From positions 832,001 to 896,000 of the forward strand of contig CBDBDR010000017.1 of assembly GCA_965203965.1 (NCBI GenBank): a stretch of 64,000 nucleotides of DNA. The letters are read 5' to 3'. A program made the position numbers and the translations under genes. The notes under the pieces were generated by a model. That model saw only the letters and a program-made list of their open reading frames with translations, searched no databases and was not told the origin of the DNA. This document shows positions 1 to 64,000 of this stretch, one piece after another (the first letter of the stretch is position 1; every line of letters begins with the position of its first letter). Source of the DNA: Thermodesulfobacteriota bacterium (GTDB taxonomy: Bacteria > Desulfobacterota_D > UBA1144 > Nemesobacterales > JAJCZQ01).

Positions 1-2
1 AT

Positions 3-641
3 GAAAAAGAAATAGGAGTTATTCTTATAGATTGTGGAGGTGGAACAACAGACATTGCCGTGTTTTCCGAGGGTAGCATCATATACACGGAAAACTTAAC
101 ACTTGGCGGCGACCATTTAGACAAGGACATAGCAATCGGTCTTTCCGTATCGCTACCAAAGGCAAGAAAATTAAAGGAAAAATACGGCGTGGCAATGTCT
201 GAATTAGTAGCTGGTGACGAAGAACTGATAACAATAGACAGTGTTCCTAAAAAAAAGAAGCGTCAAATCTCAAAAAATGATTTGGCAATGATAATAGAAC
301 CAAGAATAGAAGAGATATTAAACCTTGCCAAAATAGAAGTGATGCAAAACACCAGTCAATCCTCTTTCGCCACCGGGGCAGTACTGACTGGTGGCTCAAT
401 GATGATGAAAGGGACAGTGGAACTTGCCGAAAAAATACTTGGCATGCCTGTCAGATTAGGCATCCCTATGGAAGTAGGTGGATTAAAGGATATAATTGGG
501 AATCCCATATACTCCACCGGGGTGGGTTTGGTTCAATATGGTTTGGATAATAACGAAAACAAAAAAATCAGGATCAGGGATGAAAATATTTTTAGAACAG
601 TTCTTGACTCAATGAAAAATTGGTTTCATGAATTCTTTTGA
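3..641 (+). CDS. ftsA: Cell division protein FtsA (5'-truncated by window edge)
   Basis: Frame is open from base 3 (EKEIGVILIDCGGGTTDIAVF); has IEPRIEEI, VLTGG and YSTGVGL motifs; lies directly upstream of ftsZ. Confidence 0.96.
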   Translation, partial: EKEIGVILIDCGGGTTDIAVFSEGSIIYTENLTLGGDHLDKDIAIGLSVSLPKARKLKEKYGVAMSELVAGDEELITIDSVPKKKKRQISKNDLAMIIEPRIEEILNLAKIEVMQNTSQSSFATGAVLTGGSMMMKGTVELAEKILGMPVRLGIPMEVGGLKDIIGNPIYSTGVGLVQYGLDNNENKKIRIRDENIFRTVLDSMKNWFHEFF

Positions 642-667
642 GCTAAAATCTTACATAGGAGTAAACA

Positions 668-1741
668 ATGGCAAACTTCGAGATTGATTTTTCCACAGGT
701 GTGGATACGAGTCGGGCAAAAATCAAGGTGATTGGCACCGGTGGTGCTGGTGGTAACGCTATAAACACCATGATTGACAAAAACCTCAGTGGTGTTGAAT
801 TCATAGCCGCAAACACTGATGCGCAAGATCTGAAAAAATCTAATGCCCCAAGCAAGATGCAAATTGGAGGAAGAGTAACAAAAGGACTTGGGTCTGGGGG
901 CAATCCTTCAATAGGCAAGGAAGCAGCCTTGGAAGATAACGCAAAAATAGCCGAAGCCCTAGAAGGAGCGGACATGGTGTTCATAACAGCCGGAATGGGA
1001 GGAGGCACCGGAACAGGGGCTTCCCCGGTAATTGCCCATATCTCCAGAGAGATAGGAGCACTAACTGTGGGAGTTGTAACGAGACCATTCACATTTGAAG
1101 GATCTAAACGTGGCGAGCAAGCAGCAGAAGGAATCAAATGCCTTGAAAAAGAGGTTGACACCTTAATCGTTATCCCAAATGACAGGCTCGCCTCGTATGA
1201 AACAAGCATTATAGAAGCTTTTCAAAAAGCTGACGAGATTCTTTATCAGGCTGTAAGAGGTATATCGGACATTATTATCGGTACCGGATACATTAACGTT
1301 GATTTTGCCGATGTTAAAAGTATAATGAGCGAAAATGGCGGAAAAGCACTGATGGGAACAGGATATGCAAATGGTGCCGGCAGAGGTGTTGAAGCAGCCA
1401 AGTCGGCAATAACAAGCCCACTTCTTGAAGATATATCAATTGATGGTGCAAAGGGGATTCTCCTCAACGTAACAGCGTCACCAGATTTTGGAGTAGAGGA
1501 GCTTGATGAAGCCTGCAGATATATAAAGGAACAAGCTCATGATGGTGTAAATCTTATTTTCGGTCTTGTAATAGACAAAGACGCAAACGATTCTGTGAGG
1601 ATTACCGTGATAGCCACCGGTATAGACAGTTCATACAATAGTAGAAATAGTAACATCATCACCGAACTTCCACAGAGGGAAATCGTACCAGAGGACGAAT
1701 TTGAAATTCCGGCGTTCATAAGAAAAAAAGAAAACCATTAA
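668..1741 (+). CDS. ftsZ: Cell division protein FtsZ
   Basis: GGAGGNA, tubulin signature [18 protein letters not shown]-terminal EIPAFIRK. Confidence 0.99.
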
Positions 1742-1766
1742 AGAACAAAGGGAAAAACAGTCCGGG

Positions 1767-2165
1767 CTATTTTACAGAATTGGTCTGAGTGCTTGATACC
1801 ACTGAAGTGTCCATTTCTATTCTAGGTGAGTCAAAGTATATACCTTCTATGTCATAGAACTCTCTGAAAGGAGCATAAAATATATGGACTATTATATCCG
1901 AGACATCTATTAGTATCCATTGCTTTTTGATCTTTCCTTCAATACCTACAATTTTTATGTTGTTTTTCCTGAGTGTTTTTTCAACATTATCGGCAATAGC
2001 TTCCGTGCCCCTGGCTGAGACGGCACTGCAAATTACAAAATAATCCGCTACACCACTCTGCTCAATCACTTCAAGGATTACAGTATCTTCCGCTTTTTTA
2101 TCCAACGCCGAACTTGCTATGAGAACTGCCTTGTCAATTGATGATTTAGTTTTATTCTCCGGCAT
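1767..2165 (-). CDS. rsfS: Ribosome silencing factor RsfS (Iojap)
   Basis: DKKAED, ADYFVICS, WILID..DIIVHIF..REFYDIE; follows nadD as is common. Confidence 0.93.
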   Translation of the reverse strand: MPENKTKSSIDKAVLIASSALDKKAEDTVILEVIEQSGVADYFVICSAVSARGTEAIADNVEKTLRKNNIKIVGIEGKIKKQWILIDVSDIIVHIFYAPFREFYDIEGIYFDSPRIEMDTSVVSSTQTNSVK

Positions 2166-2808
2166 ATAGATTTTCTTTTAGTATGTAGGATCTGAGATCG
2201 TCCGGGATAAAATATCTGATGGATTTTTTATCTCTTATCAAATTTCTCACTTTACTTGACGATACATCTATACCTTTAATTTTCAAAAATATCAATTTAT
2301 TCAGGCTGTTATGCTCATACACCGTCACATCTCTACCAGCTTGCTTCAGCGTAAACATTGATCTCAACTTTAATGGTATGTATAAACTGGACTCTGCAGT
2401 TTTAACACCAGGTCTTTCTATTACAACAAAGTTTGAATAAAGGAAAAGATCCTGAAACTGGTGCCACTTGTCAATTTTAGCCAGATTTTCCGTTCCAAGA
2501 ATAAAATAAAGCTGAGTATTCTCATAGCTGTCCACAAAATGTTTTAAGGTATCTATTGTGTATGATATTCCTTCTCTCTTTAATTCAACATCCGAGACCT
2601 CAAATTTTGAATTGCTTCCAGTAGCAATCTGAAGCATGTGAAATCGCTTCTCCGCTCCGTGAGAATCCTTCTTCTTAAATGGATGAACGGAAGTGGGAAT
2701 AAAGATAACCTTGTCAAGCAAGAACATCTCGGTTATCTCTTCTGCTGCTCTAAGGTGCCCTATATGGACTGGGTTAAAACTACCACCGAACAAGCCGATT
2801 TTTCTCAT
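2152..2808 (-). CDS. nadD: Nicotinate-nucleotide adenylyltransferase
   Basis: GLFGGSFNPVHIGH, SYTIDTL, VSSSKVR. Confidence 0.96.
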   Translation of the reverse strand: MRKIGLFGGSFNPVHIGHLRAAEEITEMFLLDKVIFIPTSVHPFKKKDSHGAEKRFHMLQIATGSNSKFEVSDVELKREGISYTIDTLKHFVDSYENTQLYFILGTENLAKIDKWHQFQDLFLYSNFVVIERPGVKTAESSLYIPLKLRSMFTLKQAGRDVTVYEHNSLNKLIFLKIKGIDVSSSKVRNLIRDKKSIRYFIPDDLRSYILKENLYAGE

Positions 2809-2814
2809 AACTGG

Positions 2815-3927
2815 TTACAAATTTGCCTCAATCATCAACTCATTTCCAAATTTTTTCATACAAACTTTCTTTAAGCTGAGAGCATCATTCATATCCTTTA
2901 TTGCAAGATCCGAAATCATACTTATACCGTCCCCGCCGACTATTTTCGGACAATAGAAGAACACAATCTTATCAACAACACCCTCTCTCAACGCAGATGA
3001 TGCAACCTTGCTTCCTCCTTCTATTAAAACAGTTGTAAACTCCATGCCTGCCAATCTGCCTAGAATACTCTTCAAACTCATCTTGCCAGATTCATCTGTA
3101 TCTGAATACAAAATTGTTGCTCCAGCCCTTTCAAGCAGCATTTTTTTTCTCTTGCTTGAGTTCGGCAAAGCGACTATTATGCAGTTTTTATGAACCTTGA
3201 ACACATTTGAATCTGGACTTATCCTCAGTTTGCTGTCAAGAACAACCGGTACAGGCTGTAGTAGATTTCTTTTTTGTATTCTCACGTTCAGGTTTGGATT
3301 ATCTTTTATCACCGTATTTATACCAACAATGACACAATCCATCTTATTCCTCAGATGATGAGCCATTTCTCTTTGCCTTGTGCTACCGATCCACTTTGAA
3401 TCACCAGTAACGGTTGCTATTTTACCGTCAAGGGTTGATGCGAGCTTCAACACCACGTAAGGCATTTTCTCCTTAATGTATTTAAAGAAAAACTGGTTTA
3501 CCTTTTTTGCCTCCTCTCCAAGCAAGCCAACTTCAACATCAACGTTTGCCTCACGAAGTATTGATACACCTTTACCGCACACCTTCGGATTTGGATCGTA
3601 AGCACCAACAAACACCTTTGATATACCGCTTTCAATTATTGAATCAGTGCAGGGAGGTGTTCTCTTGTCTCGATGACAGCAAGGTTCCAAATTCACGTAA
3701 AGAGTTGAACCTCGTATTTCTTGCCCACTTTTTTCCGCGTCTCTTATGGCGTCTATTTCAGCATGCGCCAGACCTGCTCTTTTATGATAACCTTTCCCTA
3801 TAACCTTTCCCTTTTTGACAAGCACAGCTCCCACAAGTGGGTTTGGACTCGTCATCCCTTCTGCTTTTTTAGCGAGCTTCAAAGCAAGTCTCATAAATTC
3901 AGTATTTTTATCTTCTTTTATTTTCAT
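2815..3927 (-). CDS. ribD: Riboflavin biosynthesis deaminase/reductase RibD
   Basis: PNPLVGAV, HAE, LEPCCH..RTPPC, LDGKIA, LIEGG. Confidence 0.97.
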   Translation of the reverse strand: MKIKEDKNTEFMRLALKLAKKAEGMTSPNPLVGAVLVKKGKVIGKGYHKRAGLAHAEIDAIRDAEKSGQEIRGSTLYVNLEPCCHRDKRTPPCTDSIIESGISKVFVGAYDPNPKVCGKGVSILREANVDVEVGLLGEEAKKVNQFFFKYIKEKMPYVVLKLASTLDGKIATVTGDSKWIGSTRQREMAHHLRNKMDCVIVGINTVIKDNPNLNVRIQKRNLLQPVPVVLDSKLRISPDSNVFKVHKNCIIVALPNSSKRKKMLLERAGATILYSDTDESGKMSLKSILGRLAGMEFTTVLIEGGSKVASSALREGVVDKIVFFYCPKIVGGDGISMISDLAIKDMNDALSLKKVCMKKFGNELMIEANL

Positions 3928-3975
3928 ACAAAATTACTGCAAAAATTAGATAGCTGAACGGTAAGTAGAAAAAAT

Positions 3976-5301
3976 TCAATGAATTATCTCATCTTCACTG
4001 AAAAACAGTGCCTCCACAAACTCATCGGCGTTAAATTCCTTGAGATCATCAAGACTTTCTCCAATTCCTATATATTTAACTGGAATGTTCAATTCATCTG
4101 CAATGGCAATTATAATTCCCCCTTTAGCAGTGCCGTCCAACTTGGTTAAAGCCACGCCCGTAACGTTAATTGCTTCCTTAAACGTCCTTGCCTGTTGCAA
4201 GGCATTCTGACCAGTTGTTGCATCAAGAACCATAAGCACCTCATGTGGTGCCCCAGAAATTTCCCTTCCGATAACGCGATTTATTTTTTTCAACTCATCC
4301 ATTAATTTCGCTTTGGTATGAAGTCTTCCAGCAGTGTCTATGATTAAAATATCAATGTCTCTCGCCTTGGAAGCATTTAAAGCATCATAGGCAACTGCCG
4401 ACGGATCGGCTCCGGGATTTCCTTTGACAAAATCGCTGCCCACTCTTTTTGACCACACTTCCAACTGCTCAGTTGCTGCTGCCCTGAAGGTGTCACATGC
4501 TGCAACCATGACCTTGTAATCGTTTTTAATAAATTTATTTGCCAACTTACCAATTGTTGTTGTCTTGCCAACGCCGTTGACTCCTCCAACTACCATTACA
4601 GTCGGCTTATGGACAATCTCAATAGCTTTACCTTCGGCATTGCTTAATATATGCAAAATCTCATCTTTTAGTTCCGCTCTTACTTCACGAGATTCTTCCA
4701 GAGAACTTCCTGAAAGGGAAGTTTCAATCTTCTCCCTGAGCTTCATTGTAGTTGCAACTCCGATGTCGGATGATATTAACAACTCTTCAAACTCATCCCA
4801 GAGATCGGAGTCAATCTCCTTCTTTAACAGCAGATTTTCTAACTTCCCCAGTAATCCCGCATTTGTTTTGGACAGTCCCCGTATCAAATTTGAAAACACA
4901 CCTTCCCGCTCCGCGACTTCAGATTTTTCTTCCCGTGGCACTGTTTCAACCGATGGTTGCAAATCAGGCTCAATCGTTTCTTCGGAAATTTTGGGAGTAT
5001 CCACCTTGATAGATGTCTGTTCCGCAACAAGAGGTGGTTCATTCACTACAAACACGGATTCAGTTTTTATAATCTCCGGTATTTCGTCTGCCGGGGGAGT
5101 TTGACGAGATGCAGGTTTTTCCTTCACTTCTTCAAAACTGCTCGGTTCTTGTATTATTTCCCTTTTTTCCACGAACCTAGAAAAAACAAAGACAACTAAA
5201 TAAAGGAAAACAAATAGGACGGAAACCACTATCAAATCGAAATACGGAGATGGATAAGTATTAACTAAGTTAAACAGATAATTCACAAGTCCGACCTCCA
5301 T
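3976..5301 (-). CDS. ftsY: SRP receptor FtsY with N-terminal hydrophobic segment and acidic linker
   Basis: GVNGVGKTTTIGKLA, DTFRAAA, DTAGRL, TKLDGTAKGG. Confidence 0.97.
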   Translation of the reverse strand: MEVGLVNYLFNLVNTYPSPYFDLIVVSVLFVFLYLVVFVFSRFVEKREIIQEPSSFEEVKEKPASRQTPPADEIPEIIKTESVFVVNEPPLVAEQTSIKVDTPKISEETIEPDLQPSVETVPREEKSEVAEREGVFSNLIRGLSKTNAGLLGKLENLLLKKEIDSDLWDEFEELLISSDIGVATTMKLREKIETSLSGSSLEESREVRAELKDEILHILSNAEGKAIEIVHKPTVMVVGGVNGVGKTTTIGKLANKFIKNDYKVMVAACDTFRAAATEQLEVWSKRVGSDFVKGNPGADPSAVAYDALNASKARDIDILIIDTAGRLHTKAKLMDELKKINRVIGREISGAPHEVLMVLDATTGQNALQQARTFKEAINVTGVALTKLDGTAKGGIIIAIADELNIPVKYIGIGESLDDLKEFNADEFVEALFFSEDEIIH

Positions 5302-6002
5302 AAAACCCTACCGATAAAAAATGGCCCCATGCTCTCAATATACATTGATGTTTGTCTGGTTTTTCTCATAGCCTGCACGACTGCCGATATTGGATAAAGC
5401 TCTCCGCTTAAAATACCTATGACAAAATCATTGTCGTTTCTATCCAGTCCATAACAGGCAAGCCTTATATCTTTTGCGTAACCAGCTTTACCAAACTTAA
5501 ATCCGACCTTCCCATGCTCTCCAAGAATAGATCGCTGATCCTCACCCGGCAACAATTCAAAACTCTTTGATCTACGTAGAGGATACCACACCCCCCACTC
5601 CATATTGCTGTCCAGAACCTTTTTTCTTGGACCTAAAATCAGGGTCTGTTCAAGGTCGCTCTCATACCCGAATGAATAAGTCCGTCCAAACATAGTGTAT
5701 GCAGGTTTAATCTCAAGGGTTTTGAAAGGATCTTGGTTTAAGTATCCTCTCAAATCTTCCACGAAATAGCCGGGATACTCCGACATTACAAGAAGCCCAA
5801 TACCGTAAGGGTCATTCAAATCCGCATACAGCACCCCATCTAAGCCAAACTTTTTTAGACTTGACGCCAGATTGTCCGGGTCATTACACCCGCCAAACAC
5901 AAGAAGTTGCATAAAAAACCTTTTATGGCTCGAAATTACGGTGCCGTCTTTCAGCCTGCCTTTTTCGGAAATATCAACCTTATCTTCTTTATTAGACGTC
6001 AT
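5283..6002 (-). CDS. Chlorite dismutase / coproheme decarboxylase (HemQ/ChdC) family protein
   Basis: WYPLRRS, EHG (proximal His), GLDRNDNDFVIG, VQAMR..TS.Y...GPFFIG pattern. Confidence 0.8.
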   Translation of the reverse strand: MTSNKEDKVDISEKGRLKDGTVISSHKRFFMQLLVFGGCNDPDNLASSLKKFGLDGVLYADLNDPYGIGLLVMSEYPGYFVEDLRGYLNQDPFKTLEIKPAYTMFGRTYSFGYESDLEQTLILGPRKKVLDSNMEWGVWYPLRRSKSFELLPGEDQRSILGEHGKVGFKFGKAGYAKDIRLACYGLDRNDNDFVIGILSGELYPISAVVQAMRKTRQTSMYIESMGPFFIGRVLWRSDL

Positions 6003-6013
6003 TATTGGCTTTT

Positions 6014-7678
6014 CTATTCCGCTACAGTTCCCTCTTCTTCATAGTCATCCTCTAGGTCAAACTGTGATTTTGCATCAATGTCCTGCAATATAATCCTTTT
6101 TTTCAACTCTTCACTGATTTGCTTTGCGCGATTGTGAAAAAAAGTATCATAATCATCGTCCCATATACCGAAACTATCCAAATCATCAATAAGATGTGTT
6201 TTCATAGTATCTGACAAATTTGGATTTGTTTCATTAAATTTTTTCATATAATGCGACGGTGGTTTTGCTTTTATCTCTCTCTTATTAAGATAGTCATCAA
6301 CAATAGTAATGTTCAATATATGGTTAATCTTACTGTCATCACTTTTATTTTTTAAATAAGCCTTTGGGAAAAAATGATGATAGTTCTTGCTGTTGGCTCG
6401 CTTTAACCAAGAGTTATCAATATTGATTAAAGCATCACTACTGAAAGATTTTGGCTGGTGATAGGCATAGATACATAAAATTGCTTTTATGTAACTACGG
6501 CCAGCACTAAACTGACCATTTCTAATAATATAGTCGGCTGATGGATTAATTGGCCAATCATACGAAGGTCGTTCGTCTGAAAGTATACAATCTATCTTCT
6601 TAATATCTTGGGCAAGTTTGCTTTCTAAAGCAGACGAGTAACGACCCGATAAAGAACATCGCCAAAAAAAGTCTTGTAAGTATTGTTGCTTATCGCCAGT
6701 GGGTTTGTCCTCATGTTTGAAGAAAAAGTATGCAAACGGAACTATGAGTGCGTTATATGGTAGCAAGCTAGAAACGGGTATTCTGAAATAACTCCTGAAA
6801 TAGTCAACAGCGCTCTTTATAGCATCAACCGCCTTATCCCAAGTTTCAATAAATTTATCTTTATCTAACTGGAGTATGACTCCCTTCTTACATTCACCTT
6901 TGAGTATCATTGAAACTACTTGCAGAACACTAGAATCCGATATGGTTTCATACTTTGAGCCCTCAAGTTCATCAATAAGTTGCTGATATTTTTCTGACAA
7001 ATCAAAATCTTTTTCGTAATCAAACGTTTTTGCAACCATTATTTCAAATGACGAGAGAGATTTTCCTCCAACATTAATTCTAGTGAAAATTTCAGTAGCA
7101 ATTTCTATTGGGGTATCATTAACTTGGACAATTGGATATTGGAAATTTTCAATACTTTTTTTATACAATTCAATTTTGCCGTAAAATTCCCTTGGATACT
7201 CTGCTAAAACACTAAGATCACCAGTCAATAGATCAACCACTCTTATAGATTTTGACTCTTCACTACCCAGTTCAGTCGTTACGATTTGTTCATGTTCTTC
7301 TTTGTCAAGATTTATAAACACCTTAGAAAAGTCATCTTCTTTTCCATTTTCTCTTTTTACAGAAATACCTTCTAAGCAAGCATATATGCTGGTTAGACGT
7401 TGTTGACCGTCAAGCACATAATATAAATATTCTCCCTCTTTCGGTTCTGGCAGTTGTTGGTTTCCCAAATTTTTAACGGAACGCAACCTTTCGTTTGTTT
7501 TCCATAAAATAAACGTGCCAATTGGATAACCTTTGATTATGCTGTCAATTAACCCAGCGGATTTCTGAATCTCCCATATAAAATCCCTCTGAAATTGAGG
7601 TATTTTTATCTGTCCCTTTCTTATTTCATCAATAAGAGTTGAAAACGGAACATTTCGTGGTTCAGGTAGTCTGACCAT
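6014..7678 (-). CDS. DUF262 (DGQQR) protein with C-terminal HNH-like region; GmrSD/type IV restriction-like
   Basis: IPQFQRDFIW, GYPIG, VLDGQQRLTS, IFTRINVGG; C-terminal NYHHFFPK...NHILN. Confidence 0.85.
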   Translation of the reverse strand: MVRLPEPRNVPFSTLIDEIRKGQIKIPQFQRDFIWEIQKSAGLIDSIIKGYPIGTFILWKTNERLRSVKNLGNQQLPEPKEGEYLYYVLDGQQRLTSIYACLEGISVKRENGKEDDFSKVFINLDKEEHEQIVTTELGSEESKSIRVVDLLTGDLSVLAEYPREFYGKIELYKKSIENFQYPIVQVNDTPIEIATEIFTRINVGGKSLSSFEIMVAKTFDYEKDFDLSEKYQQLIDELEGSKYETISDSSVLQVVSMILKGECKKGVILQLDKDKFIETWDKAVDAIKSAVDYFRSYFRIPVSSLLPYNALIVPFAYFFFKHEDKPTGDKQQYLQDFFWRCSLSGRYSSALESKLAQDIKKIDCILSDERPSYDWPINPSADYIIRNGQFSAGRSYIKAILCIYAYHQPKSFSSDALINIDNSWLKRANSKNYHHFFPKAYLKNKSDDSKINHILNITIVDDYLNKREIKAKPPSHYMKKFNETNPNLSDTMKTHLIDDLDSFGIWDDDYDTFFHNRAKQISEELKKRIILQDIDAKSQFDLEDDYEEEGTVAE

Positions 7679-7731
7679 CGTCTATCAATCCTCTTCTCAA
7701 TGCTTCTGTATAATTCTAAAACACCGCAAGC

Positions 7732-9246
7732 TTATCTGTACTCACTTTCCTGTGTCGCTACAATGAGGTCATTCAACGACATTTCCGCAAACCTGTGAAC
7801 TTTGCCATTATCAAGACTTAATGCTCCAGCGACCATCTCACCGTAAGAGTGATCAGCTTTATAAAAATGCACAACCTGTCTTGCTTGTATTCTTTCAGGC
7901 ACGTTCTGCATTGCTTCCGCAATGTTGGAAACAAGCCTCTTCTGCTCTTCTTTGTTCATTAACCTGAACAGATTTCCCGGTTGGGTATAGTCGTCATTTC
8001 CATCTCTGTGATCATGTCTGTCAACATAACCGTCTACTTGCAAAGAGGGCTCCGAGTAGCTCGGATCTTCAACGGGACCACCAAAACTGTTAGGCTCATA
8101 ATTAACTGAATCTCCACCATTTCCGTCCGACCTCATATTGCCATCCCTGTGATAGTTATGGTAGGGACATTTTGGTTTGTTGATGGAAAGTGAAGCATAA
8201 TTCACACCTATCCTGTAACGGTGTGCATCCGCATAAGACATTATTCTTGCTTGCAGCATCTTGTCCGGTGACCAACTTATGCCGGACACAACATTTGAAG
8301 GCTCAAAAGCAGCTTGCTCTATATCCTCAAAATAATTCTCTGGGTTACGATTAAGCTCAAGTATTCCAACCTCTATAAGCGGATAATCACCGTGGGGCCA
8401 AACCTTGGTCAAATCAAACGGATTCAGATGATAATTCTTTGCATCTTCCTCTGGCATTATTTGAACACAGAACTTCCACTTTGGATAGTCCCCTCTCTCT
8501 ACTGCCTCAAACAAGTCTTTCTGTGAGCTTTCCCTGTCGCTTGCAACAACTGTTTCTGCTTCTGCATTTGTGTAAAACTTTATCCCCTGCATGGTTTTAA
8601 AATGAAATTTAACCCAGAACCTCTCATCTTTTTCATTGATGAAACTATAAGTGTGGCTTCCATATCCATTCACGTTACGGTAGCCAACAGGTAGTCCTCT
8701 ATCGCTGAACAGGATTGTAACTTGATGAAGGCTTTCGGGGCTCAACGACCAGAAATCCCACATTGCAACGGGCGATCTCATATTTGTCTTTGGGTCTCTT
8801 TTTTGAGTGTGAATAAAATCTCCAAACTTGTATGGGTCCCGCACAAAAAACACAGGGGTATTATTGCCCACCATATCCCAGTTACCTTCTTCGGTATAAA
8901 ACTTGATCGCAAATCCTCGTACATCCCTTTCAGCATCGGCGGCACCGCGTTCCCCGGCAACGGTTGAAAACCTGACCAATGCCCCGGTTTGTTTGCCAAT
9001 CTTAGAAAATACTTTCGCTCTAGAATACCGTGTAATGTCATTTGTTATCGTCAGTGTTCCAAACGCTCCCGAACCCTTCGCATGAACCACTCTCTCCGGA
9101 ACTCTCTCTCTATTGAAAGTCGCCATTTTTTCAAGCAGTTGATAATCCTGCATTAACAGTGGCCCTCTGGAACCAGCCGTCAGTGAATTTTGATTATCGG
9201 CAATTGGATTGCCATGAGCCGTGGTTAAAGTTTTTTTCTCAGACAT
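7732..9246 (-). CDS. katA: Monofunctional small-subunit heme catalase
   Basis: [44 protein letters not shown]. Confidence 0.96.
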
Positions 9247-9339
9247 TTTATACCCTCCATTTGTATTTTGCGCGGACTAATAATATCCAGTGTTTATGCT
9301 TAAATAAATTACTGTGAAATGCTAAAATAACAAACAATT

Positions 9340-10407
9340 ATGAACGGGTTGAAAAACGCTGGCAAATCCTTCAAAGGTCGTGGGGCAAGCTTTAACCCAA
9401 CAAACAGGTTTGAAAGGATTGACTATACAATTGACGAGGAAGAGATTGACAATCTCAAAAAACCAAAAACCGTATTTTACAATGATGTTACAAAAACTAT
9501 TCTAACCTACAACGATAGCCCTGATACCGGCTTTGACGTTGGAGTCAACCCATACAGAGGTTGTGAGCACGGCTGTATCTATTGTTACGCAAGACCAACT
9601 CACGAATTTTACGGTCTCTCTGCCGGATTGGATTTTGAGACGCAAATATTTGTCAAGAAAAACGCACCTTCTTTGCTGAAAAAAGAGTTGAGCTCTAAGA
9701 GATGGAAACCCCGGCCGGTTGCCATCAGCGGAAATACGGACTGTTACCAACCTGCGGAAAAGCATTTCAAGCTAACGCGAAGTTGTCTTGAGGTATTTTT
9801 GGAATTTAAAAATCCTGTTGGAATAATCACAAAAAACCACCTCATAACGCGAGATATTGATATACTCAGAGAGCTGGCTGAATTTAATTCTACAATTGCA
9901 GTGATTTCCATCACAACTCTGGATGCAAGACTTACGGGAGTAATGGAGCCACGTACTTCGCGCCCCCACTTGAGATTAAAAACAATAGAAAGACTGTCGG
10001 AAGCAGAAATTCCCACGATGGTTCTGATAGCACCGATTATCCCAGGACTAACTGACCATGAAATACCGCAGATTGTTCAGAGTGCAGCCAATGCCGGGGC
10101 AGAGAGAGCAGGTTATGTTATGTTGAGGCTGCCCCATACAGTCTCTGAGCTTTTTATTGAATGGATAGAAAATCATTTTCCCAACAGAAAAAATAAAGTA
10201 TTGAACCGCATTAAATCCGTAAGAAAAGGTAATCTCAGCAGTTCTCAATTTGGCAGTCGTATGGTTGGAGAAGGTATTTTTGCCGAACAGGTTAAAAACC
10301 TTTTTGAGATATCATGCCGCAAAACTGGAATAAATTATGGTAAAATCAGGCTCTCAGTAGACCACTTCAATAATCCATACAGTAAACAGCAGAAACTGTT
10401 CAAATAA
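9340..10407 (+). CDS. PA0069/Rv2578c-family radical SAM protein (SPL-like)
   Basis: NPYRGCEHGCIYCYARPTH, GLDFETQI, TDCYQPAE. Confidence 0.9.
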   Translation: MNGLKNAGKSFKGRGASFNPTNRFERIDYTIDEEEIDNLKKPKTVFYNDVTKTILTYNDSPDTGFDVGVNPYRGCEHGCIYCYARPTHEFYGLSAGLDFETQIFVKKNAPSLLKKELSSKRWKPRPVAISGNTDCYQPAEKHFKLTRSCLEVFLEFKNPVGIITKNHLITRDIDILRELAEFNSTIAVISITTLDARLTGVMEPRTSRPHLRLKTIERLSEAEIPTMVLIAPIIPGLTDHEIPQIVQSAANAGAERAGYVMLRLPHTVSELFIEWIENHFPNRKNKVLNRIKSVRKGNLSSSQFGSRMVGEGIFAEQVKNLFEISCRKTGINYGKIRLSVDHFNNPYSKQQKLFK

Positions 10408-10415
10408 GTAACCGA

Positions 10416-11069
10416 TCAGGATGTCTCCATAATATCTCTGGCTTTTCCAAGACTCTCCACAAGTTTTAGTATTTCTTCTGATTTGACTTTAAGCCTGACC
10501 TTGTTGACAACAAACCTCGCCGTTATATGGGAAATTGTCTCAATTTCCCTGAGATTATTTGTTTTTAAAGTCTCTCCCGTAGCAGACAAATCCACTATTA
10601 CATCGGACAAACCGGCGTTCGGTGCTAGTTCAACAGAGCCGTAGAGTTTAACAACTTCGGCACTAACCCCTTTTCTGGTAAAGTGATCGTGTGCCGTTCT
10701 TGGATACTTCGTTGCAACTTTGACGGGTGAAGCAGCGGTTTTAATATCAAACTCACAAGGAGCAGCAACAACAAGGCGACACTTCCCTATTTTAAGGTCC
10801 AAAGGTTCATAAAGATTTGATCTGGTCTCGGTCAACGTGTCCTTGCCAACAATTCCACAATCAGCGGCACCGTACTCAACGTAGGACGGCACATCCGTCG
10901 GTCTGATTATCAATATTCTCATATTCAACTTCTCAAACTCGCAGATCAACTTCCTTGAGTCCTTATAAACGTCCGATATATCAATGTTTGCTCTCTTAAA
11001 CAAATCAACTGACTCGGATAGTAGTCTTCCTCTTGATATTGCAACTGTAATCAATTTTTCTCCCTCCAA
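10416..11069 (-). CDS. hisG: ATP phosphoribosyltransferase, short form
   Basis: RPTDVPSYVEYGAADCGIVGKD, VATKYP, LYGSVELAP, TGETL; no C-terminal regulatory domain, and hisZ is present at 50339. Confidence 0.96.
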   Translation of the reverse strand: MEGEKLITVAISRGRLLSESVDLFKRANIDISDVYKDSRKLICEFEKLNMRILIIRPTDVPSYVEYGAADCGIVGKDTLTETRSNLYEPLDLKIGKCRLVVAAPCEFDIKTAASPVKVATKYPRTAHDHFTRKGVSAEVVKLYGSVELAPNAGLSDVIVDLSATGETLKTNNLREIETISHITARFVVNKVRLKVKSEEILKLVESLGKARDIMETS

Positions 11070-12307
11070 ATTCTGGCACCTACCTCTTCCAACTTCTTGT
11101 CCAGATTCTCATAGCCACGGTCAAGATGATAAATACGGGAAATTTCCGTTCTGCCGTTTGCCGCTAACCCGGCGAGCACCAGCGACGCACTTGCTCTCAG
11201 ATCACTTGCCATTATCTGTGCCCCCGATAATTTTGATATTCCCCTAACAACCGCACTGTTGCCAATAAGTTTGATCTCAGCTCCCATCCTTCGTAACTCT
11301 CCCACGTGCATAAACCTCTGCGGAAATATCGTCTCAGTAATAATGCTCAACCCCTTTGATAGACACATAAGAGTCATCATTTGTGCCTGCATATCCGTGG
11401 GAAAACCCGGGAAAGGCAAAGTAGTGAAATCAACTCCGTCAGGTCTGTCAATTCCCCTGACTCTTATGCCTTCCTTTATCTTATCCACTCTCACCCCAGA
11501 CTGAACAAGTTTACCTACTAATGCCCCAACGTGTTCAAGCCTGCAATTTGCGATCTTAAGATCTCCTTCATTAAAAGCTGCCGCCACCATAAAAGTGCCA
11601 GCTTCAATCCTGTCGGGCATAACTTCATAATTCGTTACTGGATTCAGACTGTCAACACCCCGGATGGTTATAATGTCAGTTCCGGCACCAGATATTTTGG
11701 CACCCATTTTGTTCAGAAAATTCTCAAGCTCCACAATTTCTGGTTCACAAGCAGCATTGAAAATAACGGTTTCGCCTTTGGCTAAAACAGCGGACAGCAT
11801 TATGTTCTCTGTACCAGTAACGGTGGAAACATCAAAAGGCATAACTCCTCCTTTGAGTTTTTTGACTCTTGTCTCAACGTATCCGTCCTCCAGATTTATT
11901 TCCGCTCCGAGTATTCCAATTCCCTTAACGTGCTGATCTATCGGTCTTTCCCCAATAGCACACCCACCTGGCAAGGATACTTTGGCTTTGCCTAATCTAG
12001 AGGTCAATGGTCCCAGCACAAGAACGGAAGCTCGCATTGTTTTGACCAATTCATAAGGCGACTCCCATTTATTGATACCTGATGAATCAATCGTTAAATT
12101 GCCGTTCTCAAACTCAACTTTGGCTCCAAGCATGATAAGCAACTTCACCATTGTCCTCACGTCGGCAAGGTCTGGAACGTTTGTAAATGTGTTCAAACCG
12201 GAATTTAAAATACATGCAGCCATTAAGGGAAGAACGGCATTTTTTGCACCGCTTACCTTTACATTTCCTTTCAAGCCCTTTCCACCTTCTATTAATATGC
12301 GCTGCAT
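11051..12307 (-). CDS. murA: UDP-N-acetylglucosamine 1-carboxyvinyltransferase
   Basis: GAKNAVLP, LPGGCAIGERP, PDRIEAGT, FPTDMQAQ, HLDRGY. Confidence 0.98.
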   Translation of the reverse strand: MQRILIEGGKGLKGNVKVSGAKNAVLPLMAACILNSGLNTFTNVPDLADVRTMVKLLIMLGAKVEFENGNLTIDSSGINKWESPYELVKTMRASVLVLGPLTSRLGKAKVSLPGGCAIGERPIDQHVKGIGILGAEINLEDGYVETRVKKLKGGVMPFDVSTVTGTENIMLSAVLAKGETVIFNAACEPEIVELENFLNKMGAKISGAGTDIITIRGVDSLNPVTNYEVMPDRIEAGTFMVAAAFNEGDLKIANCRLEHVGALVGKLVQSGVRVDKIKEGIRVRGIDRPDGVDFTTLPFPGFPTDMQAQMMTLMCLSKGLSIITETIFPQRFMHVGELRRMGAEIKLIGNSAVVRGISKLSGAQIMASDLRASASLVLAGLAANGRTEISRIYHLDRGYENLDKKLEEVGARIWREKN

Positions 12308-13143
12308 TGTGCCTTTACCACTCTCTCTACTTTGTTTATATCCAATGTTACAGACGGCTCTCTGTATCCGGCAAGCTCAAAAAGTTTCACCGTTTTTCGG
12401 GACTGACCCTCGCCTATTTCCAGGATCAACCATCCGTCGTTCTTCAATTTTTCTTTTGATCTGAATACGATCTCTTTGATATGTGAAAACCCATCTTCAC
12501 CGCTAACAAGTGCCCGCCTTGGTTCATGTTTCTTAATTTCATCTTGTAGTTGCGAAAAATCCCGATCTGCAACGTAAGGCGGGTTACAGACAACCATATC
12601 AAGTGACCCGTCTTTTATACAATCAATAAGATTAGCGTTTATAAAAATAGAGTTATTATCAGTTCTGTTCAACTTTGTATTGTAGGCACCAGTTCTTGCG
12701 GCGTCAAAATACAAGTCCGTTGATATTAAGCTGATGTTTTTCCTCATTGAAGCCAGAACAATCCCTATGCAGCCGCTTCCCGAACAAGGGTCAGCCACGC
12801 GATACTCACGGTCAACAGGAATTATTTTTAATGCTTCGTCAACCACAAGCTCTGTTTCAGGTCTCGGTATCAGCACGTCTTTACCGACAATGAAATTTTT
12901 TGAGTAAAACTCCTTTATCCCTGTTATATAAGCATTGGGTTCGCCTTCTACTCTCCTGTTTATGAATTTATTGAACTTTGATGCGAAAACTTCGTCAACC
13001 TCCATCTCGGGCTCCGAAAAGATTGACGTTTTATCAAGTCCAGTTGCACTACAAAGCAAAGAAGATGCCTCAATTCCGGGTTCAGAAACATTTGCTTGAT
13101 GAAGCAAATGTTTACCTCTAATATAAATTTCTCTTAGTTGCAT
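12292..13143 (-). CDS. prmC: Release factor glutamine methyltransferase
   Basis: GEPNAYITG, VLIPRPETE, CSGSGCI, NPPY, LEIG. Confidence 0.95.
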   Translation of the reverse strand: MQLREIYIRGKHLLHQANVSEPGIEASSLLCSATGLDKTSIFSEPEMEVDEVFASKFNKFINRRVEGEPNAYITGIKEFYSKNFIVGKDVLIPRPETELVVDEALKIIPVDREYRVADPCSGSGCIGIVLASMRKNISLISTDLYFDAARTGAYNTKLNRTDNNSIFINANLIDCIKDGSLDMVVCNPPYVADRDFSQLQDEIKKHEPRRALVSGEDGFSHIKEIVFRSKEKLKNDGWLILEIGEGQSRKTVKLFELAGYREPSVTLDINKVERVVKAQCSAY

Positions 13144-13257
13144 AGTGTAATTTAAAAGTCAGCAAAATTTGATAGAGTGTATCCGTTAAGAATTTTATTT
13201 GGAAGTGGCAAGCAAATTTAATCAACAAAGTTAAAAGTCTGTAATCCATTACCACAA

Positions 13258-13950
13258 ATGAGCATTAGGGAAAATATTGATCTTATCCGTGCAAGAGTTA
13301 CAGCCTCTTGCTTAAAAGTAGATAGAAACCCCGATGAAGTTACTATTATCGGCGTCAGCAAACAAATAACAAAAGAGCTTATGATAGAGGCATACAAAGC
13401 CGGGATCGTAAATTTTGGTGAAAACTATGCGCAGGAGTTCAGGGATAAATACTCTTATCTGCACCCGGAATTTAATAATGCAAAGTGGCACTTTATAGGT
13501 CATCTTCAAAAAAACAAAGTCAAATACATAGTTGGAAAAGTAGCTTTTATACATTCAGTAAACAGTCTTGGCTTGGCGAAAGAGATCAACGCTCGCTCGG
13601 AAAAAATAGGAGCAATATCCGATATACTGGTTGAAATAAAGTCGGGCAATGAACCGTCAAAAACGGGAATATTTTTCACACAAGCCAAAGATCTGATAAA
13701 AGAAATAGGCAAACTGGAAAATATCAAGTTCAAAGGGTTGATGACAATGGCACCATACTTTGATGACCCGGAACTTGTCCGTCCTTATTTTAAGGAGGTT
13801 AAACTATTCAGTGATGAGTTGGTCAAGAAACACCCCGATGCAAATGAAATTTCAATGGGCATGAGCGGGGATTTTGAGATCGCAGTTGAAGAAGGCTCAA
13901 CTATCGTTAGAATAGGTTCAGCAATGTTTGGCAGCAGGAACAGCACTTAA
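13258..13950 (+). CDS. yggS: YggS/PROSC PLP homeostasis protein
   Basis: VSK, FGENYAQE, WHFIGHLQKNK, SMGMSGDF, VRIGS. Confidence 0.95.
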   Translation: MSIRENIDLIRARVTASCLKVDRNPDEVTIIGVSKQITKELMIEAYKAGIVNFGENYAQEFRDKYSYLHPEFNNAKWHFIGHLQKNKVKYIVGKVAFIHSVNSLGLAKEINARSEKIGAISDILVEIKSGNEPSKTGIFFTQAKDLIKEIGKLENIKFKGLMTMAPYFDDPELVRPYFKEVKLFSDELVKKHPDANEISMGMSGDFEIAVEEGSTIVRIGSAMFGSRNST

Positions 13951-14772
13951 ATGTATAAACTTGGGATAATAGGTGCCGGTAAAATGGCAGGGGCTTTGGT
14001 AAAAGGCATTCTGGGGTCGAGGAGTTACGGCAAAAACGAAATTGTTTTGAGCGACGTGGATAGTGATAAGTTGACCCGCCTGAAAAATGAGCATGGGATA
14101 AACGTAACCAAATGTAATAAGGAATTGTCTGAAAACTGTGGAATTGTAGTATTTGCCGTGAAGCCAGGGGATGTTACACCAGTGTTGAACGAGATCAAAA
14201 ACCACGTGAGTAAGAAAAAGCTATATATATCAATTGCCGCCGGCATAAAAATTTCCTCTATGGAAAAAACGCTGAAAAAAGAGTTAAAAATTGCAAGGGT
14301 TATGCCAAATAAAGCTACCGTAGTCCAGCAGGGTGCTTACGGAATATATTTTAACGGTCGCGTTGAAAACAAAGATAAAAAAGTAGTGGAAGATATATTC
14401 AACTCTCTTGGAAAGACCACTACTTTGGATAATGAGAATTTAATTGATGCTGTAACCGGACTCAGTGGGAGCGGACCAGCTTACGTTGCTATTTTTGCAG
14501 AAGCACTTGCAGATGCAGGGGTCAAGATGGGATTGAGCAGGGAAGCATCCATGGATCTGTGCTTGCAGACAATTCTCGGCACCGCCAAACTTATGATTGA
14601 AACGGGCACTCATCCCGCAAAGCTGAAAGATATGGTATCATCACCTGGTGGAACCACTATTACGGGAATACACGAATTAGAGAAACGAGGATTTAGAAAC
14701 GCCATTATCTCCGCGGTTGAAGCGGCAACAAACAGGTGTAAAAAACTTTCAGGACAAGATGAAAATAGATGA
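13951..14772 (+). CDS. proC: Pyrroline-5-carboxylate reductase
   Basis: IGAGKM, AVKP, RVMPN, GLSGSGPAY, SPGGTT. Confidence 0.97.
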   Translation: MYKLGIIGAGKMAGALVKGILGSRSYGKNEIVLSDVDSDKLTRLKNEHGINVTKCNKELSENCGIVVFAVKPGDVTPVLNEIKNHVSKKKLYISIAAGIKISSMEKTLKKELKIARVMPNKATVVQQGAYGIYFNGRVENKDKKVVEDIFNSLGKTTTLDNENLIDAVTGLSGSGPAYVAIFAEALADAGVKMGLSREASMDLCLQTILGTAKLMIETGTHPAKLKDMVSSPGGTTITGIHELEKRGFRNAIISAVEAATNRCKKLSGQDENR

Positions 14773-15059
14773 TAGTAATAATACAAGCTTTTGCATCAGT
14801 TATTGACACACTGCTCTACGTTTATTCCTTCCTGATTATAGGAAGGGCACTCATTTCATGGGTGAGTCCCGACCCGTATAACCCGATTGTCAATTTTTTA
14901 TACACGGTTACTGAACCGTTAATGAAATACGCAAGAAAAATAATACCCCCGATCGGCGGCACTATTGATATATCGCCGATAGTTGTATTAGTTCTTATAC
15001 ATCTAATAAGGGTCGCCGTAAACCAGCTACTTTTTGATTTGATAAGTTCCCTTCGATGA
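14769..15059 (+). CDS. yggT: YggT family membrane protein
   Basis: SWVSPDPYNPIV..L..VTEP, IDISP; yggS-proC-yggT synteny. Confidence 0.92.
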   Translation: MIVIIQAFASVIDTLLYVYSFLIIGRALISWVSPDPYNPIVNFLYTVTEPLMKYARKIIPPIGGTIDISPIVVLVLIHLIRVAVNQLLFDLISSLR

Positions 15060-15155
15060 AAACGAAAATTACACTAGGAAAATTGTAGAGACAAAACCAT
15101 AAATATCCGTATGTCACCACAAGTCAAACACGAAAATTTTGACCAGTTCTTTACT

Positions 15156-16175
15156 CTACATTGACCTTCCAACTGCTCCTGCAACGGATACAGCTTTCTT
15201 CATAAGATCATCAAAAGTCTTGGGCTTTAAAGATTGTCCTCCATCACTTGCTGCTGTTTCAGGACTGTTATGCACCTCAATAGCAAACCCATCGGCACCC
15301 GCAGCAATAGCAGCAAGGGTTACCGGAGTTACGTATTGCCAATAGCCCGTCCCGTGGCTTGGATCAGCAAACACTGGCAGGTGCGTTTTTTCCTTCAGCA
15401 CGGGTATGGCATTGAGATCAAAAGTGTTTCTCGTGGCAGTTTCAAAAGTTCTTATTCCTCTTTCACACAGCATCACGTTGGGATTTCCCTCGGATAGAAT
15501 GTATTCGGCACACATCAGAAACTCACTGATAGTGGTTGACATCCCTCTTTTTAAAAGAACGGGCTTTCTTGATCTTCCAACTAATTTCAGAAGCGAATAG
15601 TTTTGAGAATTTCTGGCACCTATCTGAAAAACATCTGCGTATTCCTCAAGTAATTCCAGGTCATTTGGGTCCATCAGTTCCGTAACGACTGGTAAGCCAG
15701 TTATTTCCCTTGCCTTTGCAAGGATCTTCAAACCATCCTTGCCCAGCCCCTGAAAGGAATATGGAGAAGTTCTGGGCTTAAACGCCCCACCCCTTAGCAT
15801 TGTTGCCCCTGACTTTTTAACACTCTCCGCAATCGTCAATAGTTGCTCTTCACTCTCAACCGAACATGGTCCCGCTATAACTGATATATTTTCACTTCCT
15901 ACTTCAACGCCGTTAATATTGATCCTGGACGTCTCGTTTACGATCTCTTTACTTGCAAGTTTGTAGGGTTGAACAATAGGAACAACCTTTTCCACGCCTT
16001 TTAGTTGTTTTAAGCTCTCCGCATGATGAGGCTTCCCTCTGTCATCACCGACGACACCGATCACGGTTCTTAGAATCCCTTCTATAGGATGAGGCGTGTA
16101 CCCAAGCTTTTCAATATGTTCCTTAACATTGTCAATCTCTTCTCTGCTTGCGTTATTTTTCATTACTACTATCAT
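15156..16175 (-). CDS. aroF: DAHP synthase type I-beta with N-terminal regulatory domain
   Basis: [44 protein letters not shown]. Confidence 0.95.
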
Positions 16176-16341
16176 TATTTATCTCCCTGCTTATGGCTGA
16201 TGGCTGAAGAATTGCGTGAATCGTTTATTACTATCACATTGCAAACACTAATGTCAATTTACTCTTGCCATGTCCTTGTATGTGTTTACCAAGACCTTCA
16301 TTCTGTTCAACGGATAAATACTCTAAACTCAAAAACTGCAC

Positions 16342-16370
16342 TTGACATAAAATTATTTGGTTGTTATAAA
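16342..16370 (+). promoter_or_regulatory. Sigma70-type promoter of lipoprotein 1
   Basis: TTGACA-17 nt-TATAAA with TG extension, followed by GGAGG RBS before ATG 16410; duplicated at 17805. Confidence 0.75.
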
Positions 16371-16409
16371 TTAGTAGCAAGATAGTGAATTTAAAGGAGG
16401 TAGTATAAG

Positions 16410-17228
16410 ATGTTAAATTCTTACAAAAAATTGTTTGTTATATTGGCAGTATTGGTTGCTCCATTGATGTTTATCGCAGCATGCGACGATAGTGCTCCAC
16501 CCCGTCCCATGGATGATACCCCCGCTCCTCCGGATCCGGATCCCCCATCTGAGGATACAAGCTTGGGAAATCCCATAGAAATCTTATTTCCAGGTGCTGC
16601 AGCTTCATTTGCTAGTTTAGCGGATGAAGATGAAGCCGCATTAGCGCCCATAGTAGCGGGTACTGGAATTACTGTTGAGACACTCGCGGCGTTCGATAGT
16701 GAATTATCGGATGCGATTTTAGACCTGGATGACACTCAACTTGGTACTTTATTTAATAATATTCAGACGGTGGCTGATGATGATACATCAGCTATAACTG
16801 AGGAGGTCACTATGATACAAGAGGTTATAAATGGCGGATTGAACGATCTTCTTGTATTTGGGGAAACTGATGAAGACTTCGATTTCATAGGAACTGGCGC
16901 CGCCAATAACGATGATATAGTTGCGATTATTGATTCGTTAGAGATAGTGAACGAACCAGATAGCAGTAGTGTAGAATCTATAAGTTTTACAGCCCCCTGC
17001 GATGTTACTGCAATTTCATTGCCAGAAAATGTATTAGACCCGGCAGCAGGTGCAACTGCTGAAGTTACTCTTGATGGTGTAATTGTCGCTCCAGCCAATG
17101 AACAATATTTATTCACGCTCGCGGCTGCTGGTATGCCGACAACGGCCAGCGTCAGCGTAACGGCTGAAGATGGTGTGACGATGCGTACTTTAACAATTAC
17201 AACTGCAGCTGCCTCAGACTGTGAATAA
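16410..17228 (+). CDS. Acidic lipoprotein 1 with cadherin-like C-terminus (paralog family)
   Basis: Lipobox FIAA-C25, Pro/Asp linker, C-terminal VTAEDG..RTLTIT strand, Cys pair; strong RBS, promoter and terminator. Confidence 0.85.
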   Translation: MLNSYKKLFVILAVLVAPLMFIAACDDSAPPRPMDDTPAPPDPDPPSEDTSLGNPIEILFPGAAASFASLADEDEAALAPIVAGTGITVETLAAFDSELSDAILDLDDTQLGTLFNNIQTVADDDTSAITEEVTMIQEVINGGLNDLLVFGETDEDFDFIGTGAANNDDIVAIIDSLEIVNEPDSSSVESISFTAPCDVTAISLPENVLDPAAGATAEVTLDGVIVAPANEQYLFTLAAAGMPTTASVSVTAEDGVTMRTLTITTAAASDCE

Positions 17229-17255
17229 CCTAGCAACAACGGCTTAAAACAACTT

Positions 17256-17292
17256 GTAGGGAATGCACAGGTTTGCATTCCCTACTTTTTTT
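17256..17292 (+). terminator. Intrinsic terminator after lipoprotein 1
   Basis: GTAGGGAATGCA/TGCATTCCCTAC 12-bp stem followed by T7. Confidence 0.9.
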
Positions 17293-17309
17293 ATCTCTGA
17301 ACTTTAAGA

Positions 17310-17442
17310 AAGGTTAGTCGGCTTGTGTTGCTGAGGATAACACCACAGCTTCAGACGCTTCTAGAGATGCAGATCTGAATTCCCTGGAAATTGACGGTCT
17401 AACTCCCGGTAATGAAATAACGAAGAAACGAATTGATCCAAA
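17310..17442 (+). pseudogene. Decayed duplicate of the 5' part of lipoprotein 3
   Basis: 17318-17442 matches 18944-19086 with an 18-bp gap; AAGGTTAG at 17310 matches 18860; start codon and signal peptide are missing. Confidence 0.88.
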
Positions 17443-17671
17443 TTTTTCATAAAGACTTATTGCACTATAATTATCCAGTCTAACCTCAAGGATCGCATGG
17501 TTGGCACCTTTGTTAATAAAATACTCCAGCGTGTGGCAGACCAACTTCCGACCAATCCCTTTATTTCTAAACCTACCATCCACGGCTATTTTTAGTATGT
17601 GTATCTCGTCATAGATAAAATACGACAGGCAATATCCGATCAGTTTTCTATATTTATTCTCACAACCAATA
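17436..17671 (-). pseudogene. Internal duplicate fragment of rimI
   Basis: 236 bp matching 20358-20593 with 5 mismatches by manual comparison; lacks both gene ends. Confidence 0.92.
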
Positions 17672-17804
17672 GGGAGTTACACCACTCTACTTCTTTTCCT
17701 TATCATATCTCACCTCTCAATGATCTTCATTCTGTTCAACGGACAAAAATTTGGGATTGTTAGTTGGTCATTACCTATAAACACTCTAAACTCAAAAATT
17801 GCAC

Positions 17805-17833
17805 TTGACATAAAATTATTTGGTTGTTATAAA
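17805..17833 (+). promoter_or_regulatory. Sigma70-type promoter of lipoprotein 2
   Basis: Identical to 16342-16370. Confidence 0.75.
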
Positions 17834-17872
17834 TTAGCAGCAAGATAGTGAATTTAGAGGAGGTAGTATAAG

Positions 17873-18724
17873 ATGTTAAATTCTTACAAAAAATTGTTTG
17901 TTGTATTGGCAGTATTGATTGCTCCATTGATGTTTATCGCAGCATGCGACGATAGTGCTCCACCCCGTCCCATGGATGATACCCCCGCTCCTCCGGATCC
18001 GGATCCCCCATCTGAGGATGCAAGATTTCAAAGTGCTGCAGATACCACAGAGGCAATATTTCCAGGTATTGTAGCTTCGTTTATTGGTTTAGAAAATGCA
18101 GCAGATAGCGCATTAGAGCCCATAGTAGCGAATGTTCCAATTGGTGTTGCCACACTCAGGACTCTCAATAGGGAACTTGTGGATGAACTTTTAGACCTGG
18201 ATAACACTCAACTTGGTACTTTATTTAATAATATTCAGACGGTGGTTGATGGTTCATCAGCTGTAGCTGACGATGTAAGTATGATACAAGAAGCTATAAA
18301 TGAGGGAATTAACAATCTTCTTGTATTTGGGGAAGTTGATGCCCCAGTTCCTTTCATCGGAACTGCCGCTCCCAATAACGATGCTATAGTTGCGCTTGTT
18401 GATTCGTTAGAAATAGTGTACGCATCAACAAGCAGCAGTATAGAATCTATAAGTTTTACAGCCCCTTGCGGTGTTACTGCAGTTGAATACCCAGAAGATG
18501 CACTAGGTACGAGAGACGACGGTGCAAGTGTTGAAGTTACAGTAGTTAGTAGTGGTAGTCCTGATGACATGACAGTTATTGAGCCGGCAAATGAACAATA
18601 TACGTTCCAGCTCGAGGCTGGTATGATGATAATGCTTACTGCCTCCGTAACGGCTGAAGATGGTGAGACGACGGAGGATTTCACTTTAACAGTTGAAACC
18701 CCAACCGTCGCAGCATGTAGTTAA
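17873..18724 (+). CDS. Acidic lipoprotein 2 (paralog of 16410..17228)
   Basis: First 49 codons differ from lipoprotein 1 at only 2 nt; shares TQLGTLFNNIQTV, ESISFTAPC, PANEQY, VTAEDG. Confidence 0.85.
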   Translation: MLNSYKKLFVVLAVLIAPLMFIAACDDSAPPRPMDDTPAPPDPDPPSEDARFQSAADTTEAIFPGIVASFIGLENAADSALEPIVANVPIGVATLRTLNRELVDELLDLDNTQLGTLFNNIQTVVDGSSAVADDVSMIQEAINEGINNLLVFGEVDAPVPFIGTAAPNNDAIVALVDSLEIVYASTSSSIESISFTAPCGVTAVEYPEDALGTRDDGASVEVTVVSSGSPDDMTVIEPANEQYTFQLEAGMMIMLTASVTAEDGETTEDFTLTVETPTVAACS

Positions 18725-18763
18725 TTAGTCCTAAAACAAAAAACTCTCAATCACATGTAGTTA

Positions 18764-18801
18764 GTAGGGAATGCGCAGGTTTGCATTCCCTACTTTTTTT
18801 T
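18764..18801 (+). terminator. Intrinsic terminator after lipoprotein 2
   Basis: GTAGGGAATGC/GCATTCCCTAC stem plus T8; near-identical to 17256-17292. Confidence 0.9.
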
Positions 18802-18880
18802 ATCTCTGAACTTTAAGAATTGATTTAAGACAACTAAATGTTATGATAGAGAAGAAAACAAGGTTAGAGAGTTCTTACCC

Positions 18881-20161
18881 ATGTTGAATTTTTATGAAAA
18901 ATCACTCTTGACTGCGATCGTATTTGCATCTGTCATCTTCATCTCAGCTTGTGTTGCTGAGGATAGCATCACAACAAACACTATTAGAACAATTTCAGAC
19001 GCTTCTAGAGATGCAGATCTGAATTCCCTGGAAATTGATGGTCTAACTTCCAGTAATGAAATAACCAAGAAACGAATTGAACCAAACTTCAACAGCAATA
19101 TAATGCAATACACAGTTGACCTTCCCGGCAGCACTGAGACTATCACGGTTTTAGCAGAGACATCAAGTAATAGAGCCTCTATTGAATTTATGGAAAGGAT
19201 TGAAACTCTGCAGGATGCGGAAACAGGCATCCCGGGATTTCAAATATCTGCTCCCGACGAAGGTGGAATGGTAGAAATTGAAGTAGTCGTAACGGCTGCA
19301 GATAGAAGAACACAAAAAACTTACACTTTGGATATTACACGACATAATGGCAGCAGTACTGAGCATAGATCAAGTCTTCCAAAAGCAACAATATTAACGC
19401 AAGAAGTTCAAGACGAATTAGTTGCGATCACCAGCAGAGATGATGTCTCTGCCGCACTGATTAGTTTTGGAGTAATTAATCCTGATACGATAGAAGTTCT
19501 CCAAATGGGCGGAGACGAGACAGAAGATCTGATTTTATCACTTAGGGAGACTCAACTTGATTCAGTATTCTCTTTTCTGTCTGATGGAAATCTGCCAGGG
19601 GTTGACCAAGAAATTATAGACACTGCCGCAAGAGCATTAGAAGAACTAAATGATTCTCTGAATAACCTGTTTGTATTTACAAATGATGCTGACCGAATTT
19701 TCTTCGGAACTGACGACGACGGAGATAGTGCTGATACCACGATTATTAGCGCGCTCTACGCAGGTGCAATGAAAGATAGTAATAATGGAAATTTCTCCTT
19801 TACAGCCTTGTGCGAAGCTCGTATGATTGAAATTCCAGAAGATGCGGATGCATTACAACCGGCAAATCCGGGTGCTTCACTTCAGGTTACTATTCCCGAT
19901 GGTGATGGTGATGGTAATCCAGACCTTATCACTGCAACAAATGGGGAATACACATTCCCGCTCGCGGATGCTGGAAGTCCACTAGAGATAACGATCACCA
20001 TAACGGCTGAAGATGATTCGGCAATGAGCAGCCGAGTTTTAACAGTTACCACTCCAACACAAGAGGTTTGCGATGCTCAAACTCCCTTTTTGTTTGCGCC
20101 TACTACCCCTTCCCCTGATGAAATCAATCTTCCTGAAATAGATACATTCCCCGATGAATAG
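18881..20161 (+). CDS. Acidic lipoprotein 3 with extra N-terminal cadherin-like beta-sandwich domain
   Basis: Lipobox FISA-C; DADLNSL..PNF....QYTV...VVVTAAD..TQKTYTLDITR; the C-terminal part echoes lipoproteins 1/2 (ETQLD, LNNLFVF, FSFTALC, NGEYTF, ITAEDD). Confidence 0.8.
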   Translation: MLNFYEKSLLTAIVFASVIFISACVAEDSITTNTIRTISDASRDADLNSLEIDGLTSSNEITKKRIEPNFNSNIMQYTVDLPGSTETITVLAETSSNRASIEFMERIETLQDAETGIPGFQISAPDEGGMVEIEVVVTAADRRTQKTYTLDITRHNGSSTEHRSSLPKATILTQEVQDELVAITSRDDVSAALISFGVINPDTIEVLQMGGDETEDLILSLRETQLDSVFSFLSDGNLPGVDQEIIDTAARALEELNDSLNNLFVFTNDADRIFFGTDDDGDSADTTIISALYAGAMKDSNNGNFSFTALCEARMIEIPEDADALQPANPGASLQVTIPDGDGDGNPDLITATNGEYTFPLADAGSPLEITITITAEDDSAMSSRVLTVTTPTQEVCDAQTPFLFAPTTPSPDEINLPEIDTFPDE

Positions 20162-20262
20162 ATCCAAACCTGCTCCCTCCTGGAATAGATCGATTAGTTC
20201 CTCTAATAACTTCCAAGAGAATATTTTAATTGTCTCTCGTATAAAGGACGAGAAGTTTTTAT

Positions 20263-20739
20263 TTACCTTGCAGGGTAATTTTGTAGATCAAGTAACATCT
20301 CAAGAGCATCGTCGCCGGTCTTACTATAATAATTTCTCCTGACCCTCAAACTTTCAAATCCAAGTTTTTCATAAAGACTTATTGCACTATAATTATCCAG
20401 TCTAACCTCAAGGATCGCATGGTTGGCACCTTTGTTAATAAAATACTCCAGCGTGTGGCAGACCAACTTCCGACCAATCCCTTTATTTCTAAACCTACCA
20501 TCCACGGCTATTTTTAGTATGTGTATCTCGTCATAGACAAAATACGACAGGCAATATCCGATCAGTTCTCCATATTCATTCTCACAACCAATACTGTAAG
20601 AATTTTTATTTTTAAATAACGTTTCAAAAACCGTGCGAGGCCACGGAGATACAAAAGAAACGTCCTCAATTTTTAGTATTCCATCCAGATATTCTTCCGT
20701 CAGCTCTAGAATACAGTCCTTAGTTGTAATATCAGCCAT
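20263..20739 (-). CDS. rimI: Ribosomal protein S18 alanine N-acetyltransferase
   Basis: F.SPW, DEIHILKIAV..FRNKGIG, LEVR..N..AI.LY.KLGF...RRNYY...DAL. Confidence 0.92.
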   Translation of the reverse strand: MADITTKDCILELTEEYLDGILKIEDVSFVSPWPRTVFETLFKNKNSYSIGCENEYGELIGYCLSYFVYDEIHILKIAVDGRFRNKGIGRKLVCHTLEYFINKGANHAILEVRLDNYSAISLYEKLGFESLRVRRNYYSKTGDDALEMLLDLQNYPAR

Positions 20740-20758
20740 GACTTTACCATATTAAACA

Positions 20759-21775
20759 TCATTGTTGTCCCACTCTGTAAAACCTCGCCAATTTGTCCGC
20801 TGCATGAAAGGGGCTGAGTTTCCCATCCATCACGTCTCTTTCCATTCTATCAATAAACTTACGGACGCCATCATGTTTATAAAAATTGTCTTTCAACATT
20901 TCTACAACCGTTTCGTGCATATGGTAGCTTGCCTGCTTTCGCCTGTTTTTCGCAAAATAACCTGAAGCAACGATCAACTCAAAATATTTCTCTATCACAC
21001 TCCAAACCACATCAATACCTTTTTTTTCCAAGGATGAACACGTTAGCACACGAGGCTTCCAACCCGAATCGGGAAGAGGGAACAGTTTCAGGGCGCTTTC
21101 AATCTCTTTCTTTGCCAATTCCGCTCCATGCACATTTGCACCATCAGATTTATTTACTACAACCGCATCGGCAAATTCCATTATTCCCCTCTTTATACCC
21201 TGCAGCTCATCACCGGCACCGGCAAGGTGAAGCAAGAGGAAAAAATCCACAATGGAATTGACAGCAATCTCGGACTGACCCACTCCGACAGTTTCAACGA
21301 CCACTACATCAAACCCGGCAGCTTCACATAAGATAATTGTTTCTCTCATTCTGGATGTAACACCGCCCGGAAAACCCGATGAGGGTGAAGACCTCACGTA
21401 TGCACGAGAATTTTTTGAAAGATTTGTCATCCTAACCTTATCGCCGAGAATGCTACCTTTTGTTGTTTGACTTGAGGGATCAACCGTAAGAACTGCCACT
21501 TTCTTGCCAAACTCATCGGTCAAATACGTGCCAAATGTGTCAATGAACGTGCTTTTACCAACTCCAGGGACTCCTGATACTCCTATTCTTATGGAGTCAC
21601 CTGCGTTGGTAAGACATTTTTCAATAATCTGCTGTGCTAAGTCAATATCCTCCTTTAATGCACTTTCAATAACCGTTATGGCTTTGCTGAGAATCGCAAT
21701 ATCAGAATCCAGTATTCCGGCAACGTATTGGTTGACAGTTAATGAGCTTTTTCTTCTTTTAGCACCGTTGACCAT
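20759..21775 (-). CDS. meaB: Methylmalonyl-CoA mutase GTPase chaperone MeaB
   Basis: GVPGVGKST, VDPSS..TKGSILGDK, ETVGVGQSE, GDELQGIKRG; adjacent to the mutase genes. Confidence 0.95.
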   Translation of the reverse strand: MVNGAKRRKSSLTVNQYVAGILDSDIAILSKAITVIESALKEDIDLAQQIIEKCLTNAGDSIRIGVSGVPGVGKSTFIDTFGTYLTDEFGKKVAVLTVDPSSQTTKGSILGDKVRMTNLSKNSRAYVRSSPSSGFPGGVTSRMRETIILCEAAGFDVVVVETVGVGQSEIAVNSIVDFFLLLHLAGAGDELQGIKRGIMEFADAVVVNKSDGANVHGAELAKKEIESALKLFPLPDSGWKPRVLTCSSLEKKGIDVVWSVIEKYFELIVASGYFAKNRRKQASYHMHETVVEMLKDNFYKHDGVRKFIDRMERDVMDGKLSPFHAADKLARFYRVGQQ

Positions 21776-21801
21776 TATTCAAGTTATAAATGCGGAGAAG
21801 T

Positions 21802-23955
21802 TCAGACGACTCTGCCAATTAAAAGATCAAGAATTTTTTCTGCAGCATGGGAAATAACGGTTCCCGGTCCAAATATCTCAGATACTCCAGCTTTGTATAA
21901 AAATTCATGGTCTTTCTTCGGAATGATACCACCTACTACTATCACTATATCACCGCTATCCAACTCTTTTAACTCATCTATTAACTTTGGAACGAGTGTT
22001 TTGTGTCCACCGGCAAGACTGGAAACACCCAGTATATGAACGTCACTTTCCACTGCTTGCCTAGCAGCCTCGGCAGGGGTTTGAAAAAGAGTGCCTATAT
22101 CAACGTCAAATCCAAGATCAGCAAAACTGGTTGCAATTACCTTCGCTCCTCTGTCGTGGCCATCTTGTCCCATTTTTACAACAAGTATCCTGGGTCTCCT
22201 TCCGTCAAGCTCTGCAAATTTGTCCGCCAGTAATCTTGCCTTTTTAAAATCAAGATTTCCCTTCATCTCCAAAGAATATACACTGGAAATTGCCCTTGTA
22301 ACTGCCTCATAGCGTCCGCATACTTTCTCACAGGCATAGGATATTTCACCCAGAGTTGCTCTCCGCCTTGCAGCTTCAACCGCAAGCTCAAGCAGATTAC
22401 CCTCACCTGACTCCGCACACCTTTTTATTCTGTCAAGGGACGCTTCAACTGCTTTATTGTCCCTTTTTTTCTTGATGTTTTTTATACGCTCAATCTGGAT
22501 CTGTTTGACTTCACTATTATCTATTTCAAGTATATCTATATTGACGCCCTGATCGGCTTTATACTTGTTCACACCAACAATTACATCTTTTCCCAAATCA
22601 ATTCTTGCCTGCTTTCTAGCTGCGGCTTCCTCTATTCTCATCTTTGGAAGTCCAGCTTCAATTGCCCTTGTCATTCCTCCCAACTGTTCAACCTCTTCAA
22701 TCAAATCCCATGCCTTTTTCGCTATACGGTCAGTGAGATACTCAACGTAATAAGAACCAGCAAGAGGATCAACGGATCTGCAGACGTCTGTCTCTTCTTG
22801 GATATAAATTTGCGTGTTTCTTGCTATTCTTGCTGAAAAATCCGTAGGCAGGGCAATAGCTTCATCAAGTGCATTGGTATGAAGTGACTGGGTACCTCCG
22901 AGAACGGCAGCCATTGCTTCTACACAGGTTCTGACAATATTGTTGAACGGGTCATATTCCGTGAGGCTCCACCCGGACGTTTGGCAATGTGTTCTCAAAG
23001 CCAATGATTTTGGATTTTTTGGTTTAAACTGATTTACAATTTTTGCCCATAGCATTCTACCTGCTCTCATTTTGGCAACTTCCATAAAATGATTCATCCC
23101 AATTCCCCAAAAAAATGATATTCGTGGAGCAAAATTATCAACGTTCAACCCAGCTTTCACTCCTGCACGTATATATTCAAGTCCATCAGCAAGCGTATAG
23201 GCAAGTTCAATATCAGCAGTTGCGCCGGCTTCTTGCAGATGATACCCGCTGACGCTGATAGAGTTGAACTTGGGCATCCAACGTGAAGTGTATTGAAAAA
23301 TATCTGCAATTATTCTCATTGAAAATTCAGGCGGATAAATATATGTGTTCCTAACCATGAATTCCTTGAGAATATCGTTTTGAATAGTGCCACTCAATTT
23401 TGCCGTTTCCACTCCCTGCTCTTCTGCTGCAACAATATAAAAAGCCATGATGGGTAAAACGGCACCGTTCATGGTCATCGAGACAGACATTTCATCAAGC
23501 GGTATCTGGTCAAAAAGTATTTTCATATCCTCAACGGAATCAATCGCCACTCCTGCCTTACCAACATCCCCTGATACTCTTTCATGATCGGAGTCGTAAC
23601 CCCTGTGAGTTGCAAGGTCAAATGCAATTGAAAGTCCTTTCTGTCCCGAGGCAAGGTTGCGCCTGTAAAATGAGTTGGACTCTTCAGCAGTGGAAAAACC
23701 TGCATATTGCCTGATTGTCCACGGCCGTGTCACATACATAGTTGAGTATGGACCTCTTAAGTATGGAGGTATTCCAGCAGCGTAATTCACGTGATCCAAA
23801 TCTTTTATATCTTCTTTTGTATAAACCTGTTTCAATGCAATATTTTCTGCCGTCAGCCAGTTTTCATGGGCAGAATTGGCATCTGGTTTTCCGCTTGACG
23901 ATCCTCGGGACTTTATACGGGATTTTATATCAATATCTGAAAAATCTGGTCTCAT
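21802..23955 (-). CDS. scpA: Methylmalonyl-CoA mutase, large catalytic B12-binding subunit
   Basis: [37 protein letters not shown]. Confidence 0.97.
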
Positions 23956-23958
23956 AAC

Positions 23959-25878
23959 TCAATCTATACCGAGCTTCCGGTGGTATTTTGAAAGCACGGA
24001 GTATAACCCGGACTTTGAGTGAATGAAATCATCAACACCCAATTTTTCTAACTCTTCTGCAACGTCCTTGGGATAACCGGCAATAACAACAATGGTTTTC
24101 GGTTTAGCACTCTTTATCTTTTTCACTGCACTACTCGCAGTTTTTGCATAATCTTCATCGTCACTGCACATCACAACGATCTCGGCATTACTATTTATTG
24201 CTTCATTTGCTCCTGCTTCAATACTGTCAAATCCCACACTGTCTATGATCTTGTAACCTGCACAGCCAAAAAAATTTGCCGTGAACACGGCACGTGCACT
24301 CCTTGTGGCAGGATCTCCTGCTTTGAGTAAAAACACCCTTGGAGACTTACCAAACTTTTCTCTAAACTTCTCCGTTCTGATCCTAATATCTTCATATATC
24401 TTTGCTAAATTAAGTTTTCTCAGTTGCTCAACTTTCCAGCCGTTCGTCACTTTATTTTTCGTGGTTTCACTAACGCATGTTAATAGCTCCCCTGAATTAC
24501 TCAGATGATCTATTATTTTCTCATCTAAATTTGGAGATTGGCTAGTGCCCACAATACGGCTTGCTCCCGATCTTATACTATCTATCTTTGAACTCCCTGA
24601 CTGACTTACCTGATCCTGAATATACGAACTTTCCACGCAATCTGTGAATCCCCCCATTTTTTCAACATTCTGAAACAAATCAAGTGCCTCACTGGCTATA
24701 AGGTCAGTCAACTTCTCAATATAGTAAGAACCGGAAACAGGATCCATAACTTTGTGCAGATAGGCTTCTTCCTTCAATATTAATTGTGTGTTCCGAGCCA
24801 GTCTGGCTGAATGATCTTTTCCGGTATTATACCTTCCATCAAAAGGAAAAACGCAAAGCGAGTCGCAGCCTCCCAGGATCGCCGCCATTGATTCCACAGT
24901 TCCCCTCAAAACATTCACGTATGGATCATAAAGGGTCTTATTTCTATGGGAAGTAATACAGTGAAGACTCATTTTACAGGAAGAGATATTCTGAGGATTA
25001 AACTTTTCCACTATCTTCGCCCACAAAATCCTAGCAGCTCTCAGTTTTGCGATTTCCATAAAATAGCTTGAACCAACAGAAAATATGAAAACCATCTTAT
25101 CCGAGATCATATCCACGTCTAGCCCTTTATCTTTCAGCTTTACCAGGTATTCACATCCTGCAGACAGTGAAAAAGCAAGCTCCTGAACTATATTTGCCCC
25201 TGCATCGGAAAAACTTTCACCATTAACAGCTAATGTTTTATAATGTGGTGCTTCCCTATCAGCACAAATGATGAGATCCCTGACTTTCTGGAAACAATCA
25301 TCACTTTTGAAAGGCAAAAAACCATCCGATAGCAGATCATTTAAAGGACTGTAATACGAAGAGCCGTATAATTCTAAAAGATTTATATTTCTCTTTTGAG
25401 ATTCTTTGATCAACAGATTGAACAGCTTCATAAAATCCGTTCCAGACTTAAAATTCAACTTCGTCTCATGCAGAGGTATATCTCTCAGCAATTCAGACAT
25501 TTCATCTGCGGAATTTACTGACACTCCGGAAAAAGTCAGCGAATTTACCCCATTTGCCAATGCCTCTCTGGCTACCCTATTGGAATTTTCAACGTCTTTT
25601 CCGCTTATCTCTTGGCATATATCCCATCTATATCTGCCTGTATTGTTTCCCCTGGCAAATGGAAATTCTCCCGGTAGTGGGTCAGTCAAATATGAAAGAC
25701 TATCAATATCTTCCAACGTATAAAATGGACAGATGTCAAACCCCTCATCCGTTTTCCAAGTCAACGGGGTGGTATGTTTAGTGTCCCTCTCAACCCGTCT
25801 GCTCCATTCCTCGGGAGTTGTGGAAGGAAATTCTTCAAATAAACCAACTTCTTTTTTTGGAACTGTTTTATTTTTCAA
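23959..25878 (-). CDS. mutA: Methylmalonyl-CoA mutase small subunit
   Basis: PGEFPFARG, YFMEIAKLRAAR, DPYVNVLR, RLARNTQLILKEE; lacks DxHxxG. Confidence 0.9.
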   Translation of the reverse strand: MKNKTVPKKEVGLFEEFPSTTPEEWSRRVERDTKHTTPLTWKTDEGFDICPFYTLEDIDSLSYLTDPLPGEFPFARGNNTGRYRWDICQEISGKDVENSNRVAREALANGVNSLTFSGVSVNSADEMSELLRDIPLHETKLNFKSGTDFMKLFNLLIKESQKRNINLLELYGSSYYSPLNDLLSDGFLPFKSDDCFQKVRDLIICADREAPHYKTLAVNGESFSDAGANIVQELAFSLSAGCEYLVKLKDKGLDVDMISDKMVFIFSVGSSYFMEIAKLRAARILWAKIVEKFNPQNISSCKMSLHCITSHRNKTLYDPYVNVLRGTVESMAAILGGCDSLCVFPFDGRYNTGKDHSARLARNTQLILKEEAYLHKVMDPVSGSYYIEKLTDLIASEALDLFQNVEKMGGFTDCVESSYIQDQVSQSGSSKIDSIRSGASRIVGTSQSPNLDEKIIDHLSNSGELLTCVSETTKNKVTNGWKVEQLRKLNLAKIYEDIRIRTEKFREKFGKSPRVFLLKAGDPATRSARAVFTANFFGCAGYKIIDSVGFDSIEAGANEAINSNAEIVVMCSDDEDYAKTASSAVKKIKSAKPKTIVVIAGYPKDVAEELEKLGVDDFIHSKSGLYSVLSKYHRKLGID

Positions 25879-26129
25879 TCTCAGCCCTCAAAAATGCAGA
25901 AATAGTATGATACACGTTAAGATATTATGAATAAAGTAAAGCAGTATAGCGTGAAGAGTTTTTATATTCGTCCTATGAATATGTGCCTGTTCTAAACTCT
26001 CTTCACTATTTATCAGAAAAAATAAATTAAAATATGTATTCTTGACAAGGCAGGTCTATAATGGTAGTTTCAAAGAGTTTTCAAGTTCTTAAATGGTAAC
26101 GTAACACAAGTAAAACTCCTGACCTTAAC

Positions 26130-28277
26130 ATGAAATCCAAAATTAACTTGCTTTTACTGATCATCGCAGCACAGGTGATTTTCACCTCTTCAACCGTATT
26201 CGGCAGTAATGACTATCAAAAACTCTTTTCTTTAATTGACTACATCGGAGGCGACTATAAATTTGCGATCAGTAAAGGCGAAGTAGTAAACGACGCGGAA
26301 TACGCGGAAATGATTGAATTTTCGGAGTCTGCCATAGCTATTGCAGGCAGACTGGAAAAATCCGACGACAGCTTAACGGAAAAGATAACTTCATTAAATA
26401 ATAAAATAAAAACCAAATCCTCCGTTCAAGATGTGCAAGATACAACTGCTGAAATAAAGAAGTATCTAATATCAGTCTTTAATATCTCAACAAGCCCTTC
26501 GGTAAAACCCAGCATGAGTAATGGCTCCATCCTGTTTGCCAAAAACTGCACGGCTTGTCACGGTGAAAGAGGCAACGGAAAGGGCGTACTTTCGGCAAAC
26601 TTCATACCTGCACCCACTAACTTTAAATCCCAAGAAATTTCACTGTCTCTCTCACCACTCAAAGTTTACAATACACTCAATTTTGGCCTTGAAGGCACCG
26701 CAATGCCAGCTTTTTCCACCTTGACGGACGAGGAAAAATGGGATGTAGCATTTTACGTTTTATCAATCAGTTTTCCCGATGAACTCCCCAGCAATATAGT
26801 AAATTCCACTATACCAGAAAATCTCAAGGATTATAAAAGACTTGCTTCACTAACAAATGAAGAGATCAGGGATGAGGTTGAAGATAATCCTCTTGCTTCA
26901 GCAAGGTTTTTAAGAAATTCTTACGACGATGATAGCAATAATAGCGATGATGAAAACGAATATATTGGTCTTACCATCGCAGGGTTAAATTCGGCATTGG
27001 AACACTATAAAAAAGGTGATCATAAAAAGGCACTTGACAGTTCAACGGAAGCTTATCTGGAAGGTTATGAACAAGTTGAATCTGAGGTTTCAGTGGCAGA
27101 CGGTAAACTGGCTCTTAAAATTGATAAAAACATGGCAAAACACAGAGCACACATAAAAAAAGGGGGTTCCGTGGACAGCTTGGAACAAATAACAAATACC
27201 ATATCTGGCGACTTGAACAAGGCTTCGGTTTTACTGTCAAATAAGAATACGTTTAGTTCGGCTGTTTTATTTACAAACTCATTTTCTATCATTTTAAGGG
27301 AAGCTCTTGAGGCAATACTTATAATTGCTGCCATTATTGCATTTTTGATAAATACCGGATCAAGAAAGTCAATAAAATACATTCACATTGGCTGGATCTG
27401 TGCCATAATTGCAGGACTACTTACATGGCTTGCCGCAAGGACGGTAATCTCCATATCAGGACTGAGTCGGGAATTGATTGAAGGGTTTACTTCTTTAATT
27501 GCAGCCGCTGTTCTGTTTTACGTCAGCTATTGGCTTATATCCAAGATAGAAGTGGAAAAATGGAAAGAGTTTATAAAAACAAAAGTGGAAACCGCACTGA
27601 ACAAAAAGAGCTTTGCAGCATTGGTCATCGTCTCGTTTCTTGCAGTTTACAGAGAGGCATTTGAGACTGTCCTGTTTTATCAAGCATTGAGCTATCAAGC
27701 GGAAGGAAACACCGCACCCTTAGTATGGGGACTAATTGCCGGCATCGCAGTTACGGGTATTTTGGGGGTTATTGTATTCAAACTCGCTATCAGTATTCCA
27801 ATAAAATATTTTTTCTCCGCCACCAGTCTTCTGCTGTATTTTCTTTGTTTTATCCTTACAGGAAAAGGAATTCATGAGTTTCAGGAAGCTGGTGTTATAG
27901 GAATGACCTTTATAAATTACATCCCACGGATTGATATAATCGGTGTCTATCCAACTCTGGAAACACTTATTCCACAATCAGTAATAGCTGCAGCGTTCAT
28001 ATTCGCATCCTTTTGGATTGCAGGCGTTTCCAGGGATAAAGAAAGAAAAGAGATCGCCGTAAATGTGTCCCACATATCGGAAGAACTTAAAACAATGTAT
28101 GAATCGTTTGACCACATAAAGGGACACATACTTGAATGGAGAAAGTGCGAGGAAATTGACCTTGAAGCAGAGGAACTTGACCACCGGATCCATGAAGTTA
28201 TAAATCACGTTGATCAATTGCAAAACAAACTCGGAGATTTTTATCAAGACGTCGCCAGACCTGTAAGAACAAATTGA
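26130..28277 (+). CDS. Cytochrome c / FTR1-family iron permease (PbrT/EfeU-like)
   Basis: DYIGGDY, heme motif CTACH, two RExxE motifs (REALE, REAFE), multiple TM helices. Confidence 0.92.
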   Translation: MKSKINLLLLIIAAQVIFTSSTVFGSNDYQKLFSLIDYIGGDYKFAISKGEVVNDAEYAEMIEFSESAIAIAGRLEKSDDSLTEKITSLNNKIKTKSSVQDVQDTTAEIKKYLISVFNISTSPSVKPSMSNGSILFAKNCTACHGERGNGKGVLSANFIPAPTNFKSQEISLSLSPLKVYNTLNFGLEGTAMPAFSTLTDEEKWDVAFYVLSISFPDELPSNIVNSTIPENLKDYKRLASLTNEEIRDEVEDNPLASARFLRNSYDDDSNNSDDENEYIGLTIAGLNSALEHYKKGDHKKALDSSTEAYLEGYEQVESEVSVADGKLALKIDKNMAKHRAHIKKGGSVDSLEQITNTISGDLNKASVLLSNKNTFSSAVLFTNSFSIILREALEAILIIAAIIAFLINTGSRKSIKYIHIGWICAIIAGLLTWLAARTVISISGLSRELIEGFTSLIAAAVLFYVSYWLISKIEVEKWKEFIKTKVETALNKKSFAALVIVSFLAVYREAFETVLFYQALSYQAEGNTAPLVWGLIAGIAVTGILGVIVFKLAISIPIKYFFSATSLLLYFLCFILTGKGIHEFQEAGVIGMTFINYIPRIDIIGVYPTLETLIPQSVIAAAFIFASFWIAGVSRDKERKEIAVNVSHISEELKTMYESFDHIKGHILEWRKCEEIDLEAEELDHRIHEVINHVDQLQNKLGDFYQDVARPVRTN

Positions 28278-28315
28278 TTTGTAACCTTCCGTCATAACAA
28301 TTAATATAAAAATCC

Positions 28316-28990
28316 GTGAAAGAAAAGGTGGTTATAATACTCTCGGGGGGAATGGACAGTTCAACTCTTTGCTACAAATATGTGAAAGATGATTTTGATG
28401 TTTACTGCCTGACGATAATATATGGTCAGAGACATGTCAGGGAAATAGATTCCGCAAGCAAAATCGCAAAAACTCTTGGAGTCAACCACAAGATTATTGA
28501 CCTCTCCCCTTTGAAACAGCTTCTATCAGGTTCGGCATTGACCGATCCTTCCGTGAACATTCCCAGAGTCCCCGAAAGAACTGATTATTTTAACACGCTC
28601 AGATCAACAATTGTTCCCAACAGAAATGCGATCTTTCTGTCAATGGCAACAGGATATGCTCAAAGTATCGGTGTCGATAAAGTCTGCTTCGGGGCACACC
28701 ATTCAGACAGGGGAGTTTATCCAGATTGCAGACGGGAATTTGTTGAGACTTTTGAAACTGCTGAAAAATTGGCAAATGACAATCCAAATTTAAAAATAGA
28801 AGCTCCCTTTGTAAATATGGAAAAATCGAAAATTGTAGAGTTGGGATTTAAACTGGGAGTTCCTTTTGAATCAACTTGGACGTGCTATGAGGGGGGTAGT
28901 CTTCACTGCGGCACTTGCAGCGCATGCAACGAGAGAAAAAAGGCATTCAGAGAATCCGGCGTAAAAGACCCCACTCAATACCAGAATTAA
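28316..28990 (+). CDS. queC: 7-cyano-7-deazaguanine synthase
   Basis: SGGMDS, YGQRH, VPNRN, YPDCR, TWTCY..HCGTCSAC. Confidence 0.97.
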   Translation: MKEKVVIILSGGMDSSTLCYKYVKDDFDVYCLTIIYGQRHVREIDSASKIAKTLGVNHKIIDLSPLKQLLSGSALTDPSVNIPRVPERTDYFNTLRSTIVPNRNAIFLSMATGYAQSIGVDKVCFGAHHSDRGVYPDCRREFVETFETAEKLANDNPNLKIEAPFVNMEKSKIVELGFKLGVPFESTWTCYEGGSLHCGTCSACNERKKAFRESGVKDPTQYQN

Positions 28991-28993
28991 AAT

Positions 28994-29635
28994 ATGAAGG
29001 TTAATGAAATTTTCTATTCAATTCAGGGTGAAGGACTGCAAATTGGGCAACCTACCGTTTTTCTGAGACTTTTTGCCTGCGACCTGAGATGTAGTTGGTG
29101 TGACACAATGTATGCCGTTAAAGGCAATGATTACAGAGAAATGTCCAATGAAAAAATCTTTACAGAAATAGGGAAATATAATTGCAAACGGGTCTGCATC
29201 ACCGGAGGAGAACCTCTTATACAAAAGAAAGAGCTTATACCCTTTACCAGTAAACTGATCGAAGATGGATATTTTATTGTACTTGAAACCAGTGGACACA
29301 AAGAGCCTCCAGAAATATTTCAAGATAAATCCTGCTTGATCAGCATGGACTGTAAATGCCCGAGTTCAAGAATGGAAAACCGCATGAATTTCAGTTTATT
29401 TGAAAAATTGACATCAAAGGACCAGCTTAAATTTGTTATACAGGATGAGGAAGATTACTCGTATGCAAGGAGCATACTAAAAAAATATGAAGTAAAAGCC
29501 TCAATAATATTTCAACCCATTCACGGAAAGAGCCTTCACTGGCTCACGGAAAAAATTCTCGAGGATAAGTTGAACTTTATCAGAGTGCTGCCCCAGTTGC
29601 ATAAAATAGTGTGGGGGAAGAAAAGAGGTGTTTAA
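28994..29635 (+). CDS. queE: 7-carboxy-7-deazaguanine synthase (radical SAM)
   Basis: EIFYSIQGEG, CDLRCSWCDT, ITGGEP, PQLHK. Confidence 0.95.
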   Translation: MKVNEIFYSIQGEGLQIGQPTVFLRLFACDLRCSWCDTMYAVKGNDYREMSNEKIFTEIGKYNCKRVCITGGEPLIQKKELIPFTSKLIEDGYFIVLETSGHKEPPEIFQDKSCLISMDCKCPSSRMENRMNFSLFEKLTSKDQLKFVIQDEEDYSYARSILKKYEVKASIIFQPIHGKSLHWLTEKILEDKLNFIRVLPQLHKIVWGKKRGV

Positions 29636-29764
29636 GAATAAACCCCATCAATTCAATCTGGTTATATAAATTGATGGGTCCAGTTAGAAAATTAAATGTT
29701 TGCTTATATATTGTATAACAGTTTATAATTAAGTTTGTTAAACAGATTTTAGGGAGACGACACA

Positions 29765-30628
29765 ATGAGGAACAAAAAGGAAACATACAATTATGAACCT
29801 TTTGCCGATACAGATGATTACAAAAAAGTCAACGGGGATATAATAACAAGTTGGGTTCAACTTATGGTTGATAAAGGTGTGGGAAAAATTGAGAAGATAC
29901 TGGACGTAGCAACTGGCGCCGGAACGATGGTGCAGATTTTCTTTTCTTGTTTACCTTCACAATGGAAAAAATCATTGGTAATGTGCTTAGATCAATCTTC
30001 AGAGGCACTGAAAGTAGCCCAATCCAAACTTGAAAACCAGGTAGAAAGTCTCAAATTCATTAACTCTCCAATTGAAGAACTGGATCTGGCTAATAATAGT
30101 ATTGACATTGCTATATGGGGAAATGGTATCCATTATTTAACGGAAGAATCACAGATCAAAAGCCTTAAAAAGATAAAAAAAACTTTGAAGCCTGGGGGTT
30201 GGTTATTTTTTAACACTGCCTTTTATGAGGAAGCAAGGCCCGCGGAAACAATTCCATTTTACAGGACGCAGGTAAAAAACGCGGTTCTTATGTTAAGAGA
30301 AAAAGGCATTAAGCGTGGAACAAAGGAAAATAAGGCCGAAGCGGCAAAGTTTCATCCTAAATCATACTATGAAGAGTTGGTGAGTAAAGCGGGGCTCAAT
30401 CTGGTAAAAGCTCAGGAGTTTGCCGGCAATCTTACACAGAATGCATGGGAGCATATAAGTGGATTTCAGCAATATGCAGCGGGTGCGCTACATGGTTATC
30501 CAGCCGACGATGCTTCTGACGCAATGAAAACCGCAGTCGCACCATCCATATTGCTACATGGGGAGAAAGATAAGGATGGAAAGTTGTTTGTTATTAGAAA
30601 CTGGCTTGCGGTAAGTGCACGGGCTTAA
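29765..30628 (+). CDS. Class I SAM-dependent methyltransferase
   Basis: ILDVATGAG, CLDQS, LKPGGWL. Confidence 0.85.
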   Translation: MRNKKETYNYEPFADTDDYKKVNGDIITSWVQLMVDKGVGKIEKILDVATGAGTMVQIFFSCLPSQWKKSLVMCLDQSSEALKVAQSKLENQVESLKFINSPIEELDLANNSIDIAIWGNGIHYLTEESQIKSLKKIKKTLKPGGWLFFNTAFYEEARPAETIPFYRTQVKNAVLMLREKGIKRGTKENKAEAAKFHPKSYYEELVSKAGLNLVKAQEFAGNLTQNAWEHISGFQQYAAGALHGYPADDASDAMKTAVAPSILLHGEKDKDGKLFVIRNWLAVSARA

Positions 30629-30731
30629 AAGCGGGTTTTGCCAATAGAGTAAGGTGATGATTTAACAATTACCTCAAACATCACCTATCAAATAAGGTGA
30701 CACCACTCGACTGATCAGAAACGATTGCAAT

Positions 30732-31067
30732 CTATCCTCGCATCTTACATCTGTCGCAGGAGCAGTTATTTCTTAAAAGAACAAAAGTGTATATACCGGT
30801 ATTATGCCCGTCACTCCAGTAAAATCTTATTGCATAGTGGCCCACTTTTTCAATCTTCAGGGGTCGTATGGGTACTTCTCTCTTAAAAGACGGTCTGGTG
30901 CTACCTGTTGTATTATTTCTACTTTTATTTTTTACCTTGCTGCAACCTGCACATGGACACAGACTCCTTAGATCTTCATATAGATATATACTTTCGTGTC
31001 TATCTTGCCAAAGAATATGAAGAGCAGTATCGCTGAATTCGGTCAATTCTTTGATCTTATATTGCAT
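30732..31067 (-). CDS. DUF971 (GBBH N-terminal-like) protein
   Basis: LRSLCPCAGC, VGHYAIRFYWSDGHNTGIYTF. Confidence 0.9.
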   Translation of the reverse strand: MQYKIKELTEFSDTALHILWQDRHESIYLYEDLRSLCPCAGCSKVKNKSRNNTTGSTRPSFKREVPIRPLKIEKVGHYAIRFYWSDGHNTGIYTFVLLRNNCSCDRCKMRG

Positions 31068-31149
31068 GACACCTCACCTTATAGAATACCGTTTCTGGTT
31101 AAACAGTTTTATTGATAATAAAACACCAAGATAGTATAATCAAACCTCA

Positions 31150-31908
31150 ATGAAACAAGAATATGAAGCAGTCTCTGCCGTCATAAGTTCTATAAGTTCT
31201 TCATCCAACATAGTATTTCTCACGGGGTCGGAATTCCTTTTTGATTCGAGTATACCCGACGTTACAGATATGGGCTTCAGCCCCGATATAAGAAAATTCA
31301 AAAACAGCACTGAAGTCAGACAGAAATACTGGAAAAAACTCAAGGAATATTACCCATTGATTTCTTCTGCTGCACCGACACCAACCCATGAAGCAATTTA
31401 TGAATTAAGCCTACTTTCAAATGTGAGTTGTATAATCACGGAAAACGGAGATGGGCTTCACCAAAAAGCTGGCAATAGCAACGTAATTGAAATTCACTCC
31501 AACATTCACTGGGCGACCTGTCCAGAATGTGGTAAAGATCAACCAATGACAGAGGCGCTTGACCAACTTGAAAAGGGAAAAGAGATTCCAACGTGTACAA
31601 TCTGCAACAATGACCTGATCAAGCCACCCATATCATTTCCAGGACAACCTTTTCCACACTGGGAAATGAGGGAAGCATGGATCAGACTCCAGAACTGCGA
31701 CTTGCTGATCATAGTAGGAGTCAATCTGGAAAATGAACCAGTGGCATCCTTTCCATTTCAGGTAATGAACAAAGGAAATAAAGTTGTAATAATCGGTGAG
31801 ATGGAAACACCTGCTGATGAATACGTAACCATTGTTATATATGGGAAACCAAATCAAGTTATGCCTTACATATCAAAAGAACTAAAAAAGCAAATACCTA
31901 TTTCATAA
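31150..31908 (+). CDS. Sir2/CobB-like protein with degenerate NAD-binding motifs
   Basis: ITENGDGLHQKAG, IEIHSN, CPEC/CTIC zinc site, IKPPI.FPG, DLLIIVG. Confidence 0.85.
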   Translation: MKQEYEAVSAVISSISSSSNIVFLTGSEFLFDSSIPDVTDMGFSPDIRKFKNSTEVRQKYWKKLKEYYPLISSAAPTPTHEAIYELSLLSNVSCIITENGDGLHQKAGNSNVIEIHSNIHWATCPECGKDQPMTEALDQLEKGKEIPTCTICNNDLIKPPISFPGQPFPHWEMREAWIRLQNCDLLIIVGVNLENEPVASFPFQVMNKGNKVVIIGEMETPADEYVTIVIYGKPNQVMPYISKELKKQIPIS

Positions 31909-31926
31909 GATTATCTCCGTATAGTA

Positions 31927-33399
31927 ATGGCAATCAATAAAAAATCTCCTATTAGTAAACCAACTCAATACGTTTCCAATACGGACAAGGATATATACAC
32001 TGTAAATAATATTCCTGAAGAGGTTATTGCGGTAATTTTTGCTTATGTAAGTAGGAGTCCGAAGAGTTTCAGAGATAACATAAGCACTGTAATTAAGGAA
32101 GAGCAATTAGGACAGGAAAGAGCAGAGAAATTTCATGAGAAATGGGTTTTGAATTATGGACATGCTTCAGTTGCAGAGCATGCTTCCGTGCATGTAGGAA
32201 TAGAAAATGTATCAAGATTGTTTTCCTCAATGCTTGAACTTTCAAATGAATATTTATCTTTTACAGAATATTCCCAAAGATACCAAACTCCCGCAAAAGG
32301 TGATTTCTATACACCCGTAGAATTGGACGATAATAAAACTCTAAAAAAGGAATTTCAAGATTTATCCTGTGATCTATACGATATATATGCCGAACTAAAT
32401 GATATTTTATTTGACTATTTGAAAAAAACATCCCCTACACCAGAAGGAAAAGATGAAAATTCACACCATTCTGCTCTAAAGAAACTTGCATTTGAAGATG
32501 CAAGATATGCACTTAATCTATCTACTCATACCAATTTAGGTATGACTGGCAATGCAAGAGCGGTTGAAAATGCCATTTCAGTGCTTTTATCAAGCGATTA
32601 TACAGAGGCTAAAAACAGAGCAGAGGAAATTAAGCAAGAAGTAAAATTTTCTATACCAACACTGATAAAATATGCAGATAAGAAGGATTACATTACCGAA
32701 ACTCGTAGGAATCTTCAGGATAGATTGAGTTTCTCTCATAATATTAAACCCGGAGCCCATCTCAGTAGTGTAAATCTATTTAACTGGACTGGTAAACCAT
32801 TTGATAATCCACAGAAGGTTGCATTAAAAGAAATTGTTAAAGCTATATTGTTTGAACATACAGTGTCAAGTTATAAGAGAATTTCTCGTAGTATAGAAGA
32901 TTCATGGACTATGGCAGATTTATTATCTTTATTTAAAAAGACTGTAAAACATCTTGGAAAACATGACGACCCTATGCAGGCGTTTAAACTTATAAACTAT
33001 GAGGCGGAATTTATCATCAGTGAAGCGTGCTGGCATCAACTTTTAAGACACAGAAAGGTTAATTGGATATACAAAGATCCTTCAATCTATAACGGTGTAA
33101 CTATACCACCTAATATTACAAATGCTGGTGCTAAAAATTTATTATATAGTGCAATATACAAAAGTGAAACAATGTATCATAAACTATTAAATGAAGGATT
33201 TGACAATGTTGCCCATTATGTTGTAACAAATGCCCATAACAGAAGAGTAATTGGAAAGTTTGATCTATGGGAACTTTATCATCTTATCAACCTAAGAATG
33301 TCAGAACAAGCCCAGTGGGATATAAAAAGTGTTATCGGAGAACTAGTTAAACAAGTTAAAGTACATCATCTCGATCTTGTAAAACCTGCGTTAGAATGA
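31927..33399 (+). CDS. thyX: FAD-dependent thymidylate synthase, tandem two-domain type
   Basis: YGHASVAEH, SFTEYSQRY, EDARY, NAR; second domain QLLRHR, ELYHLINLR, AQWDI. Confidence 0.88.
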   Translation: MAINKKSPISKPTQYVSNTDKDIYTVNNIPEEVIAVIFAYVSRSPKSFRDNISTVIKEEQLGQERAEKFHEKWVLNYGHASVAEHASVHVGIENVSRLFSSMLELSNEYLSFTEYSQRYQTPAKGDFYTPVELDDNKTLKKEFQDLSCDLYDIYAELNDILFDYLKKTSPTPEGKDENSHHSALKKLAFEDARYALNLSTHTNLGMTGNARAVENAISVLLSSDYTEAKNRAEEIKQEVKFSIPTLIKYADKKDYITETRRNLQDRLSFSHNIKPGAHLSSVNLFNWTGKPFDNPQKVALKEIVKAILFEHTVSSYKRISRSIEDSWTMADLLSLFKKTVKHLGKHDDPMQAFKLINYEAEFIISEACWHQLLRHRKVNWIYKDPSIYNGVTIPPNITNAGAKNLLYSAIYKSETMYHKLLNEGFDNVAHYVVTNAHNRRVIGKFDLWELYHLINLRMSEQAQWDIKSVIGELVKQVKVHHLDLVKPALE

Positions 33400-33420
33400 T
33401 TAAAAAGTTGAGGAAATAAA

Positions 33421-33606
33421 ATGAACCTAACAAAATGCGAAGAGTGTGGTTACGAAATTTCATTGAAGACGGACACCTGTCTTAACTGTGGTGTAAATCT
33501 GAAGAAGAACAAAAAAGGTGGTATAAGAAGTCTTTTAAGAAGAATAATAATTGTAATTATAGTAATCCAAATCCTGATTACCGTGCTGAAGAAGGCTTTT
33601 AAGTAG
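33421..33606 (+). CDS. Small zinc-ribbon membrane protein
   Basis: CEECG..IS....CLNCG plus a C-terminal hydrophobic helix; GAGG RBS. Confidence 0.7.
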   Translation: MNLTKCEECGYEISLKTDTCLNCGVNLKKNKKGGIRSLLRRIIIVIIVIQILITVLKKAFK

Positions 33607-33611
33607 TTCCT

Positions 33612-34109
33612 ATGACAAAATCAAACCATCTGGAACTGATCAAACAGGGGGTACCTCTGTGGAACCAATGGAGAGAATCCAACCCGGAAGAATTACCCAA
33701 TCTGGTTTGGGCGAACCTAATAGGACTTGATCTAAGCTCTGCAAATTTTGAAGGTGCAAACTTGAAACTGGCTTATTTAAAAAACACCAATCTGGAAGGT
33801 GGGATATTTATTAATGCAAATCTTTATGGGTCTAATTTTGAAAATTCAAACATGGAAAATGTGAATATGAAAAACGCCAATCTGGAAGGGGCTCATTTAA
33901 TAGGTTCTAATCTTAAAAATGCGAACTTGAGAGGTTGCAATTTCAAACTTGCCAATTTGGATGGAGCCAATCTACAAGATGCAAACCTGTACGGTGCTAA
34001 AAAACTCAACATAAAGCAACTTTCAAATGTTAAATCTCTTAAAAATACCAAGTTGGACCCTACGCACGTAAATGAATTAAAAAAATCCTTTCCAGAACTG
34101 CTTTTGTAA
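33612..34109 (+). CDS. Pentapeptide repeat protein
   Basis: GV..WNQWR N-cap followed by repeated A-N-L-x-x pentapeptides. Confidence 0.92.
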   Translation: MTKSNHLELIKQGVPLWNQWRESNPEELPNLVWANLIGLDLSSANFEGANLKLAYLKNTNLEGGIFINANLYGSNFENSNMENVNMKNANLEGAHLIGSNLKNANLRGCNFKLANLDGANLQDANLYGAKKLNIKQLSNVKSLKNTKLDPTHVNELKKSFPELLL

Positions 34110-34111
34110 AA

Positions 34112-35281
34112 ATGAACAAATTTCCTTCATTTAAAGATCTTATAAAAGGCAATATTCTGAAAGTCTCCGAGATAAACTCACAGATCCGGGGGATTATTGA
34201 GAAAGAATTTAAAAGCCACTACCTGTGGGTCGAAGGAGAAATATCAAACTTCAAAGGAAACTACACCAGTGGTCATTGGTATTTTTCACTGAAAGACAAA
34301 AAAAGCCTGATCTCCGCAATCTGTTTTAAGAGGGAGAACCAGTATTTTAAATTCACTCCCAAGGAAGGACAGGAAGTAATATGCTGCGGACAAATTAACA
34401 TTTATGAAAAACAAGGAACCTATCAGTTAAATGTTACCTATATTGAACCAAAAGGTATTGGATCACAACAACTTGCCCTTGAACAACTGAAAGAAAAACT
34501 GAAGACGGAAGGACTTTTTGACAGTGAGCGCAAACGACAGTTGCCATTTTTGAGCAGGAAAGTCGGTGTTGTAACTTCACCAACCGGTGCGGCAATAAGA
34601 GATATAATAAAAGTAACTGGGCGCAGGTTTATCAACACGGAGATACTTATTTCACCTGCAAGGGTTCAGGGAGAAAACGCACCTTCGGAAATAGTAAAAG
34701 CGTTGGAGTTGCTATACAAGGTAAACGATATAGATCTGATTATAGTTGCACGTGGAGGTGGCTCATCAGAAGACCTGTGGGTATTTAACGAGGAGTCAGT
34801 TGCAAGAACCATCAGTATATCTCCCGTTCCCACTATATCAGCAGTAGGACATGAAACAGATATAACGATTGCAGATTTAGTCGCTGATATAAGGGCAGCT
34901 ACTCCATCCGTGGCGGCAGAAATTGCCCTAAAAGATAAAAACGAGCTTTTATATGAATTGAAAACCCTGGGAAAAAGAATTAATAATTCTATGAAAAATC
35001 GTCTGGAAGTCTTGATGGGGGATTTAGAACATATTAAAAGTAGAATTAATTGGAACATTAAATTTAACTACAATCAGAAACTATCACAACTTAATTTGCT
35101 GTCCGCAACTCTGGATAGCATAAGTCCACTAAAAGTGTTGAAAAGAGGCTACAGCATTGTATATAATGAGAACAAAAAATATGCTATAAAAAATTCAGAA
35201 GATATAAAAATAGGAGACAAAATTATAATCAGGTTTCATAAAGGACAGGCAAATTGCACAGTAGATAAAACTACTGGCTGA
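34112..35281 (+). CDS. xseA: Exodeoxyribonuclease VII large subunit
   Basis: WVEGEISN, GHWYFSLKD, TSPTGAAIRD, RGGGS.EDL, GHETD, SPLKVLKRGYS. Confidence 0.96.
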   Translation: MNKFPSFKDLIKGNILKVSEINSQIRGIIEKEFKSHYLWVEGEISNFKGNYTSGHWYFSLKDKKSLISAICFKRENQYFKFTPKEGQEVICCGQINIYEKQGTYQLNVTYIEPKGIGSQQLALEQLKEKLKTEGLFDSERKRQLPFLSRKVGVVTSPTGAAIRDIIKVTGRRFINTEILISPARVQGENAPSEIVKALELLYKVNDIDLIIVARGGGSSEDLWVFNEESVARTISISPVPTISAVGHETDITIADLVADIRAATPSVAAEIALKDKNELLYELKTLGKRINNSMKNRLEVLMGDLEHIKSRINWNIKFNYNQKLSQLNLLSATLDSISPLKVLKRGYSIVYNENKKYAIKNSEDIKIGDKIIIRFHKGQANCTVDKTTG

Positions 35282-36275
35282 ATACAGTGAGTTCTGGCAA
35301 GTCAATAACTGAAATACCATCCCTGATCAAACTGCTTTTTATTTTATATTCCGGATCCCTATCAGTAAATAAATACTTGAGTCTTCCACCAAAGAATTCT
35401 TTTAATGAAACCGTCCCGTTTTGTTCACTAAAGCACTTTACCGCCCATTCTATACCTTCACTCGAGAGAAACAGAACCGTCGGCATAACTTCCAACACAT
35501 CGTTTAAAAAATCCATCTTATTTTCGGCAATTGCTCCTCTGTTTCCTATGAAAATTGGCAAAAAATTAGCAAGCTCTGAAAAAGAACCCTGTGATGCAAG
35601 GTAGGAAAAAGACGAATCTTCCGGAGTTACAAATCTCAACTCTTTACAAGATAGGCGTAGAAGATTCAAAAGAAGCTTCTGAGTTATAATTTTACTTTCC
35701 ATCTTTTCATTATTAAAACTGTAGAAATTTATAGCAGGAGTGTCTGGGTTAACAGATATGAAAACCTCTGTTAATTCATCTTTGAGCTTTCTTGCCTTCA
35801 AAAATCCGAATTTCACGACAGATTTGTAATCTACGATTTTATCATGCAATCCCGGACTGTTTTTAGAAAACAAGAATATCTTTTCAATGGCTTTATTTGA
35901 TTCCAATACCTCTTTGAATCTGCTCAATACATCTTCATTACTGACAAAAACAAAGTTAATTTTTTCCTTATTCAGTATTTCACCAATATTCTCTACCTGA
36001 ACAATGGAAGGTGCAGAAACCGAACAGCATCCCAGTAAAAACAGCGATGACTCTACAAATAAACGCTCAAGTGTATTTGGAGAAATTATCAAAACCCTAC
36101 TCTCCTTGGTAAATCCACAATCTAGCATGAAAGCGGCAATACTATTGACCTGCGTATTAAAATCAAGCCATGTTATCTGTTTCCAACTCCACCCGTCACG
36201 CTTTTGAAAAAGCAGCCTAGACTTATTTGCCTTGACTCTATCTTGAAAAAAATCATAAAACCTTGTTTCAGTCAT
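35271..36275 (-). CDS. Truncated, degenerate AMP-binding (long-chain acyl-CoA synthetase-like) protein
   Basis: WKQITW, SFSYL, VMPTV, FFGGRLKY; start placed at ATG 36275 (GGAG RBS) to avoid overlap with the cca gene. Confidence 0.7.
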   Translation of the reverse strand: MTETRFYDFFQDRVKANKSRLLFQKRDGWSWKQITWLDFNTQVNSIAAFMLDCGFTKESRVLIISPNTLERLFVESSLFLLGCCSVSAPSIVQVENIGEILNKEKINFVFVSNEDVLSRFKEVLESNKAIEKIFLFSKNSPGLHDKIVDYKSVVKFGFLKARKLKDELTEVFISVNPDTPAINFYSFNNEKMESKIITQKLLLNLLRLSCKELRFVTPEDSSFSYLASQGSFSELANFLPIFIGNRGAIAENKMDFLNDVLEVMPTVLFLSSEGIEWAVKCFSEQNGTVSLKEFFGGRLKYLFTDRDPEYKIKSSLIRDGISVIDLPELTVFSQ

Positions 36276-36329
36276 AAAATCTCCATAATTAATAGTAAGG
36301 GATGATTCAGTTAATATACTACACAAGTA

Positions 36330-37697
36330 ATGTTTGAACAGGTCACAGTTAGCAGGAATTTTGAGCAATTTCAAGGAAGAGCATATAACTCAGCAAAGTC
36401 CATCGTCAAAAAGCTCCATGATAATGGGCATAAGGCATTTTTCGTTGGAGGATGTGTCCGCGATGCCTTGCTCAACTCGCAACCAGCAGAGTATGATATT
36501 ACCACAAGTGCCAGCCCGAAAGTGATACAAAATCTGTTCAAAAGAAATGTCCCAATTGGCGAAAAATTTGGCGTCATACTTGTATTGCTCAATGGTTTTC
36601 AGTTTGAGGTTGCTACTTTTAGAGAAGAGAGTAAATACGAGGATGGCCGACATCCTTCAATCGTGAGCTATAGTAACAGCGAGAAAGATGACGTTTTGAG
36701 AAGGGATTTTACAGTCAATGGAATGCTTTACGACCCGCTGGAGAATAAACTCCTTGACTACGTTGAGGGCGAAAAAGACCTGCTGAAGCAAACTATCAGA
36801 ACAATTGGCAATCCTTGTGTGAGATTTGATGAAGACAAACTCAGGATGATAAGAGCCGTTAGGTTTGCTTCAAGATTCTCATTCGAAATAGAAAAAAATA
36901 CCTTCAATACTATCAATGAACTGAGCAGTCAAATAAACGAGGTGAGCAGCGAGAGAATAAGGGATGAAATCTTAAAGATAATAACTCAGCAAAACCCTGG
37001 AAATGGGATTAGACTTCTTAATAAAGCAAAGTTACTGGAGCAGGTATTACCCGAGGTGTCCAATATGGCAGGTGTGGAGCAACCTCCGGAATTTCATCCT
37101 GAGGGAGATGTATTTATACATACCTGCATTGTACTGGACAAATTGTATGAAATAACGGAAGGCAACTACGCACCCGATACAGCGATGGGAGCATTGTTGC
37201 ACGACATCGGAAAACCTGCGACTTTTGAAATATCAGACAGAATCCGATTTAACGGACATGACAGAGTGGGGGCATTCATGGCAAAGAAAATTTGCAGGAA
37301 ACTGAGATTTTCCAAAAAACAAACTAACCATATTACTTCACTGATCAGAGAGCACTTAAAATTCAAAGATGTTCCCAATATGAGAGAAAGCACGTTAAAA
37401 AAATTCCTTTCTATTCCACGTTTTGATGATCACCTGACAATGCATCTTGCAGACTGCCTTGGAAGTCATGGGATAAGAGAAATATATGACTTTATAAAGA
37501 ACAAGATGGAAACCATACCAGAAGAAGAAATAAAACCACCTCCTCTTTTGAATGGTAAAGACTTGATCAGACTCGGATTGAAACCCGGACCTTTGTTTGC
37601 AAAAATCTTAAATAAAATTGAAGAGCATCAACTTGAAGGCATGCTGAAAAACAAGGATGAAGCTATGGAATTTGTCAGGAACAACTTCAACGCTTGA
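36330..37697 (+). CDS. cca: tRNA nucleotidyltransferase (CCA/A-adding class II) with HD domain
   Basis: VGGCVRD, EVATFR, RRDFTVN, EDKLR..RAVRF, HPEGDVFIHT, LLHDIGK. Confidence 0.92.
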   Translation: MFEQVTVSRNFEQFQGRAYNSAKSIVKKLHDNGHKAFFVGGCVRDALLNSQPAEYDITTSASPKVIQNLFKRNVPIGEKFGVILVLLNGFQFEVATFREESKYEDGRHPSIVSYSNSEKDDVLRRDFTVNGMLYDPLENKLLDYVEGEKDLLKQTIRTIGNPCVRFDEDKLRMIRAVRFASRFSFEIEKNTFNTINELSSQINEVSSERIRDEILKIITQQNPGNGIRLLNKAKLLEQVLPEVSNMAGVEQPPEFHPEGDVFIHTCIVLDKLYEITEGNYAPDTAMGALLHDIGKPATFEISDRIRFNGHDRVGAFMAKKICRKLRFSKKQTNHITSLIREHLKFKDVPNMRESTLKKFLSIPRFDDHLTMHLADCLGSHGIREIYDFIKNKMETIPEEEIKPPPLLNGKDLIRLGLKPGPLFAKILNKIEEHQLEGMLKNKDEAMEFVRNNFNA

Positions 37698-38112
37698 ATA
37701 TATCCGAACTGAAATCCGGTTTAACAAACCAGCTTTTCCCCTTTTTTATCCAGACATCATTAACCTCTGCCGTTTTCTCAGAAACAGATGGATACCTGTA
37801 ATATACAACTAAGACCCTCACCCTGGTTGGTTGTTCTGGATCGGACTCATCAATATCTACAGCCTCTTTTATTTCATAGTTGGTTATGTTAAGACTGTCC
37901 TTAATATCAGTGGTAATCTCGTCAAAGACAGCCACTTGTTCATGATGAACAAAATTGATGGCTTTTTCATAATACCTCCACCGCATATACTTGTAATAAT
38001 CTTTAACGACAGATGGAAGTTGGTTTTGTTCGTCTTTGAAAATTGACTTTCCACAAGCGGGTAGAAATAAAATAGTCAGTAGTAATAAAATACTTAAAAT
38101 GACACGAGGCAT
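37687..38112 (-). CDS. Putative lipoprotein
   Basis: Lipobox LPA-C; Y...MRW..Y and W....WFV pattern; function unknown. Confidence 0.7.
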   Translation of the reverse strand: MPRVILSILLLLTILFLPACGKSIFKDEQNQLPSVVKDYYKYMRWRYYEKAINFVHHEQVAVFDEITTDIKDSLNITNYEIKEAVDIDESDPEQPTRVRVLVVYYRYPSVSEKTAEVNDVWIKKGKSWFVKPDFSSDIFKR

Positions 38113-38123
38113 TATAATCAAAT

Positions 38124-38149
38124 ACGGGGGGGACCTTTATGCCCCCCGT
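38124..38149 (-). terminator. GC-rich hairpin after atpE
   Basis: ACGGGGGG/CCCCCCGT stem; U-tail is weak. Confidence 0.5.
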
Positions 38150-38159
38150 GTGCTAGTTA

Positions 38160-38483
38160 TTAAATCTTTGCCTGCAACAAAAATGCAATGAGCAAAGCGT
38201 ATATTACAAGAGATTCTATAAGTGCAAGACCAATGATCATAGGGGTCTGAATTGCAGATGCAGCATTGGGATTTCTTGCAATTCCAGTGAGCGCTGCTGC
38301 TGTAGCACGTCCTTGCCCTACTGCTGCAACACCTGCTGCAACACCAATTCCAATTCCTGCACCAATCCCTATGCCCATCTTCGCCAAATCACCTATCCCC
38401 TCACTTGCTGCATAAACTTCCGGAACAAATGCCCCAAAGGTGGCTGCTACAATTAAAGCTAATAGTGAAAATAACCTCTTCAT
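38160..38483 (-). CDS. atpE: ATP synthase F0 subunit c with N-terminal extension
   Basis: GxGxGx[29 protein letters not shown] (alternative TTG start at 38486). Confidence 0.96.
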
Positions 38484-38530
38484 CAAAAACTCCTCCTGTG
38501 TATTGTGTGTTTATATTTTTTCTTCTTACT

Positions 38531-39220
38531 TTAATGTTCATGTCCCTCTGCCAGAGCAATATAAATAGCCGACAAAATGGTAAAAATAAACGCTTGTAAA
38601 AAAGAGACGAATATACCAAGCCCAACAAAAACTGCAGGTAATAAGAAATGCGTCAGATTTGTAAATACCCCAAGAACCATATGGTCACCCGTAATGTTCA
38701 TAAAAAGCCTTAGTGACAAAGATACAGGCCTCACAAGGTGACTTATCAACTCAATTATTATCATCAGCGGAGCAAGAAACAATACGGGTCCTGCAAAGTG
38801 CTTTAAGTAAGATATGCCGTGCTCTTTAAACCCATAGTAGTTATACATAACAAAAATAATAGCCCCAAGAGCAAGAGTTGTGTTCAAAGACCCGGTGGCA
38901 GGTAAAAACCCTGGAACAATTCCAAGTAGGTTCAAAAAAAGGATAAAAATAAATGAACCACAAAGAAGCGGAAAATATTTTTTTGCTTTCTCACTCGAAC
39001 CAAAAATATTTTCAAAAATACCAAATAAGAAATCCAGACAGATAACCTGAAAGAAATTATTAAGGGATACTTTTGAATCCGGAACCACTGCAGAATCTTC
39101 AGAAACCATTCCTCTTAAAGCTATGCCGACAACAACAAGTAATAGCAGTACAAGAACAGCACCAAGTATATGGTCGTGCTCTATCATACCTACAAAGGTA
39201 AACCAGCTAAAATGCTCCAT
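38531..39220 (-). CDS. atpB: ATP synthase F0 subunit a
   Basis: NLLGIVPG, RPVSLSLRLFMN, LQAFIFTILS. Confidence 0.96.
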   Translation of the reverse strand: MEHFSWFTFVGMIEHDHILGAVLVLLLLVVVGIALRGMVSEDSAVVPDSKVSLNNFFQVICLDFLFGIFENIFGSSEKAKKYFPLLCGSFIFILFLNLLGIVPGFLPATGSLNTTLALGAIIFVMYNYYGFKEHGISYLKHFAGPVLFLAPLMIIIELISHLVRPVSLSLRLFMNITGDHMVLGVFTNLTHFLLPAVFVGLGIFVSFLQAFIFTILSAIYIALAEGHEH

Positions 39221-39584
39221 TAACTCCTTTTAATCCTCTTCCAATAATAACAAATACAACTGCGGTCAGGGCTATAATAAAACCATAAATATTTAATTTT
39301 GCAAACACCAACAAAGCCAATAAGATCCCAAGCAGTATTAAAAGTTTTAACACGAATAAAAAAACGATGAATTTGCCTGAATATCTCTTGGTAACTGTGG
39401 AATTCACAATAAATTTTATCATTACAAAATCAATCAGAAACAGCAATCCCCCCAACCCTACAGCGATTGCAACCTGCTTTTGCTGAAATAACAGATTGCC
39501 TACTACAAAAAGTAGAATAACAACTGCAATTGCTTTTTCCGTTCCACCAAAAATTACAAACTCTGAGTTATTATTTTCTGCCAT
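39207..39584 (-). CDS. atpI: ATP synthase protein I
   Basis: Four hydrophobic helices directly upstream of atpB. Confidence 0.75.
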   Translation of the reverse strand: MAENNNSEFVIFGGTEKAIAVVILLFVVGNLLFQQKQVAIAVGLGGLLFLIDFVMIKFIVNSTVTKRYSGKFIVFLFVLKLLILLGILLALLVFAKLNIYGFIIALTAVVFVIIGRGLKGVNGAF

Positions 39585-39789
39585 CTTTATTTTTAACCCT
39601 CAACACCCTTATCAGCAGAGTAATTGCTGAAAATACACCAAGAATTAATCCTATTAAGGTAAAGTATGGTTCTTCATTATCAAATTTACTGTCCAAGTAT
39701 CTACCCAGCAATAATCCGGCGGCAACTGAAAATCCAAAATTACTTCCAACGGCAATAAAGTAAATCCACTTTTGCTCTTTCTTGGGCAT
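39571..39789 (-). CDS. AtpZ/AtpI family protein
   Basis: G..LGRYLD.KF..EPYFTLIGLILG pattern; start placed at MPKK. Confidence 0.85.
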   Translation of the reverse strand: MPKKEQKWIYFIAVGSNFGFSVAAGLLLGRYLDSKFDNEEPYFTLIGLILGVFSAITLLIRVLRVKNKDGRK

Positions 39790-39793
39790 TGAC

Positions 39794-41077
39794 CTACAAA
39801 TTTCCAAGCGCTTTTTTTATTACCCGCAGAGTTTTTTCCACATCATAATCAGAATGAGATGATGATACGAATGCAGTCTCAAACTGGGAAGGGGGAAACA
39901 TAACACCGTTACTTAAAAGCATCCTGAAAAATTTGGCAAATCTACTTGTATCAGATTTTGTCGCACTTTTGTAGTCTGTAACTTCATCTGATCCGAAGAA
40001 AATTGTGAACATGGAACCAAGACAATTCACTGATGCACAAACTCCATATTTTTTTATGAAAGTTTTTATTTCTTTTACCATTTTTTCCGATTTGTTATTT
40101 ATATCGGCAAAAAAATTCTTTTTCATAATTTTATTAAGACTTGCTATACCGGCTGCCATCGCAACAGGGTTGCCGGAAAGCGTGCCCGCTTGATAAACAG
40201 AACCTTCTGGGGAAATATGGCTCATTATCTTTCTGCTTGCCCCGTAGGCTCCAACTGGCAAGCCACCACCTATGATCTTACCAAGACAAGTGATATCAGG
40301 CTTTACACCGAAAATCTTCTGAGCTCCACCCAATCCAAGCCTGAAACCGGTAATAACCTCATCAAAGATAAGGAGCGAGTCGTATTGCTTCGTTATGGAT
40401 CTCAGCCTTTTTAAAAAACCTTTAACAGGAGGAACAACACCCATGTTGCCGGCAACCGGCTCTATAATGACACCTGCGATCTTATTACCGTATTTCTCGT
40501 ACAGCTTTTCTACGGAATAAATATCGTTATACCGTGCAATCAACGTTTTGGAGGTAAAAGATCTTGGCACTCCCGGGCTGCTTGGGTAACCAAAGGTAGC
40601 GGCACCTGATCCCGCTTTTACAAGAAGGTGGTCAGCATGTCCATGGTAGCATCCTTCAAACTTGATAATGTGGTCTTTTCCCGTATATGCTCTTGCCAAC
40701 CTTATGGCGCTCATTGTTGACTCAGTACCTGAACTTGTCATTCGCACCTTTTCAATTGACGGCACACAATCAACCAAAATCTTCGACAGCAATATTTCAT
40801 ACTCACATGGCGCCCCGTAGCTAGTCCCAAACTCAGATGCTTTCTTTATAGCATTTAACACATCTTTATCTGCATGTCCAAGTATCAACGGCCCCCATGA
40901 TCCTAAATAATCAATGTATTTATTACCATCAACATCAAATATCTTTGAGCCTTTTGCTCTTGAAATGAAAATCGGACCTCCACCTACTGCATTGAACGAT
41001 CTTACCGGGCTGTTCACTCCACCAACAAGGTATTTTTGGGCTTTGTGGAATAACTTATCAGATCTTTTACGGGACAT
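39794..41077 (-). CDS. hemL: Glutamate-1-semialdehyde 2,1-aminomutase
   Basis: GGVNSPVR, SGTE, FEGCYHGH, FDEVITGFR, GKIIGGGLP, YQAGTLSGNP. Confidence 0.98.
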   Translation of the reverse strand: MSRKRSDKLFHKAQKYLVGGVNSPVRSFNAVGGGPIFISRAKGSKIFDVDGNKYIDYLGSWGPLILGHADKDVLNAIKKASEFGTSYGAPCEYEILLSKILVDCVPSIEKVRMTSSGTESTMSAIRLARAYTGKDHIIKFEGCYHGHADHLLVKAGSGAATFGYPSSPGVPRSFTSKTLIARYNDIYSVEKLYEKYGNKIAGVIIEPVAGNMGVVPPVKGFLKRLRSITKQYDSLLIFDEVITGFRLGLGGAQKIFGVKPDITCLGKIIGGGLPVGAYGASRKIMSHISPEGSVYQAGTLSGNPVAMAAGIASLNKIMKKNFFADINNKSEKMVKEIKTFIKKYGVCASVNCLGSMFTIFFGSDEVTDYKSATKSDTSRFAKFFRMLLSNGVMFPPSQFETAFVSSSHSDYDVEKTLRVIKKALGNL

Positions 41078-41180
41078 ATCTTTTTTAGTTTCTTCGGTTT
41101 CAGCACACGGGTCAACAACCTCTCTTTTGCTAACCTGAACTGAAATTCAGAAATAGAAATACAGAGATACAAATACCCAA

Positions 41181-41957
41181 TTACAATTTAAACTCGGACA
41201 TTAGCTTTTTAGCTTCATTTGCCTCTGATGATTCTGGATATTTATCAATGAGAATCTGCAAAAACAGCCTTGCTTCTTCTTCTTTATTTAACTTTATTAA
41301 ACTCAGAGGCTGCTTCAAATATGCTAAAGGAACACGTGGGTCATCTTTGTATCCGTCAATGAAATTTTGATACTCAAGTATTGCCTCTTCATAAAACCCT
41401 TCATTGTAATAGGAATCAGCTATCAAGAAAGCTGCGTCAGGTTTTTTAGATGAATTCGGGTATTGTCGCAGGAAACTACGGAATTTTTGTCTGGCATTGG
41501 CATAGTTGCCTAAGGCAACATCTTTGTCGGCAGCTTCAAACAGTGCTTCTTCTAATTCTTGTTTTGTGGGCTGCTCGCTTTGCTCTTGCACATCCTTATC
41601 AATTTCGGGGAGATTCAATGCGGGAAGACTCAATGGTGGAACGGGGACAACATCTTTATCTGAAACATCGTTTTTGATGTTATCCGCTTGTTTTTCAAAC
41701 AACAACACCCTTCGTTCAAGATCATAAACTTTTATTTCCAGCTGAAAAAGCTGGTTTGATAAATCTACACCTCTATCTACATCTCTATTGAGATCACTCT
41801 CTCCACTTCCCGGACGTTGCTGCTTTAACAGTTTATCAACTTTCCTTTCAAGCCTACTTTGCCTTGCGTATATACCACCCACGTCATCTTGTGTTACCAC
41901 ACAAGATGCAGTAAATAACACCACCACGGCAACAATTGATATTAACAAAAACTTCAC
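41181..41957 (-). CDS. cpoB: Tol-Pal system TPR protein CpoB/YbgF
   Basis: Lipoprotein signal, coiled coil, C-terminal TPRs (YPNS, YPES); directly downstream of pal. Confidence 0.85.
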   Translation of the reverse strand: MKFLLISIVAVVVLFTASCVVTQDDVGGIYARQSRLERKVDKLLKQQRPGSGESDLNRDVDRGVDLSNQLFQLEIKVYDLERRVLLFEKQADNIKNDVSDKDVVPVPPLSLPALNLPEIDKDVQEQSEQPTKQELEEALFEAADKDVALGNYANARQKFRSFLRQYPNSSKKPDAAFLIADSYYNEGFYEEAILEYQNFIDGYKDDPRVPLAYLKQPLSLIKLNKEEEARLFLQILIDKYPESSEANEAKKLMSEFKL

Positions 41958-41966
41958 TTCTACGAT

Positions 41967-42698
41967 CTAGTGTGTAACAAAATGTGCTCTTCTGTTTTGA
42001 CTGTAAGCATAATCCGATGTACCTGAAGACCACTTTTCAGTCTCACCCTTACTTATTGCCTTGATCATCTCTGGAGAAACGCCCTTTCCTATCAGATAAT
42101 GCATAACTGAGTCTGCCCTGCGTTGTCCGAGAGCCAGATTATACTCTTCCGTTCCTCTAACGTCAGCATAACCCTCTATTACTATAATCGCCGATCCGCC
42201 GCAAACATCACAAACATGATCGTCTGATTTTTTCATTTTTTTCATAATGTATTTTGCATTTTTATCAAGCAATTTTTTTGAATGAGATGTTATTTTTGCA
42301 CTGTCATAATCAAACAATATACCTTTAAGACGGGCTGAAGACTTAAGTTCATGCGAACCCATCATTTCAACTTCCTTTTGCATCTCGTCTTCAGTTTTGC
42401 CTTCCATAAACTGCTCGCTAGCCATCTTTCCCTGTCCCTCAATAGCCTTGAACTTTGCTTCTTCGAGCAAACCCAATGCTTCGGTCTCCTTGCCTTCTCT
42501 CATAAGGAGCTTAGCTCTTGCAATTAAATCTACTGCTTCATCGTATGCGGGTGCATTTTTAACACCTGCTTCCTGTGTTGATTTTAAAACGGACTCTGTG
42601 TCCATTAGCTGCTTGGTAAACTTGGACACGCAACCAGCAGTAAGCCCCCCCGTTATTAACAAAACAAGAACAAAAACCTGAAATCTGACTTTACTCAT
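41967..42698 (-). CDS. pal: Pal/OmpA-family peptidoglycan-associated lipoprotein with helical N-domain and a CxxC insertion
   Basis: Lipobox LTAG-C, ILFDYDS, IEGYADVRGTEEYNLALGQRRA, SKGE, NRRA. Confidence 0.88.
   Translation of the reverse strand: MSKVRFQVFVLVLLITGGLTAGCVSKFTKQLMDTESVLKSTQEAGVKNAPAYDEAVDLIARAKLLMREGKETEALGLLEEAKFKAIEGQGKMASEQFMEGKTEDEMQKEVEMMGSHELKSSARLKGILFDYDSAKITSHSKKLLDKNAKYIMKKMKKSDDHVCDVCGGSAIIVIEGYADVRGTEEYNLALGQRRADSVMHYLIGKGVSPEMIKAISKGETEKWSSGTSDYAYSQNRRAHFVTH
42199..42218. repeat. Left arm of 20-bp perfect inverted repeat (inside pal)
   Basis: CCGCAAACATCACAAACATG is the exact reverse complement of 43097-43116. Confidence 0.92.
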
Positions 42699-42754
42699 AA
42701 CTTGTCACCTCCTAAAATCTTGCTGGTCATTATACCATAATTAGTTAAAAGAGT

Positions 42755-43099
42755 CTAAAATATTTGCAGGATGACTGAAGCCAAACTGCCAAGCACTCCA
42801 CCTCGCTGCCCTAAACCCCCGCTTAACCTTGTAAAAATACCCTGAGTGAAGTTTTGAGACAGCAGTTGCGTGGCACTATTTGCGATAGCTCTGAGGGTGC
42901 TTTTTGTAATGTCTCCCAAATTCTTAAAATTGCCCGTAATGACATTAAAAAATAAGTCCGAGAATGTGTCGCGAATCCAAGACATCGTATAACTGCCCCA
43001 TTGCGTCACCAATTTGTTCTGACGTTTGAGATAGCTCCTCAAAGCTCCCTTTAACCCCGTCCTCCTCTTTTTTCTGGTATAATGCCCATTATGGAACAT
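42755..43099 (-). pseudogene. Probable fragment of a phage tail tape-measure-like gene
   Basis: Amphipathic TFSDLFFNVITGNFKNLGDITKS...GGVLGSL resembles tape-measure C-terminal regions; no convincing start. Confidence 0.45.
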
Positions 43100-43330
43100 G
43101 TTTGTGATGTTTGCGGAGTTGACAAAAGAGAGGTTGAGCCATGCTGGGACGATATGTCCTGTTCTGGTTGCGGAAGATACAAATCCTTCTGCGAGAGACT
43201 GGGAGAAGGAGAGTGTATTACCGATGACATCTTTGACCTTGTCATCATGTCTCCTCTCTTGCTGATCGGTGGCTTTCTTGTTCTTTGCTTCATTCTTGCC
43301 ATTCTCGGAGCCCTCTTTGGTTGGTCTTGA
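43091..43330 (+). CDS. Small Cys-rich membrane protein
   Basis: CDVC...CSGC plus C-terminal TM helix; TGGTATAAT ends 7 nt before the ATG (leaderless-like); hairpin plus T-run at about 43337-43368. Confidence 0.6.
   Translation: MEHVCDVCGVDKREVEPCWDDMSCSGCGRYKSFCERLGEGECITDDIFDLVIMSPLLLIGGFLVLCFILAILGALFGWS
43097..43116. repeat. Right arm of 20-bp perfect inverted repeat
   Basis: CATGTTTGTGATGTTTGCGG encodes HVCDVCG, as the left arm does in pal. Confidence 0.92.
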
Positions 43331-43746
43331 TACATTCCGACATTTATGAGCACTACGTCGGGTTTTTTGGCGGAATTATTGACGCTTTAAATGGGGATTA
43401 AACGGGATTTAAACGGTGTTTAACAAGCGATTATTTTTCCACTTACAAAAAATGACCGAAAACAGAGATAGTGTTGACTGCCAACGAGTTCCTAACCCCC
43501 CTTTAACATTGACTTTTTTTCTTTAAAATGTCCATAAATTCAGAGGTCAGCGATAATAAGTATCAAAAACTACAAATATTAAAAAGAGTAATGATTACAG
43601 GAGTTATGACAGAAAAAAGGTAAAATTTAAGCAATTTACTTAAATATAGCGAAAAACAGTTGATTTGACGGATAAAAAAGACAAAAAACTTTTCCAACTC
43701 AACACCCCGAGTAGCCTCGCAACGTCATATAAGAATCGGGTCTGGG

Positions 43747-45459
43747 TCACTCAATATGAGCAGATTTTTGCCTGTCCCACGTATCACTCGTAATTCCCTG
43801 CTCTCTCAATTTGTTCTTTTGAGTTCTCTGTGTCCCAGTTTTGGGAAAGGATTTTACAAACCTGACATACCTTGGGATCATAAAAGCAGGCATATTGGGT
43901 TCCAGAAATTTTACTAATTGATCCGGGTCTATCTTTACTCCCTCTTTAGAAATAATCAATATCATTATTTCGTTTTCCGCATATTTACCTTCTTCCGACT
44001 TAATCCCTATTGCTGCCGACTCCTCTACATCCGGGTGGGAGTTAACTATCTTTTCTACCTCAAAAGAACTTACATTCTCTCCTCTTCTCCTTATGTAATC
44101 TTTCACACGATCAACAAAATATATATATCCGTCTTCATCCATTTTACCGGCGTCTCCAGTGTGAAACCAGAAATTCCTGAAATCCTGCACCGTCTTTTCG
44201 GGCATTTTGTGGTAATAGTGGAGCATTATGTTGGGGATTCTTGGTCTTACCACTATCTCACCTATATCGCCTCTTGAAACCTCAATATCCGTTTGGGGGT
44301 CAACGATCTTTATTTCGTAATTTGGAGCTTCTTTTCCACATGATCCTACCCTGAACGGCTCACCCGGTCGCATCCAGGTGCACTGCCCGATTTCCGTCAA
44401 ACCATAGCCTTCCATAATTCGGATATTAAACCTATGCATAAACTCCTCTACAATATCATGTGGAGCCGGCGAACCTAAAACTAACTTTACCTTGTGCTGT
44501 GTCTCTTCTAAAACGGGTGGAGTGTTCCAGACAAAGTAGCATATAGTCCCGACTATATTAAACTTTGTCACCTCATGGTCTTTCATCCACTTCCAGAAGT
44601 TGCGGGCACTGTATTTTTCTTCCACAACTGCCTTGGCACCCCTTATGAGCGCCGGATAAACGGTCATTACCATTGCGTTTGAATGAAAAAGTGGCAGACA
44701 GGTAAAGCAAACATCGTTTGGACCCACATCCATAATTTCAACGTAGTTTCTTGCACTACTGTAATCCGCTGCTGAAGGTCTCATAACACCTTTTGATCTT
44801 CCAGTAGTCCCCGACGTATACATAAGCCTCGCATAATCCATGAAAGTAACTTCAATTCTCGGATCCTTTGAACTTTGCCCGTTTATAAAATCCGTGTAAG
44901 AGATCATATTTTTAAATTTAAATCCATGCCTTTTAAATTTAGGCTTTCCATCCTTCGTCCAAACAATAATGTGTTTAACTTGTGGAATTTTGTCCGCTAT
45001 CGGTGGCATCCTGTCAAGATATTGTTCGGCAATAAAAAGAACTTTTGCATCCGAGTTGTCAATAACATATTGAAGGAAGTCCATCACGTATGCCGTATTG
45101 ATCGGCACCATGACCGCCCCCATTTTCAGTATGCCAAACCATGTAATGACGTAGTCATCAGAGTTTGGCATATATACTGCAACCTTTTCCTGCTTTTCTA
45201 TACCGAGACTGACCAAACCGTTTGCGATCTTGTTAGCAAGTTGGTTTGTCTTGTGGAAGCTAATGGGGTTTTTATACCCGAACTGTAGAAAGGGTTTCTT
45301 GCCAAACTCTCTTGCTTGATCTTTCAAAATGCGTGGAAGCACCCACTCTGCCATATCTTCTTTCAGATACCACTCAACGTCAAACTTGCCGTTTTCCCTC
45401 TTGTAACTGACCGTGTGCATTAGGTCTTTTGGTTTGGTCTTGGAAATCTTTTTTGCCAT
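43747..45459 (-). CDS. ATP-dependent acyl-CoA ligase (CaiC-like)
   Basis: MYTSGTTGRSKG, LPLFHSNA, EGYGLTE, WFHTGD, IRRRGENVSSFEVE. Confidence 0.92.
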   Translation of the reverse strand: MAKKISKTKPKDLMHTVSYKRENGKFDVEWYLKEDMAEWVLPRILKDQAREFGKKPFLQFGYKNPISFHKTNQLANKIANGLVSLGIEKQEKVAVYMPNSDDYVITWFGILKMGAVMVPINTAYVMDFLQYVIDNSDAKVLFIAEQYLDRMPPIADKIPQVKHIIVWTKDGKPKFKRHGFKFKNMISYTDFINGQSSKDPRIEVTFMDYARLMYTSGTTGRSKGVMRPSAADYSSARNYVEIMDVGPNDVCFTCLPLFHSNAMVMTVYPALIRGAKAVVEEKYSARNFWKWMKDHEVTKFNIVGTICYFVWNTPPVLEETQHKVKLVLGSPAPHDIVEEFMHRFNIRIMEGYGLTEIGQCTWMRPGEPFRVGSCGKEAPNYEIKIVDPQTDIEVSRGDIGEIVVRPRIPNIMLHYYHKMPEKTVQDFRNFWFHTGDAGKMDEDGYIYFVDRVKDYIRRRGENVSSFEVEKIVNSHPDVEESAAIGIKSEEGKYAENEIMILIISKEGVKIDPDQLVKFLEPNMPAFMIPRYVRFVKSFPKTGTQRTQKNKLREQGITSDTWDRQKSAHIE

Positions 45460-45549
45460 TTATAACTATTTTCCTATTATTTTACAAAGACGTTCAAGGA
45501 GAATATTACTCAAACATACTGAATGGGTAAACTATATTTTATCCCGTTA

Positions 45550-46767
45550 TCAACTTCTCGGATCAAATATCTCCCTCGCTATAAGCATCTTATGAATTTC
45601 ATTTGATCCCTCATATATCTCACCAACCTTTGAATCTCTGTATATCTCTTCAACCTTGTAGTTGGATCTGTCATGTCCCAGTTCAACCATTAAACCCAGC
45701 CCTCCGAATATTTGCACGGCATCCCTCGCCATGTCAACTGATACTTTTGACCCGTAAAATTTTGCACCAGACGATTCCAATACCGGGAATTTATTTCCCC
45801 TGTCAATTGAGAGAGCGCTCTTTACGTATAGATTTCTGGCGTTCTCTATCTCTATTGCTCTCTCTGCCATCAAAAACTGCCAGTGCTGAAATTGACTTAT
45901 CTTTTTTCCGAAAGCTCTTCTCTTATCCATAAACCCTACACACTCATCAAAAGCTGACTGTGCCATTCCAACACCACTTGCTCCGATACCGGTTCTCCCA
46001 TACATTAAGGCACCCACGCAAACCTTCAAGCCATCTCCTTCCCTGCCAATCAGGTTTTCCTCGGGAACTTCAACGTTATTAAAATATATATCGTAGGTCA
46101 ACTCACCTCTGTTACCCAGTTTTTTGTCTGGCTCACTCACGCTACATCCCTCAGAATTCAAGTCAATAACCAACATGCACGGTCTGCCACCAATGTTGAC
46201 TAGGGTTGAGACGTAATCTGCAACCCCTGCGTTTGTTATATATCTCTTCTGACCACTTATCACATATTTCTTTCCTCTCTTAATCCCTTTGGTTATCAAT
46301 GAGTCTGTCCTCACATCGGAACCTGATTGAGGTTCGGTCATTGCAAATGCCCCAATTGAGCTACACTCCAGGATCGGCTTCAGATATTTCGTCCTAATAT
46401 ATTCAGAGCCGAAACTGAGGCTTTTTCCTGCGAGCAGAAAATGTGCATTCACGGATCCCGCAAAACTGGCGCTCACGTAAGCCAACTCCTCAGTAAGAGA
46501 TACCGAGGCACAAGCGGGATACTTTAATCCCAGCCCCCCATCTGACTTTCCGAACGGAACTCTGAAAAGACCTTTCTCTGCCATTGATCTGAAAAGCTCC
46601 CAAGGGAAATTAGCGTTATCTTCGACTTTCTGTCCTATCTGATATGCTTGTGGTAACAACTCATCTTCAGCAAACCGCCTGTATTTTTCACGTAACTCTA
46701 ACGTTTCATCGGGAATAAGCTGATCATTATAAAGTTTATTTTGCATCCTTGGAGGTAATTTTCTCAT
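45550..46767 (-). CDS. Acyl-CoA dehydrogenase
   Basis: AFAMTEPQSGSD, GQKRYITN, R.AFGK.I..FQ, AVQIFGG.G, YRDSK..EIYEGSNEI. Confidence 0.95.
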   Translation of the reverse strand: MRKLPPRMQNKLYNDQLIPDETLELREKYRRFAEDELLPQAYQIGQKVEDNANFPWELFRSMAEKGLFRVPFGKSDGGLGLKYPACASVSLTEELAYVSASFAGSVNAHFLLAGKSLSFGSEYIRTKYLKPILECSSIGAFAMTEPQSGSDVRTDSLITKGIKRGKKYVISGQKRYITNAGVADYVSTLVNIGGRPCMLVIDLNSEGCSVSEPDKKLGNRGELTYDIYFNNVEVPEENLIGREGDGLKVCVGALMYGRTGIGASGVGMAQSAFDECVGFMDKRRAFGKKISQFQHWQFLMAERAIEIENARNLYVKSALSIDRGNKFPVLESSGAKFYGSKVSVDMARDAVQIFGGLGLMVELGHDRSNYKVEEIYRDSKVGEIYEGSNEIHKMLIAREIFDPRS

Positions 46768-46863
46768 TTGGTTTCTCCTTTTTCCGACTTTTACATGTCT
46801 TAAAAGATTTGATTACACACATATTTTACGGCTAATATTAGAACAAACAACCAATATGATATT

Positions 46864-47868
46864 ATGCCAAAATTAGCGTTTGTTCTTCCAAATTGGGCAA
46901 CGATCAACAAAGAGGGGATTATTTTCTACTCACATCTTGCTGAGGAACTTGGTTACGATTCCATCTGGGTTCCCGAGACTTGGGGCAATGATGCTTTTAC
47001 CCTGCTGACTACCATTGCTCACAACACAAAGACCTTGAAATTTGGAACAGGAATCACATCGATTTACAGCAGAAGTCCCGCTATAATGGCACAGACTATA
47101 TCAACCATTGATTCCATATCGGGTGGTAGAGCTATTTTAGGACTTGGTGCAAGCACGGGAATAGTGAATGAAAACTGGCATGGGATCAAACATGAAAAAC
47201 CCGTTCAAAGAACCAGAGAATACGTTGAGATCATAAGACTAATACTGAGCGGTAAACGCGTAAATTACAAAGGTGAAATATTCAATCTAAAAAACTTCAG
47301 TCTACAATCCGAACCTTTGAGGAGAAATATTCCTATCTATCTTGCTTCACTCGGATCCAGAAATTTGCAATTGACAGGAGAAATAGCTGATGGATGGCTG
47401 CCTTTCCTTTGTTCTGTCAGCCATTTAATAGAGCTGAAGAACGAGGTGGAAAAAGCATCCGTAACCGCAGGGCGGACTACAAATAATATTTCAATATGTC
47501 CTTATGTCCCTACGCTATTATCCGATGAAACGGGACAGGCTGATCATAAACTGAAAGAGTTCATATCATTTTACGTGGGAGCAATGGGACCTTTTTACAG
47601 CAGGCTGATAGCCAGCTACGGGTTTGAGGATGAAGCAAATAGCATCAGGGACGCATGGAGCAGAAAAGATACGGCAGGTGCTACTGAGAGTGTCAGCAAC
47701 AGGCTCTTGGATGCAGTATCTGTAAACGGCTCTCGCAAATATGCACTGGGCAAGTTGAGAGCATTTCGATCCGAAACCGATTGTCCTGTTCTAATATTCC
47801 CCTTCAAAGCCTCTCGTGAACAGGTAGTGGAAACACTAAAGAAACTTGCACCCAACGGTATGTATTGA
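46864..47868 (+). CDS. LLM-class (flavin/F420-dependent) oxidoreductase
   Basis: AEELGYDSIWVPE, RSPA..AQ, SGGRAILGLG, IPIYLA, GEIADGW. Confidence 0.9.
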   Translation: MPKLAFVLPNWATINKEGIIFYSHLAEELGYDSIWVPETWGNDAFTLLTTIAHNTKTLKFGTGITSIYSRSPAIMAQTISTIDSISGGRAILGLGASTGIVNENWHGIKHEKPVQRTREYVEIIRLILSGKRVNYKGEIFNLKNFSLQSEPLRRNIPIYLASLGSRNLQLTGEIADGWLPFLCSVSHLIELKNEVEKASVTAGRTTNNISICPYVPTLLSDETGQADHKLKEFISFYVGAMGPFYSRLIASYGFEDEANSIRDAWSRKDTAGATESVSNRLLDAVSVNGSRKYALGKLRAFRSETDCPVLIFPFKASREQVVETLKKLAPNGMY

Positions 47869-47870
47869 CT

Positions 47871-48614
47871 TTAATCCCCGTTTTGATCTGTTTTTTTACC
47901 GAACATAAGGGCAATGTATATACCGATCTCATAAAAAACAAGTAATGGTATCAGCATAAACATCATTGATATGGCGTCAGTTGTCGGGGTGATCAGTGCG
48001 GCGGCAACGGCACTAAGAAGCACGGCATACTTTCTCTGCTTTTTTAGCCAGTTGCTTGTAACAAGCCCCATTCTTGCGAGGATAAATACCAAAATGGGAG
48101 ACTCAAAAACCAGTCCGAAACCTATCATAAGAGAGAGCAGGAACGAAAGACTCTCTTTTATTGTGGGAAAAGCCTTTATATACTCGGTTGAATACTCTCC
48201 GAGCAAAAAGCCGAACCCTTTTGGAGCAACAACGTAATAGCAAAACATCGCACCACCAAGAAAAAACGCCGTGCCAAACAAGAGAAAAGGAAGCAATACT
48301 CTCTTTTCTCTCCTGTATAAAGCCGGGGAAATAAAGCTCCATAATTGATAAAGAATAACGGGAAAGGAAGCCGTAAATGCGGTAAAGATCGAGACTTTCA
48401 GATAAGTCATAAACCCCTCAGCAGGCTTTATAAATATCATTGAACTACCACTTGGCAGACTCTCTATCACGGGGATCATAAGGAAATTGAATATCTCTTT
48501 TGAAAAAAAGTAGGAGGGTATAAAAAATACAAAGACAGTTATAAGTACATAAAATATCCTTTTCCTGAGTTCTTGAACGTGACCCAGAAAGTTCATTGAT
48601 CCTTTCTCATCCAT
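47871..48614 (-). CDS. tatC: Twin-arginine translocase TatC
   Basis: M.FLGHVQELRKR, YQLWSFISPALY..E, GLVFE.P, AALITP.TD; start placed at MDEK. Confidence 0.95.
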   Translation of the reverse strand: MDEKGSMNFLGHVQELRKRIFYVLITVFVFFIPSYFFSKEIFNFLMIPVIESLPSGSSMIFIKPAEGFMTYLKVSIFTAFTASFPVILYQLWSFISPALYRREKRVLLPFLLFGTAFFLGGAMFCYYVVAPKGFGFLLGEYSTEYIKAFPTIKESLSFLLSLMIGFGLVFESPILVFILARMGLVTSNWLKKQRKYAVLLSAVAAALITPTTDAISMMFMLIPLLVFYEIGIYIALMFGKKTDQNGD

Positions 48615-48749
48615 GATTTTAAATCTTAACCAAACCGCAATTTTCAAACAATTTAACAGTTTGAACCATAACCGTCTTGTGATTGACAAAAACAGATGCT
48701 CAAATATATTTTACATCCTTACTATACCCACCATTTTTGGAGAAATAAT

Positions 48750-50338
48750 TTGAGAATACTAGCTACGGATGGACTTTCTGCGGAAGGGGAAAAGATTATC
48801 AGGTCAACAGAGGGAATTGATATTATCGTAAACAAGAGAACAGAGGTTGCAACACTGCTGAAAGAAGTAAAGAATTATCAGGGATTGATCATAAGGAGCG
48901 CAACAAAAGTTACAAAAGAAGTAATAGACGCTGCAGAGGGAAATCTGAAGGTAATAGGAAGGGCAGGCATCGGGGTAGATAACATTGACGTAGAAGCAGC
49001 TACAAGAAACGGCATAGTCGTTATGAACACTCCGGAGGCAAACGCAATCACAACGGCAGAGCATAGCCTTGCACTTCTTTTTTCACTTGCGAGGAATATA
49101 CCACAGGCACATCACTCCCTTGCCATAGGCAAGTGGGAAAGAAACAAATACAAGGGAGTTGAACTTTATGGAAAAACCATCGGTTTTATAGGTTTGGGCA
49201 AGATTGGGAAATTAGTTGCCGAACGTTCCATAGGAATAAAGATGAAAGCCATCGCTTATGACCCCTTTTTAACACGCGACGCCGTTGCAAAACTGGGGGT
49301 TGAACTTGTCTCATTTGACGAGCTACTTGAAAGATCAGACATAATAAGCATACACACACCCTTTACGAAGGAAACAAAAGATCTAATAAACTCAGAAACC
49401 ATCAGCAAAATGAAGCAAGGTGTCCTGTTGATCAACTGTGCGAGGGGAGGCATTGTCAATGAGGAAGATCTGGCAAAAGCCTTAAAGGAAGGCAGGATCG
49501 CAGGAGCCGGCATGGATGTTTACTCTAGCGAACCAATTGAAAGTGACAATCCTTTACTTAGTGTTGACGAAGACATAGTCCACACTCCCCACTTAGGCGC
49601 ATCAACCGAAGAAGCACAGAGAAAAGTCGGGGTTGCCATTGCTGAGCAAATTGTTGATTTTGCAACGAACGGAGTGGTAAGAAACGCGGTAAATATGCCT
49701 TCTTTAGACCTTGAACAGCTAAAATCTGCAAAGCCATATTTAAGTCTTGCCGAAAAGATCGGGAGCCTGCACGGACAAATATGCAAGGAAGCTGTCAAAT
49801 ATATAAGCATTGAATTTGCCGGAGAGGTCGCAAAACTGAACACTGAATCTCTTACCATCGCAGCTCTTAAAGGTTTTCTCACACCCATAATGGACATGGT
49901 GGTTACATACGTTAATGCCCCGATCATAGCTAAAGAGCGCAGTATTAAGGTTGTGGAATCAAAAACCGAAACCACAAATGAGTTCACAAACCTGATAAAG
50001 ATCACGGTAACAAGTTCAGATAAAACAACGGAAATATCCGGGACGATATTTGGAAAGGATGAACCAAGATTTGTTCGTCTTAATGGCATACCAATTGACG
50101 TAAAACCCCAGGGCTACCTGCTCTACAGTGAAAATTATGACAAGCCCGGGTTCATAGGTTCAATGACCTCCTTACTTGGAGAAAACGGAGTAAATATCGG
50201 ACTTATGCACCTTGGTAGGGAGAAGATCGGGGGAAGAGCCATTGTATTTACAAACGTTGATTCTCCCATATCGGAGGAGCTTATGAACAAAATAGGCGAA
50301 CTCCCATTTATGATCTCCTTAACACAGGTCAATTTTAA

Positions 50339-50342
<4 letters not shown>
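48750..50342 (+). CDS. serA: D-3-phosphoglycerate dehydrogenase
   Basis: IIRSATKVT, GRAGIGVDNID, GLGKIG, NCARGG, TPHLGASTEEAQ, ACT domain; TTG start with GGAG RBS. Confidence 0.96.
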
Positions 50343-52860
<2,518 letters not shown>

Positions 52861-52906
52861 CCCTTTTTTGTAGCTCTTTTTCCCCCAAACAGAACATAAG
52901 TAAAGT

Positions 52907-53875
52907 CTAAGTAAGTTTTTCATAAGCTTCAATTATTTCCCTCACCAGCGGATGCCTCACAACGTCATTCTTGTTAAAATATACAAGATCAATCCCTCTG
53001 AGATTAGACAGCAGGGATTCAGCTTCCATCAACCCTGAATTTTTGCCTTCTGGTAGATCAATCTGGGTTTTATCACCGGTTATAACTGTCTTTGAGCTGA
53101 AACCGAGCCTTGTTAAAAACATCTTCATCTGGTTTGAAGTAGTATTTTGAGCTTCATCAAGAATAACAAATGCATCGTTCAGTGTTCTTCCCCTCATAAA
53201 CGCGAGAGGGATGATCTCTATAGCGCCTTTTTCCACCAGATTTGTTACCTTTTCCATATCCATCATTTCATAAATAGCATCGAACAGAGGTGTCAGGTAT
53301 GGGTCAACTTTTTGAGAAAGATCACCCGGCAAAAAACCCAGCTTTTCACCAGCCTCAACGGCGGGTCTCGCAAGAACTATCCTGCTGACCTTTTTGTTCA
53401 GAAAAGCAGAAACGGCCATGGACACGGCAAGGTAGGTTTTGCCCGTTCCAGCGGGACCAATACCGAAAACAATGTCGTTCTTTCTTATTGCGTCAATATA
53501 GATCTTTTGATTAATGCTTTTGGGAGTTATCAGTTTCTTTCGTATGGAAACACAAACTGTGTCCAGAAATATCTCTTCCAGCGTGGTCTTTTCTTCTTTT
53601 AATATGCGGGATGCAAGTTCTATATCACACGGTTCAAGATTGTAGCCTTTTTCCACGAGTGCATGGAGCGATTCTATCAGCTTTCCCGTTTCTTCAACGC
53701 CATCGCGGGGACCTTTTAGGACAAATTGAGTTCCCCGTGAGTGGATCTTAACACCATAGACATTTTCTATCTCCTTTAAATTCCCGCTCAGTTTGCCGTA
53801 TAAATATTTCACAAAACCCGGATCATCAATTTCTATGTATTTGGTTGACTCATCGGTTTGCGGGAACTTCTCCAT
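52907..53875 (-). CDS. PhoH-family ATPase (YbeZ-like)
   Basis: GPAGTGKTYLA, RPAVEAGEKLGFLPG, FMRGRTL, DEAQN, DVVRHPLV. Confidence 0.95.
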   Translation of the reverse strand: MEKFPQTDESTKYIEIDDPGFVKYLYGKLSGNLKEIENVYGVKIHSRGTQFVLKGPRDGVEETGKLIESLHALVEKGYNLEPCDIELASRILKEEKTTLEEIFLDTVCVSIRKKLITPKSINQKIYIDAIRKNDIVFGIGPAGTGKTYLAVSMAVSAFLNKKVSRIVLARPAVEAGEKLGFLPGDLSQKVDPYLTPLFDAIYEMMDMEKVTNLVEKGAIEIIPLAFMRGRTLNDAFVILDEAQNTTSNQMKMFLTRLGFSSKTVITGDKTQIDLPEGKNSGLMEAESLLSNLRGIDLVYFNKNDVVRHPLVREIIEAYEKLT

Positions 53876-53980
53876 ACAAGTATGTAATTATAACCTCTGT
53901 TGAATATTTTTCATTTGATTGCCAATGTCACTCTATTATGTATCTTAACGATCTGTAAACTGGGCTTTAATGGAGGAGTA

Positions 53981-54400
53981 ATGGAGGAATACTGGGGAGC
54001 AACAAAGGAAAACATAATTGAGAAGTTGGGCAAGCCCCACGAAACAAAAAATAATGAGCATAGCGGACTTGAGGAATTGACTTACGTCTTTCCTCCTAAA
54101 GCGGACTTTCAACCTCAAAAGGAAGTAACCTACGGTTTTCACAATAACAGCCTCGTGATAATATCTACCGGCTATGATTTTAACGAAGGGCTTTTCAAGC
54201 AGTATGAGCTATACCATAAATCCCTTGAGGACAACTGGAACAAAAGGCTGGAAACCGAGCCCGTAAAGAACACGAAGGATGAAGAGGGAAATATAGTTAC
54301 GATATGGAAAGCTAATAATTCAGAGATAGTGCTGTTTTTTAACAACAACCCCGAGAGCCCTGATCTTGTGGTTATTCAGAATTACAAGCCGTCAGATTGA
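53981..54400 (+). CDS. Hypothetical protein
   Basis: ORF with GGAGGAG RBS before ATG 53981; no recognised family. Confidence 0.65.
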   Translation: MEEYWGATKENIIEKLGKPHETKNNEHSGLEELTYVFPPKADFQPQKEVTYGFHNNSLVIISTGYDFNEGLFKQYELYHKSLEDNWNKRLETEPVKNTKDEEGNIVTIWKANNSEIVLFFNNNPESPDLVVIQNYKPSD

Positions 54401-54446
54401 TAATTTAGCTTCAGATAACGTGTTGATTGTGTCCACGTTCAATCAT

Positions 54447-54520
<74 letters not shown>

Positions 54521-54597
54521 TTCTCAAAAGAACAGCCATTGCTGTTCCTTATTGCATTCTCTTCTGATCTACCTAACCCACAGATCTTTTTTCATAC

Positions 54598-54633
54598 AAA
54601 AAAAGAGGGTGGTTGAAATTCAACCACCCTCTT
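54598..54633 (-). terminator. Intrinsic terminator after the pilin gene
   Basis: AAGAGGGTGGTTG/CAACCACCCTCTT stem with a T-run on the minus strand. Confidence 0.85.
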
Positions 54634-54664
54634 CTAAAATACTAATACAATTTTCTATCAGGTT

Positions 54665-55213
54665 TTATCGACAACCATCTGAAGCACTATCAACTACAGT
54701 AATGTCAAAATTATCTCCCGCCGCTGAACACCTGATAGATCCATCCGTGTATACAGCCATAGCATGCTTTCCATGTTTAGCAGTCGCAGGGGCACCCTCC
54801 CATCCAAATTCTTGAGGGAAAGCTCCAGTATCCTGTGGATCTACAGTGAAGCAGTAATTCGCCTTAGGGGTGCAAGTAGATGAGGTAGGACGAGTTCCAG
54901 TTGCTTTGTCTGGACCTGCAGTGGCTTTCTCAATACTTTTATCAACCAACCTATTCGCATCTGATGATAAAACATCCATCCGGTTTGTATAATCCCTAAC
55001 GTTATTATTGTCACTATCTTGCTCATAAAAAGTAGTTTCTGCGTCACGGATCGTTGACATTACTTTCTTCGCACTTGCCTCATTGGCAGACGACCTTGCA
55101 CCAAGCAGGTTTGGAACTGCTATTGCAATAAGCACCCCTAAAATTGCAGCCACAACAAGCAGCTCAATCAGGGTAAAACCTTTACTGCGTTTACTTCTAA
55201 CTAATTTTACCAT
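54665..55213 (-). CDS. Type IV pilin-like protein
   Basis: Class III signal KG/FTLIELLVV with E5; C-terminal Cys pairs; own RBS and terminator. Confidence 0.9.
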   Translation of the reverse strand: MVKLVRSKRSKGFTLIELLVVAAILGVLIAIAVPNLLGARSSANEASAKKVMSTIRDAETTFYEQDSDNNNVRDYTNRMDVLSSDANRLVDKSIEKATAGPDKATGTRPTSSTCTPKANYCFTVDPQDTGAFPQEFGWEGAPATAKHGKHAMAVYTDGSIRCSAAGDNFDITVVDSASDGCR

Positions 55214-55302
55214 AGTAAAATAGCCTCCCTATATAAAGATATTTTTTGGTATGAATGAATTTCAGAAAAACTTTTAACCTATTGAAACTGGATGTCAAGG
55301 TT

Positions 55303-55809
55303 CTATGCGTCAGCAGTAGACCCCACCCCACCACCTAACCTCTGGTCAAGAATAAGAATGGCAGCACTGTTGTCGCCCGCTAATTTAAGGCTCTCAACCA
55401 CGTCACTGGCACTCTTTTCCTCTTCAACCTGCTCCTGTATGAACCAATGAAGCTCTACCGATGCCGCATGGTCATTTTCCGACAAAGAAAGCTCATATAG
55501 TTTGTTTATCATTGTCGTAACCTCTTTTTCATGGTCAAGGACTTCCTGAAAAACATCCTGCAACGAGCCAAACTCGGAAGGAGGCTGATCAATGGTATCC
55601 AAAACCACCCTGCCGTCCCTGTCCAACAGAAAATCAAATAGCCGCATCGCATGCGTAAGCTCTTCCTCACTTTGCTTCCTCAGCCAACTTGCAAACCCTG
55701 AAAAGTTCATTGATTCACAGTAAGCCGACATGGACAGGTAAAGATAGGAAGAGTAATACTCATTTCTTATCTGTTCATTAATAGCTGATCGTAGATTATC
55801 AGAGATCAT
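55303..55809 (-). CDS. ftnA: Ferritin
   Basis: NEQI.NE..SS..YLSM, EE..HA, HE..VT, WFIQEQVEEE; start at MISD with GAGGTGA RBS. Confidence 0.93.
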   Translation of the reverse strand: MISDNLRSAINEQIRNEYYSSYLYLSMSAYCESMNFSGFASWLRKQSEEELTHAMRLFDFLLDRDGRVVLDTIDQPPSEFGSLQDVFQEVLDHEKEVTTMINKLYELSLSENDHAASVELHWFIQEQVEEEKSASDVVESLKLAGDNSAAILILDQRLGGGVGSTADA

Positions 55810-55881
55810 TTCTTTCACCTCACGAGTCAATTATTATATCATACAAGTGCTTACATACAATGCAACTCAACAGCAGTCTCA

Positions 55882-56985
55882 TCATCCCGTCAACTTTGAT
55901 CCAGCAATCCTTTCTCCTACCAGTTCTGAAATGTTCTTTACTCCTTCTGCATCCATGTACTTCAAAAGACCATAATTAATTTTATTTGCAACTGAAGGAC
56001 CCTCGCCTCTCAATCCGGTTACTATTTGCAAAGCCTTTGCTCCTGCACCAATTTTTTCAAGTGCAGAATTTGTATCCTTTATTCCACCAACACCTATTAT
56101 CTCCAGCTTATCGCCTGCTTGTTTGTAGATATGCTGGATCTTTTTTGTTGAGAGAGTTCTGTAGTCAACATCATCACCACTGAGACCTCCCTCGCTATCC
56201 TTCCACTTTGAACCGTATTTTGATCTGATATTAGCGTTGTCTGTGGTATTTGTGGCAATGATCCCAGTAATTCCACCACCAAGAGCAACGTCTATAACAT
56301 CATCCACGGCACGGTCGGTAATATCAGGCGAAATTTTAACGAACACTGACTTTTTTGTAACTTCCTTAACTGCCTGCACCACATCTGCCAACTGTTTTTT
56401 ATTTTGTAATTTCCTGAGTCCAGGAGTATTGGGAGAGCTAACATTAATCGCAAAATAGCTCGCATACTCATCTAAATATTCAGCAACAACAGCATTTGCC
56501 TTTGGAGCATCATCAGGTTTAACAAACTTATTAATACCAAGACTAACACCAATGGGTATATCGGATCTTTCGTATTTTTTCAGATTGTATCCAATCTTTC
56601 TCATTCCGGGACTGTTGAAACCAAGCCAATTGAGACAAACTCTCGAGTTCAACATAAACTGCCTCGGCTTTGGATTTCCCGGCTGACGATGCTCAACGAC
56701 AGAACCGATCTCCACTCCCGCAAAACCCATTGCGATCAACGCCTTTACGGTTCTTGCCTTCTTGTCCCACCCAGCCCCAACAAGAAGCGGGTTTTCAAGC
56801 TCTATCCCACCAAGATTGACGTTCAGCCTTTTATCTATAACTTTTTTACCACCGCATGAGGTAAACTCAACTAACTTCAAGGTAAAACTCGTCTGCTCTG
56901 CAAAATGAAGAGTTTCTCTGACAACCTCGTGCCAAAACTCGGAATCAAGCCTGTCTAAGATCGGGCGGATAAAGGTTTTATACAT
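55882..56985 (-). CDS. pyrD: Quinone-dependent dihydroorotate dehydrogenase
   Basis: GAGWDK, QPGNPKPR, GFNS.G, INVSSPNTPGLR, VKISPD, TNTT, GGLSG, GVGGI. Confidence 0.95.
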   Translation of the reverse strand: MYKTFIRPILDRLDSEFWHEVVRETLHFAEQTSFTLKLVEFTSCGGKKVIDKRLNVNLGGIELENPLLVGAGWDKKARTVKALIAMGFAGVEIGSVVEHRQPGNPKPRQFMLNSRVCLNWLGFNSPGMRKIGYNLKKYERSDIPIGVSLGINKFVKPDDAPKANAVVAEYLDEYASYFAINVSSPNTPGLRKLQNKKQLADVVQAVKEVTKKSVFVKISPDITDRAVDDVIDVALGGGITGIIATNTTDNANIRSKYGSKWKDSEGGLSGDDVDYRTLSTKKIQHIYKQAGDKLEIIGVGGIKDTNSALEKIGAGAKALQIVTGLRGEGPSVANKINYGLLKYMDAEGVKNISELVGERIAGSKLTG

Positions 56986-57181
56986 GGCAACATTTGTAGT
57001 TTAACATAAATAGAATTCTAATAACCAGATCTGCGTTCCCCACACTTTTAATGTTTACGGCACGCTCCCCTGACGTGAACATAAGCCAGTAACCCAGAAA
57101 AATAACGGATACTTGATAAAGATGTTCAGGTATTGCGGGGGGTTCGTGTTTTACAACTTAATATAGACGTTCAGTAAAACA

Positions 57182-58282
57182 CTAAACGTTGAACCTAAAT
57201 AGAATGACATCCCCATCATTTACCACGTAGTCCTTCCCCTCTGATCTCATTTTACCTGCCTCTTTTGCAGCCAGATCCGACCCGGTTGAGATATAGTCAT
57301 CATAGCTTATTGTCTCAGCACGAATAAAACCCCTTTCAAAATCCGTGTGTATCCTGCCCGCGGCCTGCGGTGCCTTTGTTCCACTGGTTATTGTCCATGC
57401 ACGCACCTCTTTTGGACCCGCTGTAAAATAGGTGATAAGTCCCAGCTTTGAATAAGCGGAGTTTACAAGCCTGTCAAGCCCGGACTCTTGCAAACCAAGC
57501 TCACTTAAAAACATTTTCTTCTCTTTCCCGTCAAGCTCTGCTATTTCAGACTCTATTTTTGCACATATCAACAAAACGTCATCGTTAGACCTGCTCGCGT
57601 ATTCCCTGACCTTTTTCACGTGCTTATTATCCTCTACTCCAGAAATTTCATCCTCCGCTACGTTGCAGACATACAAAACTGGCTTTGAAGTTAAAAGAGA
57701 GAGACTCGCCAGAAAAATTTTCCCTGTTTCATCTGTCTTAAATTCTCTTGCATCCCCACCGCTTTCTATAATATCTTTGATAGATCTTATGATCTCACTC
57801 TCAGCCTTTGCCTCTTTACTACCACTTTTTAGCCGGGATTGTAGTTTATCTTCTCTCTTCTCAATCATCTCTAAATCCTTTAAAACAAGCTCATCACGAA
57901 CTGCGTTTATATCACGGATCGTATCCACAAAGCCATCCACGTGAACTATACCATCGTCTTCAAAACACCTTACAACGTGTAGTATCAGGTCAACTTCCCT
58001 GATATGAGAAAGGAAGGCATTGCCCCTACCCTTGCCCTCCGAAGCTCCTTTTACAAGCCCAGCTATATCCACAATCTCAATAAAAGCAGGCACGGTTTTC
58101 AACGGTTTTACAATTTCAGAAAGTCTATCCAACCTTTTATCGGGAACGGCAACCATTCCAATGTTTGGGTCAATAGTGCAAAAGGGAAAATTGGAGGCAT
58201 CTGCACCCGCACTGGTCAGTGCATTAAAAAGCGTGGATTTACCCACGTTTGGCAACCCTACAATTCCAGATTTAAATCCCAT
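57182..58282 (-). CDS. ychF: Redox-regulated ATPase YchF
   Basis: GIVGLPNVGKSTLFNA, FPFCTIDPN, DIAGLVKGAS, IHTDFERGFIRAE, FRFNV. Confidence 0.98.
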   Translation of the reverse strand: MGFKSGIVGLPNVGKSTLFNALTSAGADASNFPFCTIDPNIGMVAVPDKRLDRLSEIVKPLKTVPAFIEIVDIAGLVKGASEGKGRGNAFLSHIREVDLILHVVRCFEDDGIVHVDGFVDTIRDINAVRDELVLKDLEMIEKREDKLQSRLKSGSKEAKAESEIIRSIKDIIESGGDAREFKTDETGKIFLASLSLLTSKPVLYVCNVAEDEISGVEDNKHVKKVREYASRSNDDVLLICAKIESEIAELDGKEKKMFLSELGLQESGLDRLVNSAYSKLGLITYFTAGPKEVRAWTITSGTKAPQAAGRIHTDFERGFIRAETISYDDYISTGSDLAAKEAGKMRSEGKDYVVNDGDVILFRFNV

Positions 58283-58290
58283 TTTTTCGA

Positions 58291-58368
58291 GGGGTGGATG
58301 ACCGGATTTGAACCGGCGACCTCCTGGGCCACAACCAGGTGCTCTAACCGGGCTGAGCTACACCCACC
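58291..58368 (-). tRNA. tRNA-His(GTG)
   Basis: G-1 plus GTGGGTG/CATCCAC acceptor, CCTGG-TTGTGGC-CCAGG anticodon arm, GGTTCAAATCC; ends C73-C-C then T. Confidence 0.97.
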
Positions 58369-58567
58369 ATTGGTGCTGATAAGCAAGTATGAAACCTGTG
58401 CGGTTCACACAAGCAGGTAATTATCATTCATACTGTCCCCAATATCAAGTTTGATAAAATATTATGGCAGACGAGTTGATCTGCGTTCATCATGGCTATA
58501 ATTTGTGTGCCTCACGACCCCGCTTACTACTCTTTACATGACACGGTTATTCTATAATGTTTTGCCT

Positions 58568-59278
58568 ATGAATGAAGCTGAACTTAATAAACTGACATCT
58601 ATATACAACGGTGAAACTTCTTCTATAAAAGAAGCATTCAAAATTCAAAAAGATCTGTCCAAAAAGATCATTAGGGAAAAAACCTATGATCAACTCAGAA
58701 CGGTTGCAGGGGCGGATCTTGCAATACTTACAAAGCAGGAAAAATTTCTCTGCGGAATAGTTGTATTTTCATATCCAAGCATGCAGATCGTTGAAAAGGT
58801 GTATTCCATTACAGAGATAAAATTTCCCTACATCCCGGGACTGCTCGCTTTTAGAGAATGCCCCGCTATTATTGAAACCTTCGAAAAAATCAGAAACAAG
58901 CCCGACCTGCTAATGATAGACGGGCACGGGCTTGCACATCCAAGGTCTTTTGGAATAGCATGTCACGCCGGTGTTATCCTCGGTATCCCGACTATCGGAG
59001 TGGCAAAGAAAAAACTCTTTGGCACATACATAGAACCGCAAAAGCAGAAAGGAAACTGGAGCAAATTGAAAAATAAAAAAGACAGTAAAACTATTGGAGC
59101 AGTTGTAAGAACAAAGAACAATGTAAAACCCGTTTTTGTTTCAATCGGAAATAAAATTGATCTTCAATCCTCTGTAAAACTAGTGCTTGACTGCTCGGTG
59201 GGTTACCGAATTCCAGAACCCACAAGACAGGCAGATAAATTTGTCTCAGAATTAAAACTAAAACCAACGATCGTGTAA
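58568..59278 (+). CDS. nfi: Endonuclease V
   Basis: VAGAD, FPYIPGLLAFRE, DGHGLAHPR.FGIACH, IGVAK, PVFVS.G, RIPEPTR.AD; start uncertain. Confidence 0.95.
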   Translation: MNEAELNKLTSIYNGETSSIKEAFKIQKDLSKKIIREKTYDQLRTVAGADLAILTKQEKFLCGIVVFSYPSMQIVEKVYSITEIKFPYIPGLLAFRECPAIIETFEKIRNKPDLLMIDGHGLAHPRSFGIACHAGVILGIPTIGVAKKKLFGTYIEPQKQKGNWSKLKNKKDSKTIGAVVRTKNNVKPVFVSIGNKIDLQSSVKLVLDCSVGYRIPEPTRQADKFVSELKLKPTIV

Positions 59279-59357
59279 TTGTTCGCTTTTGCCTCTGCCG
59301 TTCAATTAGCCTTTGAAAGGATCGGGAGGTCTTTAATTAAAAAGCAAGTTCAAACTT

Positions 59358-60473
59358 TCAAGTCGTGGGATTTTTTCTCATAAGAGATATAAAATTATTA
59401 AACAGATAAGACGAGTCACGTGGTCCCGGGGAAGATTCGGGATGATATTGAATGGAAAACAGAGGTAGGTCTTTATGCCTCAATCCCTCTATCGTGTTGT
59501 CGTTCAGATTAATGTGTGTTATCTCAATACAATTGCTCAGCGACTCTGGGTCGACTGCAAAACTGTGATTTTGTGAAGTTATTTCAATCTTGCCATTTGC
59601 AAGGTTTTTAACGGGTTGATTTGCTCCGCGATGTCCAAATTTTAATTTATAAGTTTTACCACCAAGTGCGAGACTGATGATCTGATGACCTAAACAGATC
59701 CCAAATACTGGCTTCTTTCCTATCAAGTCTTTAACGTTTTCCACCGCGTAATCAACGCCTTGTGGGTCACCGGGACCATTTGACAGGAAAATCCCATCGG
59801 GGTTCATTTTGAGTACTTCAGTCGATTTGGTTGTTGAAGGAACAACCGTCAACTTGCACCCAAGCCGTTTGAGTTGTCTCAAAATGTTTGTTTTTACCCC
59901 AAAGTCATAGACAACTACTTTATATTCAGGCTCGGGACATTGCCCTTCATCAACCCATGGGTAAGATCGTTTACAACTAACTTCTGTAACCAGATCCCGC
60001 CCGACTATGCTCGGTGATCTTCTGACTTTTTCCAAAAGACTTTCATTGTTGAAATCTATTGTAGAGATGAGGCTTTTTTGCGCTCCTTTTGTCCTGATCT
60101 GCTTAGTTAATTGTCTTGTATCAATACCGTAAATTCCACTTACATTGTGGTTTTTCATATAATCGCTCAATGAACCTTCTGACCGCCAGTTGCTTGGCAG
60201 GTTCCAATACTCTTTTACGACAAGTCCTTTTGTAAAGGGTCTCACTGATTCTGTATCAATGGAATTGACCCCGTAATTACCAATTTCAGGATAAGTCATA
60301 ACCACGATCTGACCATTATATGAAGGATCGGTAATGATCTCTTGATATCCGGTCATTGAAGTATTGAAAACGATCTCACCCGTTGTTTCAGCTTCAGAAC
60401 CAAAGCTGAATCCTTCAAAAATTGTACCGTCTTCCGTAGCTAAAACCGCTTTTTTCTTCATAAGCAGACTCAA
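59358..60473 (-). CDS. carA: Carbamoyl-phosphate synthase small subunit
   Basis: GEIVFNTSMTGYQE..TDPSY, LSNGPGDP, GICLGHQ, QYHPE. Confidence 0.98.
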   Translation of the reverse strand: MSLLMKKKAVLATEDGTIFEGFSFGSEAETTGEIVFNTSMTGYQEIITDPSYNGQIVVMTYPEIGNYGVNSIDTESVRPFTKGLVVKEYWNLPSNWRSEGSLSDYMKNHNVSGIYGIDTRQLTKQIRTKGAQKSLISTIDFNNESLLEKVRRSPSIVGRDLVTEVSCKRSYPWVDEGQCPEPEYKVVVYDFGVKTNILRQLKRLGCKLTVVPSTTKSTEVLKMNPDGIFLSNGPGDPQGVDYAVENVKDLIGKKPVFGICLGHQIISLALGGKTYKLKFGHRGANQPVKNLANGKIEITSQNHSFAVDPESLSNCIEITHINLNDNTIEGLRHKDLPLFSIQYHPESSPGPRDSSYLFNNFISLMRKNPTT

Positions 60474-60500
60474 AATTAATTACTGTGCAACCGTAACGCG

Positions 60501-61931
60501 TCAAACAGAGTTTATCAGCTTTTTGATCGCCTCGTTCACCAACTTGGGATTTGCCTTGCCTCCGGTCAGCTTCATAACCTGTCCAACAAAAAATCCTATC
60601 AGTTTATTTTCACCCGACCTGTATCTACTGACCTCTTCAGGATTGTCTTTGAGTATTTTGTAAACTATGGCTTCAATCTCGGAGGCATCGGAAATCTGCT
60701 CAATCCCTCTTTGTTTTATTATATCCCTTGCGGATTTCTTCTCTGCGATCATTATGGGAAAAATTTCCTTGGCAATTTTCCTGTTAATTATCCTGTCTCT
60801 TGTAAGGTTTAAAAGCTCTGCAAGCATCTGAGCAGTAACGGGAAACTGTTCAATATCATCATCAATATCCACCTCTCTAAGCATTTCCGTTATTATCCAA
60901 TTACACAGTTCTTTTGGGTCATCAAAACTCTCAAGACATTTTTCAAAGTAGTTTGCAATATCCTTGTTTGAGACAAGTAGCTTTGCGTTATCATCAGAGA
61001 GTTGATAGCTTGATAAAAACCTTTTCAGTTTACGATCGGGAAGTTCGGGCAAAGAGTTTCTCAATTCCTCAACCCATTCTTTTTCAAGCACCAAAGGAGG
61101 CAGGTCAGGATCGGGGAAATATCTGTAATCATGCGCATCCTCTTTTGTTCTCATTGAAAAAGTCCTGACCTTGTTAGAGTCAAAAAGTCTTGTCTCTTGT
61201 ATTACCCGTTGCCCGTTCTTAACTAATTCAGTTTGACGCTGTGTCTCATGGTCAATGGCTTTTTGAATAAACCTAAATGAGTTGAGGTTTTTTATCTCTA
61301 CTTTTGTTCCGAGTTTATCTGAGCCTTTTTCTTTTATTGATATATTTGCATCACATCTCAGATTTCCCCGTTCCATATTCCCGTCACATACGTCAACGTA
61401 TTTCAAAATAGATCTTAGTTGTTTTACGTATGAAACCGCCTCGTCCGAATTTTGAATATCAGGCTCGGTTACTATTTCTACCAGTGGCATCCCCGACCTG
61501 TTCAGATCTACAAAGCTGTAAGTATCCGAGTCCTCATGTATTAATTTCCCGGCATCTTCCTCCATATGTATTCTTTTAATGCGGATTTTCTTTGTTTGCC
61601 CTTTTACATCCACCCTTAGAAACCCGTCCGTTGAAAATGGCTCTACATGCTGTGATATCTGGTATCCCTTTGGCAAATCGGGATAAAAATAGTTCTTTCT
61701 TGCAAAACTCGAACGTAGCTGAACCTTACAGTTAGTTGCCAGTGCAGCCTTGACGGCAAACTCCAGTGCTTTGGTATTTAGAACCGGTAAAACCCCGGGC
61801 ATTCCGAGGCAAATGGGATTTACCTGTGAGTTAGGAGGTGAACCGAATCTCGTTGAAGAGGATGAAAAAATTTTGGATTCTGTTTTAAGTTGTGCGTGAA
61901 CTTCAAGTCCAATTACTGCTTCGTATTTCAT
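60501..61931 (-). CDS. gatB: Asp/Glu-tRNA amidotransferase subunit B
   Basis: VIGLEVHAQL, RKNYFYPDLPKGYQISQ, HMEEDAGK, LRCDANIS, DYRYFPDPDL. Confidence 0.98.
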   Translation of the reverse strand: MKYEAVIGLEVHAQLKTESKIFSSSSTRFGSPPNSQVNPICLGMPGVLPVLNTKALEFAVKAALATNCKVQLRSSFARKNYFYPDLPKGYQISQHVEPFSTDGFLRVDVKGQTKKIRIKRIHMEEDAGKLIHEDSDTYSFVDLNRSGMPLVEIVTEPDIQNSDEAVSYVKQLRSILKYVDVCDGNMERGNLRCDANISIKEKGSDKLGTKVEIKNLNSFRFIQKAIDHETQRQTELVKNGQRVIQETRLFDSNKVRTFSMRTKEDAHDYRYFPDPDLPPLVLEKEWVEELRNSLPELPDRKLKRFLSSYQLSDDNAKLLVSNKDIANYFEKCLESFDDPKELCNWIITEMLREVDIDDDIEQFPVTAQMLAELLNLTRDRIINRKIAKEIFPIMIAEKKSARDIIKQRGIEQISDASEIEAIVYKILKDNPEEVSRYRSGENKLIGFFVGQVMKLTGGKANPKLVNEAIKKLINSV

Positions 61932-62076
61932 ATAACTATAACCCGATGGATAAATTTGGTAAGGGTGAATAATGAAGGTGCATTGTCAAGAAAACAGATC
62001 AGCGGGAGATCTTGCCTTTCTAACGACAACCACAAGAGTCTATCAATTTCATACTTATATCGGCTTTGTATATGAA

Positions 62077-62721
62077 TTATTTTAATATTTTCCCTGTCTT
62101 TTCACTCCATATTAACAAATCCAACTCATCGGAGTCAAAGTTGTTTATCCTTGCATATTGCTTGTATTGATTTTCCATTTGCAGGTATTGCATCCTGTTT
62201 GATGGGGTCTTTTTTTGATTAATAACTTTAAGATCAAATAACGCACTTACAACGTGCTTATCCAGTATTGCATAACCTTTATAACCAATGTTCCTCAAAA
62301 AATGGCTTGCTTCCTTAAAACCTATGCCCTTGATATTTTTGTTTAAAGCAAAAAAATCCCTTCTTTCGGGGTTGCTTGTAAAAGAGTTAAGCAAATCCCT
62401 TATCCTTAAAGCATAATTGGATTCCAGATATTCCCTCGTATGAAAAATATATTCAGCCCTGATATTGTAAAATCGGTATATACCTTTGAGTTTATTTCTA
62501 ATCTCTACCCTGTTACCGGCAAATATGACATTTCCAATTTCATCAACCACCCTTATACCCATTTCTGCACTCGTTCCAGCTGTTAAAATGCAAAAAACAA
62601 GCTCACTGAATATCCGTTTATCATCCGCTGTATCTTGAAGGTCTTCAAATTCAGCTACTCGCTCTTTAATTGCAACTTTCTTGCATTTGTAAGATAATTT
62701 GAGAGTTTTGGTGCTTATCAT
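62077..62721 (-). CDS. ogg: 8-oxoguanine DNA glycosylase/AP lyase, OGG2 (archaeal/Thermotoga-type)
   Basis: ELVFCILTA, KGIGFKEASHFLRNIG, AILDKH, LDL.IW..KTGKILK with terminal Lys. Confidence 0.9.
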   Translation of the reverse strand: MISTKTLKLSYKCKKVAIKERVAEFEDLQDTADDKRIFSELVFCILTAGTSAEMGIRVVDEIGNVIFAGNRVEIRNKLKGIYRFYNIRAEYIFHTREYLESNYALRIRDLLNSFTSNPERRDFFALNKNIKGIGFKEASHFLRNIGYKGYAILDKHVVSALFDLKVINQKKTPSNRMQYLQMENQYKQYARINNFDSDELDLLIWSEKTGKILK

Positions 62722-62749
62722 TAACAGACTGAATTTTTCGGAAAGGAAG

Positions 62750-64000
62750 TTATCTATATATCTTGAGATTTTTCCCAGCGGTCAACTTAGTTGTTCGCAG
62801 GTTATTCCATTTTTTTATATCGTTGATGGATACACTGTATTGAACTGCGATCTCTGAAAGTGTGTCGCCGTGTTTAATGTCATGATTGATTGAGCCTTTA
62901 CTGTTCTCCAAAGGTATTTCTAACTTCTGTCCTGCTTTTATTCTCGATGACCTCAACCCATTACGATTCGCCAAGGACGAAGTCCTTACTCCAAACTTCT
63001 CTGCTATCTCTCCCACCGTGTCTCCTTTCCGCACAACGTAAACCGCACCAGATCCAATACCTGAACCACTATTACTAACCTCTCTGCTCTCAATAGGTAT
63101 TTCTAACTTCTGTCCTACTCTTATTCTCGATGACCTCAACCCATTACGATTCGCCAAGGACGAAGTCCTTACTCCAAACTTCTCTGCTATCTCTCCCACC
63201 GTGTCTCCTTTCCGCACAACGTAAACCGCACCAGATCCAATACCTGAACCACTATTACTAACCTCTCTGCTCTCAATAGGTATTTCTAACTTCTGTCCTA
63301 CTCTTATTCTCGATGACCTCAACCCATTACGATTCGCCAAGGACGAAGTCCTTACTCCAAACTTCTCTGCTATCTCTCCCACCGTGTCTCCTTTCCGCAC
63401 AACGTAAACCGCACCAGATCCAATACCTGAACCACTATTACTAACCTCTCTGCTCTCAATAGGTATTTCTAACTTCTGTCCTACTCTTATTCTCGATGAC
63501 CTCAACCCATTACGATTCGCCAAGGACGAAGTCCTTACTCCAAACTTCTCTGCTATCTCTCCCACCGTGTCTCCTTTCCGCACAACGTAAACCGCACCAG
63601 ATCCAATACCTGAACCACTATTACTAACCTCTCTGCTCTCAATAGGTATTTCTAACTTCTGTCCTACTCTTATTCTCGATGACCTCAACCCATTACGATT
63701 CGCCAAGGACGAAGTCCTTACTCCAAACTTCTCTGCTATCTCTCCCACCGTGTCTCCTTTCCGCACAACGTAAACCGCATTGCTATAAACAGGTATTGAT
63801 CTTCTTATTATCAACTTTTGACCGGGTCTCAACCTATCAGATTTGAGTTTATTGCCACTTTTTATGGAGCTAATTCTCACCCCGAATTTTTTTGCAATTA
63901 CCCACAAGTTGTCGCCTCTTTTAACTGTGTATGCCGTATAAACTGATCTTCTGGGTGTGGTCTTTCTCAGATTCGCTATTCCTCTCTTATTCCTTGCGAA
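62750..64000 (-). CDS. Multi-LysM peptidoglycan-binding protein (5'-truncated; possibly the C-terminus of an MltD-like enzyme)
   Basis: Frame is open to base 64000; seven LysM motifs in the window (YTVKRGDNLW, 5x YVVRKGDTV, HDIKHGDTL). Confidence 0.9.
   Translation of the reverse strand, partial: FARNKRGIANLRKTTPRRSVYTAYTVKRGDNLWVIAKKFGVRISSIKSGNKLKSDRLRPGQKLIIRRSIPVYSNAVYVVRKGDTVGEIAEKFGVRTSSLANRNGLRSSRIRVGQKLEIPIESREVSNSGSGIGSGAVYVVRKGDTVGEIAEKFGVRTSSLANRNGLRSSRIRVGQKLEIPIESREVSNSGSGIGSGAVYVVRKGDTVGEIAEKFGVRTSSLANRNGLRSSRIRVGQKLEIPIESREVSNSGSGIGSGAVYVVRKGDTVGEIAEKFGVRTSSLANRNGLRSSRIRVGQKLEIPIESREVSNSGSGIGSGAVYVVRKGDTVGEIAEKFGVRTSSLANRNGLRSSRIKAGQKLEIPLENSKGSINHDIKHGDTLSEIAVQYSVSINDIKKWNNLRTTKLTAGKNLKIYR
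62912..63779. repeat. 183-bp tandem repeat, about 4.7 copies (LysM plus linker)
   Basis: Units start at 62912, 63095, 63278, 63461, 63644; identical except 2 nt in the leftmost copy. Confidence 0.97.

Follow-up and report, generated by a model that had tools for sequence, protein, structure and literature searches.

Pathogens and Wolbachia are known to carry hypervariable envelope proteins whose alleles recombine. In Borrelia (OspC and Vls) and Mycoplasma (Vlp and Vsp), the genes stand in tandem families that recombine, and a conserved promoter and signal peptide are followed by a variable mature part. The Wolbachia surface protein WSP, an eight-strand beta-barrel with 515 alleles, is described in the accessible part of one source as a combination of conserved blocks and hypervariable regions, with segment shuffling by recombination and diversifying selection (PMC2843615). 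In the accessible full-text literature, we found no description of such proteins in sponge-associated bacteria.

Here we analyzed a locus in a window of 64,000 nucleotides, the whole stretch of DNA examined, from a Thermodesulfobacteriota bacterium. Two tandem lipoprotein genes, A and B, share nearly identical flanks around strongly divergent mature parts. At a probability of about 0.65, we read the locus as a strain-polymorphic lipoprotein family that was diversified by recombination among old alleles and is probably under diversifying selection.

Locus anatomy and predicted proteins

Genes A and B, each with its own upstream block and intrinsic terminator, are followed by gene C and by an intact rimI gene (Table 1). 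A sequence-only reading had described a duplicated pair with a dead rimI fragment; the pair stood, and the description was incomplete, as gene C is a third, longer paralog and the dead block also holds a 5' piece of it, C', whose region matches protein C at 64% over 64 aa in tblastn. C' and rimI' are joined at an imperfect 10-nt overlap, where repeat families D3 and D5 meet, and rimI' lies 2.9 kb from rimI. The near-identity reported for the promoter core and the terminator was confirmed (92 of 96 nt, and 97% for the hairpin), and the 25 nt behind the hairpin are 100% identical between the copies. The rimI fragment is near-identical as well, although the earlier count of 5 differences in 236 nt became 6 in 237. 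Promoter hexamers were assigned by eye; the promoter scanner, which demands T at the last -10 position, omits them. High expression of A and B would be a reading of these consensus-like signals only. Antisense ORFs of 171 and 149 aa within A and B were rejected as shadow frames, and since by our calculation they share their third codon positions with the sense frames, they cannot explain low dS.

Table 1. Features of the lipoprotein locus, in positions of the window
Feature	Position	Strand	Description
Upstream block, copy A	16293..16409	+	repeats at 17722-17872; core 92/96 nt; copy B with 34-nt insertion
Promoter and RBS, copy A (by eye)	-35 TTGACA 16342-16347; -10 TATAAA 16365-16370; AAGGAGG 16394-16400		17-nt spacer
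Gene A	16410..17228	+	ORF, 272 aa
Intrinsic terminator, gene A	17256..17292	+	12-bp stem, then T run; 97% identical to gene B terminator
C' (dead fragment, gene C 5' part)	17318..17445	+	118/132 nt identical to 18940-19089; one 18-nt gap
rimI' (dead internal rimI fragment)	17436..17672	-	231/237 nt identical to 20358-20594
Upstream block, copy B	17722..17872	+	same promoter and RBS; by eye -35 17805-17810, -10 17828-17833
Gene B	17873..18724	+	ORF, 283 aa; architecture as in A
Intrinsic terminator, gene B	18763..18801	+	13-bp stem, then T run
Gene C, third paralog, longer	18881..20161	+	426 aa; PF12733 above cut-off
rimI, intact, source of rimI'	20263..20739	-	TIGR01575 111.2 bits vs cut-off 86.4

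Bacterial lipoproteins carry a basic n-region, a hydrophobic h-region and a lipobox of the pattern [LVI][ASTVI][GAS]C. The N-termini of A and B read MLNSYKK-LFV(I/V)LAVL(V/I)APLMF-IAAC, with the lipobox IAAC ending in Cys25, and protein C has ISAC with Cys24. Lgt (PF01790, 191.9 bits) and LspA (PF01252, 127.1 bits) are encoded in the same genome, and judging from the sequence A, B and C are exported, lipid-anchored lipoproteins. In E. coli, lipoproteins with Asp at position +2, next to the lipid-modified Cys, are retained in the inner membrane, a rule that is not universal across phyla; A and B both have Asp there, which by this rule would mean inner-membrane retention, and their surface exposure is putative. 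The lipid-modified cysteine of A is followed by a proline-rich acidic stalk (residues 26-49) and then by a helical domain (~55-150), which is variable; residues ~190-265 form a predicted Ig/cadherin-like beta sandwich, which has Cys197 and Cys271. Protein B has its cysteines at positions 25, 199 and 282, and two conserved cysteines probably close the sandwich by a disulfide. Protein A is strongly acidic, with a pI of ~4.05 and 0.8% K+R. Two structure models were obtained, the first with a pLDDT of 54 and the second, from AF2, with 64 overall, 75-87 in the helical part and 53-72 for the strands at 190-265. Foldseek retrieved Ig-like domains at a best E value of 8e-3 (PDB), with no PDB match at E <= 0.001, and the wide VIA-align search gave a best Z of 6.1 and otherwise values below 5, within the stated background of the tool, so that no solved structure pointed to a function.

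Gene C encodes an extra N-terminal cadherin-like domain. In the C-terminal half of the protein, identity with A and B is 33%, and the match to B covers residues 89-282. The extra domain of C passes the PF12733 cut-off of 24.2 bits (46.8 bits, E = 4e-12), and A and B stay below it at 17.0 and 21.9 bits. A profile of the family matches multi-domain PF12733 repeat proteins, down to E = 3e-29, and no functional homologs of the A/B family were found in the profile, NCBIfam and ESM Atlas searches. NCBIfam gave nothing meaningful, ESM Atlas no usable match for the helical domain and a short-protein search, with 30-74 aa covered, no match. Protein B had no match in any of 40 further genomes from the family or order of this bacterium. 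The two nearest loci retrieved with the adjacent DAHP synthase, at 88-89% identity, come from MAGs labelled as Spirochaetia and Thermodesulfobacteriota; the genes next to aroF differ there, and no lipoprotein of this kind is among them. A, B and C are best read as a lineage-restricted family in a sponge-associated bacterium with a genome of ~2 Mb, whose members are all very acidic and combine the proline-rich stalk with the variable helical domain and the sandwich.

Divergence between copies A and B

The sequence-only reading had compared 50 codons by hand (16587-16736 against 18059-18208), and our alignment returned exactly its 23 identical, 2 synonymous and 25 non-synonymous codons, with all four codon pairs that it quoted (GCT/ATT, GGT/AAT, ACT/GTT and GGA/CCA) and with the 2 nt differences that it gave for the first 49 codons (3 mismatches over nucleotides 1-150 of the CDS). 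Across the whole mature part, 105 codons are identical, 18 differ by synonymous changes only and 98 are non-synonymous, so the hand-picked stretch is the most extreme part. The reported bias to codon positions 1 and 2 finds no support in the mature part overall, in which 62, 62 and 48 differences fall on the three positions (chi-square p = 0.32). These counts do not differ from uniform, and much of the pattern could therefore come from weak constraint, the protein being acidic and loosely packed.

The identity of A and B at the nucleotide level is 96-98% in the flanks against 74.7% in the body, that is, the mature part, and divergence steps sharply at both ends of the body. The 5' block has 263 matches and 9 mismatches compared with 495 and 168 in the mature part (Fisher p = 3e-18), and 33 synonymous sites hold no synonymous difference, for which P = 2e-4 at the mature-part rate. 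While dS is 0 over codons 1-49, it reaches 0.27 in the mature part, about ten times the flank divergence. The claim that the copies differ almost only by amino-acid changes, with the flanks as a neutral clock, is overstated, as the clock flanks stand at only ~0.02-0.03. The alignment of the mature parts has 45 gap columns, all in frame, and an identical run of 42 nt lies inside the body, a length that 1 of 10000 shuffles reached.

The full codon alignment that had been proposed as a check gave an omega for A against B of 1.26 (NG86) or 1.53 (ML) in the mature part, not significantly above 1 (likelihood ratio test p = 0.066), with a bootstrap range of 0.86-1.91 and 11% of the replicates at or below 1. 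Of the case for strong diversifying selection, as first proposed, the unusually frequent non-synonymous change is supported, and an omega significantly above 1 is not. Codons 55-100 reached an omega of 3.1 (p = 0.025), in a stretch picked after looking. The differences are clustered within codons, with 105, 69, 38 and 9 codons carrying 0, 1, 2 and 3 differences, and neutral simulations kept the reading frame open in 161 of 5000 cases (3.2%). Variability showed no helical periodicity, as the power at 100 degrees was reached by 71-1894 of 2000 shuffles for four column ranges, and invariant columns were not enriched in hydrophobic residues (p = 0.21).

Other alleles and sponge metagenomes

Four further full-length alleles are present in public data, namely P0002, P0004, P0059 and P0061, the first two of them with a precomputed PF12733 annotation. 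All six alleles including A and B are intact, with every indel in frame, and 119 of 288 columns are invariant, both cysteines included. Based on protein alignments of these six alleles, the nearest neighbour switches by segment. P0002 agrees with A at 127 of 139 positions in columns 51-195 and at 49 of 83 afterwards, and with P0004 at 73 of 136 and then at 86 of 86 (Fisher p = 2e-17). The most variable segment of A is identical to P0002, which comes from another sample and has a different tail, at 55 of 56 positions, and the last 18 columns of B are those of P0002 and P0004. A PHI-type statistic was 0.226 against a permuted mean of 0.330, and 0 of 5000 permutations were as low. These results bear out the suggestion that a gene-conversion or recombination process is involved, and they largely agree with what the sequence-only reading had named as a finding against itself, an old allele recombined in, since an A-like allele with a different tail exists elsewhere. 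Because I22 and E48 are common to A and B, with V and D at these positions in the four other alleles, the 5' ends of A and B appear to have been homogenised within this genome. P0059 and P0061 each lie on a contig of 12714 nt, presumably one shared contig. Searches of the metagenome contigs for foreign-allele DNA with peptide patterns, and with a degenerate DNA pattern for the ESISFTAPC block, returned nothing.

In the runs dated 2010 (X5) and 2024 (X3), 0-1 other letters occur in the pieces listed for A, for B and for the junction of C' with rimI', and pieces of both copies are letter-identical in the two years. X2 and X4 each have one contig, from another strain, in which a B-like end is followed by 16 other letters and by the sequence downstream of A. 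By our own reading, the 16 letters translate as ASGC-stop, the tail of P0059 and P0061, and a 9-nt deletion lies where P0004, P0059 and P0061 are without 3 residues. One contig in each of the two runs joins 16292 to 17671, with sides of only 30 and 59 nt, which suggests strains without copy A. Gene C strain variants are present in X2 and X4 too. Among the best-supported 40 of 105 strain differences, 24 of 26 changed codons are non-synonymous, with P = 0.036 against a neutral expectation of 0.763. The earlier view of a hypervariable locus for an exported, lipid-anchored protein is supported. Depth differences over the A/B region in X2 and X4 are contig depths and were kept out of the evidence.

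Competing explanations and comparison with known systems

The sharply bounded variable region and the reverse-transcriptase ORFs in the genome assembly could be taken to mean that a diversity-generating retroelement (DGR) or a similar device rewrites the mature part by targeted hypermutation. However, all 3 matches of the PF00078 genome search lie on a single 38-kb contig, and these reverse transcriptases are repeated, partly decayed, RVT_1 only and LINE-like or eukaryotic in appearance, so that we take them for host DNA. Neither a template repeat nor a cassette or further copy was found by blastn and tblastn with mature A and B in the 99.5% complete genome, which holds only A, B and C, and a search for silent cassettes with A, B, C and the four foreign alleles at E values up to 10 gave no further match beyond chance level. 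The mismatches between A and B are of all types (AG 48, CT 38, AC 33, CG 23, GT 15 and AT 15), 76 of 172 being without adenine and 104 without thymine, and the divergence spans ~700 nt with frequent indels. As pieces of both genes were also identical in 2010 and 2024, DGR-type diversification, which had been raised earlier, is scarcely credible. The main proposal of the sequence-only reading, a recent duplicate that diverged by adaptive point mutations alone, draws on the 25 against 2 codons of the chosen stretch, and it is contradicted by the step in dS, as the body lies about tenfold above co-duplicated dead DNA. The strong mosaic signal and the allele classes that match the variable segment of A and the tail of B in other samples speak against it as well, making it very improbable.

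If A and B were instead paralogs that duplicated long ago, at dS ~0.27, repeated intragenomic gene conversion would homogenise the promoter, signal peptide, stalk and terminator and also the dead rimI piece, and selection would keep the bodies apart. The shared I22 and E48, the sharp steps at both ends and the 42-nt tract agree with this explanation, and a shared contig of P0059 and P0061 would fit a tandem pair elsewhere. We nevertheless consider it unlikely, as the dead rimI', after persisting for such a time in a genome of 2 Mb, would have to match rimI at 97.5% even now, and the greater divergence of C' (118 of 132 nt) would need patchy conversion. Moreover, the X2 and X4 contigs with their short sides suggest strains without A, and the segment that A shares with P0002 from a different sample requires in any case that strains exchange DNA. 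Under relaxed constraint, the proteins, being acidic and loosely folded or else partly redundant since the duplication, would accept nearly any substitution away from a few structural positions. Old alleles drifting near neutrality, with recombination and no positive selection, would account for an omega not differing from 1, the even codon positions, the low pLDDT of the first model and the lack of functional homologs. It is distinctly unlikely given six full-length alleles with in-frame indels only, the invariant columns with both cysteines, the clustering of differences within codons, the excess of non-synonymous strain differences among the best 40 of 105 and the small share of neutral simulations that keep the frame open.

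Under recombination among old alleles, our preferred reading, the population would keep several old, strongly diverged alleles, whose segments would be reshuffled as homologous recombination acts on the conserved blocks, namely the promoter, signal peptide and stalk; the internal 42-nt tract; SSSVESISFTAPC; VTAEDG...TLTV; and the terminator. This strain would hold two allele classes in tandem. A duplicative recombination would have copied the promoter, gene, terminator, gene C start and part of rimI, and a deletion of ~1.27 kb at short microhomology would then have removed most of the extra C and rimI. In the flanks, the near-identity would stem from a recent common origin or from conversion; in the body, the 25% divergence would be that of old alleles, accumulated at a dN/dS of at least 1, probably through diversifying or frequency-dependent selection by phages or the host. 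It is a quite unlikely idea that the variable helical head may be a strain-identity determinant seen by polymorphic recognition molecules of the sponge or by strain-specific phages, with frequency-dependent selection maintaining its polymorphism. The tandem classes would then be a bacterial "permanent heterozygosity" that broadens or conceals what can be recognised; if true, the locus would offer a compact, sequence-defined way to study how animals that lack adaptive immunity distinguish the strains of their symbionts. The locus is small and clear in its anatomy, and its allele classes are already visible in public sponge metagenomes. It could be used to mark strains, and it could be a candidate for recognition between symbiont and host or between symbiont and phage. 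As a methodological lesson, an excess of amino-acid changes beside near-identical flanks can be due to recombination that moves old alleles, without any rapid change following the duplication.

Compared with known systems, the locus resembles DGR targets in the sharply bounded variable part of an exported, Ig-like or lectin-like protein, and differs from them as it has no bacterial-type reverse transcriptase, template repeat or adenine pattern, carries indels and is stable over time. It is linked to PF12733 proteins by the N-terminal domain of C, which passes the cut-off, and by the C-terminal domain of A, B and C, which as a profile retrieves proteins with 5-11 PF12733 repeats; A and B, in contrast, have a single putative domain of this type, below the cut-off, in place of a long array, and before it an orphan helical domain without a relative outside the lineage. 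With the Borrelia and Mycoplasma families, it shares a conserved promoter and signal peptide, a variable mature part, tandem genes and recombination. Unlike them, it has no silent cassette array in a whole-genome search, no phase-variable repeats in a repeat search and no detected homology, and the identity of the A and B pieces in 2010 and 2024 suggests polymorphism within the population rather than a programmed switch. With respect to WSP, as far as the accessible part of its description goes, a beta-barrel outer-membrane protein stands against a lipoprotein that combines a helical domain with a predicted Ig/cadherin-like sandwich, with no sequence relation, and 515 alleles stand against six, two allele classes lying here in tandem beside a third paralog (PMC2843615). 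Both belong to the envelope of bacteria that inhabit invertebrates, and they have in common the alternation of conserved blocks with hypervariable stretches, recombining alleles and signs of diversifying selection without host adaptive immunity (PMC2843615).

Layout of the locus and its products

Genes A and B, two tandem variable lipoprotein genes, and their longer paralog C are enclosed by the genes for DAHP synthase and rimI. Each of the genes A and B carries a promoter close to consensus (TTGACA-17-TATAAA, by visual reading), an AAGGAGG ribosome-binding site and a terminator hairpin of 12-13 bp; the promoter scanner requires T at the last position, so that the TATAAA promoter is absent from its list. 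The two dead fragments between the genes, C' and rimI', overlap by about 10 nt with imperfect homology, which would fit a deletion of about 1.27 kb (the equivalent of 19090-20357) in a formerly longer duplicate. The 89-aa ORF across them is chimeric and unlikely to have a function. The 49 nt following rimI' may be native upstream sequence of single-copy strains, because contigs of two public sponge metagenome runs, X2 and X4, go straight from 16292 to 17671. The antisense frames inside A and B share their third codon positions with the sense frame and were therefore taken for shadow ORFs of an acidic gene poor in Leu and Ser codons. Farther out, meaB-like GTPase and methylmalonyl-CoA mutase genes come after rimI in the window, whereas in the closest relatives' loci found via DAHP synthase (L007, L008) that gene is adjoined by mnmG and a gene for a thioredoxin-domain protein of about 692 aa; gene order around the locus is thus not conserved at the family level. 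The weak Lgt-family match may be a dead lgt fragment.

Coordinates of the locus and of other features (C17 is the window's contig; C' and rimI' are dead copies)
Feature	Position	Strand	Remark
DAHP synthase gene	15156-16175	minus	NF006421, 495 bits
Gene A	16410-17228	plus	272-aa ORF
42-nt run identical in A and B	16732-16773		within the body
Antisense frame inside A	16763-17278	minus	171 aa
89-aa ORF	17314-17583	minus	begins within rimI', continues through antisense of C'
C' (5' part of gene C)	17318-17445		118/132 nt match plus 18-nt gap; between A terminator and B promoter
rimI' (internal rimI piece)	17436-17672		231/237 nt match; between A terminator and B promoter
49 nt between rimI' and B upstream block	17673-17721		no match upstream of A
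Insertion in B upstream block relative to A	17743-17776		34 nt
Gene B	17873-18724	plus	283-aa ORF
Antisense frame inside B	18235-18684	minus	149 aa
Gene C	18881-20161	plus	426-aa ORF
rimI	20263-20739	minus	TIGR01575, 111 bits
Weak Lgt-family match	60587-60769 (C17:892587-892769)		18.4 bits, below cut-off; two internal TGA stops
Intact lgt	C17:222521-223234

All three leaders are basic, then hydrophobic, and close with a lipobox, which is IAAC for A and B and ISAC for C; Lgt and LspA are encoded in the genome. In A and B the leader is followed by a 24-residue stalk in which proline and aspartate abound, then by roughly 100 helical residues (pLDDT 75-87 in the second AF2 model), and lastly by a beta sandwich that spans some 80 residues and carries two conserved cysteines. 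The mature proteins are acidic (pI about 4), Lys+Arg making up only 0.8-1.9%. They may be exposed on the outer surface; A and B both carry Asp at +2 after the lipidated cysteine, which in E. coli leads to inner-membrane retention and would place them there if that rule applied. The sandwich scores 17.0 (A) and 21.9 bits (B) against PF12733, below the Pfam cut-off of 24.2, and the extra N-terminal, cadherin-like domain of C exceeds it with 46.8 bits. A family profile run against 1.84 billion representatives matched 53 proteins at E <= 0.001. Four reached E <= 1e-30, these being A and C plus two foreign-allele fragments; the remainder are long proteins aligned only via sandwich positions, and the four of them scanned hold 5-11 PF12733 repeats each. 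Neither this nor the other family and look-alike searches found a relative of the helical domain outside the lineage, fold searches gave background-level matches only, and a homolog was absent from the 40 related genomes examined.

Divergence of A and B and the foreign alleles

The sequence-only reading held that A and B diverge almost only by amino-acid changes. Its counts were reproduced exactly: between 16587-16736 and 18059-18208, 23 codons are identical, 2 differ synonymously and 25 non-synonymously, its four quoted codon pairs are all found, and 2 nt differ within the first 49 codons. Over the 221 aligned codons of the mature part (105 identical, 18 synonymous-only, 98 non-synonymous), NG86 gave dS 0.267, dN 0.335 and omega 1.26 (bootstrap 95% range 0.86-1.91), and a pairwise ML codon model gave omega 1.53 (LRT against 1, p = 0.066). 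Omega was 3.1 in codons 55-100, a stretch picked after looking (p = 0.025), and codon positions 1, 2 and 3 carry 62, 62 and 48 differences (chi-square p = 0.32). The scope for amino-acid change is therefore unusually wide, yet synonymous sites have clearly changed too, and the body departs from the proposed neutral clock: rimI', at about 2.5% divergence, predicts a mature-part dS of about 0.02-0.03, whereas 0.27 was found. All 33 synonymous sites of the first 49 codons are unchanged (P = 2e-4 at the mature-part rate), and the step is abrupt, 263 matches and 9 mismatches giving way to 495 and 168 (Fisher p = 3e-18). Selection on point mutations is unable to raise dS ten-fold; either body and flanks differ in history or mutation was locally raised. 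The 42-nt identical run, reached by 1 of 10000 shuffles, is plausible as an exchange anchor. The earlier observation stood, and its interpretation was supported in part only.

Among 5.8 billion proteins, 4 of 4292 candidates matched at E <= 0.001, two of them the window's own, and another search gave 7; with cluster members, four further full-length alleles of 271-275 aa were obtained (P0002, P0004, P0059 and P0061). Where variation is greatest (A residues 50-105), A agrees with P0002 at 55 of 56 residues and with B at 22 of 56. P0002 and P0004 are identical from the SSSVESISFTAPC block onward (86/86), as opposed to 73/136 before it (p = 2e-17), and the last 18 alignment columns of B are those of both. 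For P0059, the nearest neighbour switches several times between one end and the other. With 82 informative columns, the statistic of a PHI-type test was 0.226; permuted data had a mean of 0.330 (sd 0.014), and 0 of 5000 permutations came as low. In these protein alignments the alleles are mosaics, and the different histories of body and flanks are directly visible. At residues 22 and 48, A equals B and all four foreign alleles differ, so the 5' ends were homogenised within the genome. Other alleles of this kind occur at the locus in X2 and X4. There, one contig per run leads from the end of a B-like gene across 16 other letters, which by our reading would encode the ASGC-stop tail of P0059 and P0061, into A's downstream sequence; these runs also show a 9-nt deletion where P0004, P0059 and P0061 lack three residues. 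The contigs joining 16292 to 17671, one per run with sides of only 30 and 59 nt, hint at a locus without copy A.

Selection, mutation and the order of events

Neutral decay of A and B is unlikely, given that all six alleles are intact, no indel among them breaks the frame, 119 of the 288 columns do not vary (both cysteines included), differences cluster within codons (105, 69, 38 and 9 codons with 0, 1, 2 and 3 differences), and the frame stayed open in only 161 of 5000 random-substitution replicates. Codon counts in other runs used the listed 40 of 105 strain differences; non-synonymous and synonymous changes numbered 10 and 1 in A, 1 and 0 in B, and 13 and 1 in C. This share of 24 in 26 listed changed codons (P = 0.036 where 0.763 is the neutral share) would fit diversifying selection that acts on some of the positions, with phage, host recognition or grazing as the conceivable agent. 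The C variant in X2 and X4 differs by 39 letters over 1108 nt; 13 of the 14 listed changed codons in C are non-synonymous, every one in codons 203-282.

Local or targeted hypermutation of the mature part was not supported. Across the whole genome (99.5% complete), neither mature part has another copy, a template or a cassette, and the A/B mismatch spectrum has no adenine specificity. The genome's only matches to the reverse-transcriptase family PF00078 are three ORFs on the 38-kb contig C1, repeated, partly decayed, with RVT_1 alone and a eukaryotic-LINE-like look; C1 is probably host DNA binned with the bacterial genome. Moreover, A, B and the scar are stable across samples. Sponge metagenomes of several studies contain the stretch, and at low depths (2-5) the listed contig pieces of run X5 (2010) show 0 and 0 other letters in A (16576-16741, 16805-17013), 0 and 0 in B (17919-18123, 18116-18315) and 1 at the C'/rimI' junction (17298-17638), and 16 of 17 aligned contigs of X3 (2024) are at least 99% alike to the window. 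Both copies and the scar are unchanged between these samples, whose strain may be the same as the window's.

At odds of about 3 to 1, we favour the order in which the duplication was recent and the body was then exchanged with an allele of another strain. The less favoured order is an older duplication with flanks converted later; a dead rimI piece would probably not have lasted over a dS of 0.27, the dead C' beside it was not homogenised to the same extent, and the variable segment of A recurs nearly unchanged in a foreign allele. In the proposed mechanism, this sponge-associated bacterium would keep old allele classes of an exported lipoprotein in its population and reshuffle their segments, with conserved blocks as the sites of homologous recombination. 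In the window's strain, a duplicative event would have set two classes in tandem, and a deletion would have shortened the C and rimI sequence copied along with them.

Similar systems elsewhere

The variable lipoproteins of Borrelia and Mycoplasma evolve in a similar mode, although A and B are not members of those protein families. Cassette-based switching and DGRs differ in that their defining features are missing at A/B. Among the results listed, our full-text literature search found no pertinent description of such loci in sponge symbionts. The Wolbachia surface protein, from a symbiont of invertebrates, is described as having hypervariable regions between conserved blocks, recombination as a main origin of new types, and positive selection (PMC2843615). 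Its mode of evolution matches the A/B locus, but A and B do not belong to its family.

Follow-up and report, generated by a model that had tools for sequence, protein, structure and literature searches.

Both shufflons and invertons that overlap genes have been described and are widespread, according to a published account (PMC10028968) in which more than 11,000 gene-overlapping invertons were predicted computationally and only 22 were confirmed by manual long-read inspection. Inverted repeats may also be left behind by errors of copying. Under the four-point template-switch model, as set out in part of its source (PMC5453318), the nascent strand briefly copies the other strand nearby and then returns, which yields reverse-complement copies of nearby sequence within one replication fork. 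In the classic bacterial template-switch mutations, the relevant sections of two sources place the arms of the quasi-palindrome tens of bases apart (PMC7202029; PMC5453318). Here, we analyzed a perfect inverted repeat that lies in frame in two genes of a sponge-associated Thermodesulfobacteriota bacterium, within a window of 64,000 nt (the whole stretch of DNA that was analyzed, to which positions given without a contig name refer). Our results indicate that this repeat is probably a static scar, left when a short sequence was copied once from a nearby template, and not a flip-switch.

The repeat consists of two exact copies of a 20-mer. One arm (42199..42218, minus strand) lies in a Pal-like gene and encodes HVCDVCG as residues 161-167, and the other (43097..43116, plus strand) encodes HVCDVCG in codons 3-9 of a small ORF, termed ORF82, when counted from the ATG at 43091. 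A preliminary description of this DNA had reported a 20-mer shared by pal on the minus strand and the small ORF on the plus strand, 878 bp apart and encoding HVCDVCG in both. Indeed, the copies were exact at these positions and separated by 878 nt, and the peptide is read in frame both in the OmpA-like lipoprotein (243 aa) and in the 82-aa ORF. The other sequence features listed in that description were likewise recovered as stated. When extended, the arms were identical at 22 of 23 positions (42199-42221 and 43094-43116). With up to three mismatches allowed, the window held no third match, and a search for further copies in the genome (17 contigs totaling 1,990,012 bases; estimated completeness, 99.48%) likewise returned exactly these two; none of 100 dinucleotide shuffles contained two matches to the 20-mer. 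The 20-mer contains an internal 7-nt repeat and is built from two similar 9-mers. The main contig (1.508 Mb) contained four exact inverted pairs of at least 20 nt with a spacing of 30-2000 nt, namely the present repeat and three that were parts of two larger inverted duplications. In order-2 Markov simulations of the same contig (n = 3), the longest inverted pairs measured 19, 18, and 16 nt; taken by itself, a length of 20 nt beats the genome-wide null only modestly.

Public collections contained the 20-mer at 16 metagenome and 8 genome loci of unrelated organisms. Of these 24 foreign loci, 21 read MFVMFA in the longest open frame, in transporter-like and Leu-tRNA-synthetase-like contexts, and the other three (L034, L044, and L045) read HVCDVCG. 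The flanks of L034 are those of the transporter set, and L044 corresponds to a ribosomal L28-like N-terminus. A Pal-like or ORF82-like context was seen at none of the 24 within the 60 residues inspected. L28 was also considered as a source of the 20-mer and was rejected, since the L28 of the present genome starts differently.

The Pal-like gene (41967..42698, minus strand) encodes a 243-aa lipoprotein with a helical N-terminal part, which matches DUF4398 weakly, and an OmpA domain (PF00691; 58.9 bits vs. a cut-off of 27.2) that is the sole PF00691 match in the genome. Nine nucleotides downstream lies a gene for a ybgF/cpoB-like TPR protein (41181..41957, minus strand), whose TIGR02795 score of 98.0 bits is above the cut-off of 90.1 and which also shows Pfam TPR and YfiO matches. 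The Pal-like protein resembles Pal of the Tol-Pal system in its lipoprotein signal with Cys23, in its C-terminal OmpA-like domain with a conserved NRRA-type motif region, and in the adjoining ybgF/cpoB-like gene. Unlike Pal, it scores below the equivalog cut-off (TIGR02802; 92.2 vs. 125.35 bits), has a long helical N-terminal part and carries a unique 11-aa CxxC loop, and the TolB-like gene of this genome (G000:C17:224252-225406; 320.3 bits vs. a cut-off of 343.15) lies ~650 kb away.

The pal copy of the 20-mer is contained in a lineage-specific insertion of 33 nt (42195..42227, minus strand), whose residues, SDDHVCDVCGG, stand immediately N-terminal of IIVIEGYAD. The preliminary description had recognized an insertion of about 12 aa before IEGxAD that canonical Pal lacks; in the alignments it measures 11 residues. 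When the best ortholog per relative was aligned, the insertion was found in none of 19 relatives, which were taken from 34 with a match among 40 searched, the loci being the 20 best places. It was also missing from 119 of 121 proteins, comprising the 120 best of 3,617 database hits and one cluster member; the two exceptions both come from the present organism and are its own protein and a variant identical to it at 242 of 243 residues. The corresponding region measured 16 residues in 118 proteins, 15 in one, and 27 in two. Judged against these outgroups (0 of 19 orthologs and 0 of 119 foreign homologs), the alignments show the insertion to be a derived state. Outside this organism, the closest Pal homolog among 5.8 billion clustered proteins was 53% identical, a distance at which the ancestral state of pal is not visible. 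Coincidence had been proposed as the reading to adopt if the CxxC insertion were conserved in relatives devoid of the small ORF; instead, the insertion is organism-specific, as is the small ORF.

In an AlphaFold model of the Pal-like protein based on an alignment of 24 sequences (mean pLDDT 84.8), residues 158-171 form a coil, which places the insertion between a helix (138-157) and a strand (172-177), and residues 161-170, with a pLDDT of 52, are the protein's lowest block. The insertion is predicted by this model to be a surface loop of the OmpA-like domain that follows helix 1 and precedes strand 2, where extra residues would be tolerable. Two new Cys are brought to the protein by the insertion, and the Cys of the adjacent EGYCD column, present in 119 of 119 other homologs, is Ala here. 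This loss of one Cys and gain of two hints that the insertion is possibly not neutral.

The second arm belongs to an orphan small ORF (43091..43330, plus strand) of 79 aa if translated from 43091, or of 82 aa from 43082. Its N-terminal part is Cys-rich, with seven Cys that include two CxxCG knuckles, the second of which (CSGCG) follows CDVCG by 20 residues, and its C-terminal part is a membrane helix. ORF82 had no Pfam or NCBIfam match, no homolog in any of 40 relatives, and none among 5.8 billion clustered proteins at lengths of 43-139 aa. Similarly, five versions of the ORFs in the spacer, including that of ORF82, were absent as called genes from a collection of 15 billion proteins. A single HMMER hit among 1.84 billion representatives (P0122) was judged an artefact of summing over repeats, as this tandem-repeat protein of 1,733 aa matches ORF82 in seven short stretches. 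In the ESM Atlas, the top score was 0.87, under the threshold of 0.9, and the nearest named clusters were small zinc-ribbon proteins, whose kinship to ORF82 we regard as a lead only. A single-sequence structure model (mean pLDDT 65.9) was confident for the membrane helix (residues 46-76) alone, and it carries no information on a zinc ribbon. An N-terminally truncated paralog of the membrane-helix half exists at G000:C17:1014381-1014530, with 65% protein identity to ORF82, a 44-nt identical core, and mismatches distributed over the three codon positions as 9, 4, and 10 of 43 each. Since the one difference of a variant strain within ORF82 is synonymous and its GC content by codon position is like that of real genes, ORF82 is plausibly a real orphan gene, albeit on thin data.

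Gene order around the locus is conserved with that of the nearest complete relative, G001 (AMP-ligase, pal, cpoB, hemL, and atp genes). The distance from the AMP-binding (acyl-CoA-synthetase-like) gene upstream of pal (43747..45459, minus strand) to pal is 1,049 bp in the present genome vs. ~190 bp in G001. The extra spacer DNA contains ORF82, a 114-codon open frame between pal and ORF82 (ORF114; 42755..43099, minus strand), and a dispersed-repeat copy (43361..43645) with 13 blastn hits in the genome, itself included, of which three copies are long. In alignment with G001, the spacer was too diverged for the borders of the inserted DNA to be defined. As judged from these gene-order and homolog comparisons, the small ORF and the DNA that surrounds it are lineage-specific. 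ORF114 is without homologs and was not called as a gene; all three of its strain differences are non-synonymous and its GC content by codon position is atypical, and it is probably not a conserved protein gene, again on thin data. An Rfam search over 41000-46000 returned nothing relevant, apart from a chance snoRNA match (E = 0.94). The possibility that the arms are terminal repeats of a mobile element was considered as well and rejected, since the segment that they enclose holds the orthologous 5′ part of pal and its promoter.

Two outward-facing extended -10 elements had been described within the enclosed segment, and both were located, as the decamer TGGTATAATG at 42728-42737 (minus strand) and 43075-43084 (plus strand). 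The first forms part of a promoter-like site for pal (42729..42757, minus strand) made up of TAGACT, a 17-nt spacer, and TATAAT with an upstream TG, and identified by consensus match only. The second, an extended -10-like element (TGGTATAAT; 43075..43083, plus strand) upstream of the small ORF, was not listed as a full promoter in a promoter scan and is without an adequate -35. The ATG at 43082 falls inside its hexamer. Since the ATG at 43091 sits 7 nt after the hexamer, it is possible that ORF82 is expressed from a leaderless mRNA whose product would begin with MEHVCDVCG.

The arrangement of the arms had led to the proposal of a shufflon-like envelope switch. If programmed, such a switch would have a site-specific recombinase flip 42219-43096. 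The geometry on which the proposal was built holds: a crossover in the repeat would swap the 3′ parts of the two genes in frame, and the enclosed segment contains both promoter-like sites. The products would be Pal residues 1-167 fused to a Cys-rich membrane tail and, upstream of cpoB, a C-fragment of Pal that has no signal. The exactness of the repeat and the frame that its arms share across two divergent genes also speak for a switch, and inversions that partly overlap genes are known, with 733 reported from long reads (PMC10028968). Yet a pair of inverted repeats flanking a segment is the one hallmark of an inverton observed at this locus. The genome has no match to serine recombinases (PF00239) or to IS110/Piv-type enzymes (PF01548), and a search for invertases brought up only two tyrosine recombinases (PF00589), both far from the window: XerD (365.6 bits; cut-off, 329.6) and an XerC-like protein (334.2 bits; cut-off, 335.15). 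There are no alternative cassettes of the shufflon kind, since the genome holds just two copies of the site. Moreover, inversion would cut the one OmpA-domain gene detected in this genome between the first helix and the second strand of the domain. The common frame is less telling than it appears; since a stop codon (TGA) closes one of the three ways in which the 20-mer can be read, a shared frame is about a one-in-two outcome for an in-frame insertion that survives.

The orientation of the segment was surveyed in the contigs of 4 of 13 listed runs, from two studies and with one run containing a variant strain. Since rare variants are dropped from assembled contigs, the survey bears on a frequent second orientation only. 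Contigs of 9,908, 8,313, and 22,915 nt from three runs were collinear with the reference over 41500-43279, with 0, 6, and 0 differences, respectively, and in the fourth run, of low depth, short contigs crossed each arm. Both arms were intact in the variant strain (six differences). The contigs of the four runs showed no strand-change joints or loose ends at the arms; all contig breaks fell at 43230-43440, where the paralog and the dispersed repeat begin. These observations exclude a frequent second orientation in the surveyed runs. Taken together, the lack of an invertase family, the two sites, the single orientation among contigs, and the status of pal as the only OmpA-domain gene leave the shufflon-like switch unsupported, and we consider a programmed switch most improbable.

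Alongside the switch, an alternative had been put forward in which the repeat is what remains of an earlier template switch, and this is the reading that the evidence favors. According to this explanation, some 20-23 nt would have been copied as the reverse complement between the 5′ end of ORF82 and the loop-coding part of pal, 0.9 kb apart. The likeliest route would be template switching during replication inside a single fork, or DNA repair in which neighboring sequence was copied in as filler; the product has the form that template-switch models describe, namely a derived change whose core is the reverse complement of nearby sequence (20 of 20 nt, or 22 of 23). In pal, the copy would have arrived as part of the 33-nt in-frame insertion, adding a disordered CxxC loop that was tolerated. 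Counting against a template switch are the 878-nt distance and the fact that just 20-23 of the 33 inserted nucleotides are templated. The 10-13 nt that the template leaves unexplained, together with the flanks of the insertion, have no match of at least 12 nt within 39000-46500. As to direction, we lean toward ORF82 as the source and pal as the recipient, since ORF82 has a second CxxCG to partner its CDVCG, in the manner of zinc ribbons. Conversely, the pal loop contains 9-nt tandem duplications (ATGAAAAAA occurs twice, and the 20-mer equals two similar 9-mers), which makes it possible that the motif arose in pal and was then copied outward to ORF82.

Three further explanations of the repeat were weighed against a templated copy. 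The 20-nt identity of arms that lie 0.9 kb apart could allow rare, unprogrammed inversion, by general recombination or by a further template switch at the 20-23-nt arms, so that a small subpopulation would carry a broken pal. Against this, arms of 20-23 nt do not exceed the shortest length at which RecA-dependent recombination is efficient in E. coli, and the assembled contigs of four runs included none that was inverted and showed no joint or loose end at the arms. Moreover, the product would be without its sole OmpA-like tether and would probably be selected against. Although template switching between the arms of an inverted repeat can invert the spacer, as noted in parts of two sources (PMC5453318; PMC8604942), we regard ongoing rare inversion as unlikely. 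A more speculative extension of the same idea is that the templated copy put an in-frame recombination site into the sole OmpA-like tether of this bacterium, creating a newborn and still rare inversion site, at which occasional inversion without an invertase would yield a membrane-anchored truncated Pal and a leaderless Pal C-fragment; we hold this to be very unlikely.

The arms might alternatively be kept alike by selection as a shared functional element, either through a role of the CxxC loop in Pal, such as redox activity or metal binding that replaces the lost EGYCD Cys, or as a common 20-nt target of a regulator in both mRNAs. The exchange of Cys residues described above fits the former variant, and the motif is kept in the reference as well as in the X2 strain and variant P0121. 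However, since these three haplotypes differ from one another by <0.4%, their agreement carries little weight, and the loop is predicted to be disordered. The regulatory variant is weakened by an RNA fold of the ORF82 5′ region that is ordinary (z = -0.93) and by the lack of anything relevant in Rfam, and we know of no regulator or small RNA that would act there. On balance, a shared element under selection appears improbable. Finally, a repeat of this length could be a coincidence, considering that a 19-nt inverted pair no more than 2 kb apart arose in one of the three simulations and that a 20-mer with an internal 7-nt repeat recurs at 24 loci in unrelated organisms, or it could be an artefact of assembly. 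Chance becomes untenable since one arm lies exactly within a lineage-specific 33-nt insertion of a conserved gene; besides, most of the foreign loci read another peptide, and none was Pal-like or ORF82-like in the residues inspected. An artefact is contradicted by independent contigs from two studies that reproduce the whole region with 0 differences. We therefore give coincidence or artefact hardly any credence. Thus, a static scar of templated copying is the explanation that we prefer.

If this explanation is correct, the locus represents a clean natural case of a short templated inverted copy, in which a CxxCG motif moved between an orphan gene and a conserved envelope protein and the perfect in-frame inverted repeat arose as a by-product. 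Keeping this in mind, an inverted repeat alone is weak evidence of phase variation. Scars of template switching are an established class of mutation, of which this would be one case with an unusual outcome, namely a zinc-knuckle-like motif moved into an envelope protein. Were the reading as a newborn inversion site true, the locus would exhibit how a gene-overlapping inverton begins to form, and if inverted molecules were found, it would show an inversion site arising before any dedicated recombinase.

Compared with known systems, the locus shares with gene-overlapping invertons and shufflons (Hin/Gin/Rci-type systems and the "partial intergenic invertons" described in passages of PMC10028968) a pair of inverted repeats situated in two coding regions and an in-frame exchange of 3′ parts. 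Unlike those systems, it has a single pair of sites without alternative cassettes, the genome search brought up no invertase, and the surveyed contigs showed no second orientation; the parts that would be exchanged are non-homologous, and inversion would leave one product with a disrupted OmpA-like domain. Its resemblance to short-range template-switch mutations, as represented by Ripley-type quasi-palindrome mutations and by the four-point model of Loytynoja and Goldman in the sections of the source used here (PMC5453318), lies in a derived insertion with a core that exactly reverse-complements a nearby sequence, and in a new perfect inverted repeat for which no dedicated enzyme is required. 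It differs from these mutations in that the arms are 878 nt apart vs. the typical tens of bases, and in that 20-23 of the 33 inserted nucleotides are templated, with the copy landing in frame in a second gene and a CxxCG motif being transferred with it.

Besides the exact 20-nt inverted repeat shared by pal (window 42199-42218, minus strand) and ORF82, the orphan Cys-rich small ORF with a C-terminal membrane helix (window 43082-43330, plus strand), a second inverted match of 17/19 positions was found between window 41116-41134, within the cpoB-hemL spacer, and window 43118-43136, within ORF82. Since pairs with similar scores occur elsewhere within the same 6 kb, this second match is probably due to chance. 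Its right arm directly adjoins the ORF82 arm of the 20-mer, which is a curious placement. On the main contig of the source genome (G000:C17), other exact inverted pairs occur in three regions, at 1332488-1334293 (52 and 21 nt), 1439969-1441045 (46 nt) and 464117-466123 (nested pairs of 17 and 18 nt), and these probably mark inverted duplications. The small contigs (C1-C16) differ from the main contig in that they contain long microsatellites of CT and AC together with numerous long inverted repeats, and they may represent another organism's DNA binned with this genome.

A copy of a dispersed repeat lies beside ORF82 at window 43361-43645; when this segment was used as a blastn query within the genome, 13 matches were obtained, itself included, with three copies reaching the length of ~285 nt. 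The core of the repeat spans ~80 nt and holds reiterated TTTAAAC / GATTAAACGG-like motifs, and some copies are adjoined by tRNA-like 3′ ends. A scan of the repeat against Rfam returned no match, and no convincing consensus fold was found for its copies. A partial copy also adjoins an N-terminally truncated paralogue of ORF82, which retains the membrane-helix half, shares an identical core of 44 nt with ORF82 and has another gene upstream (about 1500-1660 of its locus, L024; G000:C17:1014381-1014530).

Within window 41500-43279, the strain in sequencing run X2 differed from the reference at six positions, five of which fell inside 42600-42977, a 378-nt segment spanning the 5′ end of pal, its putative promoter and the region of ORF114, an open frame on the minus strand. 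Immediately upstream of the 11-residue insertion in pal (window 42195-42227) is a tandem 9-nt duplication, ATGAAAAAA twice over, encoding MKKMKK (window 42228-42245, codons 152-157), and this loop-coding region of pal seems prone to slippage. The same Pal-like protein that gained two Cys residues through the insertion has Ala at the Cys position of the EGYCD motif (codon 178, window 42165-42167), whereas all 119 other homologues examined have Cys there.
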